Shown piece by piece: positions 1 to 64,000 of a stretch of DNA of 64,000 nucleotides. Positions within the stretch are counted from its first letter, which is position 1; the number at the start of each line of letters is the position of its first letter. Under the pieces are notes generated by a model. The model ran no database searches. It had not been told where the DNA came from and saw only the letters and a program-made list of their open reading frames with translations. The DNA is from Lytechinus pictus. Taxonomy: Eukaryota. The stretch spans positions 7,688,001 to 7,752,000 of the forward strand of contig NC_087248.1 of assembly GCF_037042905.1 (NCBI RefSeq). The letters run 5' to 3'. The translations under genes were made by a program, and so were the position numbers.

Positions 1-1087
1 CCCGCTACGCGGGCTGGAGCTCTCTGGGTTATCCTAGTACCAATGAGGTCCAACATTACATGCAGCGAAGTGGGAGTTGCACGACAGCCAAAAAGTGATT
101 AAGTCACTGACACTGTTTTTTTAGTCTTAGACTTATGATATTAAGTTTATTTTTTCACGGAATAATAATCTTTATTTTGGTCCAGTTCTTTTGATGTATT
201 TTTATGAAATAAAGACAAAAATCAATGAGCCCTGTCGGGGGGAATTTGCTTTTTGTTAACCCCTATTGTTGTTGTTGTTGTTAACCCCTATAGCGGCGGC
301 ATGATCGTGAGCCATCTGTGTACGAGAAATTTAAAACGATTAAAATGTTTAAAAACCTCCTTGAAACAGACGGCTTCCAGCTGTCTATGACTTGTCTAGG
401 TTTTCCTGGGAAATCTGACTTGTCTCTGAGACTGAGCTCTGTCTCTGGACTGAGCTCTGTCTGACTCTAGTTACTTTTGTCAACTCAGAGGGAGAAAGTG
501 TTATCCATCCATGCAGCAACTACTACTAGCTGGCCTATGGATCTCTGGGATTAGTGTAGGAAGAACAAAAAGAAAATGACATTATAAAAATAGAGTGGCA
601 AATCCATGTGTTGTCAGTCACTGCAAATAGTCAGTTGGCAGCTGTCTGTTTGGAGGAGTTTTTAAACATTTTTTTACTTTTTGAAATTTTTCCTCCAACA
701 CAGACAGCTATCCATTGTGTGATTAGGGACCTTGCAGTAAAAAAAAATTCTGGCACTTCCGGGTTACTGGCATACATGTATTAAAACCAGTGCCTAAGGC
801 CAATCAGATATACAACTACTGCACTAATACAAAATACACATTAACAATTATTGCATAATTATATAATACAACATACTAAAATAGTTTTGTCTGGTTTTTG
901 TTTCTTCCATTGAGTCCCTGTAGTGTTCAGACCAAATTAGAACTTTGGTTTCTGCTCGTGGAGCCAATGGATATAACAGTGGAACAACCAATGTAACAGA
1001 GACCAAAGCTTTTGGTCTAACGCTGCAAGTACCCCTGCCTGACCTTTGTCTTACAATTTAATTTTGCTTAATTTGAATTTATCTTAG

Positions 1088-4000
1088 ATGGCACGGAAAG
1101 CCCAAGCAAGAATGACATCATCATCAAGTAGTATTGGATCAGCGGTAATAGCTCAGTCGCAGTTCTTAGAAGCCAAAGTTCCACAGCTGATGGCAAACTT
1201 TTCTGTCAGAGGGAATCAACATTCACCATGGATACCAGAAGTAAGTTCAATAAGTTTAGCAATGACTTGAGTGTTAACCATTCCTTACACTTTGATATTT
1301 TGTAAGGTAAGGGCACTTTTGTATTAAGGCACTTTTCTACGTCTTACAGCACAAATTTGATAAACAAATTTAAAAGAGCACACAAAATATCCAAGGCTAA
1401 TGACAGAAACAATGAGGTCAATAATTAAGGCATCCCAGGCCATGAAATTTAAGATTGCTTCATATTAAGTCAAGCCCTGGTTCACTCTTTCTAACCTTAA
1501 TTCTTTTTCTTATTTGTTTGTTTAAAGAAATTTTCTTGTATACCATCAGATTTCAAAGAAAATTTGATGCATACATTGGTTGAGACATATTGTGGAGGTG
1601 TCGTGGTGTATTGTTTCAGTCACTTGACTCTGAAACCAAGGTTGAGTGGTTTGAATCCCAACAGGCGCAATGTCCTTTGGCAACGCACTTATCCACATTC
1701 GTCACTTTCCACCCAGGTGTTAAACGGGTACCCAGTAGAATGTGAAAGTCAAAGTGATTAGATTAGCATGTGTGCACAGATAAACGGTTGCCTGGCCAGG
1801 ATACTCCCTAGGGAGTGGAGATGGTGCACTTTATGTGTGGTACAGCGATGGATCCTACATGTATGACCGGGATGATAATAATTACAATGTAAAGCGCATA
1901 GAAACAAAGGAATGAAGTGCCATATAAATGTAACTATTATTATTATTATTACTATTAACAATATGATTACATGTATCAAGGATTTCCAGGCAGCTTATCC
2001 TTTCTGTGTGTTTGGTTTGATTTCAGTCGACTGTCCAGGAGGTTTGTGACCATTACCATGGGCTAGCTAATGAGGGCAGGTTGACCTTCCTGTCAGCCAT
2101 GGCATCAGGAATGGGTACAAGGCATGACAGGGTCCGCAAGGAAGCCAATCTTCTACAAACCCAAGCGGTATGTGTCTTCTTTTACAAGTAAAGGTCACCA
2201 CATCGGCTATGCAACATTTGCTCTTATGACAGTTGCACCTCCACTAATTTTTTGAAGATATAAAATTGAGGGTTAGGGTTTTTATAGGGTTTTTGGTTCA
2301 GAATCATCAATCATATAAGGATCAGGAATAAGGTTGAGGTAAGGTTTGAAGCTCAGGTTTATGTTTGTCTAAGTGCATTTTCAGTAGGAGCAATAGCTCA
2401 GTCGATGGAGCAGGGGTTTCGGATTCCTGTGACCTGGGTTTCATTCCCACTTGGTGCGCCAGTGCCCTCTGGTAAGGCATTAATCATCATTACCAAGTCC
2501 CTTGCAAAGGACCTTAAGTCGTCGGTCCTCTGGTTGCTTGCTTACAAGTATACACGCTTCTTAGCAATCAGGTAAAAAAACAAGTGGAATGCCTCTGGCG
2601 GTCTCACCTGCATCACGCGATTTAATATAGCAGCAGTGCTGACTTTGAAAACTACTATAAAATAATTCTTCACAAAAAACACCATATAATGATATAATAC
2701 TACGTTCATTGACATTTGACCTTGATCATGTGACCTAAAACTTGTCAGTGATACTTGATTACCCCTATATCTACATTTTATACACCATATTTATAAACTT
2801 CGAAAGTTATGACAGCAATCTAATAATTACCTCTAAAATGGCAAAAATTCAATGACCTTTGACTTTGGTCATGTGACCTGAAACTCGCATGAGATGTTCA
2901 GTGATACTTGACGACTCTTATGTACAAGTTTTATGAACTAGACCAATGTACTTACAGAGTTATGATGGTAATTCAACAAATACCCCAAACATGGCCAATG
3001 TCCATTGACCTTTGAGCTTGGTCATGTGACCTTACACTTGCATGAGATGTTCAGTGATACTTGGTTACTCTTATGTCCACGTTTTATGAACTAGACCAAT
3101 ATACTTACAGAGATATGATGGTAATTCAACAAATACCCCCAACATGGCCAAAGTTTATTGACCTTACATGACCTTTGACCTTGATCATGTGACCTGAAAC
3201 TCGTACAGGATGTTAAGTGATACTAGATGACTCTTATGTCCAAGTTTCATGAGTCAGATCCATAAACTTTTGTTGTTATGATGGTAATTCAACAGATACC
3301 CCCATTATGGCCAAAGTTCCTTGACATTTGACCTTGGTTGGTCATGTGACCTGAAATGCGCACAGGATGTTCAGTGATACTATGAACTAGACCAATATAC
3401 TTTCAAAGTTATGATAATAATTCAACAAATACCCCCAATTTGCCCAAAGTTCATTGACCCTAAATGACCTTTGACCTTAATCATGTGACCTGAAACTTGC
3501 ACAGGATGTTTAGTGATACTTGATTACTATTATGTCCAAGTTTTATGAATCAGATCCATAAACTTATAAAGTTATGATGGTAATTCAACAGATACCCCAA
3601 GTTTGGCCAAAGTTCATTGACCCTAAATGACCTTTGAACTTGGTCATGTGACGTGAAACTCTTGCAGGATGTTCAGTAATACTTGATTAACCTTATGCCT
3701 AAATTTCATGAACTTGGTCCATATATTTTCTAAGTTATGATGACATTTCAAAAACTTAACCTTAGGTTAAGATTTTGATGTTGATTCCCCCAACATGGTC
3801 TAATAAGTTCATTGACCCTAAATGACCTTTGACCTTGGTCATGTGACAAGAAACTCGGGCAGGATGTTCAGTAATACTTTATTAACCTTATGGCCAAGTT
3901 TCATGAACTAGGTTCATATGCTTTCTAAGTTATGCTGTCATTTCAAAAACTTAACCTTCGGTTAAGATTTGGTGTTGACGCCGTCGCCGCCGTCGGAAAA

Positions 4001-7000
4001 GCGGCGCCTATAGTCTCACTCTGCTATGCAGGTGAGACAAAAAAATCATAGAACCACTACCTCATAAGCCATTCGCACAAGGTCTAACTGTGAACAGAGG
4101 ATGATCAAGTTTCTGCATCCACTGTCTAAGTCAACCTTCAATAGTTAAAATATTCGCCCTGGTCAGAGCAATATTTTGAACAAAGCAATTGTCACATACC
4201 ACTTCCTAGCCGAACTTCCTAAGATATGACTACTTCACATCTTTTGAAAATGTGAATTAGTCATTATATCTTTGACTGGATTTTGTTTGATTTCTGTGTT
4301 ATTCAAGTACCATTCAAAATTTACATCGCAGATTTGATACATCTTTTATTTTCAGGGTAGAGAGGATGCCTCCATCCTCCAGGCGGAGAATCGTCTCCGT
4401 CAGTCCCTCATCCCAGGTTACTCCACTCTCTTCTCCCACATCAGTCGACTACAGGGAGGGGTCAAGTTCCTGGTTGATCTACGAGCAGACCTCTTGGTGA
4501 GATAGATAAAAGCATACTAGAAGTATTCATTGTAGATGTTTATATTGGAAATAATGATCATGATGGGGGCATCATGGTGTAGTGGTTCTGACTCTCGTCT
4601 TTCAGTCAGAGGATCGTGGGTTTGAATATCAGCCATGGCAGGTTTTCCTCCAGCACATTGTGTTGCACTCAACCCATAAGATCTCGGCCGTCGACTGCGC
4701 GATAGCGCCAAAAATTGGCACAAGGGTTGCCTGGGACATAATCTGCAAGATTGTATAATAATTTATTTCATGCGAATCATTATTTAGTGATTATGCTAAT
4801 TTATGCGTAATTAGTATGCGAAATCATACTTTTTCCTCTAACTCCCTAAATATAGCTCCAAATGTACTAATTTTTGGTATAGAAACTCTTTGTGGTGTTC
4901 TTAGCAAGTGTGCATGAAAAAAATTGTGATATCAAATTATTTTCTTATGTATTATATTGTTTTTTGCAATTTCTTATGTAATTCTTTGTCTTTTTAACCT
5001 TTTGATTTTCATTGTTTTTTCAATGAAATTTGTTGGGGACTCTTCTGAGATCATAAAAAGCATAAAATAAATACATTTAGACCAGCAAAACTAAAAATAA
5101 TCATGCATTTATGAATTTTGGTTGAAAACACAATTTGCTTTGACTTTGTACACAAAACCACGTTTTTGAGCAATTTTTGGTCTGACATGCACTTACATAA
5201 TGTTGCGTAATTTCGGAACGAAGTACCTGGGTGACGCAAAATTGGTCTCAAAAGTTGTGCAAGACTTGAAAGTAAAAAGTCAGCGAGCGGCGTGGTCAAA
5301 AAGTTTCGCGCGGCGAAAATATTGTGTGATTCGTTGAGGGGGGGCCTCCGAGGCTCCCCCCTGGCCTAGATAGGGTTAATACTTGTGTATATGTGTGACA
5401 ATGTACCGATGACCAGGGATATTAAGGTTGTAAACAAGTTTAGGGTCATTTTCTCAAGAAATTTTGTATTATCTATATTTTATTCACAGCCATTTGAGAG
5501 GCCAAAAATGATCTTAATCATATTCATCAAGGTATTAATGATTGTAATGATGATAATGAATGTTTTTGGAAATAATGACGAATTTCATGATGAGAGTGCC
5601 ATTTTCTGATTATCTTATTCTAGAATCACTTGTCATCCCAGAAATCACTCCCGAATGAAGCTGAATTGAAGGCGCTGAATGACACGTTGAAAGATCTCTT
5701 GATTGGATGGTTTGCTGCAGGAATGCTAAACCTAGAAAGAGTCACATGGTCATCATCATGTGACATGCTTGAGAAGGTAAATACATACAACTCCAGTCAG
5801 CATTCATCACCTTCACTCTCACGATCTAAAGCAAAAAGAATCCATTGTGATGAGATTAAGCTTAACATACATTAGAAAGTAGATAATGTTCTACTGTTTC
5901 AAGCAAAAGCAAAATACCTTTTTAGCATTTTCACCCTGGAATGGTGTCGTGGGGGTGGGGTGATAGGGGGCCTAAGAAGCCCTTTTTTTCTTCTCAATGA
6001 TAAAATAGGGGTATTACATAGTACTACAGCAAAGCCCTGTTTTGTTTTTTCATTTTTCTTCTCACTTCTGTCTTCCATTTCACCCCTTTTCATGTTTTTA
6101 AAAACGATATGAAAATTTATAAGGGCAACTTGCCCCTGCTGCTACCCCCCTCCCCCTCTGTATGAGATATGTTGATTTTTATTTAAAGTTGTTACTAAAT
6201 CGAATAAATATAAATTTCAGATAAGTCAGTATGAGGCAGTTCATCCTGTACGTCACTGGACTGACATCAAGCATCGAGTAGGACCATACCGCAGGTGTTT
6301 TGTGTTCACACACAGCAGCATGCCTAATGAACCGCTCGTCATCTTACACACCGCCCTCACCAGAGATATATCGGCCAGTATCCAGGTAGGTTCAAAGGTC
6401 ATGTATAAAGTTGGTTTGGATATAACAAAAAAATCAAGCAAAATCGATTGTAAAATAAGAAAGTTTGGCCATTTTAAATATCTTTTTATTTTTACAAAAC
6501 AGTGATATGCATATCATTTTGTATGCAAATAAGAGAGCCAATGATGTCACACACTCCCTATTAATCTTGTATCAAGTATTTATACTTATCCTCTATTTCT
6601 GTAGAAATTGGTGGGACTCTCATGGAAAATGTATTAATCTTTATTATCATATTTTGGGATTTGTTAGAGATCCTCTAAGTTATCAAATTCATAAAACCTG
6701 ACATGTTTGGCACTTTATGTGCCAAAATAAATCATCACAGGCACTATCCTCTGCATACTCACCTTGACACTCATGTAAGAAATGTTTTTTTTGTCAGTGA
6801 GCAAAGCTGTAAGAATAAATATGGAATTATGCTATTCTTATAGGCTTTGTATATGTGCCACTTGGGTTCTAGCAGGCAATGGGTTTACAAGTGTTTGTTT
6901 GTATTTCAGTCCATCGTACGTAAGCAAGATGACATAGCTATCGGAGTGAAACCAGGAGAAGAGGATCCTGATGAGGCCCAGGCTGCTATCTTCTACTCTA

Positions 7001-10000
7001 TCACATCAACTCAAAAAGGTACTTATTAATCATCCCGGATAATAATTACGTGTGGGTGCATCGTGGTCTGGTGGTTCTGACGGTAAATTGCCAATTCGTC
7101 CACTGCCAACTCGCCCACTCACCACATGGTCTACCTTCATTTAGTCTAATGCCATTCCGTCCATCAACATTTTGTCTAACATCCATTAGGTCCAATAACC
7201 ATTTGGTCCAATCATCACTTAATCTAATCACCAGTTTGTCTATGACCATTTTGTCTCATAACCAGTTGGTCTAATATTCGTTTTATTTGTATTTATTTTG
7301 CCCAATTAACACTTAGTCTTATTAGATCAAATGGTATATGGACTAAGTGGCTATTGGACCAACGGGTGTTTATAAGAAATGGTTAGTGGATTCAATGGAA
7401 ATTAGACCATGTGGATATTGGAAAAATTAATGATAGGCCAAATGATAGCAGACAAGTTGGTAATTGGACGAATTGGCATTGGACCAAATGAAAATAAACC
7501 GTTCTGACTCTCGCCTTTCAAACAGAGGGTTGTGTGTTCGAATCGTAGCCATGGCATGTTTTCATTCAGCAAGAAATTTATCCACACTGCTGCACTCGAC
7601 CCAGGTGAGGTGAATGGATACCTGGCAGGATTAACTCCTTGCATGTACTGAGCACCGGTGATGGTAGCTCGAGCTAAAGTCGGGGTAATAATAGCAGTGC
7701 TTTGTATCCTCAGGCAAATAGCACTTTATAAATCCAGCTATTATTATTATTAATTATACTCGCTTATATAGCGCTTAACACTAAATTTATCATCTCTCTT
7801 TTAAAATCACCTTTTTAAAATAATGATATTCTTGTACATAATGTATTGAGTAATGACTTGTCAAAATCCAAATTTTTTTCTCATAAAAAAAGGAAATCCT
7901 TGGGTCATGTCAAAATAAACTTTTCCACTGGATATGATGTAATGAAAGACATGTAAATCTGTACAGTAACTCTTATGATAAATATGGGGGGGGGGGCTGC
8001 TTAATCAGCATCTTCCCTTTCCTGGGATATATAATTTTTGAAATATCCTTGATTACATCAAAAGAAAGTATGGAAAAGGGGATGAGATGCAGTGGATAAA
8101 AGGTTGACTCAGAGAGATGATTTAAATGGCATTCTTTTTTTGTCTTTAATAGGTCTTCAAGGTGTGGAGCTTGGTAACCATCTCATTAAGAGTGTCGTCA
8201 AGGAGCTACAGTCTGAGTTTCCCAGCATGCATCTCTTCTCAAGCCTCTCACCAATCCCAGGCTTCAGGGACTGGCTCGTGTCACAGATCAACAAGGAGGT
8301 CAAAGGTTAGAGTGTGTTACTATTTTATTTTATTTTTGCTACCTTTATATTGGTTAGTTTCCAGATATTTCTGTATCTTTATCATGATTTGTTTAAAAAA
8401 ATGTAATAAGGGGATATCAAATTTATGACCCAACAAGCTATAAAAGGTGTTATTTAGTGCAAAGCCAGCATTAATAATATGATTTTAAAAGATGCAAAAA
8501 TAGGTGACCAAAGTTGCTTGGATTGTTTTCCATCATTTAGTGTAGAGCTTTATATCTCAGTTTTACAAACAATTTATTGGTAGCAAAATATTTGCTTCTA
8601 AAATGTTCTATTTTTTGTGTGAGATTGTTATAATGTGAGGAGCATGGCTCTTTGCTATGAATAGAGAAGGGTTGCAACTTTTTCAATGTGTAATTTGGTT
8701 ATTACATTTGAACCTGCCTACTAACAAAACATATATGGATGCCAAAATAAATCAGTCACTTGCTTATGGAATGAAAGTAAGAAATACAATCAGTCGGCAG
8801 GCCTATCTAATATCCTTCTCTTCGAATTGCAGATGAACATAAAAACAGCTTACTCACTGCACAAGAATTAGACTCGTTCCAGTCTGCTTTAGACATTGCA
8901 TCACCACAGGCATTGCCAACCCTGAAGAAAGTCATTGTAACAAATGAATGGGTCAAGTCTGAGAGGCTGGTCGAGAGTCTACAGTCTCCTCTCATGAGGT
9001 TATGTGCAAGGTGGGACTATTGTGTGTGTTTTTTTTAAAATTAGAATCAGTTTTCTTTTTTGGTCTATGAAATACATGTAGTTTGCCAAATAAATATATT
9101 TCAAATAACTATATGTCAAAATGTACAAAACAAACTAATTGTTGAAAATGGAAATAAACGAAATGAAATGAAACTAGTAGATCTATGGGTTTAATGCTAA
9201 AGAGTGAAGATTAAGAACCATAAAATAATGTTTGTATTTGATTTATCAATTAAGGACGTTCCACAGTTATGTTTGTGCGCATTATGATCTGCGCATATTT
9301 TACACTCTGCGCGCTGACGTCACAATGGATGAACAGGTGATTAATTAGCTGTGGGTATGAGCTGATTTTTTTCATCATCTGCACTCTAACTGCAGATCAT
9401 ATGCGTTATTTTATGAAGCTAAAAAAATTGAATTATTCCATGGACCATTTTAAAAATATATCTACAATTTCAAAATACTTTACTCTGCAGTGCTGCCAAA
9501 AATCACGTATATGACCCCGAGTTTGAATAAATGGTAGAGTGGTTTTGATTTTTTCTTCACATAGATACAAAGCATTTGGCGCATTTTTGGTGTTTTAAAA
9601 AGCACATTTGCTCAAATAAAAATGCTGATAGTTTGAAAACAAGCACATGAACCCCCATTTTTGTCTCACCTGCATAGCAGAGTGAGACTATAGGCGCCGC
9701 TGTTCCGACGGCGGCGGCGACGGCGACGGCGGCGGCGGCGGCGACGGCGGCGGCGGCGGCGGCGTCAACACCAAATCTTAACCTGAGGTTAAGTTTTTGA
9801 AATGACAGCATAACTTAGAAAGTATATGGACCTAATTCATGAAACTTGGCCATAAGGTTAATCAAGTATTACTGAACATCCTGCCTGAGTTTCATGTCAC
9901 ATGACCAAGGTCAAAGGTCATTTAGGGTCAATGAACTTAGACCATGTTGGGGGAATCAACATCAAAATCTTAACCTAAGGTTAAGTTTTTGAAATGTCAT

Positions 10001-12809
10001 CATAACTTAGAAAATATATGGACCTAGTTCATGAAACTTATACATAAGGTTAATCAAGTATCACTGAACATCCTGCATGAGTTTCACGTCACATGACCAA
10101 GGTCAAAGGTCATTTAGGGTCAATGAACTTTGGCCGAATTGGGGGTATCTGTTGAATTACCATCATAACTTTGAAAGTTTATGGATCTGATTCATGAAAC
10201 TTGGACATAATAGTAATCAAGTATTACTGAACATCCTGTGCAAGTTTAAGGTCACATGATCAAGGTCAAAGGTCATTTAGGGTCAATGAACTTTGGCCAA
10301 ATTGGGGTATTTGTTGAATTACAGCCATAAATTTGAAAGTGTGTTGGTCTAGTTCATAAAACTTGGACATAATAGTAATCAAGTATCACTGAACATCCTG
10401 TGCGAGTTTCAGGTCACATGATCAAGGTCAAAGGTCATGTAAGGTCAAAGAACTTTGGCCACGTTGGGGGTATTTGTTGAATTGCCATCATATCTCTATA
10501 AGTGTATTGGTCTAGTTCATAAAACGTGGAAATAAGAGTAACCAAGTATCACTGAACATCTTGTGCGAGTTATAGTAGTTTTCAAAATCAGCACTGCTGC
10601 TATATTGAATCGCGTGATGCAGGTGAGACGGCCAGAGGCATTCCACTTGTTTAATGTTTGTACCTCTTAGGTATACCTTCCTCTACAACTTTGCAAATTT
10701 TGGTGAAAATGACATGGATTTTGAATAAAGTGCAGCATTTATTGTACTTTTGTAGTTTGTTACTGAAATTTCACATTTTTGAGATTGGGTTTTTGTTATC
10801 TTTTACGTCATTTTTAAGAACTGACAGTGCTGTTAGACTTAAAATTGCAAACAAATAGCACTATAAATAGATTCTCCATTCTAACGATACAATTATTAAC
10901 TCTCTTGCGAAATTTGATGACTTTTTCATGTATTTTGACAGAGTAATAGAGGTTTAAATTAATTGTAGTGATCTTGCGAGGTCTAAAAATGCCAAATTCT
11001 TTTGAATGCGCAATTCTTAAGAACATCAATTTGGGTATGAACTTTGAAGCTCTATAGCAAAAAATCAAGCACATGGACCTAAGTTAATTTTTGCCTATTT
11101 CAAATATTAAGGTTCTAAAGTATCTATGTGCAAAGTTTGGTGAAAATGACATGGATTTCACTTTAACTGTGGAACGTCCTTAAGAGGACACAAAGCTGTG
11201 ACAAGTGGTAGAGCTGTGTTATTCTAGATTAAAAAGTATTTTCAGTATCAGGGGCCGCGGAAGCGGGCGGGGGGGGGGGGGGGGGTTGGTGCTCACTTTT
11301 TTTCCAAAACCATGTACAAAAACGTAAAAATGACCACACGATTGTGATTTTTTGCATGGTCAGCCCCCCACTTTGGAAACCATTCCACGGCCCCTGAGTA
11401 TAATGTAAATGCAGTCAGTAAGGCTGCATTTCTCCATATTAGAAGATTCTGTGTCATGGATGAGAAATCAATATCTTCAAATTAAAAGACTTCTCATTTT
11501 AGAATTACATTCCTAAACAAAAAAAAAATGGGAGATATGATAGGATGTAGGTCATGTGACCGTCACCTTGTTGATGTAAGGGTTGTATATTACACAGGAA
11601 ATACCAACAGTGTAAAATTCACATCATCATCAGTATTTGGAACAATGGCAGGCCAGGTGGAATTGAGAAATGTACATAAAATCAATGACAAGGTATTTCT
11701 TGGCCAAGATCTGTAAACAAGCAGGAATGCAATCTACAATTCTTGCAAAGTTTGGTGAACCTTGCAGTGTCAAGGGTAATTTTGAATTAATAAATTTAAT
11801 AGTATTTTATGTATTTTATTGAACATGTGCTATTGATTTTTTGTTTGTTTGGAACTTGATACATTATTTTTTCCCCATAACCTGGTAAATATTATTCAAG
11901 AAATATTGATTCAGCGAGGCATTGCATATTTTTTCATGATATTGAATTTATTTTTTGAATCATTTGTTTTATACACATTTTTGACAGGTACCTGTATTCA
12001 GAAAAGAGACGCAAAATGGCACTGAATACTGTAGGTGAGTGGTGAAACATTTCATTTTCATGGTTTGGAGATTCAGGAGAGGGTTGTTAGGGGTGGTTTT
12101 ACCAAGGAGGGCATCTACGTAAGTTCTCCAAATCTCTTACAAATTCACAAAATTTACTAAAAGAACCTTCCCTGATCCCTTCCCCTCCCTCTTTGGATAC
12201 CAGTGAGATTTTGGATTTTGAGTCAAAAGGCTCACAGTATTTTGATTTATTGAATTTTGAGCTACATGTAGTTTTAATATCCAACACATATCCCTGCTAT
12301 TATTCATAATATTATAGAAGTTGGTATGTAGTCTTGTTTAATGTTCCCTATTCATTGAAGTTTATAGAGTGTCATGATATTTCAAATAATTTTGATTCCA
12401 TATTATATCATATTATATTAATATCATGTTTCCCTACTGGGCAGTTCTCTACTTTTAGCTTGAAATAAGTTTAACAAAATTTGTAATTTTTAGGATTATT
12501 CCGTGTTTGTTTTAAATTTTTTTGCCAATTATGTTACTAATTTGTTTTTTGTCCTCTCTTTCAGCAAACTTCCATCTTCGGAACGGTGCGACCATGTGGC
12601 GCCTCAACTGGTTGGGCGACACCTCCCCACGGGGTCTGACCGCCTCCTGCGGCATGATGGTCAACTATCGGTACTACCTTGAGAACACGACAAGCCTCAG
12701 CCAGCACTATATAGAAACACAGAACATTAAAGCTTCCCAACAGATCTTGGATTTGGTAGGGGAAGGTTTGTCCAGCGGGGACACAGGGAATGTGAACAGC
12801 AAATTATGA
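1088..12809 (+). CDS. MLYCD: Malonyl-CoA decarboxylase, 10 coding exons, ~494 aa (an additional upstream exon is possible)
   Basis: Exons with AG/GT borders and consistent phase: 1088-1240, 2027-2167, 4356-4496, 5624-5776, 6221-6385, 6910-7018, 8153-8305, 8833-9010, 11988-12034, 12565-12809 (1485 nt). MCD motifs seen: [95 protein letters not shown]-terminus SKL (PTS1). ATG 1088 directly follows a TTAG acceptor, so the true start may lie upstream. Confidence 0.95.
1594..1957 (+). mobile_element. tRNA-derived SINE (related copies 4568-4672, 7050-7080+7502-7752, 56301-56376+56591-56665; a different SINE at 2386-2575)
   Basis: A-box-like TCGTGGTGTA..G, B-box-like GGTTTGAATCCC, core ATCCACA..GTCACT..ACCCAGGTG..AAACGGGTACC, and (TAT)n tail. 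Confidence 0.7.
2579..4043 (+). mobile_element. Helentron-associated (HINE / Tsp-pearl-like) satellite-bearing element, family A, copy 1
   Basis: 5' AACAAGTGGAATGCC; subterminal IR GTCTCACCTGCA / TGCAGGTGAGAC; ~8 tandem ~150-190-bp monomers containing TGACCTTTGACC; (GCC)n microsatellite; 3' CAAAAA. Confidence 0.8.
4672..5378. mobile_element. piggyBac-like MITE, 5'-truncated, adjoining a SINE head (4568-4672)
   Basis: Homologous to 18623-19297; ends AGGG|TTAA. Confidence 0.7.
7081..7501. mobile_element. Unclassified foldback-type MITE inserted in a tRNA-derived SINE
   Basis: The flanking duplication reads as TTCTGA (CGGT..ACCG ends) or GTTCTGAC (GG..CC ends). Internal CCAATTCGTCC / GGACGAATTGG inverted repeats. 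Confidence 0.75.
9254..11179. mobile_element. Kolobok-like non-autonomous DNA transposon
   Basis: Perfect 16-bp TIR GGACGTTCCACAGTTA; TTAA at 9250-9253 and 11180-11183; RR..YY termini. Confidence 0.8.
9658..10652 (-). mobile_element. HINE-like family A, copy 2 (inverted), nested in a Kolobok-like element
   Basis: Reverse complement of the copy-1 ends; expanded (GGC)n at 9708-9764; AGGTCAAAGGTCA at 9908, 10100, 10263 and 10424. Confidence 0.8.
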
Positions 12810-13962
12810 TGATCAACCAAAGAATTAGTTTTGTCAGTAGCTGCATGTACATAGAATTATGGAGGATTATAATTATTCCTAATATATATGCCAATGATCA
12901 TGTGCAATGCGAGTCAGTATGATCTGGAAAATTGATGGTTAAAGGAAAATTCTACCCTAGTATACTAAACAATGAAAATCAGACAAGCATAACACTGGTA
13001 ATGCCATTGGAATGGGATGTACTTCATGTACAAAAAGAAATTTCAGTGAAGTTTTCAGCATTATGCTTCAGTTATTTTTTCTCTTTCTATACAACTCAAC
13101 TATTTGTTGGGGTGGACTTGTCATTTAATGGTCAGTATGTGTACCATGTTGTACAAGCATGTTCTGGCCACGAGTTATTCACAATGCTTGTACACCATGG
13201 TAATTTATTGTTGATTCTATGATGGTATGTATGAAGAAAGGTCAGTAAATTTAAGTACAGTGTATATTGCTTCCTTGTAAATGCTTACATTGCCACTATT
13301 TTTGGGGCTTCCTTGACGATTGACAATAGATATGTCCACTATATATAGGCAATCATTTCCTTTGTGACATCATGATGTTCTGATTTTGTTTGGTGACGAG
13401 CATTTCTTGTGTAAATTACAGCATTCTGGGAATCTGTCTGATCAATTAAGTTACGAGCAATGCTTTAAAGTGCATTGGGATTTTAGTCTCATAATTTTGC
13501 AGTATTGGTGTATATGAAGAGGTTTAAATTGTGAATTTTCAATTGGAAACCTATTTTTTGGGAGCCCTGGTCACCTACATGTAGGGAGCGTTTGATGAAA
13601 GGACTTGTCAGATATTTGATCTGACACACGGTATGCTTTATCTAACAGTTACCATAGGAACTGTGCTCCTCAGCCAAGCGAAATCAAGGAAAGTCCTCGG
13701 ATCTGACAACTTGTACACAATATGCTGATGAAATGATCTTCCGAAATTCTTGTTTACAATTCCTGCAATGTGTAATAACTCAATTTAAGAAAATTATTAT
13801 TTTCCAAGAAAACTGCATATTTGAGTATTTTTTAAAGCAAATTACAAAATACTAAATTTGCTCCTCTGCTGATACTAATGCCACAATAATGAAATATGTG
13901 TTTGTATAAGGCATCTTTCCAAAAGTTTATGCTGTGTACTGAAACAGGACTTTTGTTATTAA

Positions 13963-14510
13963 CCCTTTGAACCCGAAAAGCCAGAATACCGGCTTCACTG
14001 TGAACGCGCGTATACCTGAAAATCCGGATTACCGGCTTCAATTCATATGATTGGAAAAGCAAGGGTTTTAGATATCAGGTGACCTTTAAAAATGATGTCA
14101 TTTTGGAGATATTCAGTCGATATTTTCAGTTTATAATTTTATTGACGATTGGCTTTCATTTATAAGGTTTTAACAAAAAATTACCAATATCCTTCCCTAC
14201 CAAGGAGGCTTGTGCGAGTCATATACGAACCATGCAGAAGCTATTGTTAAATTGTCTTCCGTCAAATTAGTGATATTAAGACAAACTTTGAGATTGTTAG
14301 TATGGGAAGCTAAACATCAGCTGGGCCAGGCCGGGTACAAGCAGAGTAAGGTGCCGCCAACATGGCTGGGCTCGAATCGTGCCAATTGGAGATCATTTAT
14401 TTCAAATGTAATGTATTCCTTCATTTTGCCGATAAGCTTAATAGCTTGATATCTACTGATGATTCAGAGTGAGGGTCACGACCGTCCCAATTCATTCAGG
14501 GTTCAAAGGG
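13963..14510. mobile_element. piggyBac-like MITE
   Basis: TTAA|CCCTTTGAACCC ... GGGTTCAAAGGG|TTAA. Confidence 0.75.
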
Positions 14511-14645
14511 TTAAGTTGGCAAGCATCTTTCATGCATTCCCCATTGTTTTGTGTATGGTGAAAATCTGAGGGGTCAGTTAACAAAGCAAAAAAATATGAT
14601 TTTAGCGGTATTCCTTCGGGAAGTACTCTTATTCATTATGGTCAG

Positions 14646-14813
14646 GTGGGCGTTTTAGAAAGCTGCTTGTAAGTTAAGAACGACTGATAAACCTTTCTTA
14701 TGCTCTAAATAATCACCAATGAACATTAAATGGTGAATATCATATACAAGAAAGGATCACCAGTCGTTCTTAAAGTCACTCTTAACTTACGAACAGCTTT
14801 ATGAAACGCCCCC
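14646..14813. mobile_element. Harbinger/PIF-like MITE (related copies ~13585-13740, 24667-24837, 39036-39193, 42578-42735)
   Basis: Short hairpin elements with G-rich..TTTCAT / ATGAAA..C-rich TIRs and CAG/CTG flanks. Confidence 0.65.
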
Positions 14814-14934
14814 CTGGTGCCTTAATAAACTTCAATATGGAAAAAGATGAGAAATTGAAGTGAAATTTTGTATTTAACTTCTGAATAATGTGGAGAAATA
14901 AAAAAAAGAAAAAAAAAAGAGACAAATCAAGTGC

Positions 14935-14956
14935 AATAAAACTATACATCTTTATT
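14935..14956. terminator. Candidate facing poly(A) signals: AATAAA (+) 14935-14940 and AATAAA (-) 14956-14951
   Basis: Sequence GTGCAATAAAACTATACATCTTTATTTC lies between the convergent MLYCD and ZUP1 stops. Use of these sites is not shown. Confidence 0.4.
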
Positions 14957-17900
14957 TCTATAAAATCTTAAAACTACATAGTTGAACATACAGATTTTTT
15001 TTTTTCTAAATCTATTATTGTTAAATACATTATTTCACTGAATAATTACAGCTCAGTAATGAGAGGAAGACATAATGTGAACTAAAGGCTTGATCAGTTA
15101 TAAACAGCTGCAGGTTTCTACATAAATTACATTGGAAACACTTAATAGTAAGCCCCGAACTACTACAATCCCACTTAGAAGATCTGGCAATGTATTATCA
15201 TGTGCAAATTAAAGTATGAAGTCCTAATTGCCCAATCATGAAATATCCAGGATTTTCATATTTTAAATTAAAATGAGAGAAAAGGCTCATTGTCTACAAC
15301 TAAAGTGATTCTGCTTTTACCAGATATGTAAACAAATACACACTGACATTAATTTGTATGGTTGTATAATTATTTGAAAATAAACAAATATAATAAATGC
15401 TTGTAAAAAATGTTCATGTCCATTATTTAGAGAAAAGGTTACACTTATACATGTATATGTAACATTACAAAGGCTTTGGTCTTAGTCCTGCGTAGTAATT
15501 AGGAAAATATGTAATTCCGTTTGTTAATCCATAAGTATGCATGCAGTAAGGCTTTTGGTATAGCCAGGCCGTATTGTTTATGGTATGTATGATTTAGAAA
15601 ATCTGAGTTGTAAAATTTCTGGGCATATTCTGTGGATGCTCTATACAACAGTATCATGCTTTTATATTTGAGTGGGAAAAATTTACAATTTACATAACCA
15701 ATTATTATGAAAAATGATAGGACATCAACAGTGCATTCCATGTGAGCTACATGTACATACATTACAATAGAAATGAGACCTTCAAACAAATGACAGGCAG
15801 GCAAAATTTTGAAAATCAGACTTGTAAAATGACAAGACTGGCACATTATTGTGCATTCATAGTATACTCTTACAGTCCTGTATTTGTTTCAAAATATGTA
15901 GGAAAGTGACTTATATTGCACAATGAAGATATACCTGTATGGTATGATACATTAGAATATACAAAGTCATGTGTATTATTTTCTTTGCAAGAAGATTTCA
16001 ATTACAACTCTTTACATAAATGACCTTGTTATGTATAGATGCACATGCAAACAAAGTGGATACCTTTGCATAGTTAATGTGGATGAGGTTCTTGGGTCCC
16101 TAGACCTTATTTTCATATTTATCCTTTTTTCTTTGTAATCATATTCATAAGGAGCGCACATAAATATTTGGCTACCCGATACAGGTACACAGCTTCCACA
16201 AAGTCAAATTCAATCTTTTGATCCTCAAATTGACAACAACCATTATTTTCTTTTCATTCATAAAAAAAATTCAAAAAAAATATGGATATAACTTAAGCTG
16301 AAATGTATCATAATAGCAAAATCATAAACAAGAAAATGCCCATTTTAAACAGTGATTTTGTGATTTCCACTGCATTACCAAATTAGAGTAATTAATAAAC
16401 TAGATTTTAATCAGGAAAGGCTAAAAAACGAGTGGGTAAAGTAATGAAGCGTTTCACAAAACATGTTGTTCGTAATTATGACTGACATTTTATTTCAGCC
16501 AATCAGATGCAAGGATTTCAGTAGTTTATAACAACTGTCACTCAAAAATCTCTGAGCAATGCTTTATGGAAGACTCATGTAATGGGTAAACATGACTCCT
16601 ACTTCTAAATGTGCATTAAAATCCTTTACAACTCTTTGTTGTGGAAGCATATCAATAAATAATGGTATAAATACACAGGCAAAAAGGATTGAGCACTTTT
16701 GTTTCCTCTTCATATCAGACCTACAGGTATACCTTATGATATGCACCTTCTATAGTGCAAAATGTGAAAAAAGCGACAAATTTCTTGTGACAATAAAAAT
16801 AAAGTGGAAACAGGGATAAAGAAATTTGTTCTAATCAAATATCTACATAATGAATACAAAGAAAGAATTAAGATGAAGTTCAAAGCATCTATAAATTACA
16901 TAAATATTATAATTTGGTGATCTTATTTTTGGCAATCAACAAGATAGATAAAATTCATTGTGAGGCACAATAATGGCAAAAATACATACTAATTACACTT
17001 TCCACATAGTAACAAATATTTGTATAAACAACATAACTGGTTAGAAATACATGACATAATATTAAACTTTTATTAAGTGTTTTTTACAATTTTATTCATT
17101 GTCTGAAACGTAAATAGTTTAATATGCTGTTTAAATGGCAACGGTTCCATATTCTTTATAACATTAATTTTGAATGTCACCAAAACTTCTTGTGTGATCA
17201 GGAAATATTACTGTGTATACAGAGGCATTAATTCTTTCTAAATAATTAACAAAACAACAATATGTAACAGTGCTCCAAATGGCTTTCCAAAATCATCCCT
17301 TTCACAGTGAAATCTTAAAGCCTCATGCATGATGAACAAATGAAAGCAAAGAAGTGGCACTGTGTACGGTTGTTGACATATGTTTTTTGCATAGAAAACA
17401 TTAACCATTTCCTACTACTAGAGTTAAAAGCTTTAATGGTAAATACAACCTGAAATAAATAACCAATTTTATTGTAACATATGTCACAAAATATTCAACT
17501 CCAATAGATTCAAAATAAACCATTAACGATAATGTATAATGGCATTAAAAAAAGTTGCTGTAAAAATGAAAGTTTTGTCATAGATGTCTGCAGGCTATTT
17601 GTGCATATAAAGTTGAACCCCTGTATAATATATCCAATGCCTGTTGTGGAGTCAGAGTAACACTATAGTCACATACTGTTTTCAGTAACTAATGATTTTT
17701 TGGTCCGCACCAGGCCCGTGCTAAAAAGAGTCCACACCACGTAATAAAAATTTTGTTCAGTAGCTATGTCAGAGCAGCGCTACTTTTACGTTCACCAATT
17801 AAAAAACGCGGATCTGGGGCTAGTCTGGTGCTGATAAAAGTAGCACCAAAATAGCCTGGGCCCGGCGCAGGCTAAAATAGCCTGCTCCATTCATAAACTC

Positions 17901-18622
17901 AAAATTTCACAACTTAGCCCGGGACTAGTCCGGATCAGTGACTTACTGAAAGCGGAACACAGAACCATATGTCAAGAGATTTACAGAGCTGCCAACCTGA
18001 ACAAGAACATTTTAGTATTATAAAAGCTGAAATTCAGTATTTTCAAAGAAATACCATAGGACAACATACAAATCTGGAACATTAGAAATCAGTATTTTGA
18101 ATGAAACCATCAGTATTCTTCTCATTTTATAGTATTAAATACAGAAAATCTGTACTACTTGGCAGCTCTGGATTTAGACCATTAATTGTTCCATTTGGTC
18201 TCAAACTTATTTTCTTATGCCAGTGCCATACAAAAAAAAATAATTACTGCTGTTAAAATAGTTGGCCATCAATCGCAACTCTAAAAATCATGCGCAACTT
18301 GATTTTCAACCAATCAACAGCGTGCATTTGGGACTTGCGATTGATTTTTTGACTTGCGTTTAAACGCAACTCTTTCTGCAACGGGCCCCAGATTCTCTTG
18401 ATACATGGCTCTGTATCAACACTCTGTAGAGTTCCGTGCTTACAGCAAGACATGGCCCCAGTAGCACACAGTTACAATTGATATTTACAACTGATTGTAA
18501 TAACCTTCTGGGTCTTTGTAAAACAGGTGGGTGTTTCATAAAGCCATTTTAAATTAAGACTGACTTTAAGAATGACTGGTGATCCTTTCTTGTGGTAAAT
18601 GAAATTCACCAGTCATTCTTAA

Positions 18623-19297
18623 ACCTAACTAGGCCGGGCTTTTTTGGATGTTCTGTGGGGTTGATTCAACCCCCCCTGAGATCTCGGCCGCCGATCGCGC
18701 GAGCGCCGCAAAAATTTGCATGCTGGTAGTGTGCGATGTAATCTACAAGGCTGTATGGTAAATTTTCCAAAATAATGAGATTTTATTTTATATGAATTAA
18801 TTATGCTAATTTATGCATAAATCATACTTTTTGCTCTAATTCACTAAATAAAGCTCCTAGAATGCTAATTTTTGGTAAAAATATTATTTGTAGCATTCTT
18901 AACAATCGCAATTGAAAAAACTTCGGTTTGGAAATCAATTTCTTATGTATTTTATTGTTTTATGAATTTCTTATGTATTTCCTTGTTTTTCAACCTTTTG
19001 TTTTTCTTTTTTTTTTCCACCAGATTTATTGCACAACCTTTTTTGAAGCATAATTATGCTAAAATCAATTGATTTTAGCTGTTTAAAACAAAAATAATAA
19101 TATCTTAATGAATAAGATGAGAAAACTCAATTTGCATTGACTTTGTACACAATTTGTGCGCAAATTTGGTTTCAAAAGATGCGCGAGACTTGAAAGTATA
19201 AACTCTGTGAGTGGCGCGGTAAAAAAATTTCGCGCCGCGAAATGATCGCAGAAAATGTTGAGGGGGGGTTGATTCAAACCCCCCGGTCAGTTTAGGG
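18623..19297. mobile_element. piggyBac-like MITE nested in a Harbinger-like MITE (18527-19340)
   Basis: TTAA flanks at 18619-18622 and 19298-19301. The body is shared with 4672-5378 and 47733-49052 (GATCTCGGCCG..., TTTCTTATGTA...). The host halves rejoin into the family seen at 14646-14813 and 24667-24837. Confidence 0.8.
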
Positions 19298-19715
19298 TTA
19301 AAGTCAGTCTTAACTTAAAACGGCTTTATGAAACACCCATCTGTTTTACAAAGATTTGTCATAATAACATGCACAATTAACAAGTTTAGAATTATCCAAT
19401 AAAATTGAGTGATTTCAGTAGCATTAAACTTACAGTAAATTTGTTTTTATAACAAGTTTTATGGAATGGGTCCATGTACATGCTTTGCTAGACTTACAAT
19501 TTATTTTAATTTTACAATTGATTGCAGCCCTTTGGTTGGCCATACTCCCTGAATATATAGCACAGTAATGATATAGCGTCACTTCTATATATGTTTACTG
19601 CATAAAGTCCATTACCTTTTAATAGTGACAGAGACCCTGTAGAATGTTACCAATATTCCTGAGATGAGATGGTATTTGGTGATTGAATGTTTGCTGATTT
19701 TTTTTATTATTTCAG

Positions 19716-22700
19716 CTACAGAATGCGTTGTGAAGTCAACATCTTGCTTTTCTAAAAATAAAACACGAGAAAAGAAAGAAAAATAAGAACTAGAAAGTAA
19801 AGATCTGATCAGTTCGTGTGTCATGTTCATAATGTTTCAACCCTTGATACGATTTTAAAATGGGTTGAAATTAATCAAAGTCCTTCATAGCCTTGACTTT
19901 GGATGGCTTTTAGAGTCTTATTGACGGGCTTCAAATGCCCTGATCACCAAGATTTACTTCTCATTATGAGAAGGACAATTCACTTGAAAAGGTACTAATT
20001 ATACCAACTCAAAATTAAACATTTACAAAGTTATTCTCTTCCAGAAAAAAAGAACTAAGTTTTTAAGGTTTGTGTTCATAAGGATCCATAATAGAACTAT
20101 CATAATTCTGATTATTAGTCTGTATTACATTCAGTTACCTCATACTCTTGATCTGATGTGATGATTCCTTCGATGCAGACAATCTGATATTGTTTGGCTT
20201 TCATTTGGTTCAAGGTCTTCCTCAATGGCTTCAGAGAATGACCAGTGATGTCACCTCTCCTGAAATTCAACGATACAATGAATTTAATTCCAGAGGAGCT
20301 CAATCCACTTCAGTATTTTCAGAGAGGAGAATAATCTGCTTGTATGTTTATTATTTGTTTTTGATGGGAAATATTTGAAATGAAAATTGCATCTTTTTTA
20401 AACCTAGTTCCAGTCACATTGACCTTAAAAATCACTAGCTTCAGGTTGTCTTTGTTACATTTTGTTTTCATAATATGAATCCATTTACCCCATAAACATC
20501 AAATTTTACTTAGAATTGGTGTCAGGTGACACTGAAAATCAATGAAAAAAAAATGTATCAACTGCAGGGAAATCATGAAAATGAAAAGTGATTAAGCGGT
20601 TAAATAAAAAATTGCTCAACTTCTCGAGTCATTACTCTTTCCTTTGTAAAGTGGTTCAGAATTTCCCAAATAATAGTTCCTTCCTTTTATAAATAAGGGA
20701 GGGGGAGAGGGTTGTACCTCTTTTATGTTAGAACCCACCTTTGGTGCTGGAAATTCTAAAAATATAAAATCATAACACTTTGCTGTGCTCCATCATTAAT
20801 AAAATCCTGAATCCACTCTTGTTACTGTTGAGAGTAATTCACATTGTCCATACCTGAGAGCATTGGCTTCGTTGACTCTAAGACTGGGATCAAAGAGCAG
20901 AATTCTAGTTGACTTGTCTTTCATCATGTCATAGCCAATGATAGTTCTGCTGTGTCCTGTTAAGGAGATATAAAGTAAAATCAATATCAGATATAATATC
21001 ATACAAAACTAGATGAATTGCTAACATTTATCTAAGAAATATCCCAATAATCATATGACAATATAGTACCTCGCACATTAAATAAATGTGTTTTGTGCAT
21101 CTTCACTCAAGACCAATGTGTCATGTGTGACTTGGACAACAAATTGAGGAAGCAGTTTTTACTCTGCAAGATTTCACCCTGATTTATTGCCATATTATGT
21201 ATGACCAAGAAAAAAAATAAAAGGAAAGAGAGAAGGGTGAAATACACTTTTTTTTAAATATTTGGTCAAAATCAATTACAAAATATGATTTTTGAAATAA
21301 AAATGTCTACAATTTTGCTCGCTTGGAACGTATTATTAATTTTGCTAAATACGCCATTCCTGTGACACAGTACGTCAACAAAACAAAGTGCCTTGCGCTT
21401 CTTCTCTCCAATAACAATGTGCGTGTCAAGTCTTATGAGCATTTGGTGGAACCAAGGAAGTAGTTGATCTGCAAGATTTGCAAATGACCTACCACCTGCC
21501 CAACCATAAAGAAGATTCCTTTATACCCCCTTCAAACATCGTTTGGAGGGGGTATCATGAATATACATACAAGGAAACCCATGGAGATAGTGGAAGAAGG
21601 GAAGGGGGTAGGAAACAAACATGACATATCATATTTCATTGATATCTTATATATTGTTTTGACACAAAGGTCAAGGTGTGCGGGTATGTGATTGTGAAAT
21701 AAACAATTTGTACAAAGGTCCTTCTCATAACACATTGATTACCTTCATGCTGGAAATAGAGTGGTAACTTGCTGGATCTCACAGAGTTCTCCATAGAGAG
21801 CAGAGGTGGTTTGCCAAAGTAATCCCTGATCCAGGCAAAGAGACGTGGATGGGTACCATTCTGACCACTGGGTGCATGGAAGTCAAACAGTTTGCATCTG
21901 TAAAGGTCAAAGAGGAATATAGAGGGAAGAATAATTCAAGCAACAAGAAGTCACAGCAAAGCATAGTATGCAGACATACGAGCAATTTTCTCAATGTGTT
22001 TGGGAAATAAAAACAACTCAAGAATAAGATTTTGAAATCAAAATGATCATGAATCTTATTTTGCTATGATTCACATGCACTTCACACAGAAATGTCCAAA
22101 TATCCAAATAATTCAGCTTCTTAAAATATTTGTTCGTATTTATCAGTGAACATATTTTCCATTATTACTTTTGAAAGCTATTTATTAATTATCTAATTAA
22201 ATAATTGATCAATCCATTCATTATATCAACCTTTTCTTTACTCATCTTCATCATTATTACTTATAATAACTATTTTGGAGGCAAGATATCCTATCTTTAA
22301 CATTTGGCATCAAAATATCAATCTTTTTTACATTGGACCTTTATTCCATGATCCTAGATGAAACATTCTTAAAAGCTCAGGACAACTGTGTACACATTTC
22401 CTACAAATCAATTTCCCTTAAAATATCTTCTGATTTCTTGATCGCACATTTCCATCATCAGCATAACAACAATAAGTCTACATAGAAAGACATCTCACTA
22501 CCACCTGACACTCTGCTGATAATAAATCACTAGACTCACCTGATCCGGAGAGCTGAGAACATGGCTACAACTTCCGTGGCACCGATCCACTTCCTGGTAT
22601 TATGGACTTTGCCATTCAGCTGGTCACGACCCTGGGCATCGAACCCTTTACTCCATGCATCCTCTATTAGAAGCTGAATTCTAGGAATAGAAGGAATTTC

Positions 22701-25700
22701 TTTTCTTCCTGCCAGGTGAAGATATTAAAAGATATGTGATTCATTAAGGGTATATTGGGTGTAAAGGAACATTAATAATAAGCTAATGATATTAGGCTCG
22801 GGTCTCCAGTTTTCCCATGATTTATACCACAGTCACATTTGCTCTACGGCGGCCGTACAGCGAGTCAATAACAGCCGTTTTATTTATTTCTATTCAAACC
22901 ACCTATATGTAGCTATTACAAAAAATGTTATAACAGCTGTTTTTGACTCGCCATATGGCTGCCATAGAGCGAATGTGACGGAGGCATAAGAAAACAGAAA
23001 TAATGTTTGAGCATGTTACCAAAGAACACTGAATTCGATGTTTAGTACACCAAGAAACACAAAATTTGCAATTTAAACAGAAACTAGGTTCCTTATATGA
23101 GGGGGGGGGGGAGGGAGCTGGAGCCCCCTACCCCATTTTATTTCAATAAACATGTACAAAAACATACACTGACCATCTGATTGTACTTTTTGCATGGCCA
23201 GCCCCTCTCCCCTTTAAAAACCATTCGGTTGGCCCCTATAACAAACAAGTGGAATGCCTCTGGCTGTCTCACCTGCATCACACGATTCAATATAGCAGCA
23301 GTGCTGACTTTGAAAACTACTATAAAATAATTATTCACAAAAAACACCATTCATATGATACAATACTACGTTCATTGACATTTGACCTTGATCATGTGAC
23401 TTAAAACTTGTCAGTGATACTTGATTACCCCTATATCCACATTTTATACACTATATCTATAAACTTTGAAAGTTATGACAGCAATCTAATAATTACCTCT
23501 AAAATGGCCAAAGTTCAATGACCTTAAATGACCTTTGACTTTGGTCACGTGACCTGAAACTCAGACGGGATGTTCAAAGATACTTGATTACTCTTATGTC
23601 CAAGTTTCATGAATCAGATCTATAAGCTTTCAAAGTTATGATGGTAATTCAAGATACCCCATTAAGGCCAAAGTTCATTGACCTTTGACCTCGGTCATGT
23701 GACCTGAAATGCGCATAGGATGTTCAGTGATACTTCATTACTCTTATGTCCAAGTTTTATGAACTAGACCAATAAACTTTCGAAGTTATGATGGTAATTC
23801 AACAAATACCCCCAATTTGGCCAAAGTTCATTGACCCTAAATGACCTTTGACCTTGGTCATGTGACGTGAACCTCTTGCAGGATGTTCAGTAATACTTGA
23901 TTAACCTTATGTCCAAGTTTCATGAACTAGGTTTATATATATATAAGTTGTGATGACATTTCAAAAACTTAACCTTAGGTTAAGATTTTGATGTTGATTC
24001 CCCCAACATGGTCTAAGTTCATTGACCCTAAATGACCTTTGACCTTGGTCATGTGACCTGAAACTCAGGCAGAATGTTCAGTAATACTTTATTAACCTTA
24101 TGGCCAAGTTTCATGAACTAGGTCCATATCCTTTCTAAGTTATGCTGTTATTTCAAAAACTTAACCTTCGGTTAAGATTTGGTGTTGACGCCGCCGCCGC
24201 CACTGTCGGAAAAGCGGTGCCTATAGTCTCACTCTGCTATGCAGGTGAGACAAAAAACCTATAAAAAAAGCCTGAAGTCTGAAAAATACTGCTCACCATT
24301 AAAGACAACCTGTTTGAATTGAGGATCTTCTACCAAAGCAGATAGCATCATCTGGATGTTGCGGTATCCACAGCCCCACCCAGAATCCCCCTTAGAGGAG
24401 GAGAAGTGATCTAGGTTGAGGGAGAGCCGTGCATAGGAGACACCATGCACCTTGTTGTTGTAGTAATCAAGCAGTCTAGGAATGATATCTGGCGAGTGTA
24501 ACATAAAGATTAATGCTTAATATTCACAATTGATTGATTTTTTTTTAAATTTTACTTTGGTGCCATGGACTTTCGGCTATGCTAAAAGCTAAACAGTGAG
24601 TGCATGTATAATATCATGTTAAAATCAAGGTTAATTTTCGCCATATCATGGTAGATTTAGATCCGGGGGCCGTTTCATAAAGCTGTTCGTAAGTTAAGAG
24701 AGACTTTAAGAACGACTGGTGAACCCATCTTAAGCGCTAAACCATCGCCAATTCGATGTACCATTTACCACAAGAAAGGATCACCAGTCGTTCTTAAAGT
24801 TGCTCTTAACTTACGAACAGCTTTATGAAACACCCACCTGGTACATTTACATAAACCTAACTTTGTGAAATCATGAAATCTAATCTGGAGAACCGTTAAG
24901 AAAAACTTAAGATCACCAAGTATGCCAACACAGATGTGGGACAGTGCATTATTACTGCTTGGAAGAAGACTGTACAGTGTTGCACCTAGCTAGAATGCCA
25001 TGCTTATTTTGCTCTACTCTCAGAAATTATACATTTTCTACAAGAATGATTGGACACAAAACACTCGGTCATTTTATTGGATTCCAGCACTAGTATTCAT
25101 GTTCAATTGGTACATGTACAATGTATATTGACTGTCAACTGTATCTTTCATGTAAATGGCTCCGATTGTTTCAACCAACACATGAAAATGCAAGTTTATG
25201 TTTCAATATACTTGCATGTATTTTTTTTCATGGTGCATAGTAATACATGAGGCCGCCATCAACTACAAGCTTAACCGCTCAAGATGGCGGTCTCCTGCGT
25301 TCATTTGTTTATGCTGCTTTTTATTATCATCCTAATGTGAAGTATATGCCCCAATCATTTTTTTCTATTTATGTAATGTGAAGTATATACCCAAACCATT
25401 TTTTTCTTCTAATTATTATGTTTATGTTGTAAACATTATGGATTGTTTTATATATTGCAAACAATGTAAATAATTTTTGATAATGTATTGTGAACGCAGA
25501 AATAAAATCAAACAAACAAACAAACAAACAAACATGCATTTATGCCCTGATGACATTTTGCAATGTACCCTAATGTACACCTGCAATCCTTCAAGCCGTC
25601 TCAATAGGAGTGGACGAGGAAAGTACTCTACACTTTCATCTCTTTTTATAAACACATCAAAGTCCCTTCTGTTTTCAATAGAGCAATGCAACTGCAATTG

Positions 25701-28003
25701 GCTTTTAACAATGTAATACTTTGAACACTAATTGAAGTACATCTTCAGTACATGGAGATCTGCCGGCATCATACCTTTTGTCCGAGATTGGCCAGAGTCG
25801 ATTCCCGTAGCCATCGCTTCTCTGATAGCTTGATTCTGCTGATGGTATTCTAATGGGGTTATTTCACCCCGCCACACTGCTTTGGAGGAGTTGCGCTCAC
25901 TCTGTCTCCTGAAATTCCCGCTTTCATCTGCCCCATACATGGCCTGTCAGTGAAATGTGAAAACTAATCTAATAATAATGATATTGATACNNNNNNNNNN
26001 NNNNNNNNNNNNNNNNNNNNNNNNNNNNNNNNNNNNNNNNNNNNNNNNNNNNNNNNNNNNNNNNNNNNNNNNNNNNNNNNNNNNNNNNNNNNNNNNNNNN
26101 NNNNNNNNNNNNNNNNNNNNNNTTAAAATACTACTACAAGAAGCATTTAAACTTGATCATCTGTATATGGGGCATAGGCCTTTGAGTATTACTGTAGCAT
26201 ACTTAAATATTTTCTCTCTGTAATTGCTTCTGGTGTAAAATATAAAACAAATATTTATATTTTGCTTTCAGGTGATGAGAATACAATCACTTTATCTGCA
26301 GTGTGAATGCACGCCAACTTTGATCAATTAGCACACAAGAACAAAACATACAAAAACTTGAAGTACCGTACCTTTAACTTCTTAAATTCCTCTTCCTCTT
26401 TCCTTTTCTGTTCTCGCCGCTCATCCTCAGCCAGTTGTTCAGCAAGTTTCCTATCTACATCTGTCATATCATTCTGTCCTCTGCGACTGCTGCCAGCATC
26501 AGCCGCTCCAGTTGATGGTCCCTCTGCAAAGTGGCTTTCAACATGTGCATTCATTTCCTCAGTGACTAGCCCAACTAACCCACAGACGGGGCAAGTGATA
26601 TCTCCTCCTCCAATGGCTCCCCCTTCAGATGGTCTATTCTCGGCGCTCCTTACCCCTATAGCACCTTCGGGATGTTCCGTGTTGACATGGCTATTCAGGA
26701 AATCAGCATCATAGCTGCCAAGTCCACATATTGGACAGAGGATTGGTGATTGCACATTCTTTGAAGCTTTGCTTAGGCTGAGGAGAGTTGGTTTATCAGG
26801 GTTCGGGGTCTTGACTTTCACACCTTCTGTTGGTTTTGATTTTGCTTTTGTCGGTGTAGAGGTGGAGTTCGGGTTGGCCACACTGCTAGTGCTTGGGATA
26901 TCTTCCCACTGGATCTCTTCTGCTGGTTGGGCATCTTCGATGAACATGAGCTCATCATCATCAAGGAGATCAGGTTCAGAGTCATTGGTGAGATCAACCC
27001 ATATCCCACTCTGTTCCTTCTTGTCCTCAGCCTCTGCTTCAGCTGTCCTTCCTGTGAGCGTTCTGAAGAGCTTACGGAATGGACTGCTGGTCTCACTGGC
27101 AACACTCTCATTCCCACTCCTGGATGACGCCAGCGTATCCAGAGATTGGTGGCTGTTCCGTCGCTCTGCAGATTCCAGGCGATGTGACTGACGGGTCTCT
27201 TTGGGTCTCACATCCGGTTCCTTTCTACCTCGTTTACGGTCATTTGGCTTTGGTTCGCCTTGCTTTTGTTCATCCTGCTTTGGGCCAATCTGTTTTTGGT
27301 CATTCTTTCTACTGGTATGTTCTGAAGGTGCCCCATTCCCTGGCCCCGTTCTGCCTGCCTGCCGTCTTACAATGTTTCTCTCTTTGAAACTCTCCTTTGA
27401 TTCATCAATAATGCAACACTCAGCATCTGACTCTCTTGGGCCATTCTCATGGCCACTTTGGTCTTGGCTTGAAGATACTGATGACTCAGAAAACAAATCC
27501 TGTGAAATGCCATCCTCATCCATCGATTGTCTCAAATTACTTTCTTGCTCCCTAATATCTATATTTTGATTCACATCCCTTTCTATTTTTAGGGCAATTT
27601 CAGCATCATCTATATGATCCACATGAATATCATTCATTTGCTGATCAACAGACTCTCCATTCTGTTTGGTATCAGTTGGTTTTGCAAAGTAGTCCTCAAT
27701 ATAAATCAAAGAATTTTCCTCATGAACTTCTTCTGCTATCAACACAGCATCATCTCCATTGTCTTGCACGCAACTTCCTTGCCTGTATTCGCTGGTGCTA
27801 GACTTTGCCGCATGGGCTGGACTGAGTACATGACGATGTGCTGTATTCATGTGGTATGATAGTTCTTCAATTGTCACATGGGCAAGGTCACACAGAGGAC
27901 AAGACCCTGAGTTTTCCTCGTGATCCAGAAGCATATGAGTTCTGACCTCTGCTTCGTCAACAAACCCTTCCTGGCCACATATCTCACATGTCTCAGAAGA
28001 CAT
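19716..28003 (-). CDS. ZUP1: Zinc finger-containing ubiquitin peptidase 1 (ZUFSP/ZUP1, C78-like peptidase), 8 coding exons, ~858 aa
   Basis: Exons (minus): 28003-26372, 25943-25775, 24488-24297, 22708-22540, 21897-21743, 20956-20854, 20259-20139, 19751-19716 (2577 nt, phases consistent). Four Zn fingers (CEIC, CPLC, CPIC, CPVC..HVESHF) and MIU DRKLAEQLAEDERRE. Catalytic motifs GWGCGYRNIQM (Cys), QHEGHSRTIIG (His), LLFDP (Asp), plus WIGATEV. An N gap lies inside the first coding intron. Confidence 0.93.
23244..24256 (+). mobile_element. HINE-like family A, copy 3, in a ZUP1 intron
   Basis: Same ends and monomers as 2579-4043, with ~5 monomers; ends ~40 bp from the ZUP1 donor at 24297. Confidence 0.8.
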
Positions 28004-29444
28004 TCTTGAAGAACCGGTATCCACAGTGGTCACATTTCACTATCAATCTCGTTCTCTGCAAAGACAAAAGGAGAGATATATTAATTAGCAACTCTTCAAA
28101 TTGCAATAGGCCAAAGAAAATAATTTTACCATTGAAATGCATAATGGTTTATTTATCCCATTATCAAGCAATTCCACTGCAAGTACATCTTGAAATTCAA
28201 TTAATATCCACTAACAACAAGATCTATACTGACTTGAAAGGTAATTTCCTGGTCCTTCTACAATGTATGACTTATCATTATATACAACGTGGAATTTGCT
28301 TGTGGGGGGGGGGGCACTTACATTGACGAGTGGATACCATGCGCAACCCAAAAAACATGTAAAAAGAATGTCTTTTTCAAGATAGGGCACGTTACGTACG
28401 TAACGAAATAAGGGAATAAAAAACACTGAAATAATGAAAAAAGGGTATCTATTGTGCTAGGAAAGCTACGTGTTAAGGGTCAAATTTGCGAGGGTATAAA
28501 AAAAAAAGTTTTATAAAGGATGTACTTTTTGCCTCAACAGTCAACACTACGTGTTTAGAGTACGATTTGCGCGAGGTGTGGGAAGTGGGGCCGTACTAAA
28601 CCCAATGATGTAGGTAAAGGAAAACCGACGACCAACGTCCTTGAAATAATTAAAATATCGCTGTAGGCCTACTTGTTTAGGGGTTAAATTCAAGGAATAC
28701 TTGCCAAGACTAAGAGTATCGTTTTGTTTCCAATACTTGTTTAAGGGAAGGGTTTCACACACCAATACTTGTTAAGGGATGCATTTTCAGAATATGGAAA
28801 ATACTTGCTTAGGGTGCTTTTTGAGACCCCATGATTGCGCATGGTAACCACTCGTCAATGGAAGTGGCCCCTCCGGAGTCCCGGTATCTGGCATGATTTT
28901 GATTATGTCACTTGTCTTAAATAAGTACTTTTAGACATACTTTTACCCGCTTTACCTCTAAATCTAGTTAATCTACCCAAAATTCTAAGTGTAAGTTAGG
29001 TTCTTATTTCGATTAACTTAATTCTTATTCTGACATGTCTGATATTGATAAATGCCAAAAGAGAAAATGTGCCAACAAGTTCAATTCATTGAAGTTATTT
29101 GGTTGATATAACTTTCTTAGACCTACCGTACTTGTACTGTCTTGTCACGTTTCATATAAAACAAGTTTAACTCCAACGGCAATTGAGTAGATCTTGGACT
29201 AGATTGGTGAGTTCTGAGACTAAACATGACGAGTGTGTCAAGCAAAGTTCAACTTCAAAAAAACGACTGCTGGCATCTAGTTAGTATAGTCACGTATTGT
29301 ATTACCGGACACTATCATGATTCCGGACGCGCATATTACTGCGTTCGAAAAACAATTTCGTACCGAAAGACTTCCGCAATTCAATTTCACAGAGCAATAC
29401 ATAGAACAAGATTGCAAAAACAAGGCGAAAAATACAACTTTTAC

Positions 29445-29640
29445 CTTATTTATCTTTAAAATGACAGAAAATGCTTAAAATATCATATAACATAGTTTTG
29501 CATTAACAATTGATATATTTTCTGACGGAAATATGGGCCTAATTTCAATCTCTTCTGCTCCTTCGATCGAATGTTGAGGTATGGTGTATTGTGGGTGATC
29601 GTCGACGGCTAGTTCTCAAGGTAACTGTCACGAGGTTTAT
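29445..29640 (-). other. Probable non-coding first exon / promoter of ZUP1
   Basis: The large ZUP1 exon has an acceptor (TTTGCAG) at 28056-28057, so an upstream exon is required. A candidate donor AAG|GTAAAA lies at 29445/29444, next to CpG-rich sequence. The 5' boundary is a guess. Confidence 0.4.
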
Positions 29641-29681
29641 CCTGATTAGAGCTAGCCGTCGACGATCGTTAGCGCATCGAT

Positions 29682-30571
29682 CAGCGCCGGAATTACACGG
29701 GGGCGACGGGCGATTTCGCCCCCATGACAGCACAAATCGCCCCTAACAAGTCTCAAAACCCAATGCTTTGGGGCAACTATTTATTTCAGAATCGCCCCAA
29801 TAAAATACCATCGACAATGTAAAAGTACTTCACATAATTACGTTCTCCGGCGGCGGAGCAAGTGCATCTTTTATATCGCCCTTATATCGACGATGCAATA
29901 TCCGAGCCTTCCGTAACACCGGAAGCTTCGCGATTGTAAATAAACGCGCAATGCAATATGGGATGCGGAGTACGTATAGTCTTTAGCAAGGGGTTTTTAG
30001 AATTGTTGACGCACTTGCCGCATGGCTTATGTACATGTACGCGTGCACGATTAGACTGCACAGCTGGTAACGAGATCACATGCATCGTACGGTATATTAT
30101 GTGTACTAGGCATGCACAGAATTGTATGCGATCAGCTGGTGATTGTGACAGCGCTGATTATCGACATCGTCGAGTCGGAGTGCGAGAGGGATAAGTTTCT
30201 AATTCGAGTTCAACCTGGCTCTGCCAAACGGCCAGAGCCAGCGCTAGAAGTTGAGACAAAACTAAAGAATAAACAAGCCTGGACATTCATATATGGTGAA
30301 CACCTTTCTTTCATATCATATATGTGATCTTTGAGTCTATTTGAACAAATCCTCAACCAAAATGCAAACTTACATGTATACAGTAATTACAGTTAAAAAT
30401 GTTCTGAGCTTTTAGGCATCACAGTGAGTCTCGGAATGTCAAAAGGTAATTGCTGATATGCGATAAAAAAAAGTAGCCCCATGAATTAGAAAATAGCCCA
30501 AAGATATTCAGTGGTAGCCCCAATGTAAAAAAAAAGTAGCCCCTAAAAAAACCCAATTAATTCCTACCCTG
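29682..30571. mobile_element. Non-autonomous hAT-like element (890 bp) with 8-bp TSD
   Basis: TSD GCATCGAT at 29674-29681 and 30572-30579. Imperfect TIRs CAGCGCCGGAATTA / CAGGGTAGGAATTA (reverse complement). Subterminal TCGCCCC (left) and GTAGCCCC (right) motif clusters. Confidence 0.85.
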
Positions 30572-31430
30572 GCATCGATAGAACTTGATGAGCATCACGA
30601 TACGAATGAGCATAATATTGGAAAGTGCCATGGAACTTGCAGTTAAAAGAAAAAAAATAGTAAGCAATTTACACAAATTTATTACCATCTGCTCAGATTC
30701 GATAAAAAAGGCAAACAAAAACTTTGTGCATGAGACTCACGCATCCAGGGTCCGTCTCACGATCTCACGCATGGCACCCATTTTTCTCACGCAACGGGAC
30801 CCGACAGAAAAAAAGAGAAAAAGTAGCATTATTCGCTAGATTATACGCACTGGCCGACCGCCTTCGCGTCTACCCCGGCACACGAGACGAATCGAGAGTG
30901 CAGTCAGCGCACAGCTAGTATGTGATACGAGGAATCGTGTGCGTACATCGCATGGTTTTGTAGTATGATTAAATAAGTATGGATCGATATCATGATGAAG
31001 CCCACATCTCGCGCGCGCGCCTTTTACAAACGTACAAGTGTAAGAACTGGCCACGCGCATGCAGAGATGCCGAGTCATGAAAATCTCACGCATAACATTT
31101 TTTTAAACTTGGATCTCTGTATAAGTAGAAAAATTCACACAAATTTTTTCTTAGTTCTTACATCATTATTTATAAATATCAACTAATCAAGAATATCCTT
31201 ACCCGTCCGGCGCGCGCGCGCGTCCGGAATCATGATATAAAGGCATAATCGTGATATAGTCCCCAAATCCAAAAGTGGGGATTATTAGAATCACACCTAC
31301 CAGAACGCATGAAAATCACTTCCTTTCTCCAGAACACAGTCCCCAACTCTCGCACAACTCTGTGGCAAAATGATAACACACACAAATGAAACACACACTG
31401 TATATAAACACTAGGGTTCTCTCCCTATTA

Positions 31431-31735
31431 TATACTCGTGATCCAGTCCCCACTCAATGGGAAATCCAGTTTGATTTTCACGGCGGTGGGGACAGTTCCA
31501 ACAGTATATATACTCGTGATCCAGTCCCCACTCAATGGGAAATCCAGTTTGATTTTCACGGCGGTGGGGACAGTTCCAACAGTATAGTATACTCGTGATC
31601 CAGTCCCCACTCAATGGGAAATCCAGTTTGATTTTCACGGCGGTGGGGATAGCTCCAACAGTATTCATACTCGTGATACCGTCCCCTCACAACATAAAAT
31701 CGTGCTCGTTCAACAAGGGGATGGGGACAGTTTCC
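31431..31735 (+). repeat. Tandem array of 78-79-bp units in the left arm (3 near-identical + 1 diverged), mirrored at ~32725-33030
   Basis: TATACTCGTGATCCAGTCCCCAC...GTGGGGACAGTTCCAACAG starts at 31431, 31509 and 31588; a diverged unit starts at 31666. Confidence 0.95.
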
Positions 31736-31894
31736 TGATGCATTGTGACAAGGATAAAACATTTTAGGGTATGGCTGCGGAAGCTGATGAGGGAGGGGGG
31801 GGGGGGGGGACTTCAGCCCCTACCTTTTTCCAAAACATTGTGAATCCTTCTGAACTAAAATCCTATAAAAATGCCTTCATATATAGCATAAAAG

Positions 31895-32570
31895 TGCAGT
31901 CTTTTTTCCAGACCCGGTTAATTAAAAATTGTAATATAAGTTAAAAGTCTTTTTTTCCAGACCCGGTTAATTAAAAATTATAATATAAGTCCAAAGTCTT
32001 TTTTTCCAGACCCGGTTGTTTCAAAAATTATCATATAAGTCCAAACTAAGATACCATAATGATATTCTAGTGGAATAAAAATTAAAAATCGAGTTTAGTC
32101 TTTTCTCCAAACCCTGTTATTCCAAAATTATAAATAATAATACAACAACAACAACAACAACGTTATTCTACATCAATAATATTAGGGGGGCCTTGGTTAA
32201 TTAATGTTGTTTGTTTGTTTTTATTGTTTCTCGTGATTTCCTATTTTGAAATAACTGGAGCAAAGACTACACCATATTTCCGTGCTATTCAATGTTGATA
32301 AGATTGCAGGGTTTTTGTTTTGTTGTGTTTTTAACAATTTTTATAACTGGGTCTGGAGGAAAGACTACACTATATTTCCATGTTATTTAACAATAATAAG
32401 AGATTGGGGATCTTTATTACTTTTTTACTCTTTGAGAAATGATTTGTAAAAGTGGGTCTGGAAAAAGACTTTGAACTTATATTATAATTTTAACAACCGG
32501 GTCTGGAAAAAAAGACTTTGAACTTATATTACAATTTTTAATTAACCGGGTCTGGAAAAAAGACTTTGCA
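31895..32570. repeat. Inner ~48-bp tandem arrays of the foldback element (AAAGTCTTTTTTCCAGACCCGGTT...), inverted on the two sides, with degenerate copies in the loop
   Basis: Three copies at ~31898-32045, three inverted copies at ~32450-32570, and decayed copies near 32097, 32255 and 32347. Confidence 0.85.
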
Positions 32571-35500
32571 CTTTTATGTTATGTGAATGCATATATAGGA
32601 TTTTAGTTCAGAAGGATTCACAATGTTTTGGAAAAAGGTAGGGGCTGAAGTCCCCCCCCCCCCCCCCCTCCCTCAGCTTCCGCAGCCATACCCTAAGATG
32701 TTTTATCCTTGTCACAATGCATCGGGAAACTGTCCCCATCCCATTGTTGAACGGGCACGATTTTATGTTGTGAGGGGACGGTATCACGAGTATAAATACT
32801 GTTGGAGCTATCCCCACCGCCGTGAAAATCAAACTGGATTTCCCATTGAGTGGGGACTGGATCACGAGTATACTATACTGTTGGAACTGTCCCCACCGCC
32901 GTGAAAATCAAACTGGATTTCCCATTGAGTGGGGACTGGATCACGAGTATATATACTGTTGGAACTGTCCCCACCGCCGTGAAAATCAAACTGGATTTCC
33001 CATTGAGTGGGGACTGGATCACGAGTATATAATAGGGAGAGAACCCTAGTGTTTATATACAGTGTGTGTTTCATTTGTGTGTGTTATCATTTTGCCACAG
33101 AGTTGTGCGAGAGTTGGGGACTGTGTTCTGGAGAAAGGAAGTGATTTTCATGCGTTCTGGTAGGTGTGATTCTAATATTAATCCCCACTTTTGGATTTGG
33201 GGACTATATCACGATTATGCCGATATAAATTTGTCGCGTACGAAAATAATTGTTTTTCATGGAGGGGTATGCGGCAAGTGCGATGCAAAGAAAACGGTTG
33301 GTAAACATAAAATAATTTTATCATATTCTGTTATTTGAAAAAGTGCGAATTTGTCTTGATCGTATTTCCTCTATTTGTCCGGCAATAGGATCCACTGCCA
33401 TACTACCGGTACATGAAAATACATGAGTGGGACAACACAATGTAAGTAACGAAGTTGAACATTAGCGTTAAAAAGGCTGATAAGTGCAAAACGACAAGGA
33501 AATACATTAAGATGAGCTTAGAATGATATGCGCCTAGAATTTTTAATCGGTCCATGGTACTTACTTGATCAGCCCGGGGTACACTACAGAGTACAGGTAC
33601 GAGCAAGACGGGCGGAACAACAGTAGGCCATAGAGTCTTCTTAGAGATGTATTCTCTATGCAGTAGGCCTACCAAAATACGTGTAGACTGCAGCTTGTTC
33701 TCTGACATGCGCCGTGGCGCCGGGGAGGCCGGGCGGCCTAAGGCCTAGCGCATAGCCGCGCCGGTTCCCTCGTACCTCAGCAAAATCCATTTTCCAAGCG
33801 AGTCAGCTTACTTATAGTACCGGGTAACTTATTTAGAATAAATCACAAAATGAAAAGGGGCTGCACAGGGGCGGATCCAGCTTTTTATAAAGGGGGGGGT
33901 TGGGGTGGTATGCGAGGGAGCGTAGCGACCGAGTCCAAGCGAGCGGAGCGAGCGAGGGGGGAGGGTGTGGGAGGGGGGTGTCCCCCTCCCACAGTAGGGA
34001 AAAATTTTGAAAATCTGTGTGTGAAAATGGCGTTTTCTTGCATTACAAGTTAAAAAAAAAAGATAAGATTTAAAAAAATGGTCCCCGGATTTTTTTTTTT
34101 GGGGGGGGTTGCAACCCCCCCAACCCCCCCTCTAGATCCGCTTCTGGGGCATTATGGCGGGGGGCCTATTTAATTTAATAGCAATTATTGTTTTATTAGG
34201 TGCATGGTCTGTCCGAGATCATATATCATTACCATCATCTTCATTGTTCATCATCATAAATATTACCATCATCATTATCCTTATATCATTTTCATCATCA
34301 TTATCATCACCATGCGTCGTCATTATCACCACCATGCACCACCACCATCATCATCATCATCACCATCGTATAGTCATTATCATAAAGGGCCTTGATATCA
34401 CCATCATTATTGCCATGGTCAACATTTATTCTCATAGATAGATCATCCGAAGTTACTTTTGCAAATAATTCATTTCATATTACGTTGCTCAATATTGAAA
34501 ACTGGGACGTCATAGGGGCACTTGCTCTCTAGATTTCGACACATTGTACCATTGTAGCGCCATCCTTGCATGTGCCTTAATTGCTTTTATTCATATCAAT
34601 AGAAATTTAGTGATGGAAATTATAGTTTTTGTAGGCACAATGATTTCCTTTGCCTACGAAATGTTTGATTAATTGCCCGCGTGAGCAGGGATGGAGCTGT
34701 GATGGTTTGATATGGGAGGGGGGGGGGGTGATACAGCCTTTAATGATGTCATACTTCAAATGAATATACATAGCAATTGAAAAAAAAACATGCTTAATTA
34801 TACACACTGCGGAACAAAACATGACAAATTTTATCTTAAAGATTCTGAACAGCATTTCAAATGATTTGTCATCCTATTTAGTTTTTTCTTTAATCTGTTT
34901 ATTGATTGATCTTTACATATTTTTTTATTTTATAATAAAACGATTTCAAGACAAAGTGAAATACAATAACAGCAATGAAATAAGAGAAAGCTGGTGAACA
35001 TTGCTTGTATGTATAGTGAAAAGATACAATAAAAAATTGCAATATATGATTTACTTAACATTCATATAAATTTCTAAGTCATGTTAATGGGTCTTTCCGA
35101 GAACACATCATTTTGGATATTGATAATTACTATTGTCATCATATAGAATACTATATACAAAAAAATAAAATATGTCACATCTTTGTTATTTCTTGTTGAA
35201 TTTCGATAATATTTCAGTGTTTTGTTTATCTGATTTGACTCTGTGAAAATGATATTACTCTCAGCCTGGAATACACATTGAAGAATGATAAAATTCATCA
35301 TGAAAGCTAAACTTGAATCTAATATCATTTGACTCTTGAAAAAAAAATCCTATGTAAATATGTATATATTTTGAAATAATAAATCCTCAAGGAAGAGGCA
35401 AAGAGATAGAAAAAATATGAAATTCAATCTTAGGCTTATGTTTTTTTTATCAATCGTGTATCATGGAAATAATATTATCGGATCACATTTCAAAATAACT

Positions 35501-37494
35501 TGCTATTGATAGGCAGTGGTCGATCTAGGGAGAGGGGGCGCCCCTGTAATAAAAAAAAATGCTTAAAAAACACATTAGAAACTTGTGCAAAATGTGTTGC
35601 CCCTCCCCCGCCATCTAAGATGCTGTGATTGAAGTACAGAACTTCTTTTTTTTTGTTGTATATATATAAAAAGGCCTACAAGGTATTCGACGGAAAAGTG
35701 GCAAATGCGTTGGCATTATAGCAGGGGTCGCGGAACGATTTTTAAACGGTTTTTAAAGGGATTAACATGCATAAAATCGCCAATTCAATAGTCAATTCCA
35801 AGTTTTTATACACATTACTGGAAAACGTGTGTGTTTGTACGTACCCCCCCCCCGGTTCCACATTATAAGGGTATGATAAAAGTATAAAAGAGCGATGGAG
35901 GCGCGGCAGGGGGTTGGGGTTTAAGTTATTTTACACCTTCAGTAATACACTTCCACTTTCATCTCTTCCAAATAATATGATAAAAGCAGGCTCATAATAA
36001 ATATCTAACTTTCACGTGATAAATATCTAACTTTCTTATGATAAATATTATTGCACATCCCTACCATATAATATTTGTGCTAATAATCTGTGTGGTTGGA
36101 AATTGAACATGTTCAAGCATCGCTGTAAAAATATTCAATATTGATATTTAAAGAAATAAGTAAAACGCAGTCATACATGAACATTATACTTAATGTATTT
36201 AGAATTATAACACGCTGAATTACAATAATCTTTCAGCCTATAATCTTATTAAGATATGAATATGTATACATTATGGCTAATTTAACGCTAGTATAACATT
36301 CATTTATCAAAATCTGCTCATGCATTTAAACTTCATCATAAAATTCTATCAGAATATGGATTTTCATTATACTGTTTTAAGAATCAGGTAACGAGATGAG
36401 CAATAATGGTTTGAACTTCAGTGTTCAAGGCTTGTGTTACACAACATAAACCTTGGTGTAAACCGGTGTACATAGAGGACCTCACTGCATGGTCATTTTA
36501 CTCCGATGTTAAATGCAGTGCTAGTTAAAAATCCCTTTGGCATGTTTGGTATCATTACAACACCTCCGATTTCCACTTTCACCCTTTGGTGCTGTATTCA
36601 ATTTATAGGGTGTAATTTTCACATCTCAGGGTGTGGTCCTCTCGAGACACCAACTGCTGTTTCTTTTAACACCCCAGTTCTTACAGTGAGGTGTTGGAGC
36701 GAAACTATACCGAACATAGCACCAGTCACACATCATGAACATTTCTTCAAGCAGGTGGTAAGATTAACATCACAAGGTGCTGAGGCAATGCCGTTTGTAG
36801 GCCTGTATATTTTTAAAACACCCAAATAAGGTGTTTGGGCTACTGGAACAAACTGTTCTCTAAACACTATCACCTTAATTGGAAAGCAAAGAGCTGGGAA
36901 CCATCCGGACATTCAACATCAATAAAAATAACCTATAAGGAGGTTTTAGCCCCAAGTCAGAAAAATAACTATTATCCTATATTTTTTCACCCTCTGAAAC
37001 CAAAACATTCAAATTGCCACTAATTACACAAGATTCGATGAGTGAGCTTATCTTTTTTAAGATGGTTAACACATGAGATATGATTGAATTCAGTACAGAA
37101 ATAAGGATTTTATATTGAAATTCGGTCTACCCGTAAGACCTTTGTTGTACTGGTGTTTATTTTCTATGGCAGAATGGCTTTCCAATAGTTATTTTCACAC
37201 AAAATATATTTTATCAAACTGGTGAATATTATTTTTGGTATAATTCATCTACTCTCTATGAATAAGTTATATCACTATGAATACTTGATTATATGCAAAC
37301 TATAATACAGAATAATAAACAGTTTGGAATATGTAATTTGTGTTGTCAGTTCATTTTGATCGCCTTTTCAACTATCATATTGCATAATTACCCCCTCAAA
37401 TTTTAGTCTCAATGATTTTCATTAGTGCCTCGGACCGTTCGAAATGGTTATTCAAACTTTTGGATTCAGAGCATATTCGCGATAATGATCGTGA

Positions 37495-40400
37495 CTACTT
37501 TGTTAGTTGGGTAAATAGCTCCTGCACTTTATCCTTGTATCTGGGTCCAAAATGACACCTGCAGTAAAGATATCAAAAGGGGAGATTGGTAAATAGACAT
37601 GATAATTGTGTTATGTAGTCAAACATAATATCCAAAGTCTACACAGGGACTCCACTCTAAAATAAAAACTTTAAAAAAGGCTATGTTCTTTTATAAACCA
37701 TGAATACATTAAGATTAATTATGATAATCTTGTTTTTGTGTGAATTTATATTGAAATATTATAAGAAATATTACGACGAAATTAGTCGACACATTTTTTT
37801 AAGAACTCATGTGGAAAAACGAGCATTTGGTGTGAAAATGGAAGAAAAATGCGTTTATAGGTATTAATAAACATAATAGGGTTAAAATATTGAACAAGCA
37901 AAATAGTGAAAATTATTCCAAATCACATGAATCGTTATCATCTAAGGCCCTGTTTTTAAGTTTGAAGAATGCATTATGTTTAAAATTCAGGCCGCGTACA
38001 AATATGAAGATGCATCATTCAGATTTTCATAAACACCATCTTCTCAGTCTCCATTGTCACTTTTCGACATAAATTTGTCAAAACAGAATAAACAAACAAT
38101 ATTATACCAGGCTATCGTTGTTATCATTTGTATAATTTTTTTTACAGAAGAAAATATAATTCTCTAAAAGCGACGGGTTGTAAGAGCAGTAGCAAACTAG
38201 GAGTATATATACCAACTTGCCACCCCCCCCCCCCACCCGGAAAAAGTTGGAAAAGTAAATGAAAACAATAGCAAAGTGTCGACTGTGCTGTATTTGAGTT
38301 CGATCTAAAATAATAACTGGGGCTTTTCAAATTCTAGGAGGCAAACGTGGATCCATTTTACCTCCAAGCTATTTTTATTATGATTTTTTTTTTACAAAAG
38401 TGACCACCCTAAAAAGAGAGCTATCCTGTACGGTAAGCCTGAGGGTTTTGATTATGCTCTACTAGTATAATCTTGGCAATTAACAGAAAACATATAGTCT
38501 GGGCAATGTGAGGTCTCCTTCCACGAGCGTACCGGGTGGGGGAGCAGGGGTAGAGACGGTGCGACATGACATAAATGTTGATGATCCTTTTTTGTTATTG
38601 CTTGTCAGAAAACATTTGACCCACCAAACAATGTTTGCTAGGACTTACACCAATGACGACTTCACCTATAGATATGAGTCGGAAACATTATCCCCAGGAC
38701 TCTATCTCAATTCAGAATTCTACACCATATGCGTAACACACTATGATTATCAGATTATATGTAGAGTTCATTGGTTCTATTCTATAGGGCAAAGGCGGGG
38801 ATCGATTCCCCGTATGTGGAATTCCTCGTAGGTGGAATTCCCCGTAGGTGGAATTCCCCGATAAAATTCCGACGGTTAAGGTTGTTAGTTTTTGAAGTGA
38901 TAAAATGCCTAATCATTATTTGAAAGATCGAGGGAATAAAAATTACCAAACATGATAACCATGGAATAATTTCAGTTGAAATGACGGTGCGTATATAGCA
39001 GTGGCGTAACGAGCCAACAAGTTTTGAGGGGATCAGGGGAGTGTTTCATCAACATTTTCATCCGACAAGTTGTCAGATCTGACATCTTTCTCCGATGTTG
39101 ATTGGCTGAGAGGTACTGTTACTATGGTAACTGTCGGATAAAATGGGACTTGTCGGATAAAACGTCCGACAAGTCCTTTCGTGAAACGCCCCCCGGATAT
39201 GGGGTATCGGGCAACATTTTTAAAAAAATTGCCAGCGAGCAAAAAATTCGACATTTTCAAAATAAAAAATCAAATTTTGTGATAGATTTGCAAATATTAA
39301 TATTCAGAAAATAACATATTTCTCCCTTCTCTCTGATCCCTTTTCTCCCCGCCACTGGTACGTGGGCCTATATGCCTACTACATTTATTTTCAAAGTCAA
39401 GGAATTAATTACCTTGTATAGTGGAATCTAGCCATTTTAAACATGTTAAAGCAGAACAATAATAACCTACAGAGGATTTTTCAGGCATTGAAACACTGGA
39501 GCTTTTTGATAATGAAATCACGAAAATCAAATGAGGGGGCGTCTTAGAGTATAATGGTGTGACGTCATACAAACTTGTTATTATATGACCATTGGCCCGT
39601 TTCATAAAGGACTCGAAACTGTTTGTCATTATAGTACTAATAAGGCAACCTGGCGCTCAAGAGTCGATCAAAATAAATATTTGCATACTATTTACCACAG
39701 ATGACAGTCACCAAAATTGTGAGTCTTTATGATTTTGGAAGCACATAAAATACATCAAAAACCTAATTCGATATTGAACCGAATCATGGTCTGATAAGTT
39801 ACTAATCAGCACTTTTGAAATTATTGAAAATTGGCCCGGTTCATGATTTCTTTGGAACCACAATGACAGCTACAAGTAAGTATACATATGGCTATTTGTC
39901 GGGTTGGGGCGGGGGGGAGTGGGGACTGGGGCATAAACCCGATCCTCGTCCATTTTTTTATTTTGATGTTTTTCATCATGATCTACCACTATATATAGGT
40001 AGGCCCTATACTAATTGCTGAAATGCCCCCATAAAAATAACAGATAAATAAATAAAAATGAATAAATAAATGAATGAATAAATAAAGATGAATAAATAGA
40101 TAATAAAATAAATAGATACATAAATAAATAACAGATATAAGCGTCGTCATCGCTTTTGTACCTTTTATTCAATAATACAACACTAATTATCAACATTGAT
40201 GCTGAATTATTGAATGTAACAGGCCTTACCAATAATTGAGATAGAAACTGATGATGTATAATTTTTCCCTCTCGTCGAAACCCTCTGCTTTTGGAATCAG
40301 TCGGTGATAGGCTGGGTAGAAATCTTGTTTGAAGTCGACAAAGTCTCGGGTCGCTGCTAGTTCAAACTCGTGATGTCCATAGATACAAGCAGGATCGAAT

Positions 40401-43400
40401 ATCACTGGAAATTGATGGATTTACACTGTAAAAACGCTGTTTAAAATGTTATGCACGTCGTTTAAGCCCGTCACTCTAACAACTACTGTTTAAACTTTTT
40501 AAACAAATGTTTATAATTTTTAAACAACTGTTCAAACTTTTTAAACAAGTTGTTTAAAAAGTTTAAACAATTACAAAACAGTCTAAACAACCTGTTTAAA
40601 CAACGTACGTGCTATTTTTTTTTTACTGTGTAGGCCTGTTTTAATTGCATATCGTCCAAAATTTGACAAATTAGATATTAGGTATGTGTCTCAGAAAAAG
40701 AAGCGATTCGGTGAATTATTGTATCATCATCTTAATCATAATAATATTTCATAAATGGAATATGTTTGTAAAGTGTAAGGTCCTCCTGTCATCAAACATA
40801 TGCATATTTAGGGGCTTAATGCCAACAATAGATTTCGACCCTTTTATATTTTGATCAAACATTCAGAACAATATTATGTTACCCTATTCCTTTCCTCCTT
40901 ATGATTATCTGCCTTTTTATTAATCGTGGAACTATTTCTCTCTCTCTCTTTTCCGGGGGGGGGGGGACAAAGCTTCCAAGTCCCCCGACTCCACCTGTAT
41001 GCAAGTGAAAGGCACTAAACTCACCTGGACCCGTCGTTGTTTCGCCAACATTTCCCCCGTGTAGGTCACCGTGCAGCAAGGCTGGCATAACGCGGTCGGT
41101 ACCGCGGAATAACCGCGGTATATGCCTCACAAGATGCGGCCACATCTCGATCAGTGTGCGGTCTCCAAATTCCCTCTCAATGTAATCCATCCGAGGTTTC
41201 AATCTTTGGCGGACAAAAAAAGTCTGAGGAATGAAGATTGATGAATATTGTGATTGCATTGACAAATTTAATCCTTGTCCGGTTGAACATCACTGATCAA
41301 ATGACGTGGTATTGCATTGGGAATTTTTAGCATGATTAATGTTTGATTCATACCCTCAAAACTCTAAAATAGCGCGAATGGTTCTTATTTTTGTGTAATT
41401 AATTTAGAAAGGCGTGGGCATGCACCCATATTCAAGGCATCTTGGGGACGACATAAGTTATTGGTGTTACAGAAATCAAAACAAGCCAAGGAATAAAAAC
41501 ACGAAGCGTTGAAAATTCGATATTTCATTTGTCCCTACAGGGACAGCCACAGACATGAAAGAGGGGGAGGGGCGACCGTCTCCCAATAAAATGTCAAGTA
41601 GTACAAAAAAGGGGGGAAAATAAGAAGAAAAAAGGGTAAGGGGAAGAAAGAAAAAAAACCAAGGGAACAGAAAATTGAGTTAGGGGTTATTTTCCTCAAT
41701 ACATCAATTACTAAAATAATGAAAAATGACGTCACCTTTCTTGCCCCCACCTTCTCCTATCGGAATACCCTGTGATCAGAGGTATATCTGCTGTTCCATA
41801 GAGATTTGACTCTCCATAAGGTCTAAACGTGCAAGCGAACGTCTGGCGCGGGGGGTGCCCCCCTTGTTGCTGCCACTGGTATAATGAACAAGCCAAAAGA
41901 GGGATAGAAAACAAATGCCATTCTTCGGAGGATCTACCTAAGTTCCTTACCATCCAATCATCCGACCATGTGTTATCTTGAGGTAGGTATCCCACGCAGG
42001 TTGTGGTGTGGAATCCAAATTGCGAGACAGATCGTTGGGTTTCCTCATCAACATCTTCCCCATTTCCATTCTGCATGTATGTAGGACTCGAAACCGGGAC
42101 CCCACCGATCCTGCCATCGTGCTTTTCCTCTTTCATCTTCAATCGACTGTTGTGGAGATGTAACCTGATGGAGCAATTCATGGAAATATTCAGTGATTTT
42201 TCAAAAAAACAAAAACAAACTTTGCCGTGAGCTTGTGATATCCCGGCCGGATGAGAAAATATTTGTAGATGGATATCATCAGGGTTGAATCCAGGAATTC
42301 AGGGGGGGGGGGGGGTGCACAATTCTGACGAGTAAAAGAAGAAAGTTGGAAATTTGGCTTCTAAAAAAGGGATCTTTGATCCTCACTTTCGGGATGAGGG
42401 GAAACAGTGGACATCAAATGGTACAGAATTCGATCAAAATAGGGGGACATGCATGTGCCCCCTGATTCCGCGTCTGAATATTAATAATAAGACGCTTTAC
42501 GAATGGTTCCCATGAAAGGCCACTTCATTACCATCATGACTTTAGATATTAAACTGCACCATTGAATTAAAAGGCCCGGAGAGCGTTTCATGAAAGGACT
42601 TCTCAGACGTTTTTTCTGACAAGTCCCGTTTTATCCGACAGTCACCATAGTAACAGTGGTTCTCAGCCAATCAAAATCAGGAAAAGTTGTCCAATCTGAC
42701 AACTTGTCGGATGAAAATGTTGATGAAGAGCTCCCCTGATCTTCTTATTGTGTTAAAATACTGTTTCCACATTATTAATTTCATTACTTTTAATTTTACA
42801 TTTTTGCAACATATTGACCCTGTACACACTGTTAGAAAATTCATCCTTAAAATAAAAGAAGTTCCTGCAGCAGAGTCTCGAGAACACCTGTAATCTTACC
42901 AGATTGCGTAATATTACAGGAAATTGGTATTTGGTGTATGGAATCTTACTAATTTCCTTAAATAAAACACCCTTTTTCCCCTTTTTAAACAGACCTGTTC
43001 TGTTAAATCGCAGAAAAATTCCTGTTTTATGAATTTACAGAATGATTCTCTTGTAGGTTTTTTTTAACAGTGCAGGCTTATATAACCCAATTAGTCTTTG
43101 GTTGAAATTACCTTGCGACAGCTTCACCTAACGCCGCAGCATGCTGATCAAGTTCTGTCAATTCAAGATGTTCCATGATAAAGATAGATCCTGGGCCATC
43201 ATCAATGTCATAGATCTGGATAGGTCTGGGACATTGGACCGTTCCAGTGGCTAGCAGGGACTCTAGGCCAGCTTTTTCGCCGTCAAACATCGTCATCGTC
43301 TGCGTGTAAATCGAGAGAATTGCAATTCTTCTCTAACGTTTCTTTTGATCTTTGTTTTCTATCATGAATGTATGTGACATGCTATATCAAGGGGATTATT

Positions 43401-44016
43401 TTTTTCTCAGAAATACGGTGTCAAGAATTTATCTGGACAATTACTGGATTTGGGTTCTCAAAGAAAGCTAGTCTCCTTTTCAATTTTTTTTTGTACCAGT
43501 GATCAAAAAAGTAATCTTTATTTCAAATATTTGGATTTGAATGAATGAAATGACACATCCATATAGGCTTAGAGCATTTTCCATAAATTGAAGCAAAACT
43601 TCAAATGACAGGAACCCGTCAAAGAGAGAACATCTTCACCGCTAACCATTTCTCATGGACTCCACAAGGCTCAGCATTCATTCATACCGGTATTATTCGT
43701 TTTATTATCTTTCAACTTTTGGCAATATTTTTGGACATATCCATCAATGGGGGTGTGCTCAAAATGATATCACGTGCTTACAGGTTTGCGTCGAAAATTG
43801 TGTATGGAATAGCACGATCGCCAAAGTCAAATTTCTATATGGTTATATATAAAGCAAACAAACGAATAAACATACCTGACTCTTTGTGTTCATCTTGACA
43901 AAGTATTTTCCTCTGTCAGTCTGAAAACCCCGACATTCATTCATGACCCCTCTGTCGAGGATTTGTAATTCTTTTAAGATATTCAATCCCATCCGATCGC
44001 AAAGTGTCTTCTCCAT
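37495..44016 (-). CDS. Fructosamine/ketosamine-3-kinase family protein (FN3K/FN3KRP-like), 6 coding exons, ~326 aa
   Basis: Exons (minus): 44016-43876, 43299-43112, 42164-41951, 41223-41025, 40404-40230, 37558-37495 (981 nt, phases consistent). Motifs KYFVK, MFDGEKAGL, FIMEHL, FGFHTTTCVGYLPQDNTWSDDW, PALLHGDLHGGN, IFDPACIYGHHEFELA, WCHFG. An alternative in-frame ATG is at 44040; a probable 5'UTR donor is at ~44822. Confidence 0.9.
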
Positions 44017-45970
44017 TTTCAGAACCAAGGTTTTGTTCATAACCCGTTTGAAACCTGAGGATTGAAAAAAAAGGTTCAAAGCCTAAACTTCATTAGTCTA
44101 CAAATGTAGACCCACATCTGCAGTGTGTGTACCTCAGCTGATTCGCTAACCAGCAGATCCCACCTCACGAGCCATTCAACTTCACAGGGGTACGTCATGA
44201 AACATAATGAGAATTTCACTTACTATTGTTACAAGCTACCACAAAATTCTATAGGCCTAGGCCTATTTGATTGGCTGAAAGCAATTAGTTTAAAAAAAAT
44301 CACTGAAAAATCTGTAGGCCTGTATATATTAATACATGAACGCTCCCCATGAAATAGGGGGTCTCCCTAATGTAACATAGATAACATAGATTAAAAATAA
44401 CATGGCCGTCACCAGATTGTTCCAAGGGTGGGTGCTTTTTTTTTTTGGGGGGGGGGAAGAGACAAAAATTACCAATTCCGACGTCAGGCAATGCTGCTGG
44501 TGGCCCTAGGAACGATTTTTTTTAACATGATGTGCTGGTTTAGAATATTTGACAAGCAAAAAAAAAACAAAAAAAAAACGAAGGTCATTTTGGTCACGAG
44601 AAATTTTACAAGGAAAAAAAGGTGCTCTAAAGGGAGGGGGTGCGTTCGCACCCTCCACACCCCCCCCCCCCGGTGACGGCCATAAATAACATGACTGAAA
44701 TGAATTTACGATCTGATAATAGGCTTTATCCCATGCAAACACAACGATCGTAGGTTTATATATATGCCTACCACCGCTAGTAATACTAATAGACATCACA
44801 ATAACGATAAATGGATACTTACCTTTCTCAGCAAGTCGAATAGACTACTTCTGCACACTCAAACTATAAAGAACCATTGATATATATGAACGAAAGCGTC
44901 AATTGTAAAGATCAGTTTCTGCTATATTTCGAATGACGCCAATGACTACAGCCCTTTAGTATATCCTTCGATCGTAGTTTACAGACGATAAACTATTAAC
45001 TATTCAGTATGAGCAAAGTGGTCGAGTCTGCGAATATTATTTGGAATACACAGAAATTAGGTTGGTAAATAAAGGCGGAATCATTTCAACTGGGTATTAT
45101 TGTTTTTGAGGAAATCCCACTCTCTTTCGCAATCGGAGTGGGTGTGTTTGTGAATATTTCGTAATGATAAAGCGCTGTGACGTATGTTGTACTTGATATA
45201 CCTGTAACCATTCGATCGGGCTTTATCTATGCATTAACCGTGCCAAACTGTAAACCAATACCCAAATCTGCACTCTTTCTTCTTCTAGCTTGGGTTTGTT
45301 GGCAACCAGTCCAAAAATTACTCTTTTGCCACTGCTTTTAGGAGCTTTTTTGGTTTATTTTCTTTTTTCTCCGTGAAAAAAGGAGGAATAGCTCCTTTCT
45401 CATTTTTTTGTTCTGTTTCTTGATATATGATATAAATATAGCATCTGGTGAAAAAAGGAAATAAGAATATCAATATTCATTTCCTTGGCCTATTATATAT
45501 GCACACATATACAAAAGGTTGCATTGTCATATTTGGTAAGAAATATAATTGAATAAAATTAGAGATAAGGACGGCAGAAATGAACATTTCTCTTCCTAAA
45601 AAAGGGCGTATAAAATAACGGACACAACACACAAGCACACAAGCTTGTACGTAGGCCTTACATGTATATTATATTAGGTTTAAGTTTGTGAAAACACACG
45701 GAAAAATAGAAAGAAGAAAAAAAGAGAAAAAAAGTCAGCTGGGTCCATAGTCATGCGGGGTGTTTTATTATTTTTTTTCATTCTACCATAAAATGATTGA
45801 CTTCTGTTTGGATTCCATCGATGCCGAACAAAAGCAATTACTCCTCGTCACCCCATAGTCAACGCATGATTGACCCCCATGCATGGTAAACGCAATGCTT
45901 CGGCAAATACCAATATTTTCATTGAAATGGTCAATAAGGGAAAGGTAAAGGACTGAGAGAGGGAGAGAGC

Positions 45971-46476
45971 CCGGGGGGGGGGGGCACTCGACCAAAAAAG
46001 TAGTAGGTATGTGCCGCGGGCGAGACAAAACACAGGGGCCTTGGAGCGGGCTTAATGTAAAAAGGAGGGTCCTCGGAACGGGCTTCGGAACTACACATTT
46101 TTGTGAAAGCAGGGGTCCTTGGAACGGGTCGCCTGCATGTGAGTGCGTATTCATCCCTATGGAACGGGCATACGTATTTATTTGTCTATGAGCTAGCCCA
46201 ACGGCACGGGCACCGGGTGCGCTAGCGCAGAGGCGATGATCGGACAGCGCTCTGCGGCCGCTTTTCACCAAAATTGCGGCTCATTGTATTTAGATCAATA
46301 CGGCCGGAACGGCGTAACGGAAAATATGCGAAGCTTTGGAGTGGATTTCTTTGTTCTTTTTCTCAATAAGACAAAAATGCTATGCCTTGGAACGGAAATT
46401 TGAGTGTAAAAATGGGGGTCCCCTCCGCGGCACATACCCACTATGCATTATATACTGAGTGCCCCCCTCCCCCCGG
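45971..46476. mobile_element. CCCGGGG-ended MITE (related element ~28305-28875)
   Basis: CCCGGGGGGG..GCACTC ... GAGTGCCCCC..CCCGGG inverted ends within an AG-rich tract. Confidence 0.6.
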
Positions 46477-47732
46477 GAGAGAGAGAGAGAGATAAAAAAA
46501 GGGGGAGGGGATCCCGGGAGGGGATGTTCCTCTCCTTTTTTTTTGCAGGGCACTAATCTCATAACGGCAGTATGGGTATGAGTGGCCCTCAAGATCCCCC
46601 ACCTTCATGCCTTAAATGCCAGCATTTCTCAAGCATTTTTTTTTCACCCATTTCCGTTGACTAACACACCCCGTTATTAAGCCCCTCATTTCAGGTGTCA
46701 GTGAAAACCCCCATTTAATTCATGTAAAATTCAAGTTCCCAAGCACCCCCATTTGCAAAGGACCACCTAGTTTTTAAGCCCCTCATTCTTTTGCAACTTC
46801 AGTTCTTAAGGGTAGTGGTTTCATATTTGGGGCCGCACACCTACCCTTTCCAATTCTGAGCCCCCCCCCCACCGCGGGGGGGGGGGGGGTGACAGAGAGG
46901 AGAGACAAAAAAAGAGGGAAAGAGCGCGAGACAGGGAGTGGGGGAGTGAGAGAAACAAAGAAAGAGAGAGAGACACACACATTTTCAGACATAAATAGGG
47001 GGGGGGGTAAACCATGAACGATCAGCACTGTCAGAAAGTGAACGAAAGAGAGAGAGAAGGTGGAGGGGAAGCGGTGAAGATACGGGGGAATAGAGTGATA
47101 AAGGGAAATTATTTCCACGCACCATGTATTTTGTACAATAACGAACTGCTATTGTTTGAGACTTGTGTATTAAAATAGCTTTGTATAAGCAAAAAAATTA
47201 TTTTGTTTATTTCAGTACTAGTGAGAATCAAACAATCAAGACTTTTGTTATAAAAATGGATGTCAAATAAGTTTTGCTATGTAAGGTTTATATTATAGGC
47301 CGATATTCACGAAACCGTGGTAGGCCTAATACACAATATGGGCAGCGGTGTTTCATTTTACTCTGACATAGCTTAATCAACTTCATGTTATAGGCCTAAT
47401 GGAGACCTATATAATTTAATTTAATTCACATTTATTGTTTTCCATAAAAGTACAATAAATGAGATTTGCGTCGATGTAAGTACAAATTAAACAAATAAAA
47501 ACATAGGCAAAATATTTCAGATTAAAGCATTTCATGGGATTAACAGAGAGAAGGCAAAGTCTTAGACTTTTTATGAAATACAGAGTATAACAAAATAAAA
47601 TACAGGCAGTTATAGGGTAGTACGAGGAAAGGTAGAAGTGTTGAGCGTTCTGTACATAAAGAAAAGTGAATATCAAAACAAACTGATCACTTCTCAAAGA
47701 TTTAAACATGGCAAAACTCTCGGACTCATTAA

Positions 47733-47882
47733 CCCTAACCAGGTCGGGCCTATTGGGGTGTTGTATGACGGGGGGGGGGGGCGCATAGGCGGCGGAAGCG
47801 GGGGGGGGGGGACGGGGGGACCTGTCCCCCCTAAATTTGAGGTGGGGGACGACCCCCCCCCCTAAAATTTTAGTTGATAACC

Positions 47883-47913
<31 letters not shown>

Positions 47914-49052
47914 GTCAAAAAAATTGGTTGGTCCCCCCTAAAATTTGGTTGATAACCATTTTTTTTTGCTTGTCAAAAAATTTCGCTGGTTCCCCCCCCC
48001 TAAATTTTTGGGCTTCCGCCGCCATGGGGGGGGGGGGGTTGAATCAACCCCCTTAAGATCTCGGCCGCCAATCGCGCGAACGTCGTGAAAATTGGCATAA
48101 TATTACTGTTGGATGTGATTTAAGAGACCGTGTGGTTATTTTTTTCCGAAATAATAAGATTTTTTTAATATGAATTAATTATGCTCATAATTTGTACGTA
48201 AATCATACTTTTGGATCAGATTCACTAAAAAATATCCCAGAATGCTAATTTTTGGTAATAATGTACTTAACACCATCGCTAACAATTACAAATGGAAAAA
48301 ATCTCGGTTTGAAAATGAATTTCTTATGTATTTTATTGTTTTATGAATTTCTTATGTATTTCTTTGTTTTTTGCAATTTTTTTATTTTTAGTTTTTTGCC
48401 AAATTTATAGCAGAACCTAAGCTAAGCTAGAATAAATTTATTTCAGCTGATGGAAGTAAAAATAATCATATCTTTATGAATAAGATGAGAAAACTCAATT
48501 TACACTGAATTTGTGCACAGAATTTTCTGATTATTTCTGTTGCATGAGCTGTGTCATTTTCCCCTGCCACATCTTTTCTTCTTTCTTTTCTTTTAATCAC
48601 AAATATAAACCATTAACAGAACACAGTGCGCTTAGAAATAGTAAGCGCCTTATGAATGGTATTATTAGTAGTAAAATCACGTATTGGAGCCGCAATTTTG
48701 GGTCTGACCCTGGTCTGACATGCACTTACGTATAAATGTTGCGTAATTTTTCAACCGCATTCGCTACCAGGGGGTATTTCATGAAAGTTGTCAGCGCTGA
48801 CAATTTCAGTGAAATCCTTGGTTTTGATTGGCTAAAAGGCACTGGCCTCTGACTGTAACTATGGTAACTGTCGAAGAAATACAAATTGTCAGTGCTGACA
48901 ATTTCATGAAACGGTCCCCCGGGCATCATAAATTTGATCTAAAAAGATGCGCGAGACTTCAAAGTAAACAAGTCAGCGAGTGGCGCTGTCGAAAAATTTC
49001 GCACAGCGGAATGATCGCGGAAAATGTCGAGGGGGGGGGGGGGGGGTTAGGG
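47733..49052. mobile_element. piggyBac-like MITE carrying nested CAT..ATG MITE (~47785-48026) and Harbinger-like MITE (~48771-48920)
   Basis: TTAA|CCCTAACC ... GGTTAGGG|TTAA. Internal IR pairs CATAGGCGGCGGAAGC/GCTTCCGCCGCCATG and TTTCATGAAA..GTCAG/CTGAC..TTTCATGAAA. Confidence 0.75.
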
Positions 49053-49507
49053 TTAACAAAACGGATTAGGCCCTTTCTTCCTCTTCTAACTGAATCTCTC
49101 TCTTCCTCTCTCTAACATACGCACCATGAGAGAACACATACACACGTGACGCGCGCACACACATAACTTGTGTACAAATGGGGGCAAAAAAGTTTCACGA
49201 CCACAAAAAAGGGGAGAAAATGAAAAAAAAGGAAAGGGATCAAAAGTGCAATACTATACTATTTTCAGAATTTTATGTAAACATCTAATCAAAAATAAAA
49301 TTGTATTAAGAAAATTCTCTCTCGATTTGGTCGCTCGCATCTTTTCAGAAAATTTGTTCCAACATGTCCAACGCCATATCTGGCCCCCTTAAAATACCAT
49401 AACGCTAATGGCAGACACACACACGCACCCATGCACATCCGCGAATATACACGAAAATACACGTATATCTCGTGCTTAAACACACACCCACACCCTTCCT
49501 CAGTACA

Positions 49508-50223
49508 CAGAGGCGTCGATCATGGGGGGGGGGGGGCAACCGCCCCACCAATGAAAATATTGGGGGGGCAAACATATCGTTTTGCCCCCCCCCCCCCCAA
49601 TAATTCCGCATGTGCAAAAAATAAAATAAGATTGTAATGTTACACAGAAATCAGCAAGCGAGATTGAGATACACAACTCGTTCTTCATCTAAAATCGTGC
49701 TCAAAATGTCCGGTTTTCAGATTAGAATATTAAAAAAATTCAGCTCGCGCTTCGCGCTCGCATCATTTCTGTAGCAAAAACCAATACTTTTCATGATTGA
49801 ATAGGTGAATAGAATGTCCCGTTTTCAGTTCTATACCTCAAAAGAACTCCCACTTTGATTTGCAATAATCTTTTGTTGGATATATTTATTGTTCTTTATT
49901 AAAAACGTAAATTAAACTCTTTTTTTTTTAAGATCAAATATCAAAATTTTCAGCTCGCGCTTCGTATCTATTATTTTTTAATTTTTTTAAATTTAATTTG
50001 TTGGTGANNNNNNNNNNNNNNNNNNNNNNNNNNNNNNNNNNNNNNNNNNNNNNNNNNNNNNNNNNNNNNNNNNNNNNNNNNNNNNNNNNNNNNNNNNNNN
50101 NNNNNNNNNNNNNNNNNNNNNNNNNNNNNNNNNNNGAGTCTGTTTGTTTTGTGTGATCGAGCGCCTTTGGAAAGTTGATTCATGATGTTGCCCCCCAATC
50201 TGAAAAATGGATCGACGCCCCTG
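49508..50223. mobile_element. hAT-like MITE with perfect 8-bp TSD (contains an assembly gap)
   Basis: TCAGTACA|CAGAGGCGTCGATC ... GATCGACGCCCCTG|TCAGTACA; internal GCTCGCGCTTCGCG motifs. Confidence 0.8.
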
Positions 50224-51247
50224 TCAGTACACCCACACTACTCGTGTACCCTTACTCATTATTCTCCATACAAGTTACTTCACAGGCGAGCAACCCTGTC
50301 AGTTAGGTTCGTGCACTGATTTAACTGATACGCGCTCATATGCGACAGGAGCATTGCCATCATACATGTTACCATCGATAAGAACAAAAACGATCAAGCT
50401 AATATTTTTTTATATTAAAGAGAACTGATCAATAAAATATCTGCAGGAAATGCATGTCCAATGAACAAGGTAGCACTTCCTTTATTCCAGGGAGTTGGGA
50501 GTAGAGACTCCCAACTCCCTGTTTATTTCACAATTTAAGGATTCATTGATTTTTTTACGATAAAAAAACACTCGACAAGTGCGGAAGTTTGTATACTTCC
50601 TTCCAAAATGATATTATGTCGATGAATTAAATTGATTAATTCATTTTTAATCCATGATACGAATAAGACTGAGTAGAATGAGTCGGTGTTTCGAGCCGGA
50701 TCTACGAAATCATTTCATCTAGCTTGCGAATAAATAAGGTAGGACCACTTGCGATTTCACCCTTAACAATGTTTTTTTTTTTTTTTTTTTTTTTTTTTTT
50801 GGGGGGGGGGGTTCTGCCAAAGAACCAATAAAAATTTAGTTTTTCAGGGCAGTTATTATTATTTAATAAAAAAGTTGCATCGTTATCAAATTGCTATCAT
50901 TATCATAGTTGTATAGAAATTTTATGTTATCGTAAGTTCTATCAAACGACTTTTAAAGCCGCAAAGAATTCATGCCATCGTCTCTTATTCAAAAGCGAGG
51001 CAGAAGTCATCTTTGTCAATGTTTTTGATGGTAGGTCACTATGAACAAATCGATATACACTTCACTGACTATGATGTTTCTAATGTCTCTTCAATTTTAA
51101 CACAAATACTGTTCCTTACCATTTTTTTAAATTACATCACGACTGATATATTCATTTGATTTTAGTTTTTATATTTTTATAGTCCTGTGAGTTCAGTTGG
51201 ATTATTATCTTGTTTAAAAAATCTCTATCAACAGGCAACGCTGAAAA

Positions 51248-53924
51248 ATGGCCTTCAAACGCCGTACATCGTTTCCCTCAACATTAGTCTTGGCTTGTTT
51301 CATTTTCCACTGGGTCTTCCAAAGCAAGCTGATGCTATCCTCAGGACTTTTTACAGGAAATGCTGGTTGGGGATGTCATCAAGACTTTGAACAAAGAAAA
51401 GCATACTGTAGTAACAAAGGTCTTGACTCAGTTCCTCAATATCTTGCCAAAGACACCGAGGAACTTGATTTGTCTGAAAACAATATCACGGTTCTCCCGA
51501 ATATTTCGTTTGAAAGATACACTCGAATTTCAACATTGGATCTTTCGGCTAACGATATTAGAGTAATCGAACCGACTGCTTTCTGGCCTCTCAAGAATTT
51601 GACGACCTTGTTGATGATCCTGAACAGCAACCTAGTGCTTCCAGAGACAGGCTTATTCAGATGGACAAATGAAATGACCTTCCTGGACTTGACAGGATCG
51701 AACTTGAAGTCGATTCCAAATGACATCCTTAAATGGAACAAACACGTGGGATGGTTGGACTTGGGTTACAACCACCTCTCTTTTATCAACATCAGTACTT
51801 GTGGTTCCATAGAATATGCTGGGTTGTATGATAATCACATTGAATATATCACGCGGGAATCTTTCACTTTCAGCTGTCAAATTGATACCCTGGATCTTAC
51901 TGGAAACCCTATCAAGTTAATTGATTCCGTTGCCGTAGCTGCGTTGCATACCCGCTCACTTTTGATTGGGATCTCCCCCGAGAGCCAGTCATGGACACCC
52001 GAAATGCTGATAAATCTAACCATAGGGATATCTCTTTCAGCTACTAATGAGCTTCACGTCCGTGATGTTGGTTTGGAGTTCGTCCCTAAAGGTGTCTTTT
52101 CGTCACTTCAACAAGTTTCATTCAATCTTCTCGACATTTCTTACAACAAACTAAATACCTTATACCCGTTTGTATTCTCAAATCTTACTCTGCTTGGTGA
52201 ACTTGTTATCAAAAATAACAAATTAACATCGATTGAACCAACTTTCTTTGACGGTATGCAGAAGCTAAGAGTGCTAAGATTAAACTTTAATTCGATACGA
52301 ACTATAACTAAATAATCAAACATGGACAATCAATCTGGTGGAGTTGTATTTATCCACGAATTCACTAACGGAGATTTCTGAATTTGCATTCCTCGGTTTA
52401 CAAAATTTGACCGTATTAGATTTGCGATGGAATTTTCAACTTGCTGTTCTCCACATGACATCGTTTACGGGAGTAGATAACATTCAGGTTATCGATTTAT
52501 CTGACTGCAGCATCACTCGTTTGGAGTTGTATGCAGCTCTGGTGTCATTTCGTATGAATAGGAACTCTCGCGCTATCTTCCCTCTTAGTCCTTTACAACC
52601 CGGTGAGTCCTTTAAAAATGCCAAGAATCTCGTTTGGTTGGAGATACAAGACTCTGAAATTTGGTCTTCAAATCTGTGGCATTCATCCAGAAGTGTTTCT
52701 CTTTTCGATGGTCTGTCTAACCTCACGACATTGGATATGAGTAATAATCCTAACATCGGCAAATCAGACCTTGCATCCGGAACATTCATTCACCTATCTG
52801 CCTTACAGGAACTTGGTTTATGCGGATGTGGTATCTCGAATCTGAATCCGCTTTTGTTTTCCGATTTGGTATCCCTTAAGAAGCTCGATCTGTCAGGGAA
52901 TAACCTGATGCAGATTCGTTCCGGCTTATTCGCGAAGTTGGGGCAGCTACAAAGCATAAAACTTGATGGCAACATTCTGGCCCACCTTGATGAAAAAGCG
53001 TTCTCGAACAACCCAAATCTCGCGGCCCTTTCTCTGGCAAGTAACAAACTGACAGGTCTAAACGAGAGCACGTTCAAGCCAGTCTTTTCTACTCTGTCGG
53101 TTTTGGATCTTTCTCAAAACCCGCTAGTTTGCACATGCGATCTAGAGTGGTTGCTTGATTGGCTGAATGGTACAGGAAACCTTACTCTTTTTAACAAGGA
53201 ACAGACCATATGTGCGCCTCCATCGCTCATGTCTCTTCGTGAGAGACCTGTGTTAGATTTCAATGCTGCTGACGTATGTCAACTCAACTACGCTATCTTC
53301 AGTTCTATTCCCATCGTCATCGCTTCCGTAATCGTTATCACCGTGTTCGTCTATCACAAGCGATGGCAGTTGAAATACAAACTCTTCCTTCTAAAACTGG
53401 CAATAGTTGGTTATAGGGAAAGACTGGATGCTCGAGACCATAAGGAATATGAATTCGATGTAAATATCATCTTCTATGATGACGACGACGACGAGTTATG
53501 GATTCGCGAATATTTGAAACCAACTATGGAAGAACAACTTCCACGGTTTCAAAGGAATGTCTTTGGTGACGCAGACCTTGTTCTTGGTATGCATTACTTG
53601 GATGCTGTTGATTACGTAGTGACCAGGAGTTACAAGACCATTATTATTCTTAGCAGAGCCGCTGTTCGTGATCGCTGGTTCATGCTCAAGTTCCGTACGG
53701 CCATGGATCACGTGAGTGATACCCAGACTGAATTCGTTGTCGTCGTCTTCTTAGAAGACATCCCAGATGATGAATTACCTTTTCTGGTGAGGCTGTACCT
53801 CAATGACGGGAGACCCTACCTCCACTGGACAGATGACGTCAGAGGTCAAGAATATTTCTGGAATGAATTGGCAAAGAATCTCACTATCAATCTTCTGACC
53901 AATGACCTAATACCAAACGAATAG
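51248..53924 (+). pseudogene. Intronless single-cysteine-cluster Toll-like receptor broken by one frameshift at ~52305-52312 (pseudogene or assembly indel)
   Basis: ORF 51248-52315 has a hydrophobic leader, LRRNT (C..AYCSNKGLDSVP) and LRRs. The +1 frame continues NNQTWTINLVELYLSTN into ORF 52338-53924 with LRRs, LRRCT (NPLVCTCDLEW...C), a TM helix (YAIFSSIPIVIASVIVITVFVY) and a TIR domain (YEFDVNIIF, SYKTIIILS, YLHW..FW). The joined product is ~890 aa. Confidence 0.9.
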
Positions 53925-54587
53925 AATTGTCCATTTGGCAGAATTTGGACGGAGCCGATCGAGGTCTAACCGTATCTTAAGAAGAACTGTCAGAGATTTG
54001 AGCCTGCAAAACTAAGAACGGTGGAGATCTACACCACAGTACTATACCATATTGCTTTATATTAGAGTATTTTCACACTATCCTTTTTTTAACATGGTTT
54101 GCCCATTTAATACTTCAACGAAATCAGGGGCAGATTCATCACTTATTATTTCATTCTGGAGACGGAATAATCGCAGTCGTTGGTCTGGACAAATCTTGTG
54201 TTGTTTTAGTTTTTAAATTGTTTGATAATATTAGTCATAACTTGTATTACATTATTTTCAATGTGTTTGTATATAAAGTTTAGATTCATGTCGTAGGGCC
54301 ATGGAGAATAACAGCACATAGATTGCTGATGTGATCTCAGTCGAACCAGAGAAAAATGACTCCAATCCGACTAATGGTATGCAATTGAAAGTAACGTATC
54401 TTTTTACCGATCGTTGGTGTGACCGGAACTAATTTATCATGCTTATACTGACAGAAACAATATCGTCGTATTTTACTGAAAATACGTCGACACCAATATA
54501 TTTCATTTCATTTCTGTTATTCATATTCTAATTTGTACCTACTTACTTTGTCAATTTGTTTGAAATGAAGAAGAGAATAAATTCAAT

Positions 54588-54589
<2 letters not shown>

Positions 54590-54656
<67 letters not shown>

Positions 54657-54658
54657 TA
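54590..54658. repeat. (TA)n microsatellite
   Basis: Direct reading. Confidence 0.95.
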
Positions 54659-56376
54659 TTAAGGAAGAGGGCCCTTTGCACAACGTGTGTTGCAGCGCGT
54701 CATAGCTAGCATTAATTAACTGTTGAAAGCTACGTCTATCGTCAATGCCTGGATTATTTTACGCCTATATATACAAACACACCCACACCCTCACACACCC
54801 ACACACACATATATGGCATCAGATTGAAAAGAAGGGCAAAGTAAGCTAATGCTTTGTCTAAGAACAAATAAAGCTATTTCAGAATCAATCACCCAAGAGC
54901 AATATCGTCCTAACTAGACACTTCACGGTCGCCTTGTAAAAATCAAATCGATTGATGGGAAGATCATTAGCACTTTACCTACTCCATGGACCCTACCAAA
55001 AACGAATCACCTCTTGTTTTACGATAAGTTGTTTTCTTTAATCCAAAACAGCCTACATAGTTCGAAAGTTGTGGGCACGGCTTGAGAGTAAACTGAACAT
55101 TTTGAAACGGACAAATAGGACGATATTTTTGCAATTCCAGATCAGATCTTTATGAGTTAGATCAACTCTTATTATGCCTGATATGGCAAATAATTTAGAA
55201 AGAGCGGTATATACGTCTTATGATATTAAGTATCATCTGATACTTCTGAATATCCTAACATTAAAACTTCAGTTAGAGACCTCAACACATTCTCTCTCTG
55301 ACTTCCTTAAATGGATTCTAACCCGGCTGCGTCAGCCCAAAAGACGTAAAAAGATGGGAGTTGTTACAAGTACCCTGTTTGGCGTTCAACAATTCAAGGG
55401 ATAATCCTCGTCGATCTGGCGCTGCACAGCGGCTGCCAGGCCGACGATCAATTGGGCAAAGCAAATTTTCGGAGTATTTCATTTCATGTCTATTTCGAAC
55501 AATAAAATATGGATTTTCATTTTTTGTAATTTCATTCCATAAACGTAACATTTGAAAATGCATTTCCTTATCATATACACCCGGATCAAACAGGAACAAC
55601 TAACGCTGAACAAGACAGGGAGGGAAGGTCATATATTATGCACTCTTTGAACATTCATAATGCAAAAAAAAAATTATGCCGGAAATTGAGTAACAGGTGT
55701 TTGCTACTGATATATAAATTTTAAATTATTTCTATATAACTTCATATTTTTATTTCTTTTCTCTTTTTGTTTATTGTATTTTTTACGGGCGTATCCCGCC
55801 ACAGGCTTCTTTTTATTTTTTTATTACGCCTTCTTCTGTTAACAAATCTTTGATATATATACACTCTTTTATGATAAATGATTTTGTATGGTTATATTGA
55901 AAAAATGATGGTTTGAAGTATCACGTGACATTTCTCATGATTTTGTTTGGGGGGGGGGGGTGGTCTCTTATTACTTGTCTACTCTTCGAGGTCCAATTAA
56001 GAAATTGGCCTTATCAATTACAGAAATGAATAATGATACTGCACTAGCAAGACTACATTTCGTAGTTTGTGTTTAATGTTTGTTGATTTAGTGAGTGTTG
56101 TTAAACTTGGAAAGGATTTTAAAACTTTGAAAGAATTTTCCGGACGTGGTTCTTGCGTATAATGACATGCCCAAGGGGGTGCGTGAGAGTGTGTGTGTTT
56201 GTGTTTGTGGGAGGGAGAATGTGTATGTTATAAGTGTGAAAGGAGGATGTGTGCAAAGAGAATTTATGGGGAAACAGGGGCGTGGCTCGAAGGGATTTCG
56301 GGGTGCCGTGGTGTAGTGGTTTTGACTCTCGCCTTGAAAAAGAGGGTCGTGTGTTCAAATTCCATTGCAGTATAGC

Positions 56377-56590
56377 CATAGGCGGTGGAAGCGGGGAGAC
56401 CTGTCCCCCTATATTCGAGGTGGGGGACGTCCCCGACGTCCCCCCCCCCTAAATTTTTGTTGATAACTTTTTTTTTTTCAAAATTTTTTGGGTGGTCCCC
56501 CCTAAAAATTTAGGCTGATAACCCCCTTTTTTTTTGCTTGTCAAAAAATTTTTGTGGCCCCCCTAAATTTGTGGGCTTCCGCCGCCAATG
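56377..56590. mobile_element. CAT..ATG MITE with 8-bp near-perfect TSD, inserted in a SINE
   Basis: AGTATAGC|CATAGGCGGTGGAAGC ... GCTTCCGCCGCCAATG|GGTATAGC; same family as ~47785-48026. Confidence 0.7.
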
Positions 56591-56990
56591 GGTATAGCGT
56601 CCTTATTTGGAAAGGCGTTAATCCACACTTTGCCACTCTCGACCCAGGCGCTAAATGGGTACCGAATTTAAGACGGAATTTTTCACGCGAGATGATTGAA
56701 TATTTGATTTTTGTTTGACTTAATGATGTATTTTGTTTGAAACTTTCACTTATCTCGCTTGCTGCTACATAATTTACGATTCCAAAAAGGCATATAAAAG
56801 CTGGGATAGGAATCACACAGCACGATCTCAGAAAGCAAACAAATTTGATGAGGACCAATAATTACGGAATTATAGTTCCACTGTCATGAGGAAAATATTT
56901 TCCATCACTAGCTTCGCTCCCTCTTAAAATCTAAGACAGCATCTTTTCAGATATTAAACAATTGCATGCATTTTAAAAGTCAGGTGAGAA

Positions 56991-57975
56991 AACAAGGCTA
57001 AAGCGATTTTGTGTCTCGCCCACTTATGAAAATAACCAGAAATATCGTGATTTGTGAGGGCACGCAACAGAATTGTATCGAAACTTCATTGTGAAATGAC
57101 TGGGATGGAATAACACTTGTCATAAGAGCCTTGTACGTAAACTTTAATGTTGACCTGAAAATGACCTTTGACCTTACCATGTGACCTCCGATTGCAGCAT
57201 AACATGCAGGTCCCCCAAGTCCATCTACCATCCAAGTTTGGTTGAAAAGTGACTTATGGTTGCGAAGTTAGGTGTCATAAGAGTCTTGCCTGTAAACTTT
57301 AACGTTGACCTAAAAATGACCTTTGACCTTACCATGTGACCTCCAACTGCAGCATAACATGCAGGTCCCCCAAGTCCATCTACCATCCAAGTTTGGTTGA
57401 AAAGTGACTTACGGTTACGGAGTAAGGTGTCATAAGAGAGTCTTGCATGTAAACTTTAACGTTGACCTAAAAATGACCTTTGACCATATCATGTGACCTC
57501 CGACTGCAGCATAACATGCAGGTCCCCCAAGTCCATCTACCATCCAAGTTTGGTTGAAAAGTGACCTACGGTTGCGGAGTTGGATGTCATAAGAGAGTCT
57601 TGCATGTAATTTTTAACGTTGACCTGAAAATGACCTTTGACCTTACCATGCAACCTCCGACTGCAGCATAACATGCAGGTCCCCCAAGTCCATCTACCAT
57701 CCAAGTTTGGTTGAAAAGTGACCTACGGTTGCGGAGTTAGGTGTTATAAGAGAGTCTTGCATGTAATTTTTAACGTTGACCTGAAAATGATCTTTGACCT
57801 TACCATGTGACCTCCGACTGCAGCATAACATGCAGGTCCCCCAAGTCCATCTACCATCCAAGTTTGGTTGAAAAGCGACTTACGGTTGTGGAGTTATGTG
57901 CCATTAGGTTTGTGACGGACGGACGACATTTGGATCCCTAAGTCTCGCCTTCACCTCTGGTGGGCGAGACAAAAA
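56991..57975 (+). mobile_element. HINE-like family B element with 5 x 155-157-bp monomers
   Basis: 5' AACAAG; subterminal IR GTCTCGCCCAC / GTGGGCGAGAC; monomer phase points 57161, 57316, 57473, 57630, 57787; (GACG)n microsatellite; 3' CAAAAA. Confidence 0.8.
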
Positions 57976-59539
57976 GAACAAATTTTATTGATAAATGGTT
58001 GACCGTACGGTGACAGTGACCAAAATTATCATTATCTTTGATGTTGGTTAATTATTTAAAAGAAACATTTTCTCGACATCCCCTTCTTTCATACTAGGGA
58101 TGTGTGATATTATAAAATAATGTAACTGGTTTGCTCTGACCTCATGATCTAAGCAACCACAACATTATGAGCCCCTTTGTATATTGGTATAATTATTGTT
58201 AACCAGTTGGTTAAACAATGATTCGGATCACTTCGATCACAAAATTGTATCACAGCAATTATTGTTCTCTGACCCTAAATAAATATGTTGTTTCACTAAG
58301 TCATGTCAGTTGTAGAATGTGTAATGCATTTGACTAACGAAGAGAAATTTCTGTGCGTTGATACAAACTGTGATTATCTTGAGCTTATTTGCTCTCTTCA
58401 CTTTCTGGCAAATATATGATATAAAATAGGTGGAGCAAAATTGCTCATCAATTGATAATGATATATCGAATCATTAATTGTTTGAAAATCGATATTTTGC
58501 GTGTGACTGTGCGGATTCTAGAATACTGCACTTTTTTGCAGATATGACAATAAAGATCATGGACCCTTTTAATTGAATTAAAATGGCTGAAAAATGCAAT
58601 TCCACATATTCAGTGAGGAATAAAACTTGTGTAAGTCATATTTATGTAATAAAATACAATAGAAATCGTGAAACTGTGCCATCATCGACTCATTTGCATA
58701 TCCTCACTGCTGTGCATAGAACTGTTTTTGTGAAAATTAGCGAAAACAATTAAGAAACCAATTAGGAAAATGTCTAATTTCGATGTAAAACATCTCAGTT
58801 TTTTTACAGTCACTGTATATAGGCCTATCAATTTCCATGGTCATTGAACCAAATGTAATTTCTTATCTGTGCATATAATACAATACATAAAGTTTAATGT
58901 CATCATTTTATATTTATAGATGTGTTGTCATGTGTTTTTTTTTTAATAAAGACATGCAAGTACCCGATCCATGCTTGTGTAATGCACGAGCTGCATGCTT
59001 GACAGCTCTTTGGATAACATAATGATTGACGTCACAGCGAGTTGCGACCCTGGCGATTGCAAACACGGGTGGGTTTTCCCCGAGTACAAACTACTATTTA
59101 CTCAACCAATGATTTTTCTCAGACGATAATTAAGATGATATGAATATATCTATGCTGCACATCCATCTGATTCGTTCTTTGATCTTACATTTCTGTATTC
59201 ATATTGGAGAATTTGCAGGCAATAATTTTATCACAACCTGGAAAAATCATATTGTCTATAATTTTCGTTTATGAGTTTAGATTAAATAGTGACACGAGCA
59301 GATATCAGTTGACATTTCCGGTATTTGAAGTGAATGCCATGTCATCCTTATATGGCCTTTACCTGGAAGTGTAATTATTGCAAAGGAAATTGATTTCAAC
59401 GTCATCATCGTTGCGGTAGGTATACATGTATACATATAGATAAAATAAAATTGCTCAAAATGATTTTGTTACAAGGGCATTTCGTAGGCCCTTTTATTGT
59501 TCTAGTTATTTTTATATTAAGCATTGTTATCGCCACCAG

Positions 59540-59852
59540 CACCATATTCGAATTCATCATCAGCATCACCATTATCATTGCCTTTATCAACATCATCGTT
59601 GACATAATTATTATTACTATTATCTTCATCACCGTCATCACTTTCATCATCACCATAACCTTCAACTTCATTCCTCAACAACATAACATCATCAACTTTA
59701 TCAACATCATCATTATTATCTTCATCATCATCATCATCATCAATAACATCAAAATAATCATCATCATCATCAACTTTATCAACATCATCATCATCATCAT
59801 TACCATCATCATCATCATCAACATCATCATCATCATCAAAATCATCATCATC
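59540..59852. repeat. (CAT)n-rich degenerate microsatellite (similar tract 34225-34410)
   Basis: Direct reading; it explains the poly-Ile and poly-His ORFs. Confidence 0.9.
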
Positions 59853-60167
59853 GTCCTATTTTATTCAAATATATTTGATACATTTTTTTGTAAACTGCAC
59901 TATAAACATGATAAACATTACGTTGTTGCTATGGTAAATTTGGATGAGCTAAATGGGAAATTTATCAAATAAACCCTTTACAAAATTAATTCTTATAATC
60001 TGCTAATTCTAGAGCTCTCTGTCAAAACTTTGACCAGTCATGTCTGCCCTAATATGATCACGTTTATAAATGATTTCATAGCTGTGCAGTCAGTGAATTG
60101 AATTTCAATCTTGGATAATCCTGCCTTTCATGACTGTTTTGCGAAGTCAACAATATTTCTGTCCAAG

Positions 60168-63100
60168 ATGCTGGAAGAGGCGCTTCACGATCTGACGGGG
60201 TTAAAGACCTTGGAGGAGATCCCCACACTCATGACACTTGGACAAGGATTCATCAGTGAATGTAGGAGTTTCCAGAGTGAGAAGGGACAATTCTTTGCCA
60301 AGATGAACAAGAAAAGTCGGGTAGGCCTTTTAGGTGTTTCACAAAGATTTTACTGTGAGTTGTGCTCAAGATCGAAAAGCCAAGGCAAATGCAACGGATT
60401 AGTTGTCCATGCAATTAAGGTTAGATCTAAAGCCATACGACAATTAATCCATTAAAAAAGCTTCCTTTAAAGGACACTTCAGGCTGAAAATCCCGGCTGT
60501 AGATAATATTTAAATGAATAGAATAAACTAAGGAAGCAATACTCTTAAATTTCATATTGAATGTAATAATAAGTTATTTAATTTTAAAGTTTAGCTAAAT
60601 TTTGTGAAAACAAGTATATACAATCTGTCATGAATATGCCATAGCTGGATTGAAGAATTCATGTCAACATTTTCCATTTACTTATAAGTCAAAATTTCCA
60701 TGTGCAGGGGCGGATCCAGCTCCCGCCAATAGGGGGGGGGGGGCCCGAATTTTTTTTTCACCCATATTTTCCCGATCGGCCGCTCAAAGTTGATTTTTGT
60801 TTGTTTCTTTGAAGGGGTTGTCTCAGTGGCGTAATGAGCCAAAAATTTTGAGGGGGCTCGATACAGCATACCGCATAAAATTAATAAGAAGTTGCGAGGG
60901 AGCAAATTTTTTGACATTTTAATTAAAAAATCAAAGTTTGTGATAGATTTTGACATAACATTTGAAAAATGTTAGGCCTATATTTCACACTTATCCCTTT
61001 CCTTTTTCCGCATTTTCTTGGTCTTGAAAAATTGGGAGGGGGGGGGGGGCAAAACGCCGATGTCCTAACAGCCATTTTTTAGCTTTATTATTATAAAACA
61101 ACCTTTTAAAAATGTAATAATTTCATAAGCCCTATTTGAATAGTGCGAGCGCGAAGTGCGAGCTGAAAATTTTTGGAATTTCATTTATTTTGTCATGAAA
61201 ATTGAATATTCTGGGAAAAAGAATTTTTTAATGGGTTCTGGCTTGATCGAAAAGGGACTTGTGTTAAGGACGATTTGCAGTTAGCCATTAAGACGATACA
61301 CATGATATTTCAACTTTAAGAAAATGCGAGCGCGAAGCGCGAGCTGAAATTTTTTTGACATTCTGACCTTAAAAAATTGACATTCTAAGCACTTTTTGAA
61401 ATAAACGGTATAGGTATAAAACTAAACAATTGATGCGAGCGCGAGCGGAAAAAAAATATTTCAGACCTAAAAATTGGACTCTCTATTCATTTTTGTAAAT
61501 TATGTAAAAGGATGGGTAATTTGGTATCTCTTACATTAATGCGAGCGCAAAATTGATAATTTTAGCACGTTTTGAATAAAGATCAAGCTGCATATCTCAA
61601 TAAACATGCGTGCACGTGTTTTAGAGTTTGACAGAATCTTGGCATTCTGAATACATTTCATTTTTTATCATGAAAATCAACTTGCGAGCGCGAAGCGCGA
61701 GCGGAAAATATTTGACTCTCCGGTATGAAAAGGGTGAATTTAAGCACTATTTAAAGCACTGTGCAAGGAAATTGTGAAGTGTATGTGGAAAGCGTATGTG
61801 GAAAGCACATATTAAAATGATGACTATCTTCCTATTCCTCTTCCTAAGCGCGATATGAAACTTGTCGACATTCCTTTCTGAAAAAGGGACAATTTAGTTA
61901 TTAGGAATTCATGAAAATTTTATTTTCATGTTTATTAATATATAATAAGCCTAATGAGTGAGTGAAATTTGTTGACAATATAGGCCTAAAAACTGGATAT
62001 TTTAAGCACTTTTGTAATCATGAATAGGATTTATGAGTTGATATATTTTAACTATATCGAGCGCAAATCGCGAGACGAAACTTTTGATAAACTGTTATAA
62101 AAATGGAATTTTAAGTAGTTTGTTATAGAATTAATAGATAAAGAATCTTATGGAATAAACAAAGACAATATGTAGGCAAATCAAATAATGCGAGCGCACA
62201 GCGCAAACAGCTGCAAATGATATTCACACCATAAAACGGACATTTCACAGAGCATTTAAAAGATTCAATTTGTAAATCAAACAAAATAATAAAAGCTCGA
62301 TGTCCAAGCTGAAATATATATGTTTTGTATATTGACTTCAAAACTTGATATTTTAAGCTACATATCATCCTATTGAGCAAGATATGTATCTCATCGAACA
62401 GGCTATGCGAGCGCGAAGCGCGAGCGAAAATTTAATAAAGTGACATGAAAAAATATTTTTAAATCATTTTCCAAGTCTTCCCCTGGCCTTATTTTATTCA
62501 TTCGTCTCCCTCCTCTTATTTGTCCTCTTTTTTCCTCCTTTCTTTCCCTTTTTTTCTTTCTTTCCCCTTTTTTCTCATTTTTGCTCCGCCAAGGGGGGGG
62601 GGGGGGGGGAACGGGCCCCTCGGGCCCCCCCCTGGATCCGCCTATGCATGTGTGTATAGTTATTTTGTAACACAATAATTAGAGCAATGATTATCTTAAT
62701 ATACACAAAATCTATAGCCAATCATATTGCATTCTCGGAAGACAATATTTTAATAAAACGCAAAGGAATAAGTTGGGGAGATGACATAATAAATTGATTA
62801 ATGATAATAATTCATATGCTTTTTTTTTACATGCCTGTTATAACATTTGAAGAATTACAACAAAATGTTCAAGTCATGTATTTGACAACGGGCCAAAATG
62901 GTAGCCAATCACTTTAAAGCGGAAAGCTTTCCCAATTAATTAACGTAACCGACAAGTCATGTCACATGGTCTATACAATGGTTCCTTTATTAGAGTTAAA
63001 TATCGCAGAATGGTATACCATTTAAAGGGGAATGAAACCTTTGGAACAAGTAGGCTTGTGTCGAAACAGAAAAATCAAAGAATAAGAACAAAGAAAGTTT

Positions 63101-63921
63101 GAGAAAAATAATGAGAAAGTTATGAGCATTTGAATATTGGAATCACTAATGCCTGGAGATCCTCCTATTGGCAATGCGACAAGGATGTGTGATGTCACAT
63201 GTGAACAACTTTCCCTTTGATGGACTATAAAATACCCCCCAAATGTTTCTTTTTGCTTTTTCTTATGGTGATACAAACTCTTTATTCATGATGTATTCTT
63301 TAAAAATCTGTCATATACATGCCCTCATATAGAAAGAACATATATGATCTACTGATAGGCAGTTTAAGTGAAATGTATACTAAAGTTATGGGGAGAGTTG
63401 TTCACAAGTGACATCACACATCTTTGTCGCATTGCCAATATGAGGAGCTCCATAGCATTAGTGATCGCAACATTCAAATGCTCATAACTTTCTCATTACT
63501 TGTCCGATTTTTCTCAAACTTTCGTTGATCTGTTTTATTTCTATTTTTCTGTTTTCACACGAGCTATCTTGTTCCAAAGGTTTCATTCTCCTTTAAGCTT
63601 ACATCACATCTTATTTTGAAAGATTATTGAGTGGCTATCAAATTGCTAGTCACAAAGGAAAGATCATTTGCGAAAAGTGGTTCGAGAATAAATTAAGAAA
63701 TGTCTTACAGTCATCCATCTGCTCATAATGTAGGCAAGGACAATGTTTGAAGGTGAAAAGGCAGGCTTGAACGCCATATTAGCCACTGGACTGGTCCGCT
63801 GCCCGAGACCTATCGAGATCTACGACCTCAAGGATGGTCCAGGATCTATCTTCGTCATGGAATATATGGAATTGAGAGATCTTGATCGGTATGCTGCCAC
63901 GTTGGGTGAAGCTATCGCAAG
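60168..63921 (+). CDS. Second FN3K/FN3KRP-like paralog, first two coding exons; continues beyond the window
   Basis: Exon 60168-60320 (MLEEALHDLTGLKTLEE..GQGFISECRSFQSEKGQFFAKMNKKSR|GT) and exon 63734-63921 (188 nt, ARTMFEGEKAGLNAILATGLVRCPRPIEIYDLKDGPGSIFVMEYMEL..LGEAIAR|GT). The second exon has the same length and phase as exon 2 of the minus-strand paralog. Confidence 0.88.
60705..62646. mobile_element. ~1.9-kb non-autonomous DNA transposon with dispersed GCGAGCGCGAAGCGCGAGC motifs
   Basis: Ends CAGGGGCGGATCCAG / CTGGATCCGCCTATG, flanked by CATGTG on both sides. The motif recurs at ~61146, 61326, 61435, 61684, 62058, 62190 and 62407. Confidence 0.7.
63026..63592. mobile_element. Kolobok-like MITE (567 bp) with ~200-bp imperfect TIRs
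   Basis: TTAA|AGGGGAATGAAACCTTTGGAACAAG ... CTTGTTCCAAAGGTTTCATTCTCCT|TTAA. Confidence 0.8.
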
Positions 63922-64000
63922 GTAATATAATCAGACAGACTTGAAAATATAGGGGGTCTAAACGAATAAATGGGCATTCATTCACTTCTCTTTTCATGTT

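Follow-up and report, generated by a model that had tools for sequence, protein, structure and literature searches.

The 1980-bp palindromic element at positions 31242–33221 of the window (the whole 64-kb stretch of DNA that was analysed) belongs to a family of about 50 genomic copies, and it is probably a non-autonomous, foldback-shaped Merlin (IS1595-like DDE) transposon that is mobilised in trans by a Merlin transposase. The family is a new example within a known kind, Merlin, and not a new kind.

Structure of the element

The letters at both ends were read directly. The element begins with GGCATA and ends with TATGCC, and the same 8-bp sequence, GATATAAA, abuts it at 31234–31241 on the left and at 33222–33229 on the right, scored as an exact 8-bp match. 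The perfect 8-bp target-site duplication and the GG...CC termini claimed in the original prediction were therefore both present. The left terminus of 23 nt (31242–31264, plus strand) begins with GG and is near-invariant over about 100 genomic termini. Terminus searches of the genome and the window placed the identical end, inverted, at 33199–33221 (minus strand), where the plus strand ends in CC. Within the 64-kb window, this 23-nt terminus occurred exactly twice, versus 0 occurrences in 100 shuffles.

The left arm (31242–32045, plus strand, ~0.8 kb) runs from a terminal unique part through a 78-bp array and an inner domain, which holds a G15 run (31795–31809), to a 49-bp array. The right arm (32454–33221, minus strand) mirrors the left arm and holds a C17 run (32652–32668). 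The inverted-repeat search gave arms of ~770–800 bp at 95–100% complementarity, made up of one 526-nt pair at 98% and adjoining pairs, and 804 bp of the left half were covered by the mirror. In the global alignment of 31242–33221 with its own reverse complement, the outer ~420 bp were 100% identical; identity was 95–97% to ~600 bp, 82–98% to ~780 bp, and 58–80% in the central ~400 bp. Both analyses bear out the ~0.8-kb reverse-complement arms that had been described earlier. The weakly mirrored centre (32046–32453) contains degenerate 49-bp-like units in both orientations, with a (CAA)6 run near 32143–32161. Because this central ~400 bp is asymmetric, the copies of the element have an orientation.

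The longest ORFs overlapping the element were 93 aa (32623–32904, internal) and 90 aa (33066–33338, crossing the right end). The 93-aa ORF gave no Pfam match and a search of 30900–32300 gave no Rfam match, which agrees with the view that the element lacks coding capacity and is non-autonomous.

Tandem arrays, end motif, and folding

TRF recovered the two arrays predicted in both arms: one with 78-bp units (3.3 copies at 31429–31686, mirrored at 32774–33031) and one with units of 49/48 bp (3.0 copies at 31898–32045 and 2.6 copies at the mirror, 32454–32577). With a degenerate fourth unit following three good ones, the left 78-bp array extends over 31429–31741 (plus strand), and the mirrored right array over 32722–33031 (minus strand). 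The left 49-bp array (plus strand) is AT-rich; the right 48-bp array (minus strand), which mirrors it, was also seen in the inverted-repeat search.

A 17-nt end motif was present ten times in the element, five times per arm (0.02 in shuffles), always in the orientation of the nearest end. Each 78-bp unit carries one such motif, starting at 31436, 31514, 31593, and 31671 in the left array and at 32773, 32851, 32930, and 33008 in the right array. The ~78-bp spacing of the motif was found in 24 of 24 copies examined, including subfamilies that are ~83% identical overall, and the terminal 23 bp were almost invariant even across subfamilies with arms ~83% alike. A unit-level conservation profile was set aside as biased, since its units had been chosen by the motif itself.

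The original prediction described nested hairpin arrays and a palindrome at two scales. The palindrome holds for the whole element, but it was overstated for the single 78-bp unit, in which an 8-bp stem (GTCCCCAC/GTGGGGAC) encloses a 35-nt interior and the fold is no better than in shuffles (z −1.2 to −1.6). Folding of the 49-bp units gave no hairpin (z +0.7 to +0.9 versus shuffles). Compared with shuffles, significant folding was limited to the terminal 59 nt (z −3.1).

Genomic family and its age

With up to 3 mismatches allowed, the 29-nt terminus had 102 matches (77 exact) across the genome of 812 Mb, and its reversed control had none. A GG-anchored degenerate pattern gave 92 genomic places, all with the same end. 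The initial GG was retained in 100 of the 102 termini, the exceptions being one GA and one TG. The termini make up ~40 pairs that occupy separate sites and are most often 1.9–2.4 kb long. Among 24 short pairs, 17 had an exact 8-bp target duplication, as did 4 of the 8 long pairs, and three more had one mismatch. Three pairs (L059, L060, and L031) showed 9-bp duplications, and six of the pairs scored had none. No two target duplications have the same sequence, and their A+T content is 71%. Counting copies by their termini and tabulating the duplications, as had been proposed, showed 8-bp duplications in most pairs.

Seven sister copies are 98.4–99.4% identical to the window element and lie at separate sites with their own target duplications. 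The family is therefore young, in line with the earlier suggestion. The number of tandem repeats differs among copies and between arms.

The two arms of one element were more alike than arms of different elements. In the terminal 190 bp, arms of the same element differed by 0.5% versus 1.7% between elements, and in the inner domain by 2.2% versus 4.2%; neither value was reached in any of 2000 permutations. All seven doubleton variants in the terminal part (7/7) occurred on both arms of one single element. This pattern suggests that the two arms of an element evolve in concert, and we infer that some process maintains their likeness.

Transposase search and superfamily assignment

Merlin elements are recognised by a terminal 5′-GG, target duplications of 8 or 9 bp, and a DDE_Tnp_IS1595 transposase (PMC8101967). 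The ends of the present family, GGCATA...TATGCC, start with 5′-GG, and of its pairs 21 have an exact 8-bp duplication and three a 9-bp one. The Merlin DDE profile (PF12762) gave 53 genome-wide matches, with all 60 candidates scored, and two of these lay inside long family terminus pairs, versus 0.014 expected (P(≥2) ~1e-4). The first match, C8:41705484–41705930, spans the full domain (E 1e-21), is part of an open frame of 345 aa, and lies within the terminus pair 41694007–41711340. The second, C3:81037424–81037723 (E 4.5e-12), lies within the terminus pair 81030428–81049142. The two genes may be the family's own transposase, and their coordinates alone point to the two carriers as the putative autonomous partner.

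These DDE genes could instead be part of unrelated Merlin elements that inserted into copies of the family, because the two pairs are large for Merlin (17.3 and 18.7 kb), both lack the inner-arm 32-mer of the window element's subfamily, the two ends of the C8 pair are different variants, and the C3 match spans profile positions 54–150 only, a footprint also seen in C7 and C5 matches with no family terminus in their vicinity.

Thirteen of the long terminus pairs, whole or in part (L031–L043), were considered as autonomous partners and rejected, as none of their large ORFs was a transposase. In L033 and L037 the large ORFs belonged to nested LINEs and had endonuclease, RT, and RNase H domains, that of L036 was an LTR gag-protease, and L034 carries an LTR-like repeat of 7.7 kb that is present in at least 20 copies. 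Nesting therefore has a precedent, in that other long family copies contain LINE or LTR elements.

A Foldback/Mutator-type (MULE-related) non-autonomous element, moved by a MuDR/FB-type transposase and carrying the Merlin genes of the two long copies as nested passengers, is the strongest of the competing explanations, and we regard it as unlikely. The classical Foldback design has long inverted arms whose tandem repeats reiterate the end, and the element has such arms around a non-coding middle. G is also a frequent first base of MULE ends, and the 9-bp duplications of three pairs would fit. Foldback and most MULEs, however, have target duplications of 9 bp or more (9 bp for FB, 9–11 bp for most MULEs), whereas 8 bp is the rule in this family and 9 bp the exception. 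The 17 genome matches of the MULE transposase profile (PF10551, a model that may miss FB-type enzymes) all fell outside the ~40 pairs, against two Merlin matches inside them.

Another superfamily with 8-bp duplications (hAT or P-like, as in the Galileo foldbacks), or one not yet described, is very improbable. Both hAT and P typically give 8-bp duplications, as seen here, and long foldback arms are also known from Galileo, a P-type element. The GGCATA ends, however, resemble neither the YARNG ends of hAT nor the CATG type of P, and the nTnnnnAn pattern was absent from 21 target sites. Autonomous hAT copies carry a hAT dimerisation domain (PF05699), and 0 of its 62 genome matches lay inside any pair, in a domain search directed at hAT. 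The Merlin assignment, which the original prediction had preferred over MuDR, thus draws on the GG ends, the 8-bp and occasional 9-bp duplications, and the two DDE matches inside pairs that held no MULE or hAT match.

Assembly and library errors are known to yield long near-perfect palindromes, but an artefact or a local inverted duplication that is not a mobile unit can be dismissed almost with certainty: the two-armed design recurs in ~40 pairs at different loci, with target duplications of their own, and the arms of the window element differ by mismatches and indels around an asymmetric centre. The element is real mobile DNA, and an assembly artefact is not its cause, as had been anticipated.

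Proposed transposition mechanism

In the preferred Merlin reading, a transposase encoded elsewhere in the genome would excise the element and reinsert it in trans. Its most likely source would be the rare long family members with a DDE_Tnp_IS1595 gene. Recognition by the enzyme would involve the near-invariant 23-bp end and, probably, the 17-bp end motifs of the 78-bp units as well, five per arm and all in the same orientation. Judged from the sequence, these reiterated 17-bp motifs form a clear set of candidate transposase-binding sites. Insertion would proceed through an 8-bp, sometimes 9-bp, staggered cut in AT-rich DNA. More tentatively, and with lower probability than the Merlin assignment itself, the family may represent a Foldback lineage within Merlin. 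In such a lineage, the transposase would act on ends repeated in subterminal arrays, and copying from arm to arm would keep the two arms alike.

Genomic surroundings

The element is located on the upstream side of a gene with ZUP1 architecture on the minus strand, which comprises a C2H2 zinc-finger exon and Peptidase_C78 exons. These exons agree with the predicted placement of the element upstream of a putative ZUP1 gene, whose proposed first exon would lie 1.6 kb from the element. In a PDB search with the neighbouring ORF, generic zinc fingers were the sole matches. The 2-kb palindrome upstream of the ZUP1-like gene is explained as ordinary mobile DNA and not as a regulatory structure; still, an unstable, hairpin-prone insertion near a promoter could affect this gene.

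The left flank carries a ~180-bp dispersed repeat, which ends 120 bp short of the insertion. The flank adjoining the insertion is unique sequence, and for this reason no paralogous empty site was found.

Comparison with known systems

The Merlin transposons of eukaryotes are related to bacterial IS1016/IS1595 (Feschotte 2004, summarised in PMC8101967). Internal tandem repeats occur in several Merlin families (PMC8101967), and the present family resembles Merlin in having such repeats, in its 5′-GG ends, and in its 8- or 9-bp target duplications, which lack a strict consensus; by coordinates, DDE_Tnp_IS1595 genes fall inside two of its long members. It differs in its arms of ~0.8 kb (~770–800 bp), which lie outside the 24–462 bp quoted for Merlin TIRs (PMC8101967), a range that is descriptive and not defining, and are about twice as long as the longest of them. 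The element is also almost wholly palindromic and non-coding, and its end motif is reiterated in the 78-bp array. Merlin, a little-studied superfamily, thereby gains a well-documented and apparently recent non-autonomous family.

Among foldback elements, Drosophila FB has target duplications of 9 bp and is linked with a transposase of the MuDR type. FB and Tetris of D. virilis (PMC4079207) are similar to the present family in their inverted arms with flanking, tandem-repeat, and inner domains, in a variable non-coding middle, in copies that are mostly non-autonomous, and in a repeat number that differs among copies and between arms. Tetris target duplications are 8–10 bp (PMC4079207). In contrast to FB and Tetris, the duplications of the present family are mainly 8 bp, and the sole transposase domain found with it is of the Merlin type. 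If a Foldback lineage within Merlin were real, the foldback design would have arisen independently in Merlin, as in Mutator and P.

The TU elements reportedly have long inverted repeats that contain tandem repeats, and 8-bp target duplications. They are listed as foldback transposons from Strongylocentrotus purpuratus, a sea urchin (Liebermann et al. 1983, as cited in PMC4079207). Compared by description only, TU elements and the present family are both sea-urchin foldbacks with tandem repeats in long inverted repeats. Under the same tentative lineage, the TU elements, unclassified since 1983, might belong in Merlin.

Architecture of the foldback element

The element occupied 1980 bp of the window (31242-33221), starting with GGCATA and finishing with TATGCC. 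The target-site duplication GATATAAA was read directly outside both ends (31234-31241 and 33222-33229). The 23-nt end occurred exactly twice in the 64-kb window, once per strand, and in 0 of 100 shuffles. The inverted-repeat scan gave an arm pair of 526 nt with 98% complementarity, together with adjoining pairs. When the element was aligned globally to its own reverse complement, identity by distance from the ends was 100% over the outer ~420 bp, 95–97% to ~600 bp, and 82–98% to ~780 bp; the central ~400 bp showed 58–80%. Tandem Repeats Finder placed 3.3 copies of a 78-bp unit at 31429-31686 (mirror at 32774-33031) and a 49/48-bp array at 31898-32045 (mirror at 32454-32577). Two homopolymer runs, G15 and C17, were also read in the arms. 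The sequence and both scans agreed with the original prediction on the target duplication, the GG...CC ends, the reverse-complement arms, and the two mirrored arrays.

The longest ORFs overlapping the element were 93 aa (internal) and 90 aa (extending beyond the right end), and a Pfam search with the 93-aa ORF gave no match, so the predicted lack of coding capacity holds. An Rfam search of window 30900-32300 matched no family. The proposed palindrome at two scales stood for the whole element but was overstated for the 78-bp unit, whose 'hairpin' was an 8-bp stem with a 35-nt interior and a fold not above that of shuffled sequence (z −1.2 to −1.6). No folding was seen in the 49-bp units, and significant folding was confined to the terminal 59 nt (z −3.1).

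Genomic family and target duplications

In the searched genome (G000; 812 Mb, 368 contigs), the 29-nt terminus with at most 3 mismatches was found at 102 places, 77 of them exact, and the reversed control gave 0. A degenerate pattern whose fixed parts were limited to GG, the TCGTGA core, and AGTCCCC matched 92 places; all of these carried the same end, and therefore the family has no halo of diverged relatives. The termini formed about 40 inward-facing pairs, 24 of them spanning 0.9–2.8 kb and others up to 25 kb. Duplications of 8 bp were the commonest, being exact in 17 of the 24 short pairs and in 4 of the 8 long ones. Among the other pairs, an 8-bp duplication had one mismatch in 3, the length was 9 bp in 3 (copies L059, L060, and L031), and 6 had none. 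The 21 clean 8-bp targets were all different and 71% A+T, and tended only weakly to go from A-rich to T-rich.

The two-armed design was common to most copies. An assembly artefact, considered in the original prediction, is not borne out, as many two-armed copies have their own, differing target duplications; the element is a member of a mobile family. This family is young as proposed, with seven copies 98.4–99.4% identical to the window element (substitutions), and other subfamilies at 82–91%.

One subfamily (L034, L037, L040, and L041; 91–98% alike among themselves) combined the same 29-nt ends with arms of another sequence, at least 1.5 kb long. Copy L083 (C20:13624579-13629121) showed two left termini 977 bp apart, each after the same 12-bp flank, a single right terminus, and CAATATTG as its 8-bp duplication; it is a local duplication taking in an element end and its flank. 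Nested retroelements were present in several long copies: LINEs encoding endonuclease, RT, and RNase H domains (L033:4496-8442 and L037:1715-6914), an LTR gag-protease (L036:3986-6477), and an LTR-like repeat of 7.7 kb that occurs at least 20 times in the genome (L034:268-8022).

Reiterated end motif and concerted arm evolution

A 17-nt motif (positions 8–24 of the end) was repeated in every 78-bp unit, five per arm. All 10 motifs in the element were oriented as the nearest end, compared with 0.02 in shuffles. Alignment of the end with four units gave three common blocks, ATA-TCGTGAT, GTCCCC, and TGGGGA. The ~78-bp spacing was present in 24 of 24 copies; the count per arm ranged from 0 (one arm of copy L049) to 6 and was mostly 2–4, and the counts on an element's two arms were often unequal. 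The terminal 23 nt were near-invariant even where subfamily arms were ~83% identical, a pattern that selection for transposase recognition would leave. From these repeats we infer that the reiterated motifs are putative extra transposase-binding sites.

We compared within-element and between-element arm divergence in 13 young copies, using 2000 random pairings. Over the terminal 190 bp, arm divergence was 0.5% within an element and 1.7% between elements; for the inner domain it was 2.2% and 4.2%, respectively. The within-element likeness was reached by 0 of 2000 random pairings in both regions. Terminal-part variants found on exactly two arms lay on both arms of one element in 7 of 7 cases. 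As a mutation arises on a single arm, some arm-to-arm copying must have taken place, whether in the copies themselves or in the elements that gave rise to them; the two arms evolve together.

Flanks and gene context

Domain matches on the minus strand identified a 569-aa open frame with C2H2 zinc fingers (26324-28033) and two Peptidase_C78 segments (24262-24516 and 21639-21935). This ZUP1/ZUFSP architecture (21639-28033) defines a predicted ZUP1-like gene. Its minus-strand orientation places the element on the 5′ side, 3.2 kb from the zinc-finger exon, in line with the predicted position upstream of a putative ZUP1 gene; the proposed first exon would be 1.6 kb away.

A ~180-bp dispersed repeat (30942-31120; at least 363 candidate copies, 78–92% identical), probably a SINE or MITE, stopped 120 bp left of the insertion. 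A (CG)6 tract between two GTCCGG copies (31204-31229) lay ~5 bp from the target duplication and may form Z-DNA or be prone to hairpins, right at the insertion site.

Superfamily assignment and transposase search

Merlin elements are defined by terminal 5′-GG, 8-/9-bp duplications, and a DDE_Tnp_IS1595 transposase (PMC8101967, summarising Feschotte 2004). Their TIRs measure 24–462 bp, and several families have internal tandem repeats (PMC8101967). The element's family showed both the 5′-GG and the 8-/9-bp duplications. The whole genome was searched in six frames with transposase profiles. The Merlin DDE profile PF12762 gave 53 matches (all 60 candidates scored), two of them inside long terminus pairs. 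The match at C8:41705484-41705930 covered profile positions 1-151/153 (E 1e-21) in a 345-aa open frame within the pair 41694007(+)..41711340(-). The other, at C3:81037424-81037723, covered positions 54-150 (E 4.5e-12) in a 252-aa frame within the pair 81030428(+)..81049142(-). All terminus pairs together span 217 kb, giving a chance expectation of 0.014 matches and a probability of about 1e-4 for two or more. In matched controls, 0 of 17 MULE (PF10551) and 0 of 62 hAT (PF05699) matches fell inside any terminus pair. The ends, the duplications, and this difference between PF12762 and PF10551 favour Merlin over MuDR, as predicted, and the element is most probably a member of the Merlin superfamily that is moved in trans.

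The C8 and C3 DDE genes may encode a transposase that belongs to the family, or they may come from foreign Merlin elements that inserted into its copies. Ownership would fit their enrichment inside terminus pairs. Caution is called for by the 17–19 kb length of both pairs, by the absence from them of the window subfamily's inner-arm 32-mer, and by the combination of two end variants in the C8 pair. The partial footprint of the C3 match is also that of matches on C7 and C5 with no family end nearby, and other long copies are long only through nested retroelements.

Elsewhere, full Merlin DDE matches in two 461-aa open frames lay 3 kb apart in opposite orientation (C3:5966636-5967082(-) and C3:5969801-5970247(+)) with no family terminus nearby. 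Tight one-strand clusters of 4–6 Merlin DDE fragments, many carrying stops, were seen at C15:11801614-11804793, C8:6236070-6244577, C9:1836597-1856654, and C10:9357334-9370870; they resemble Merlin-derived sequence amplified in tandem.

What occupies 31242-33221 is a genuine transposon of foldback shape, young and non-coding. Its long arms and the reiteration of its end motif stand out among Merlin elements but are well known in foldbacks of other superfamilies.
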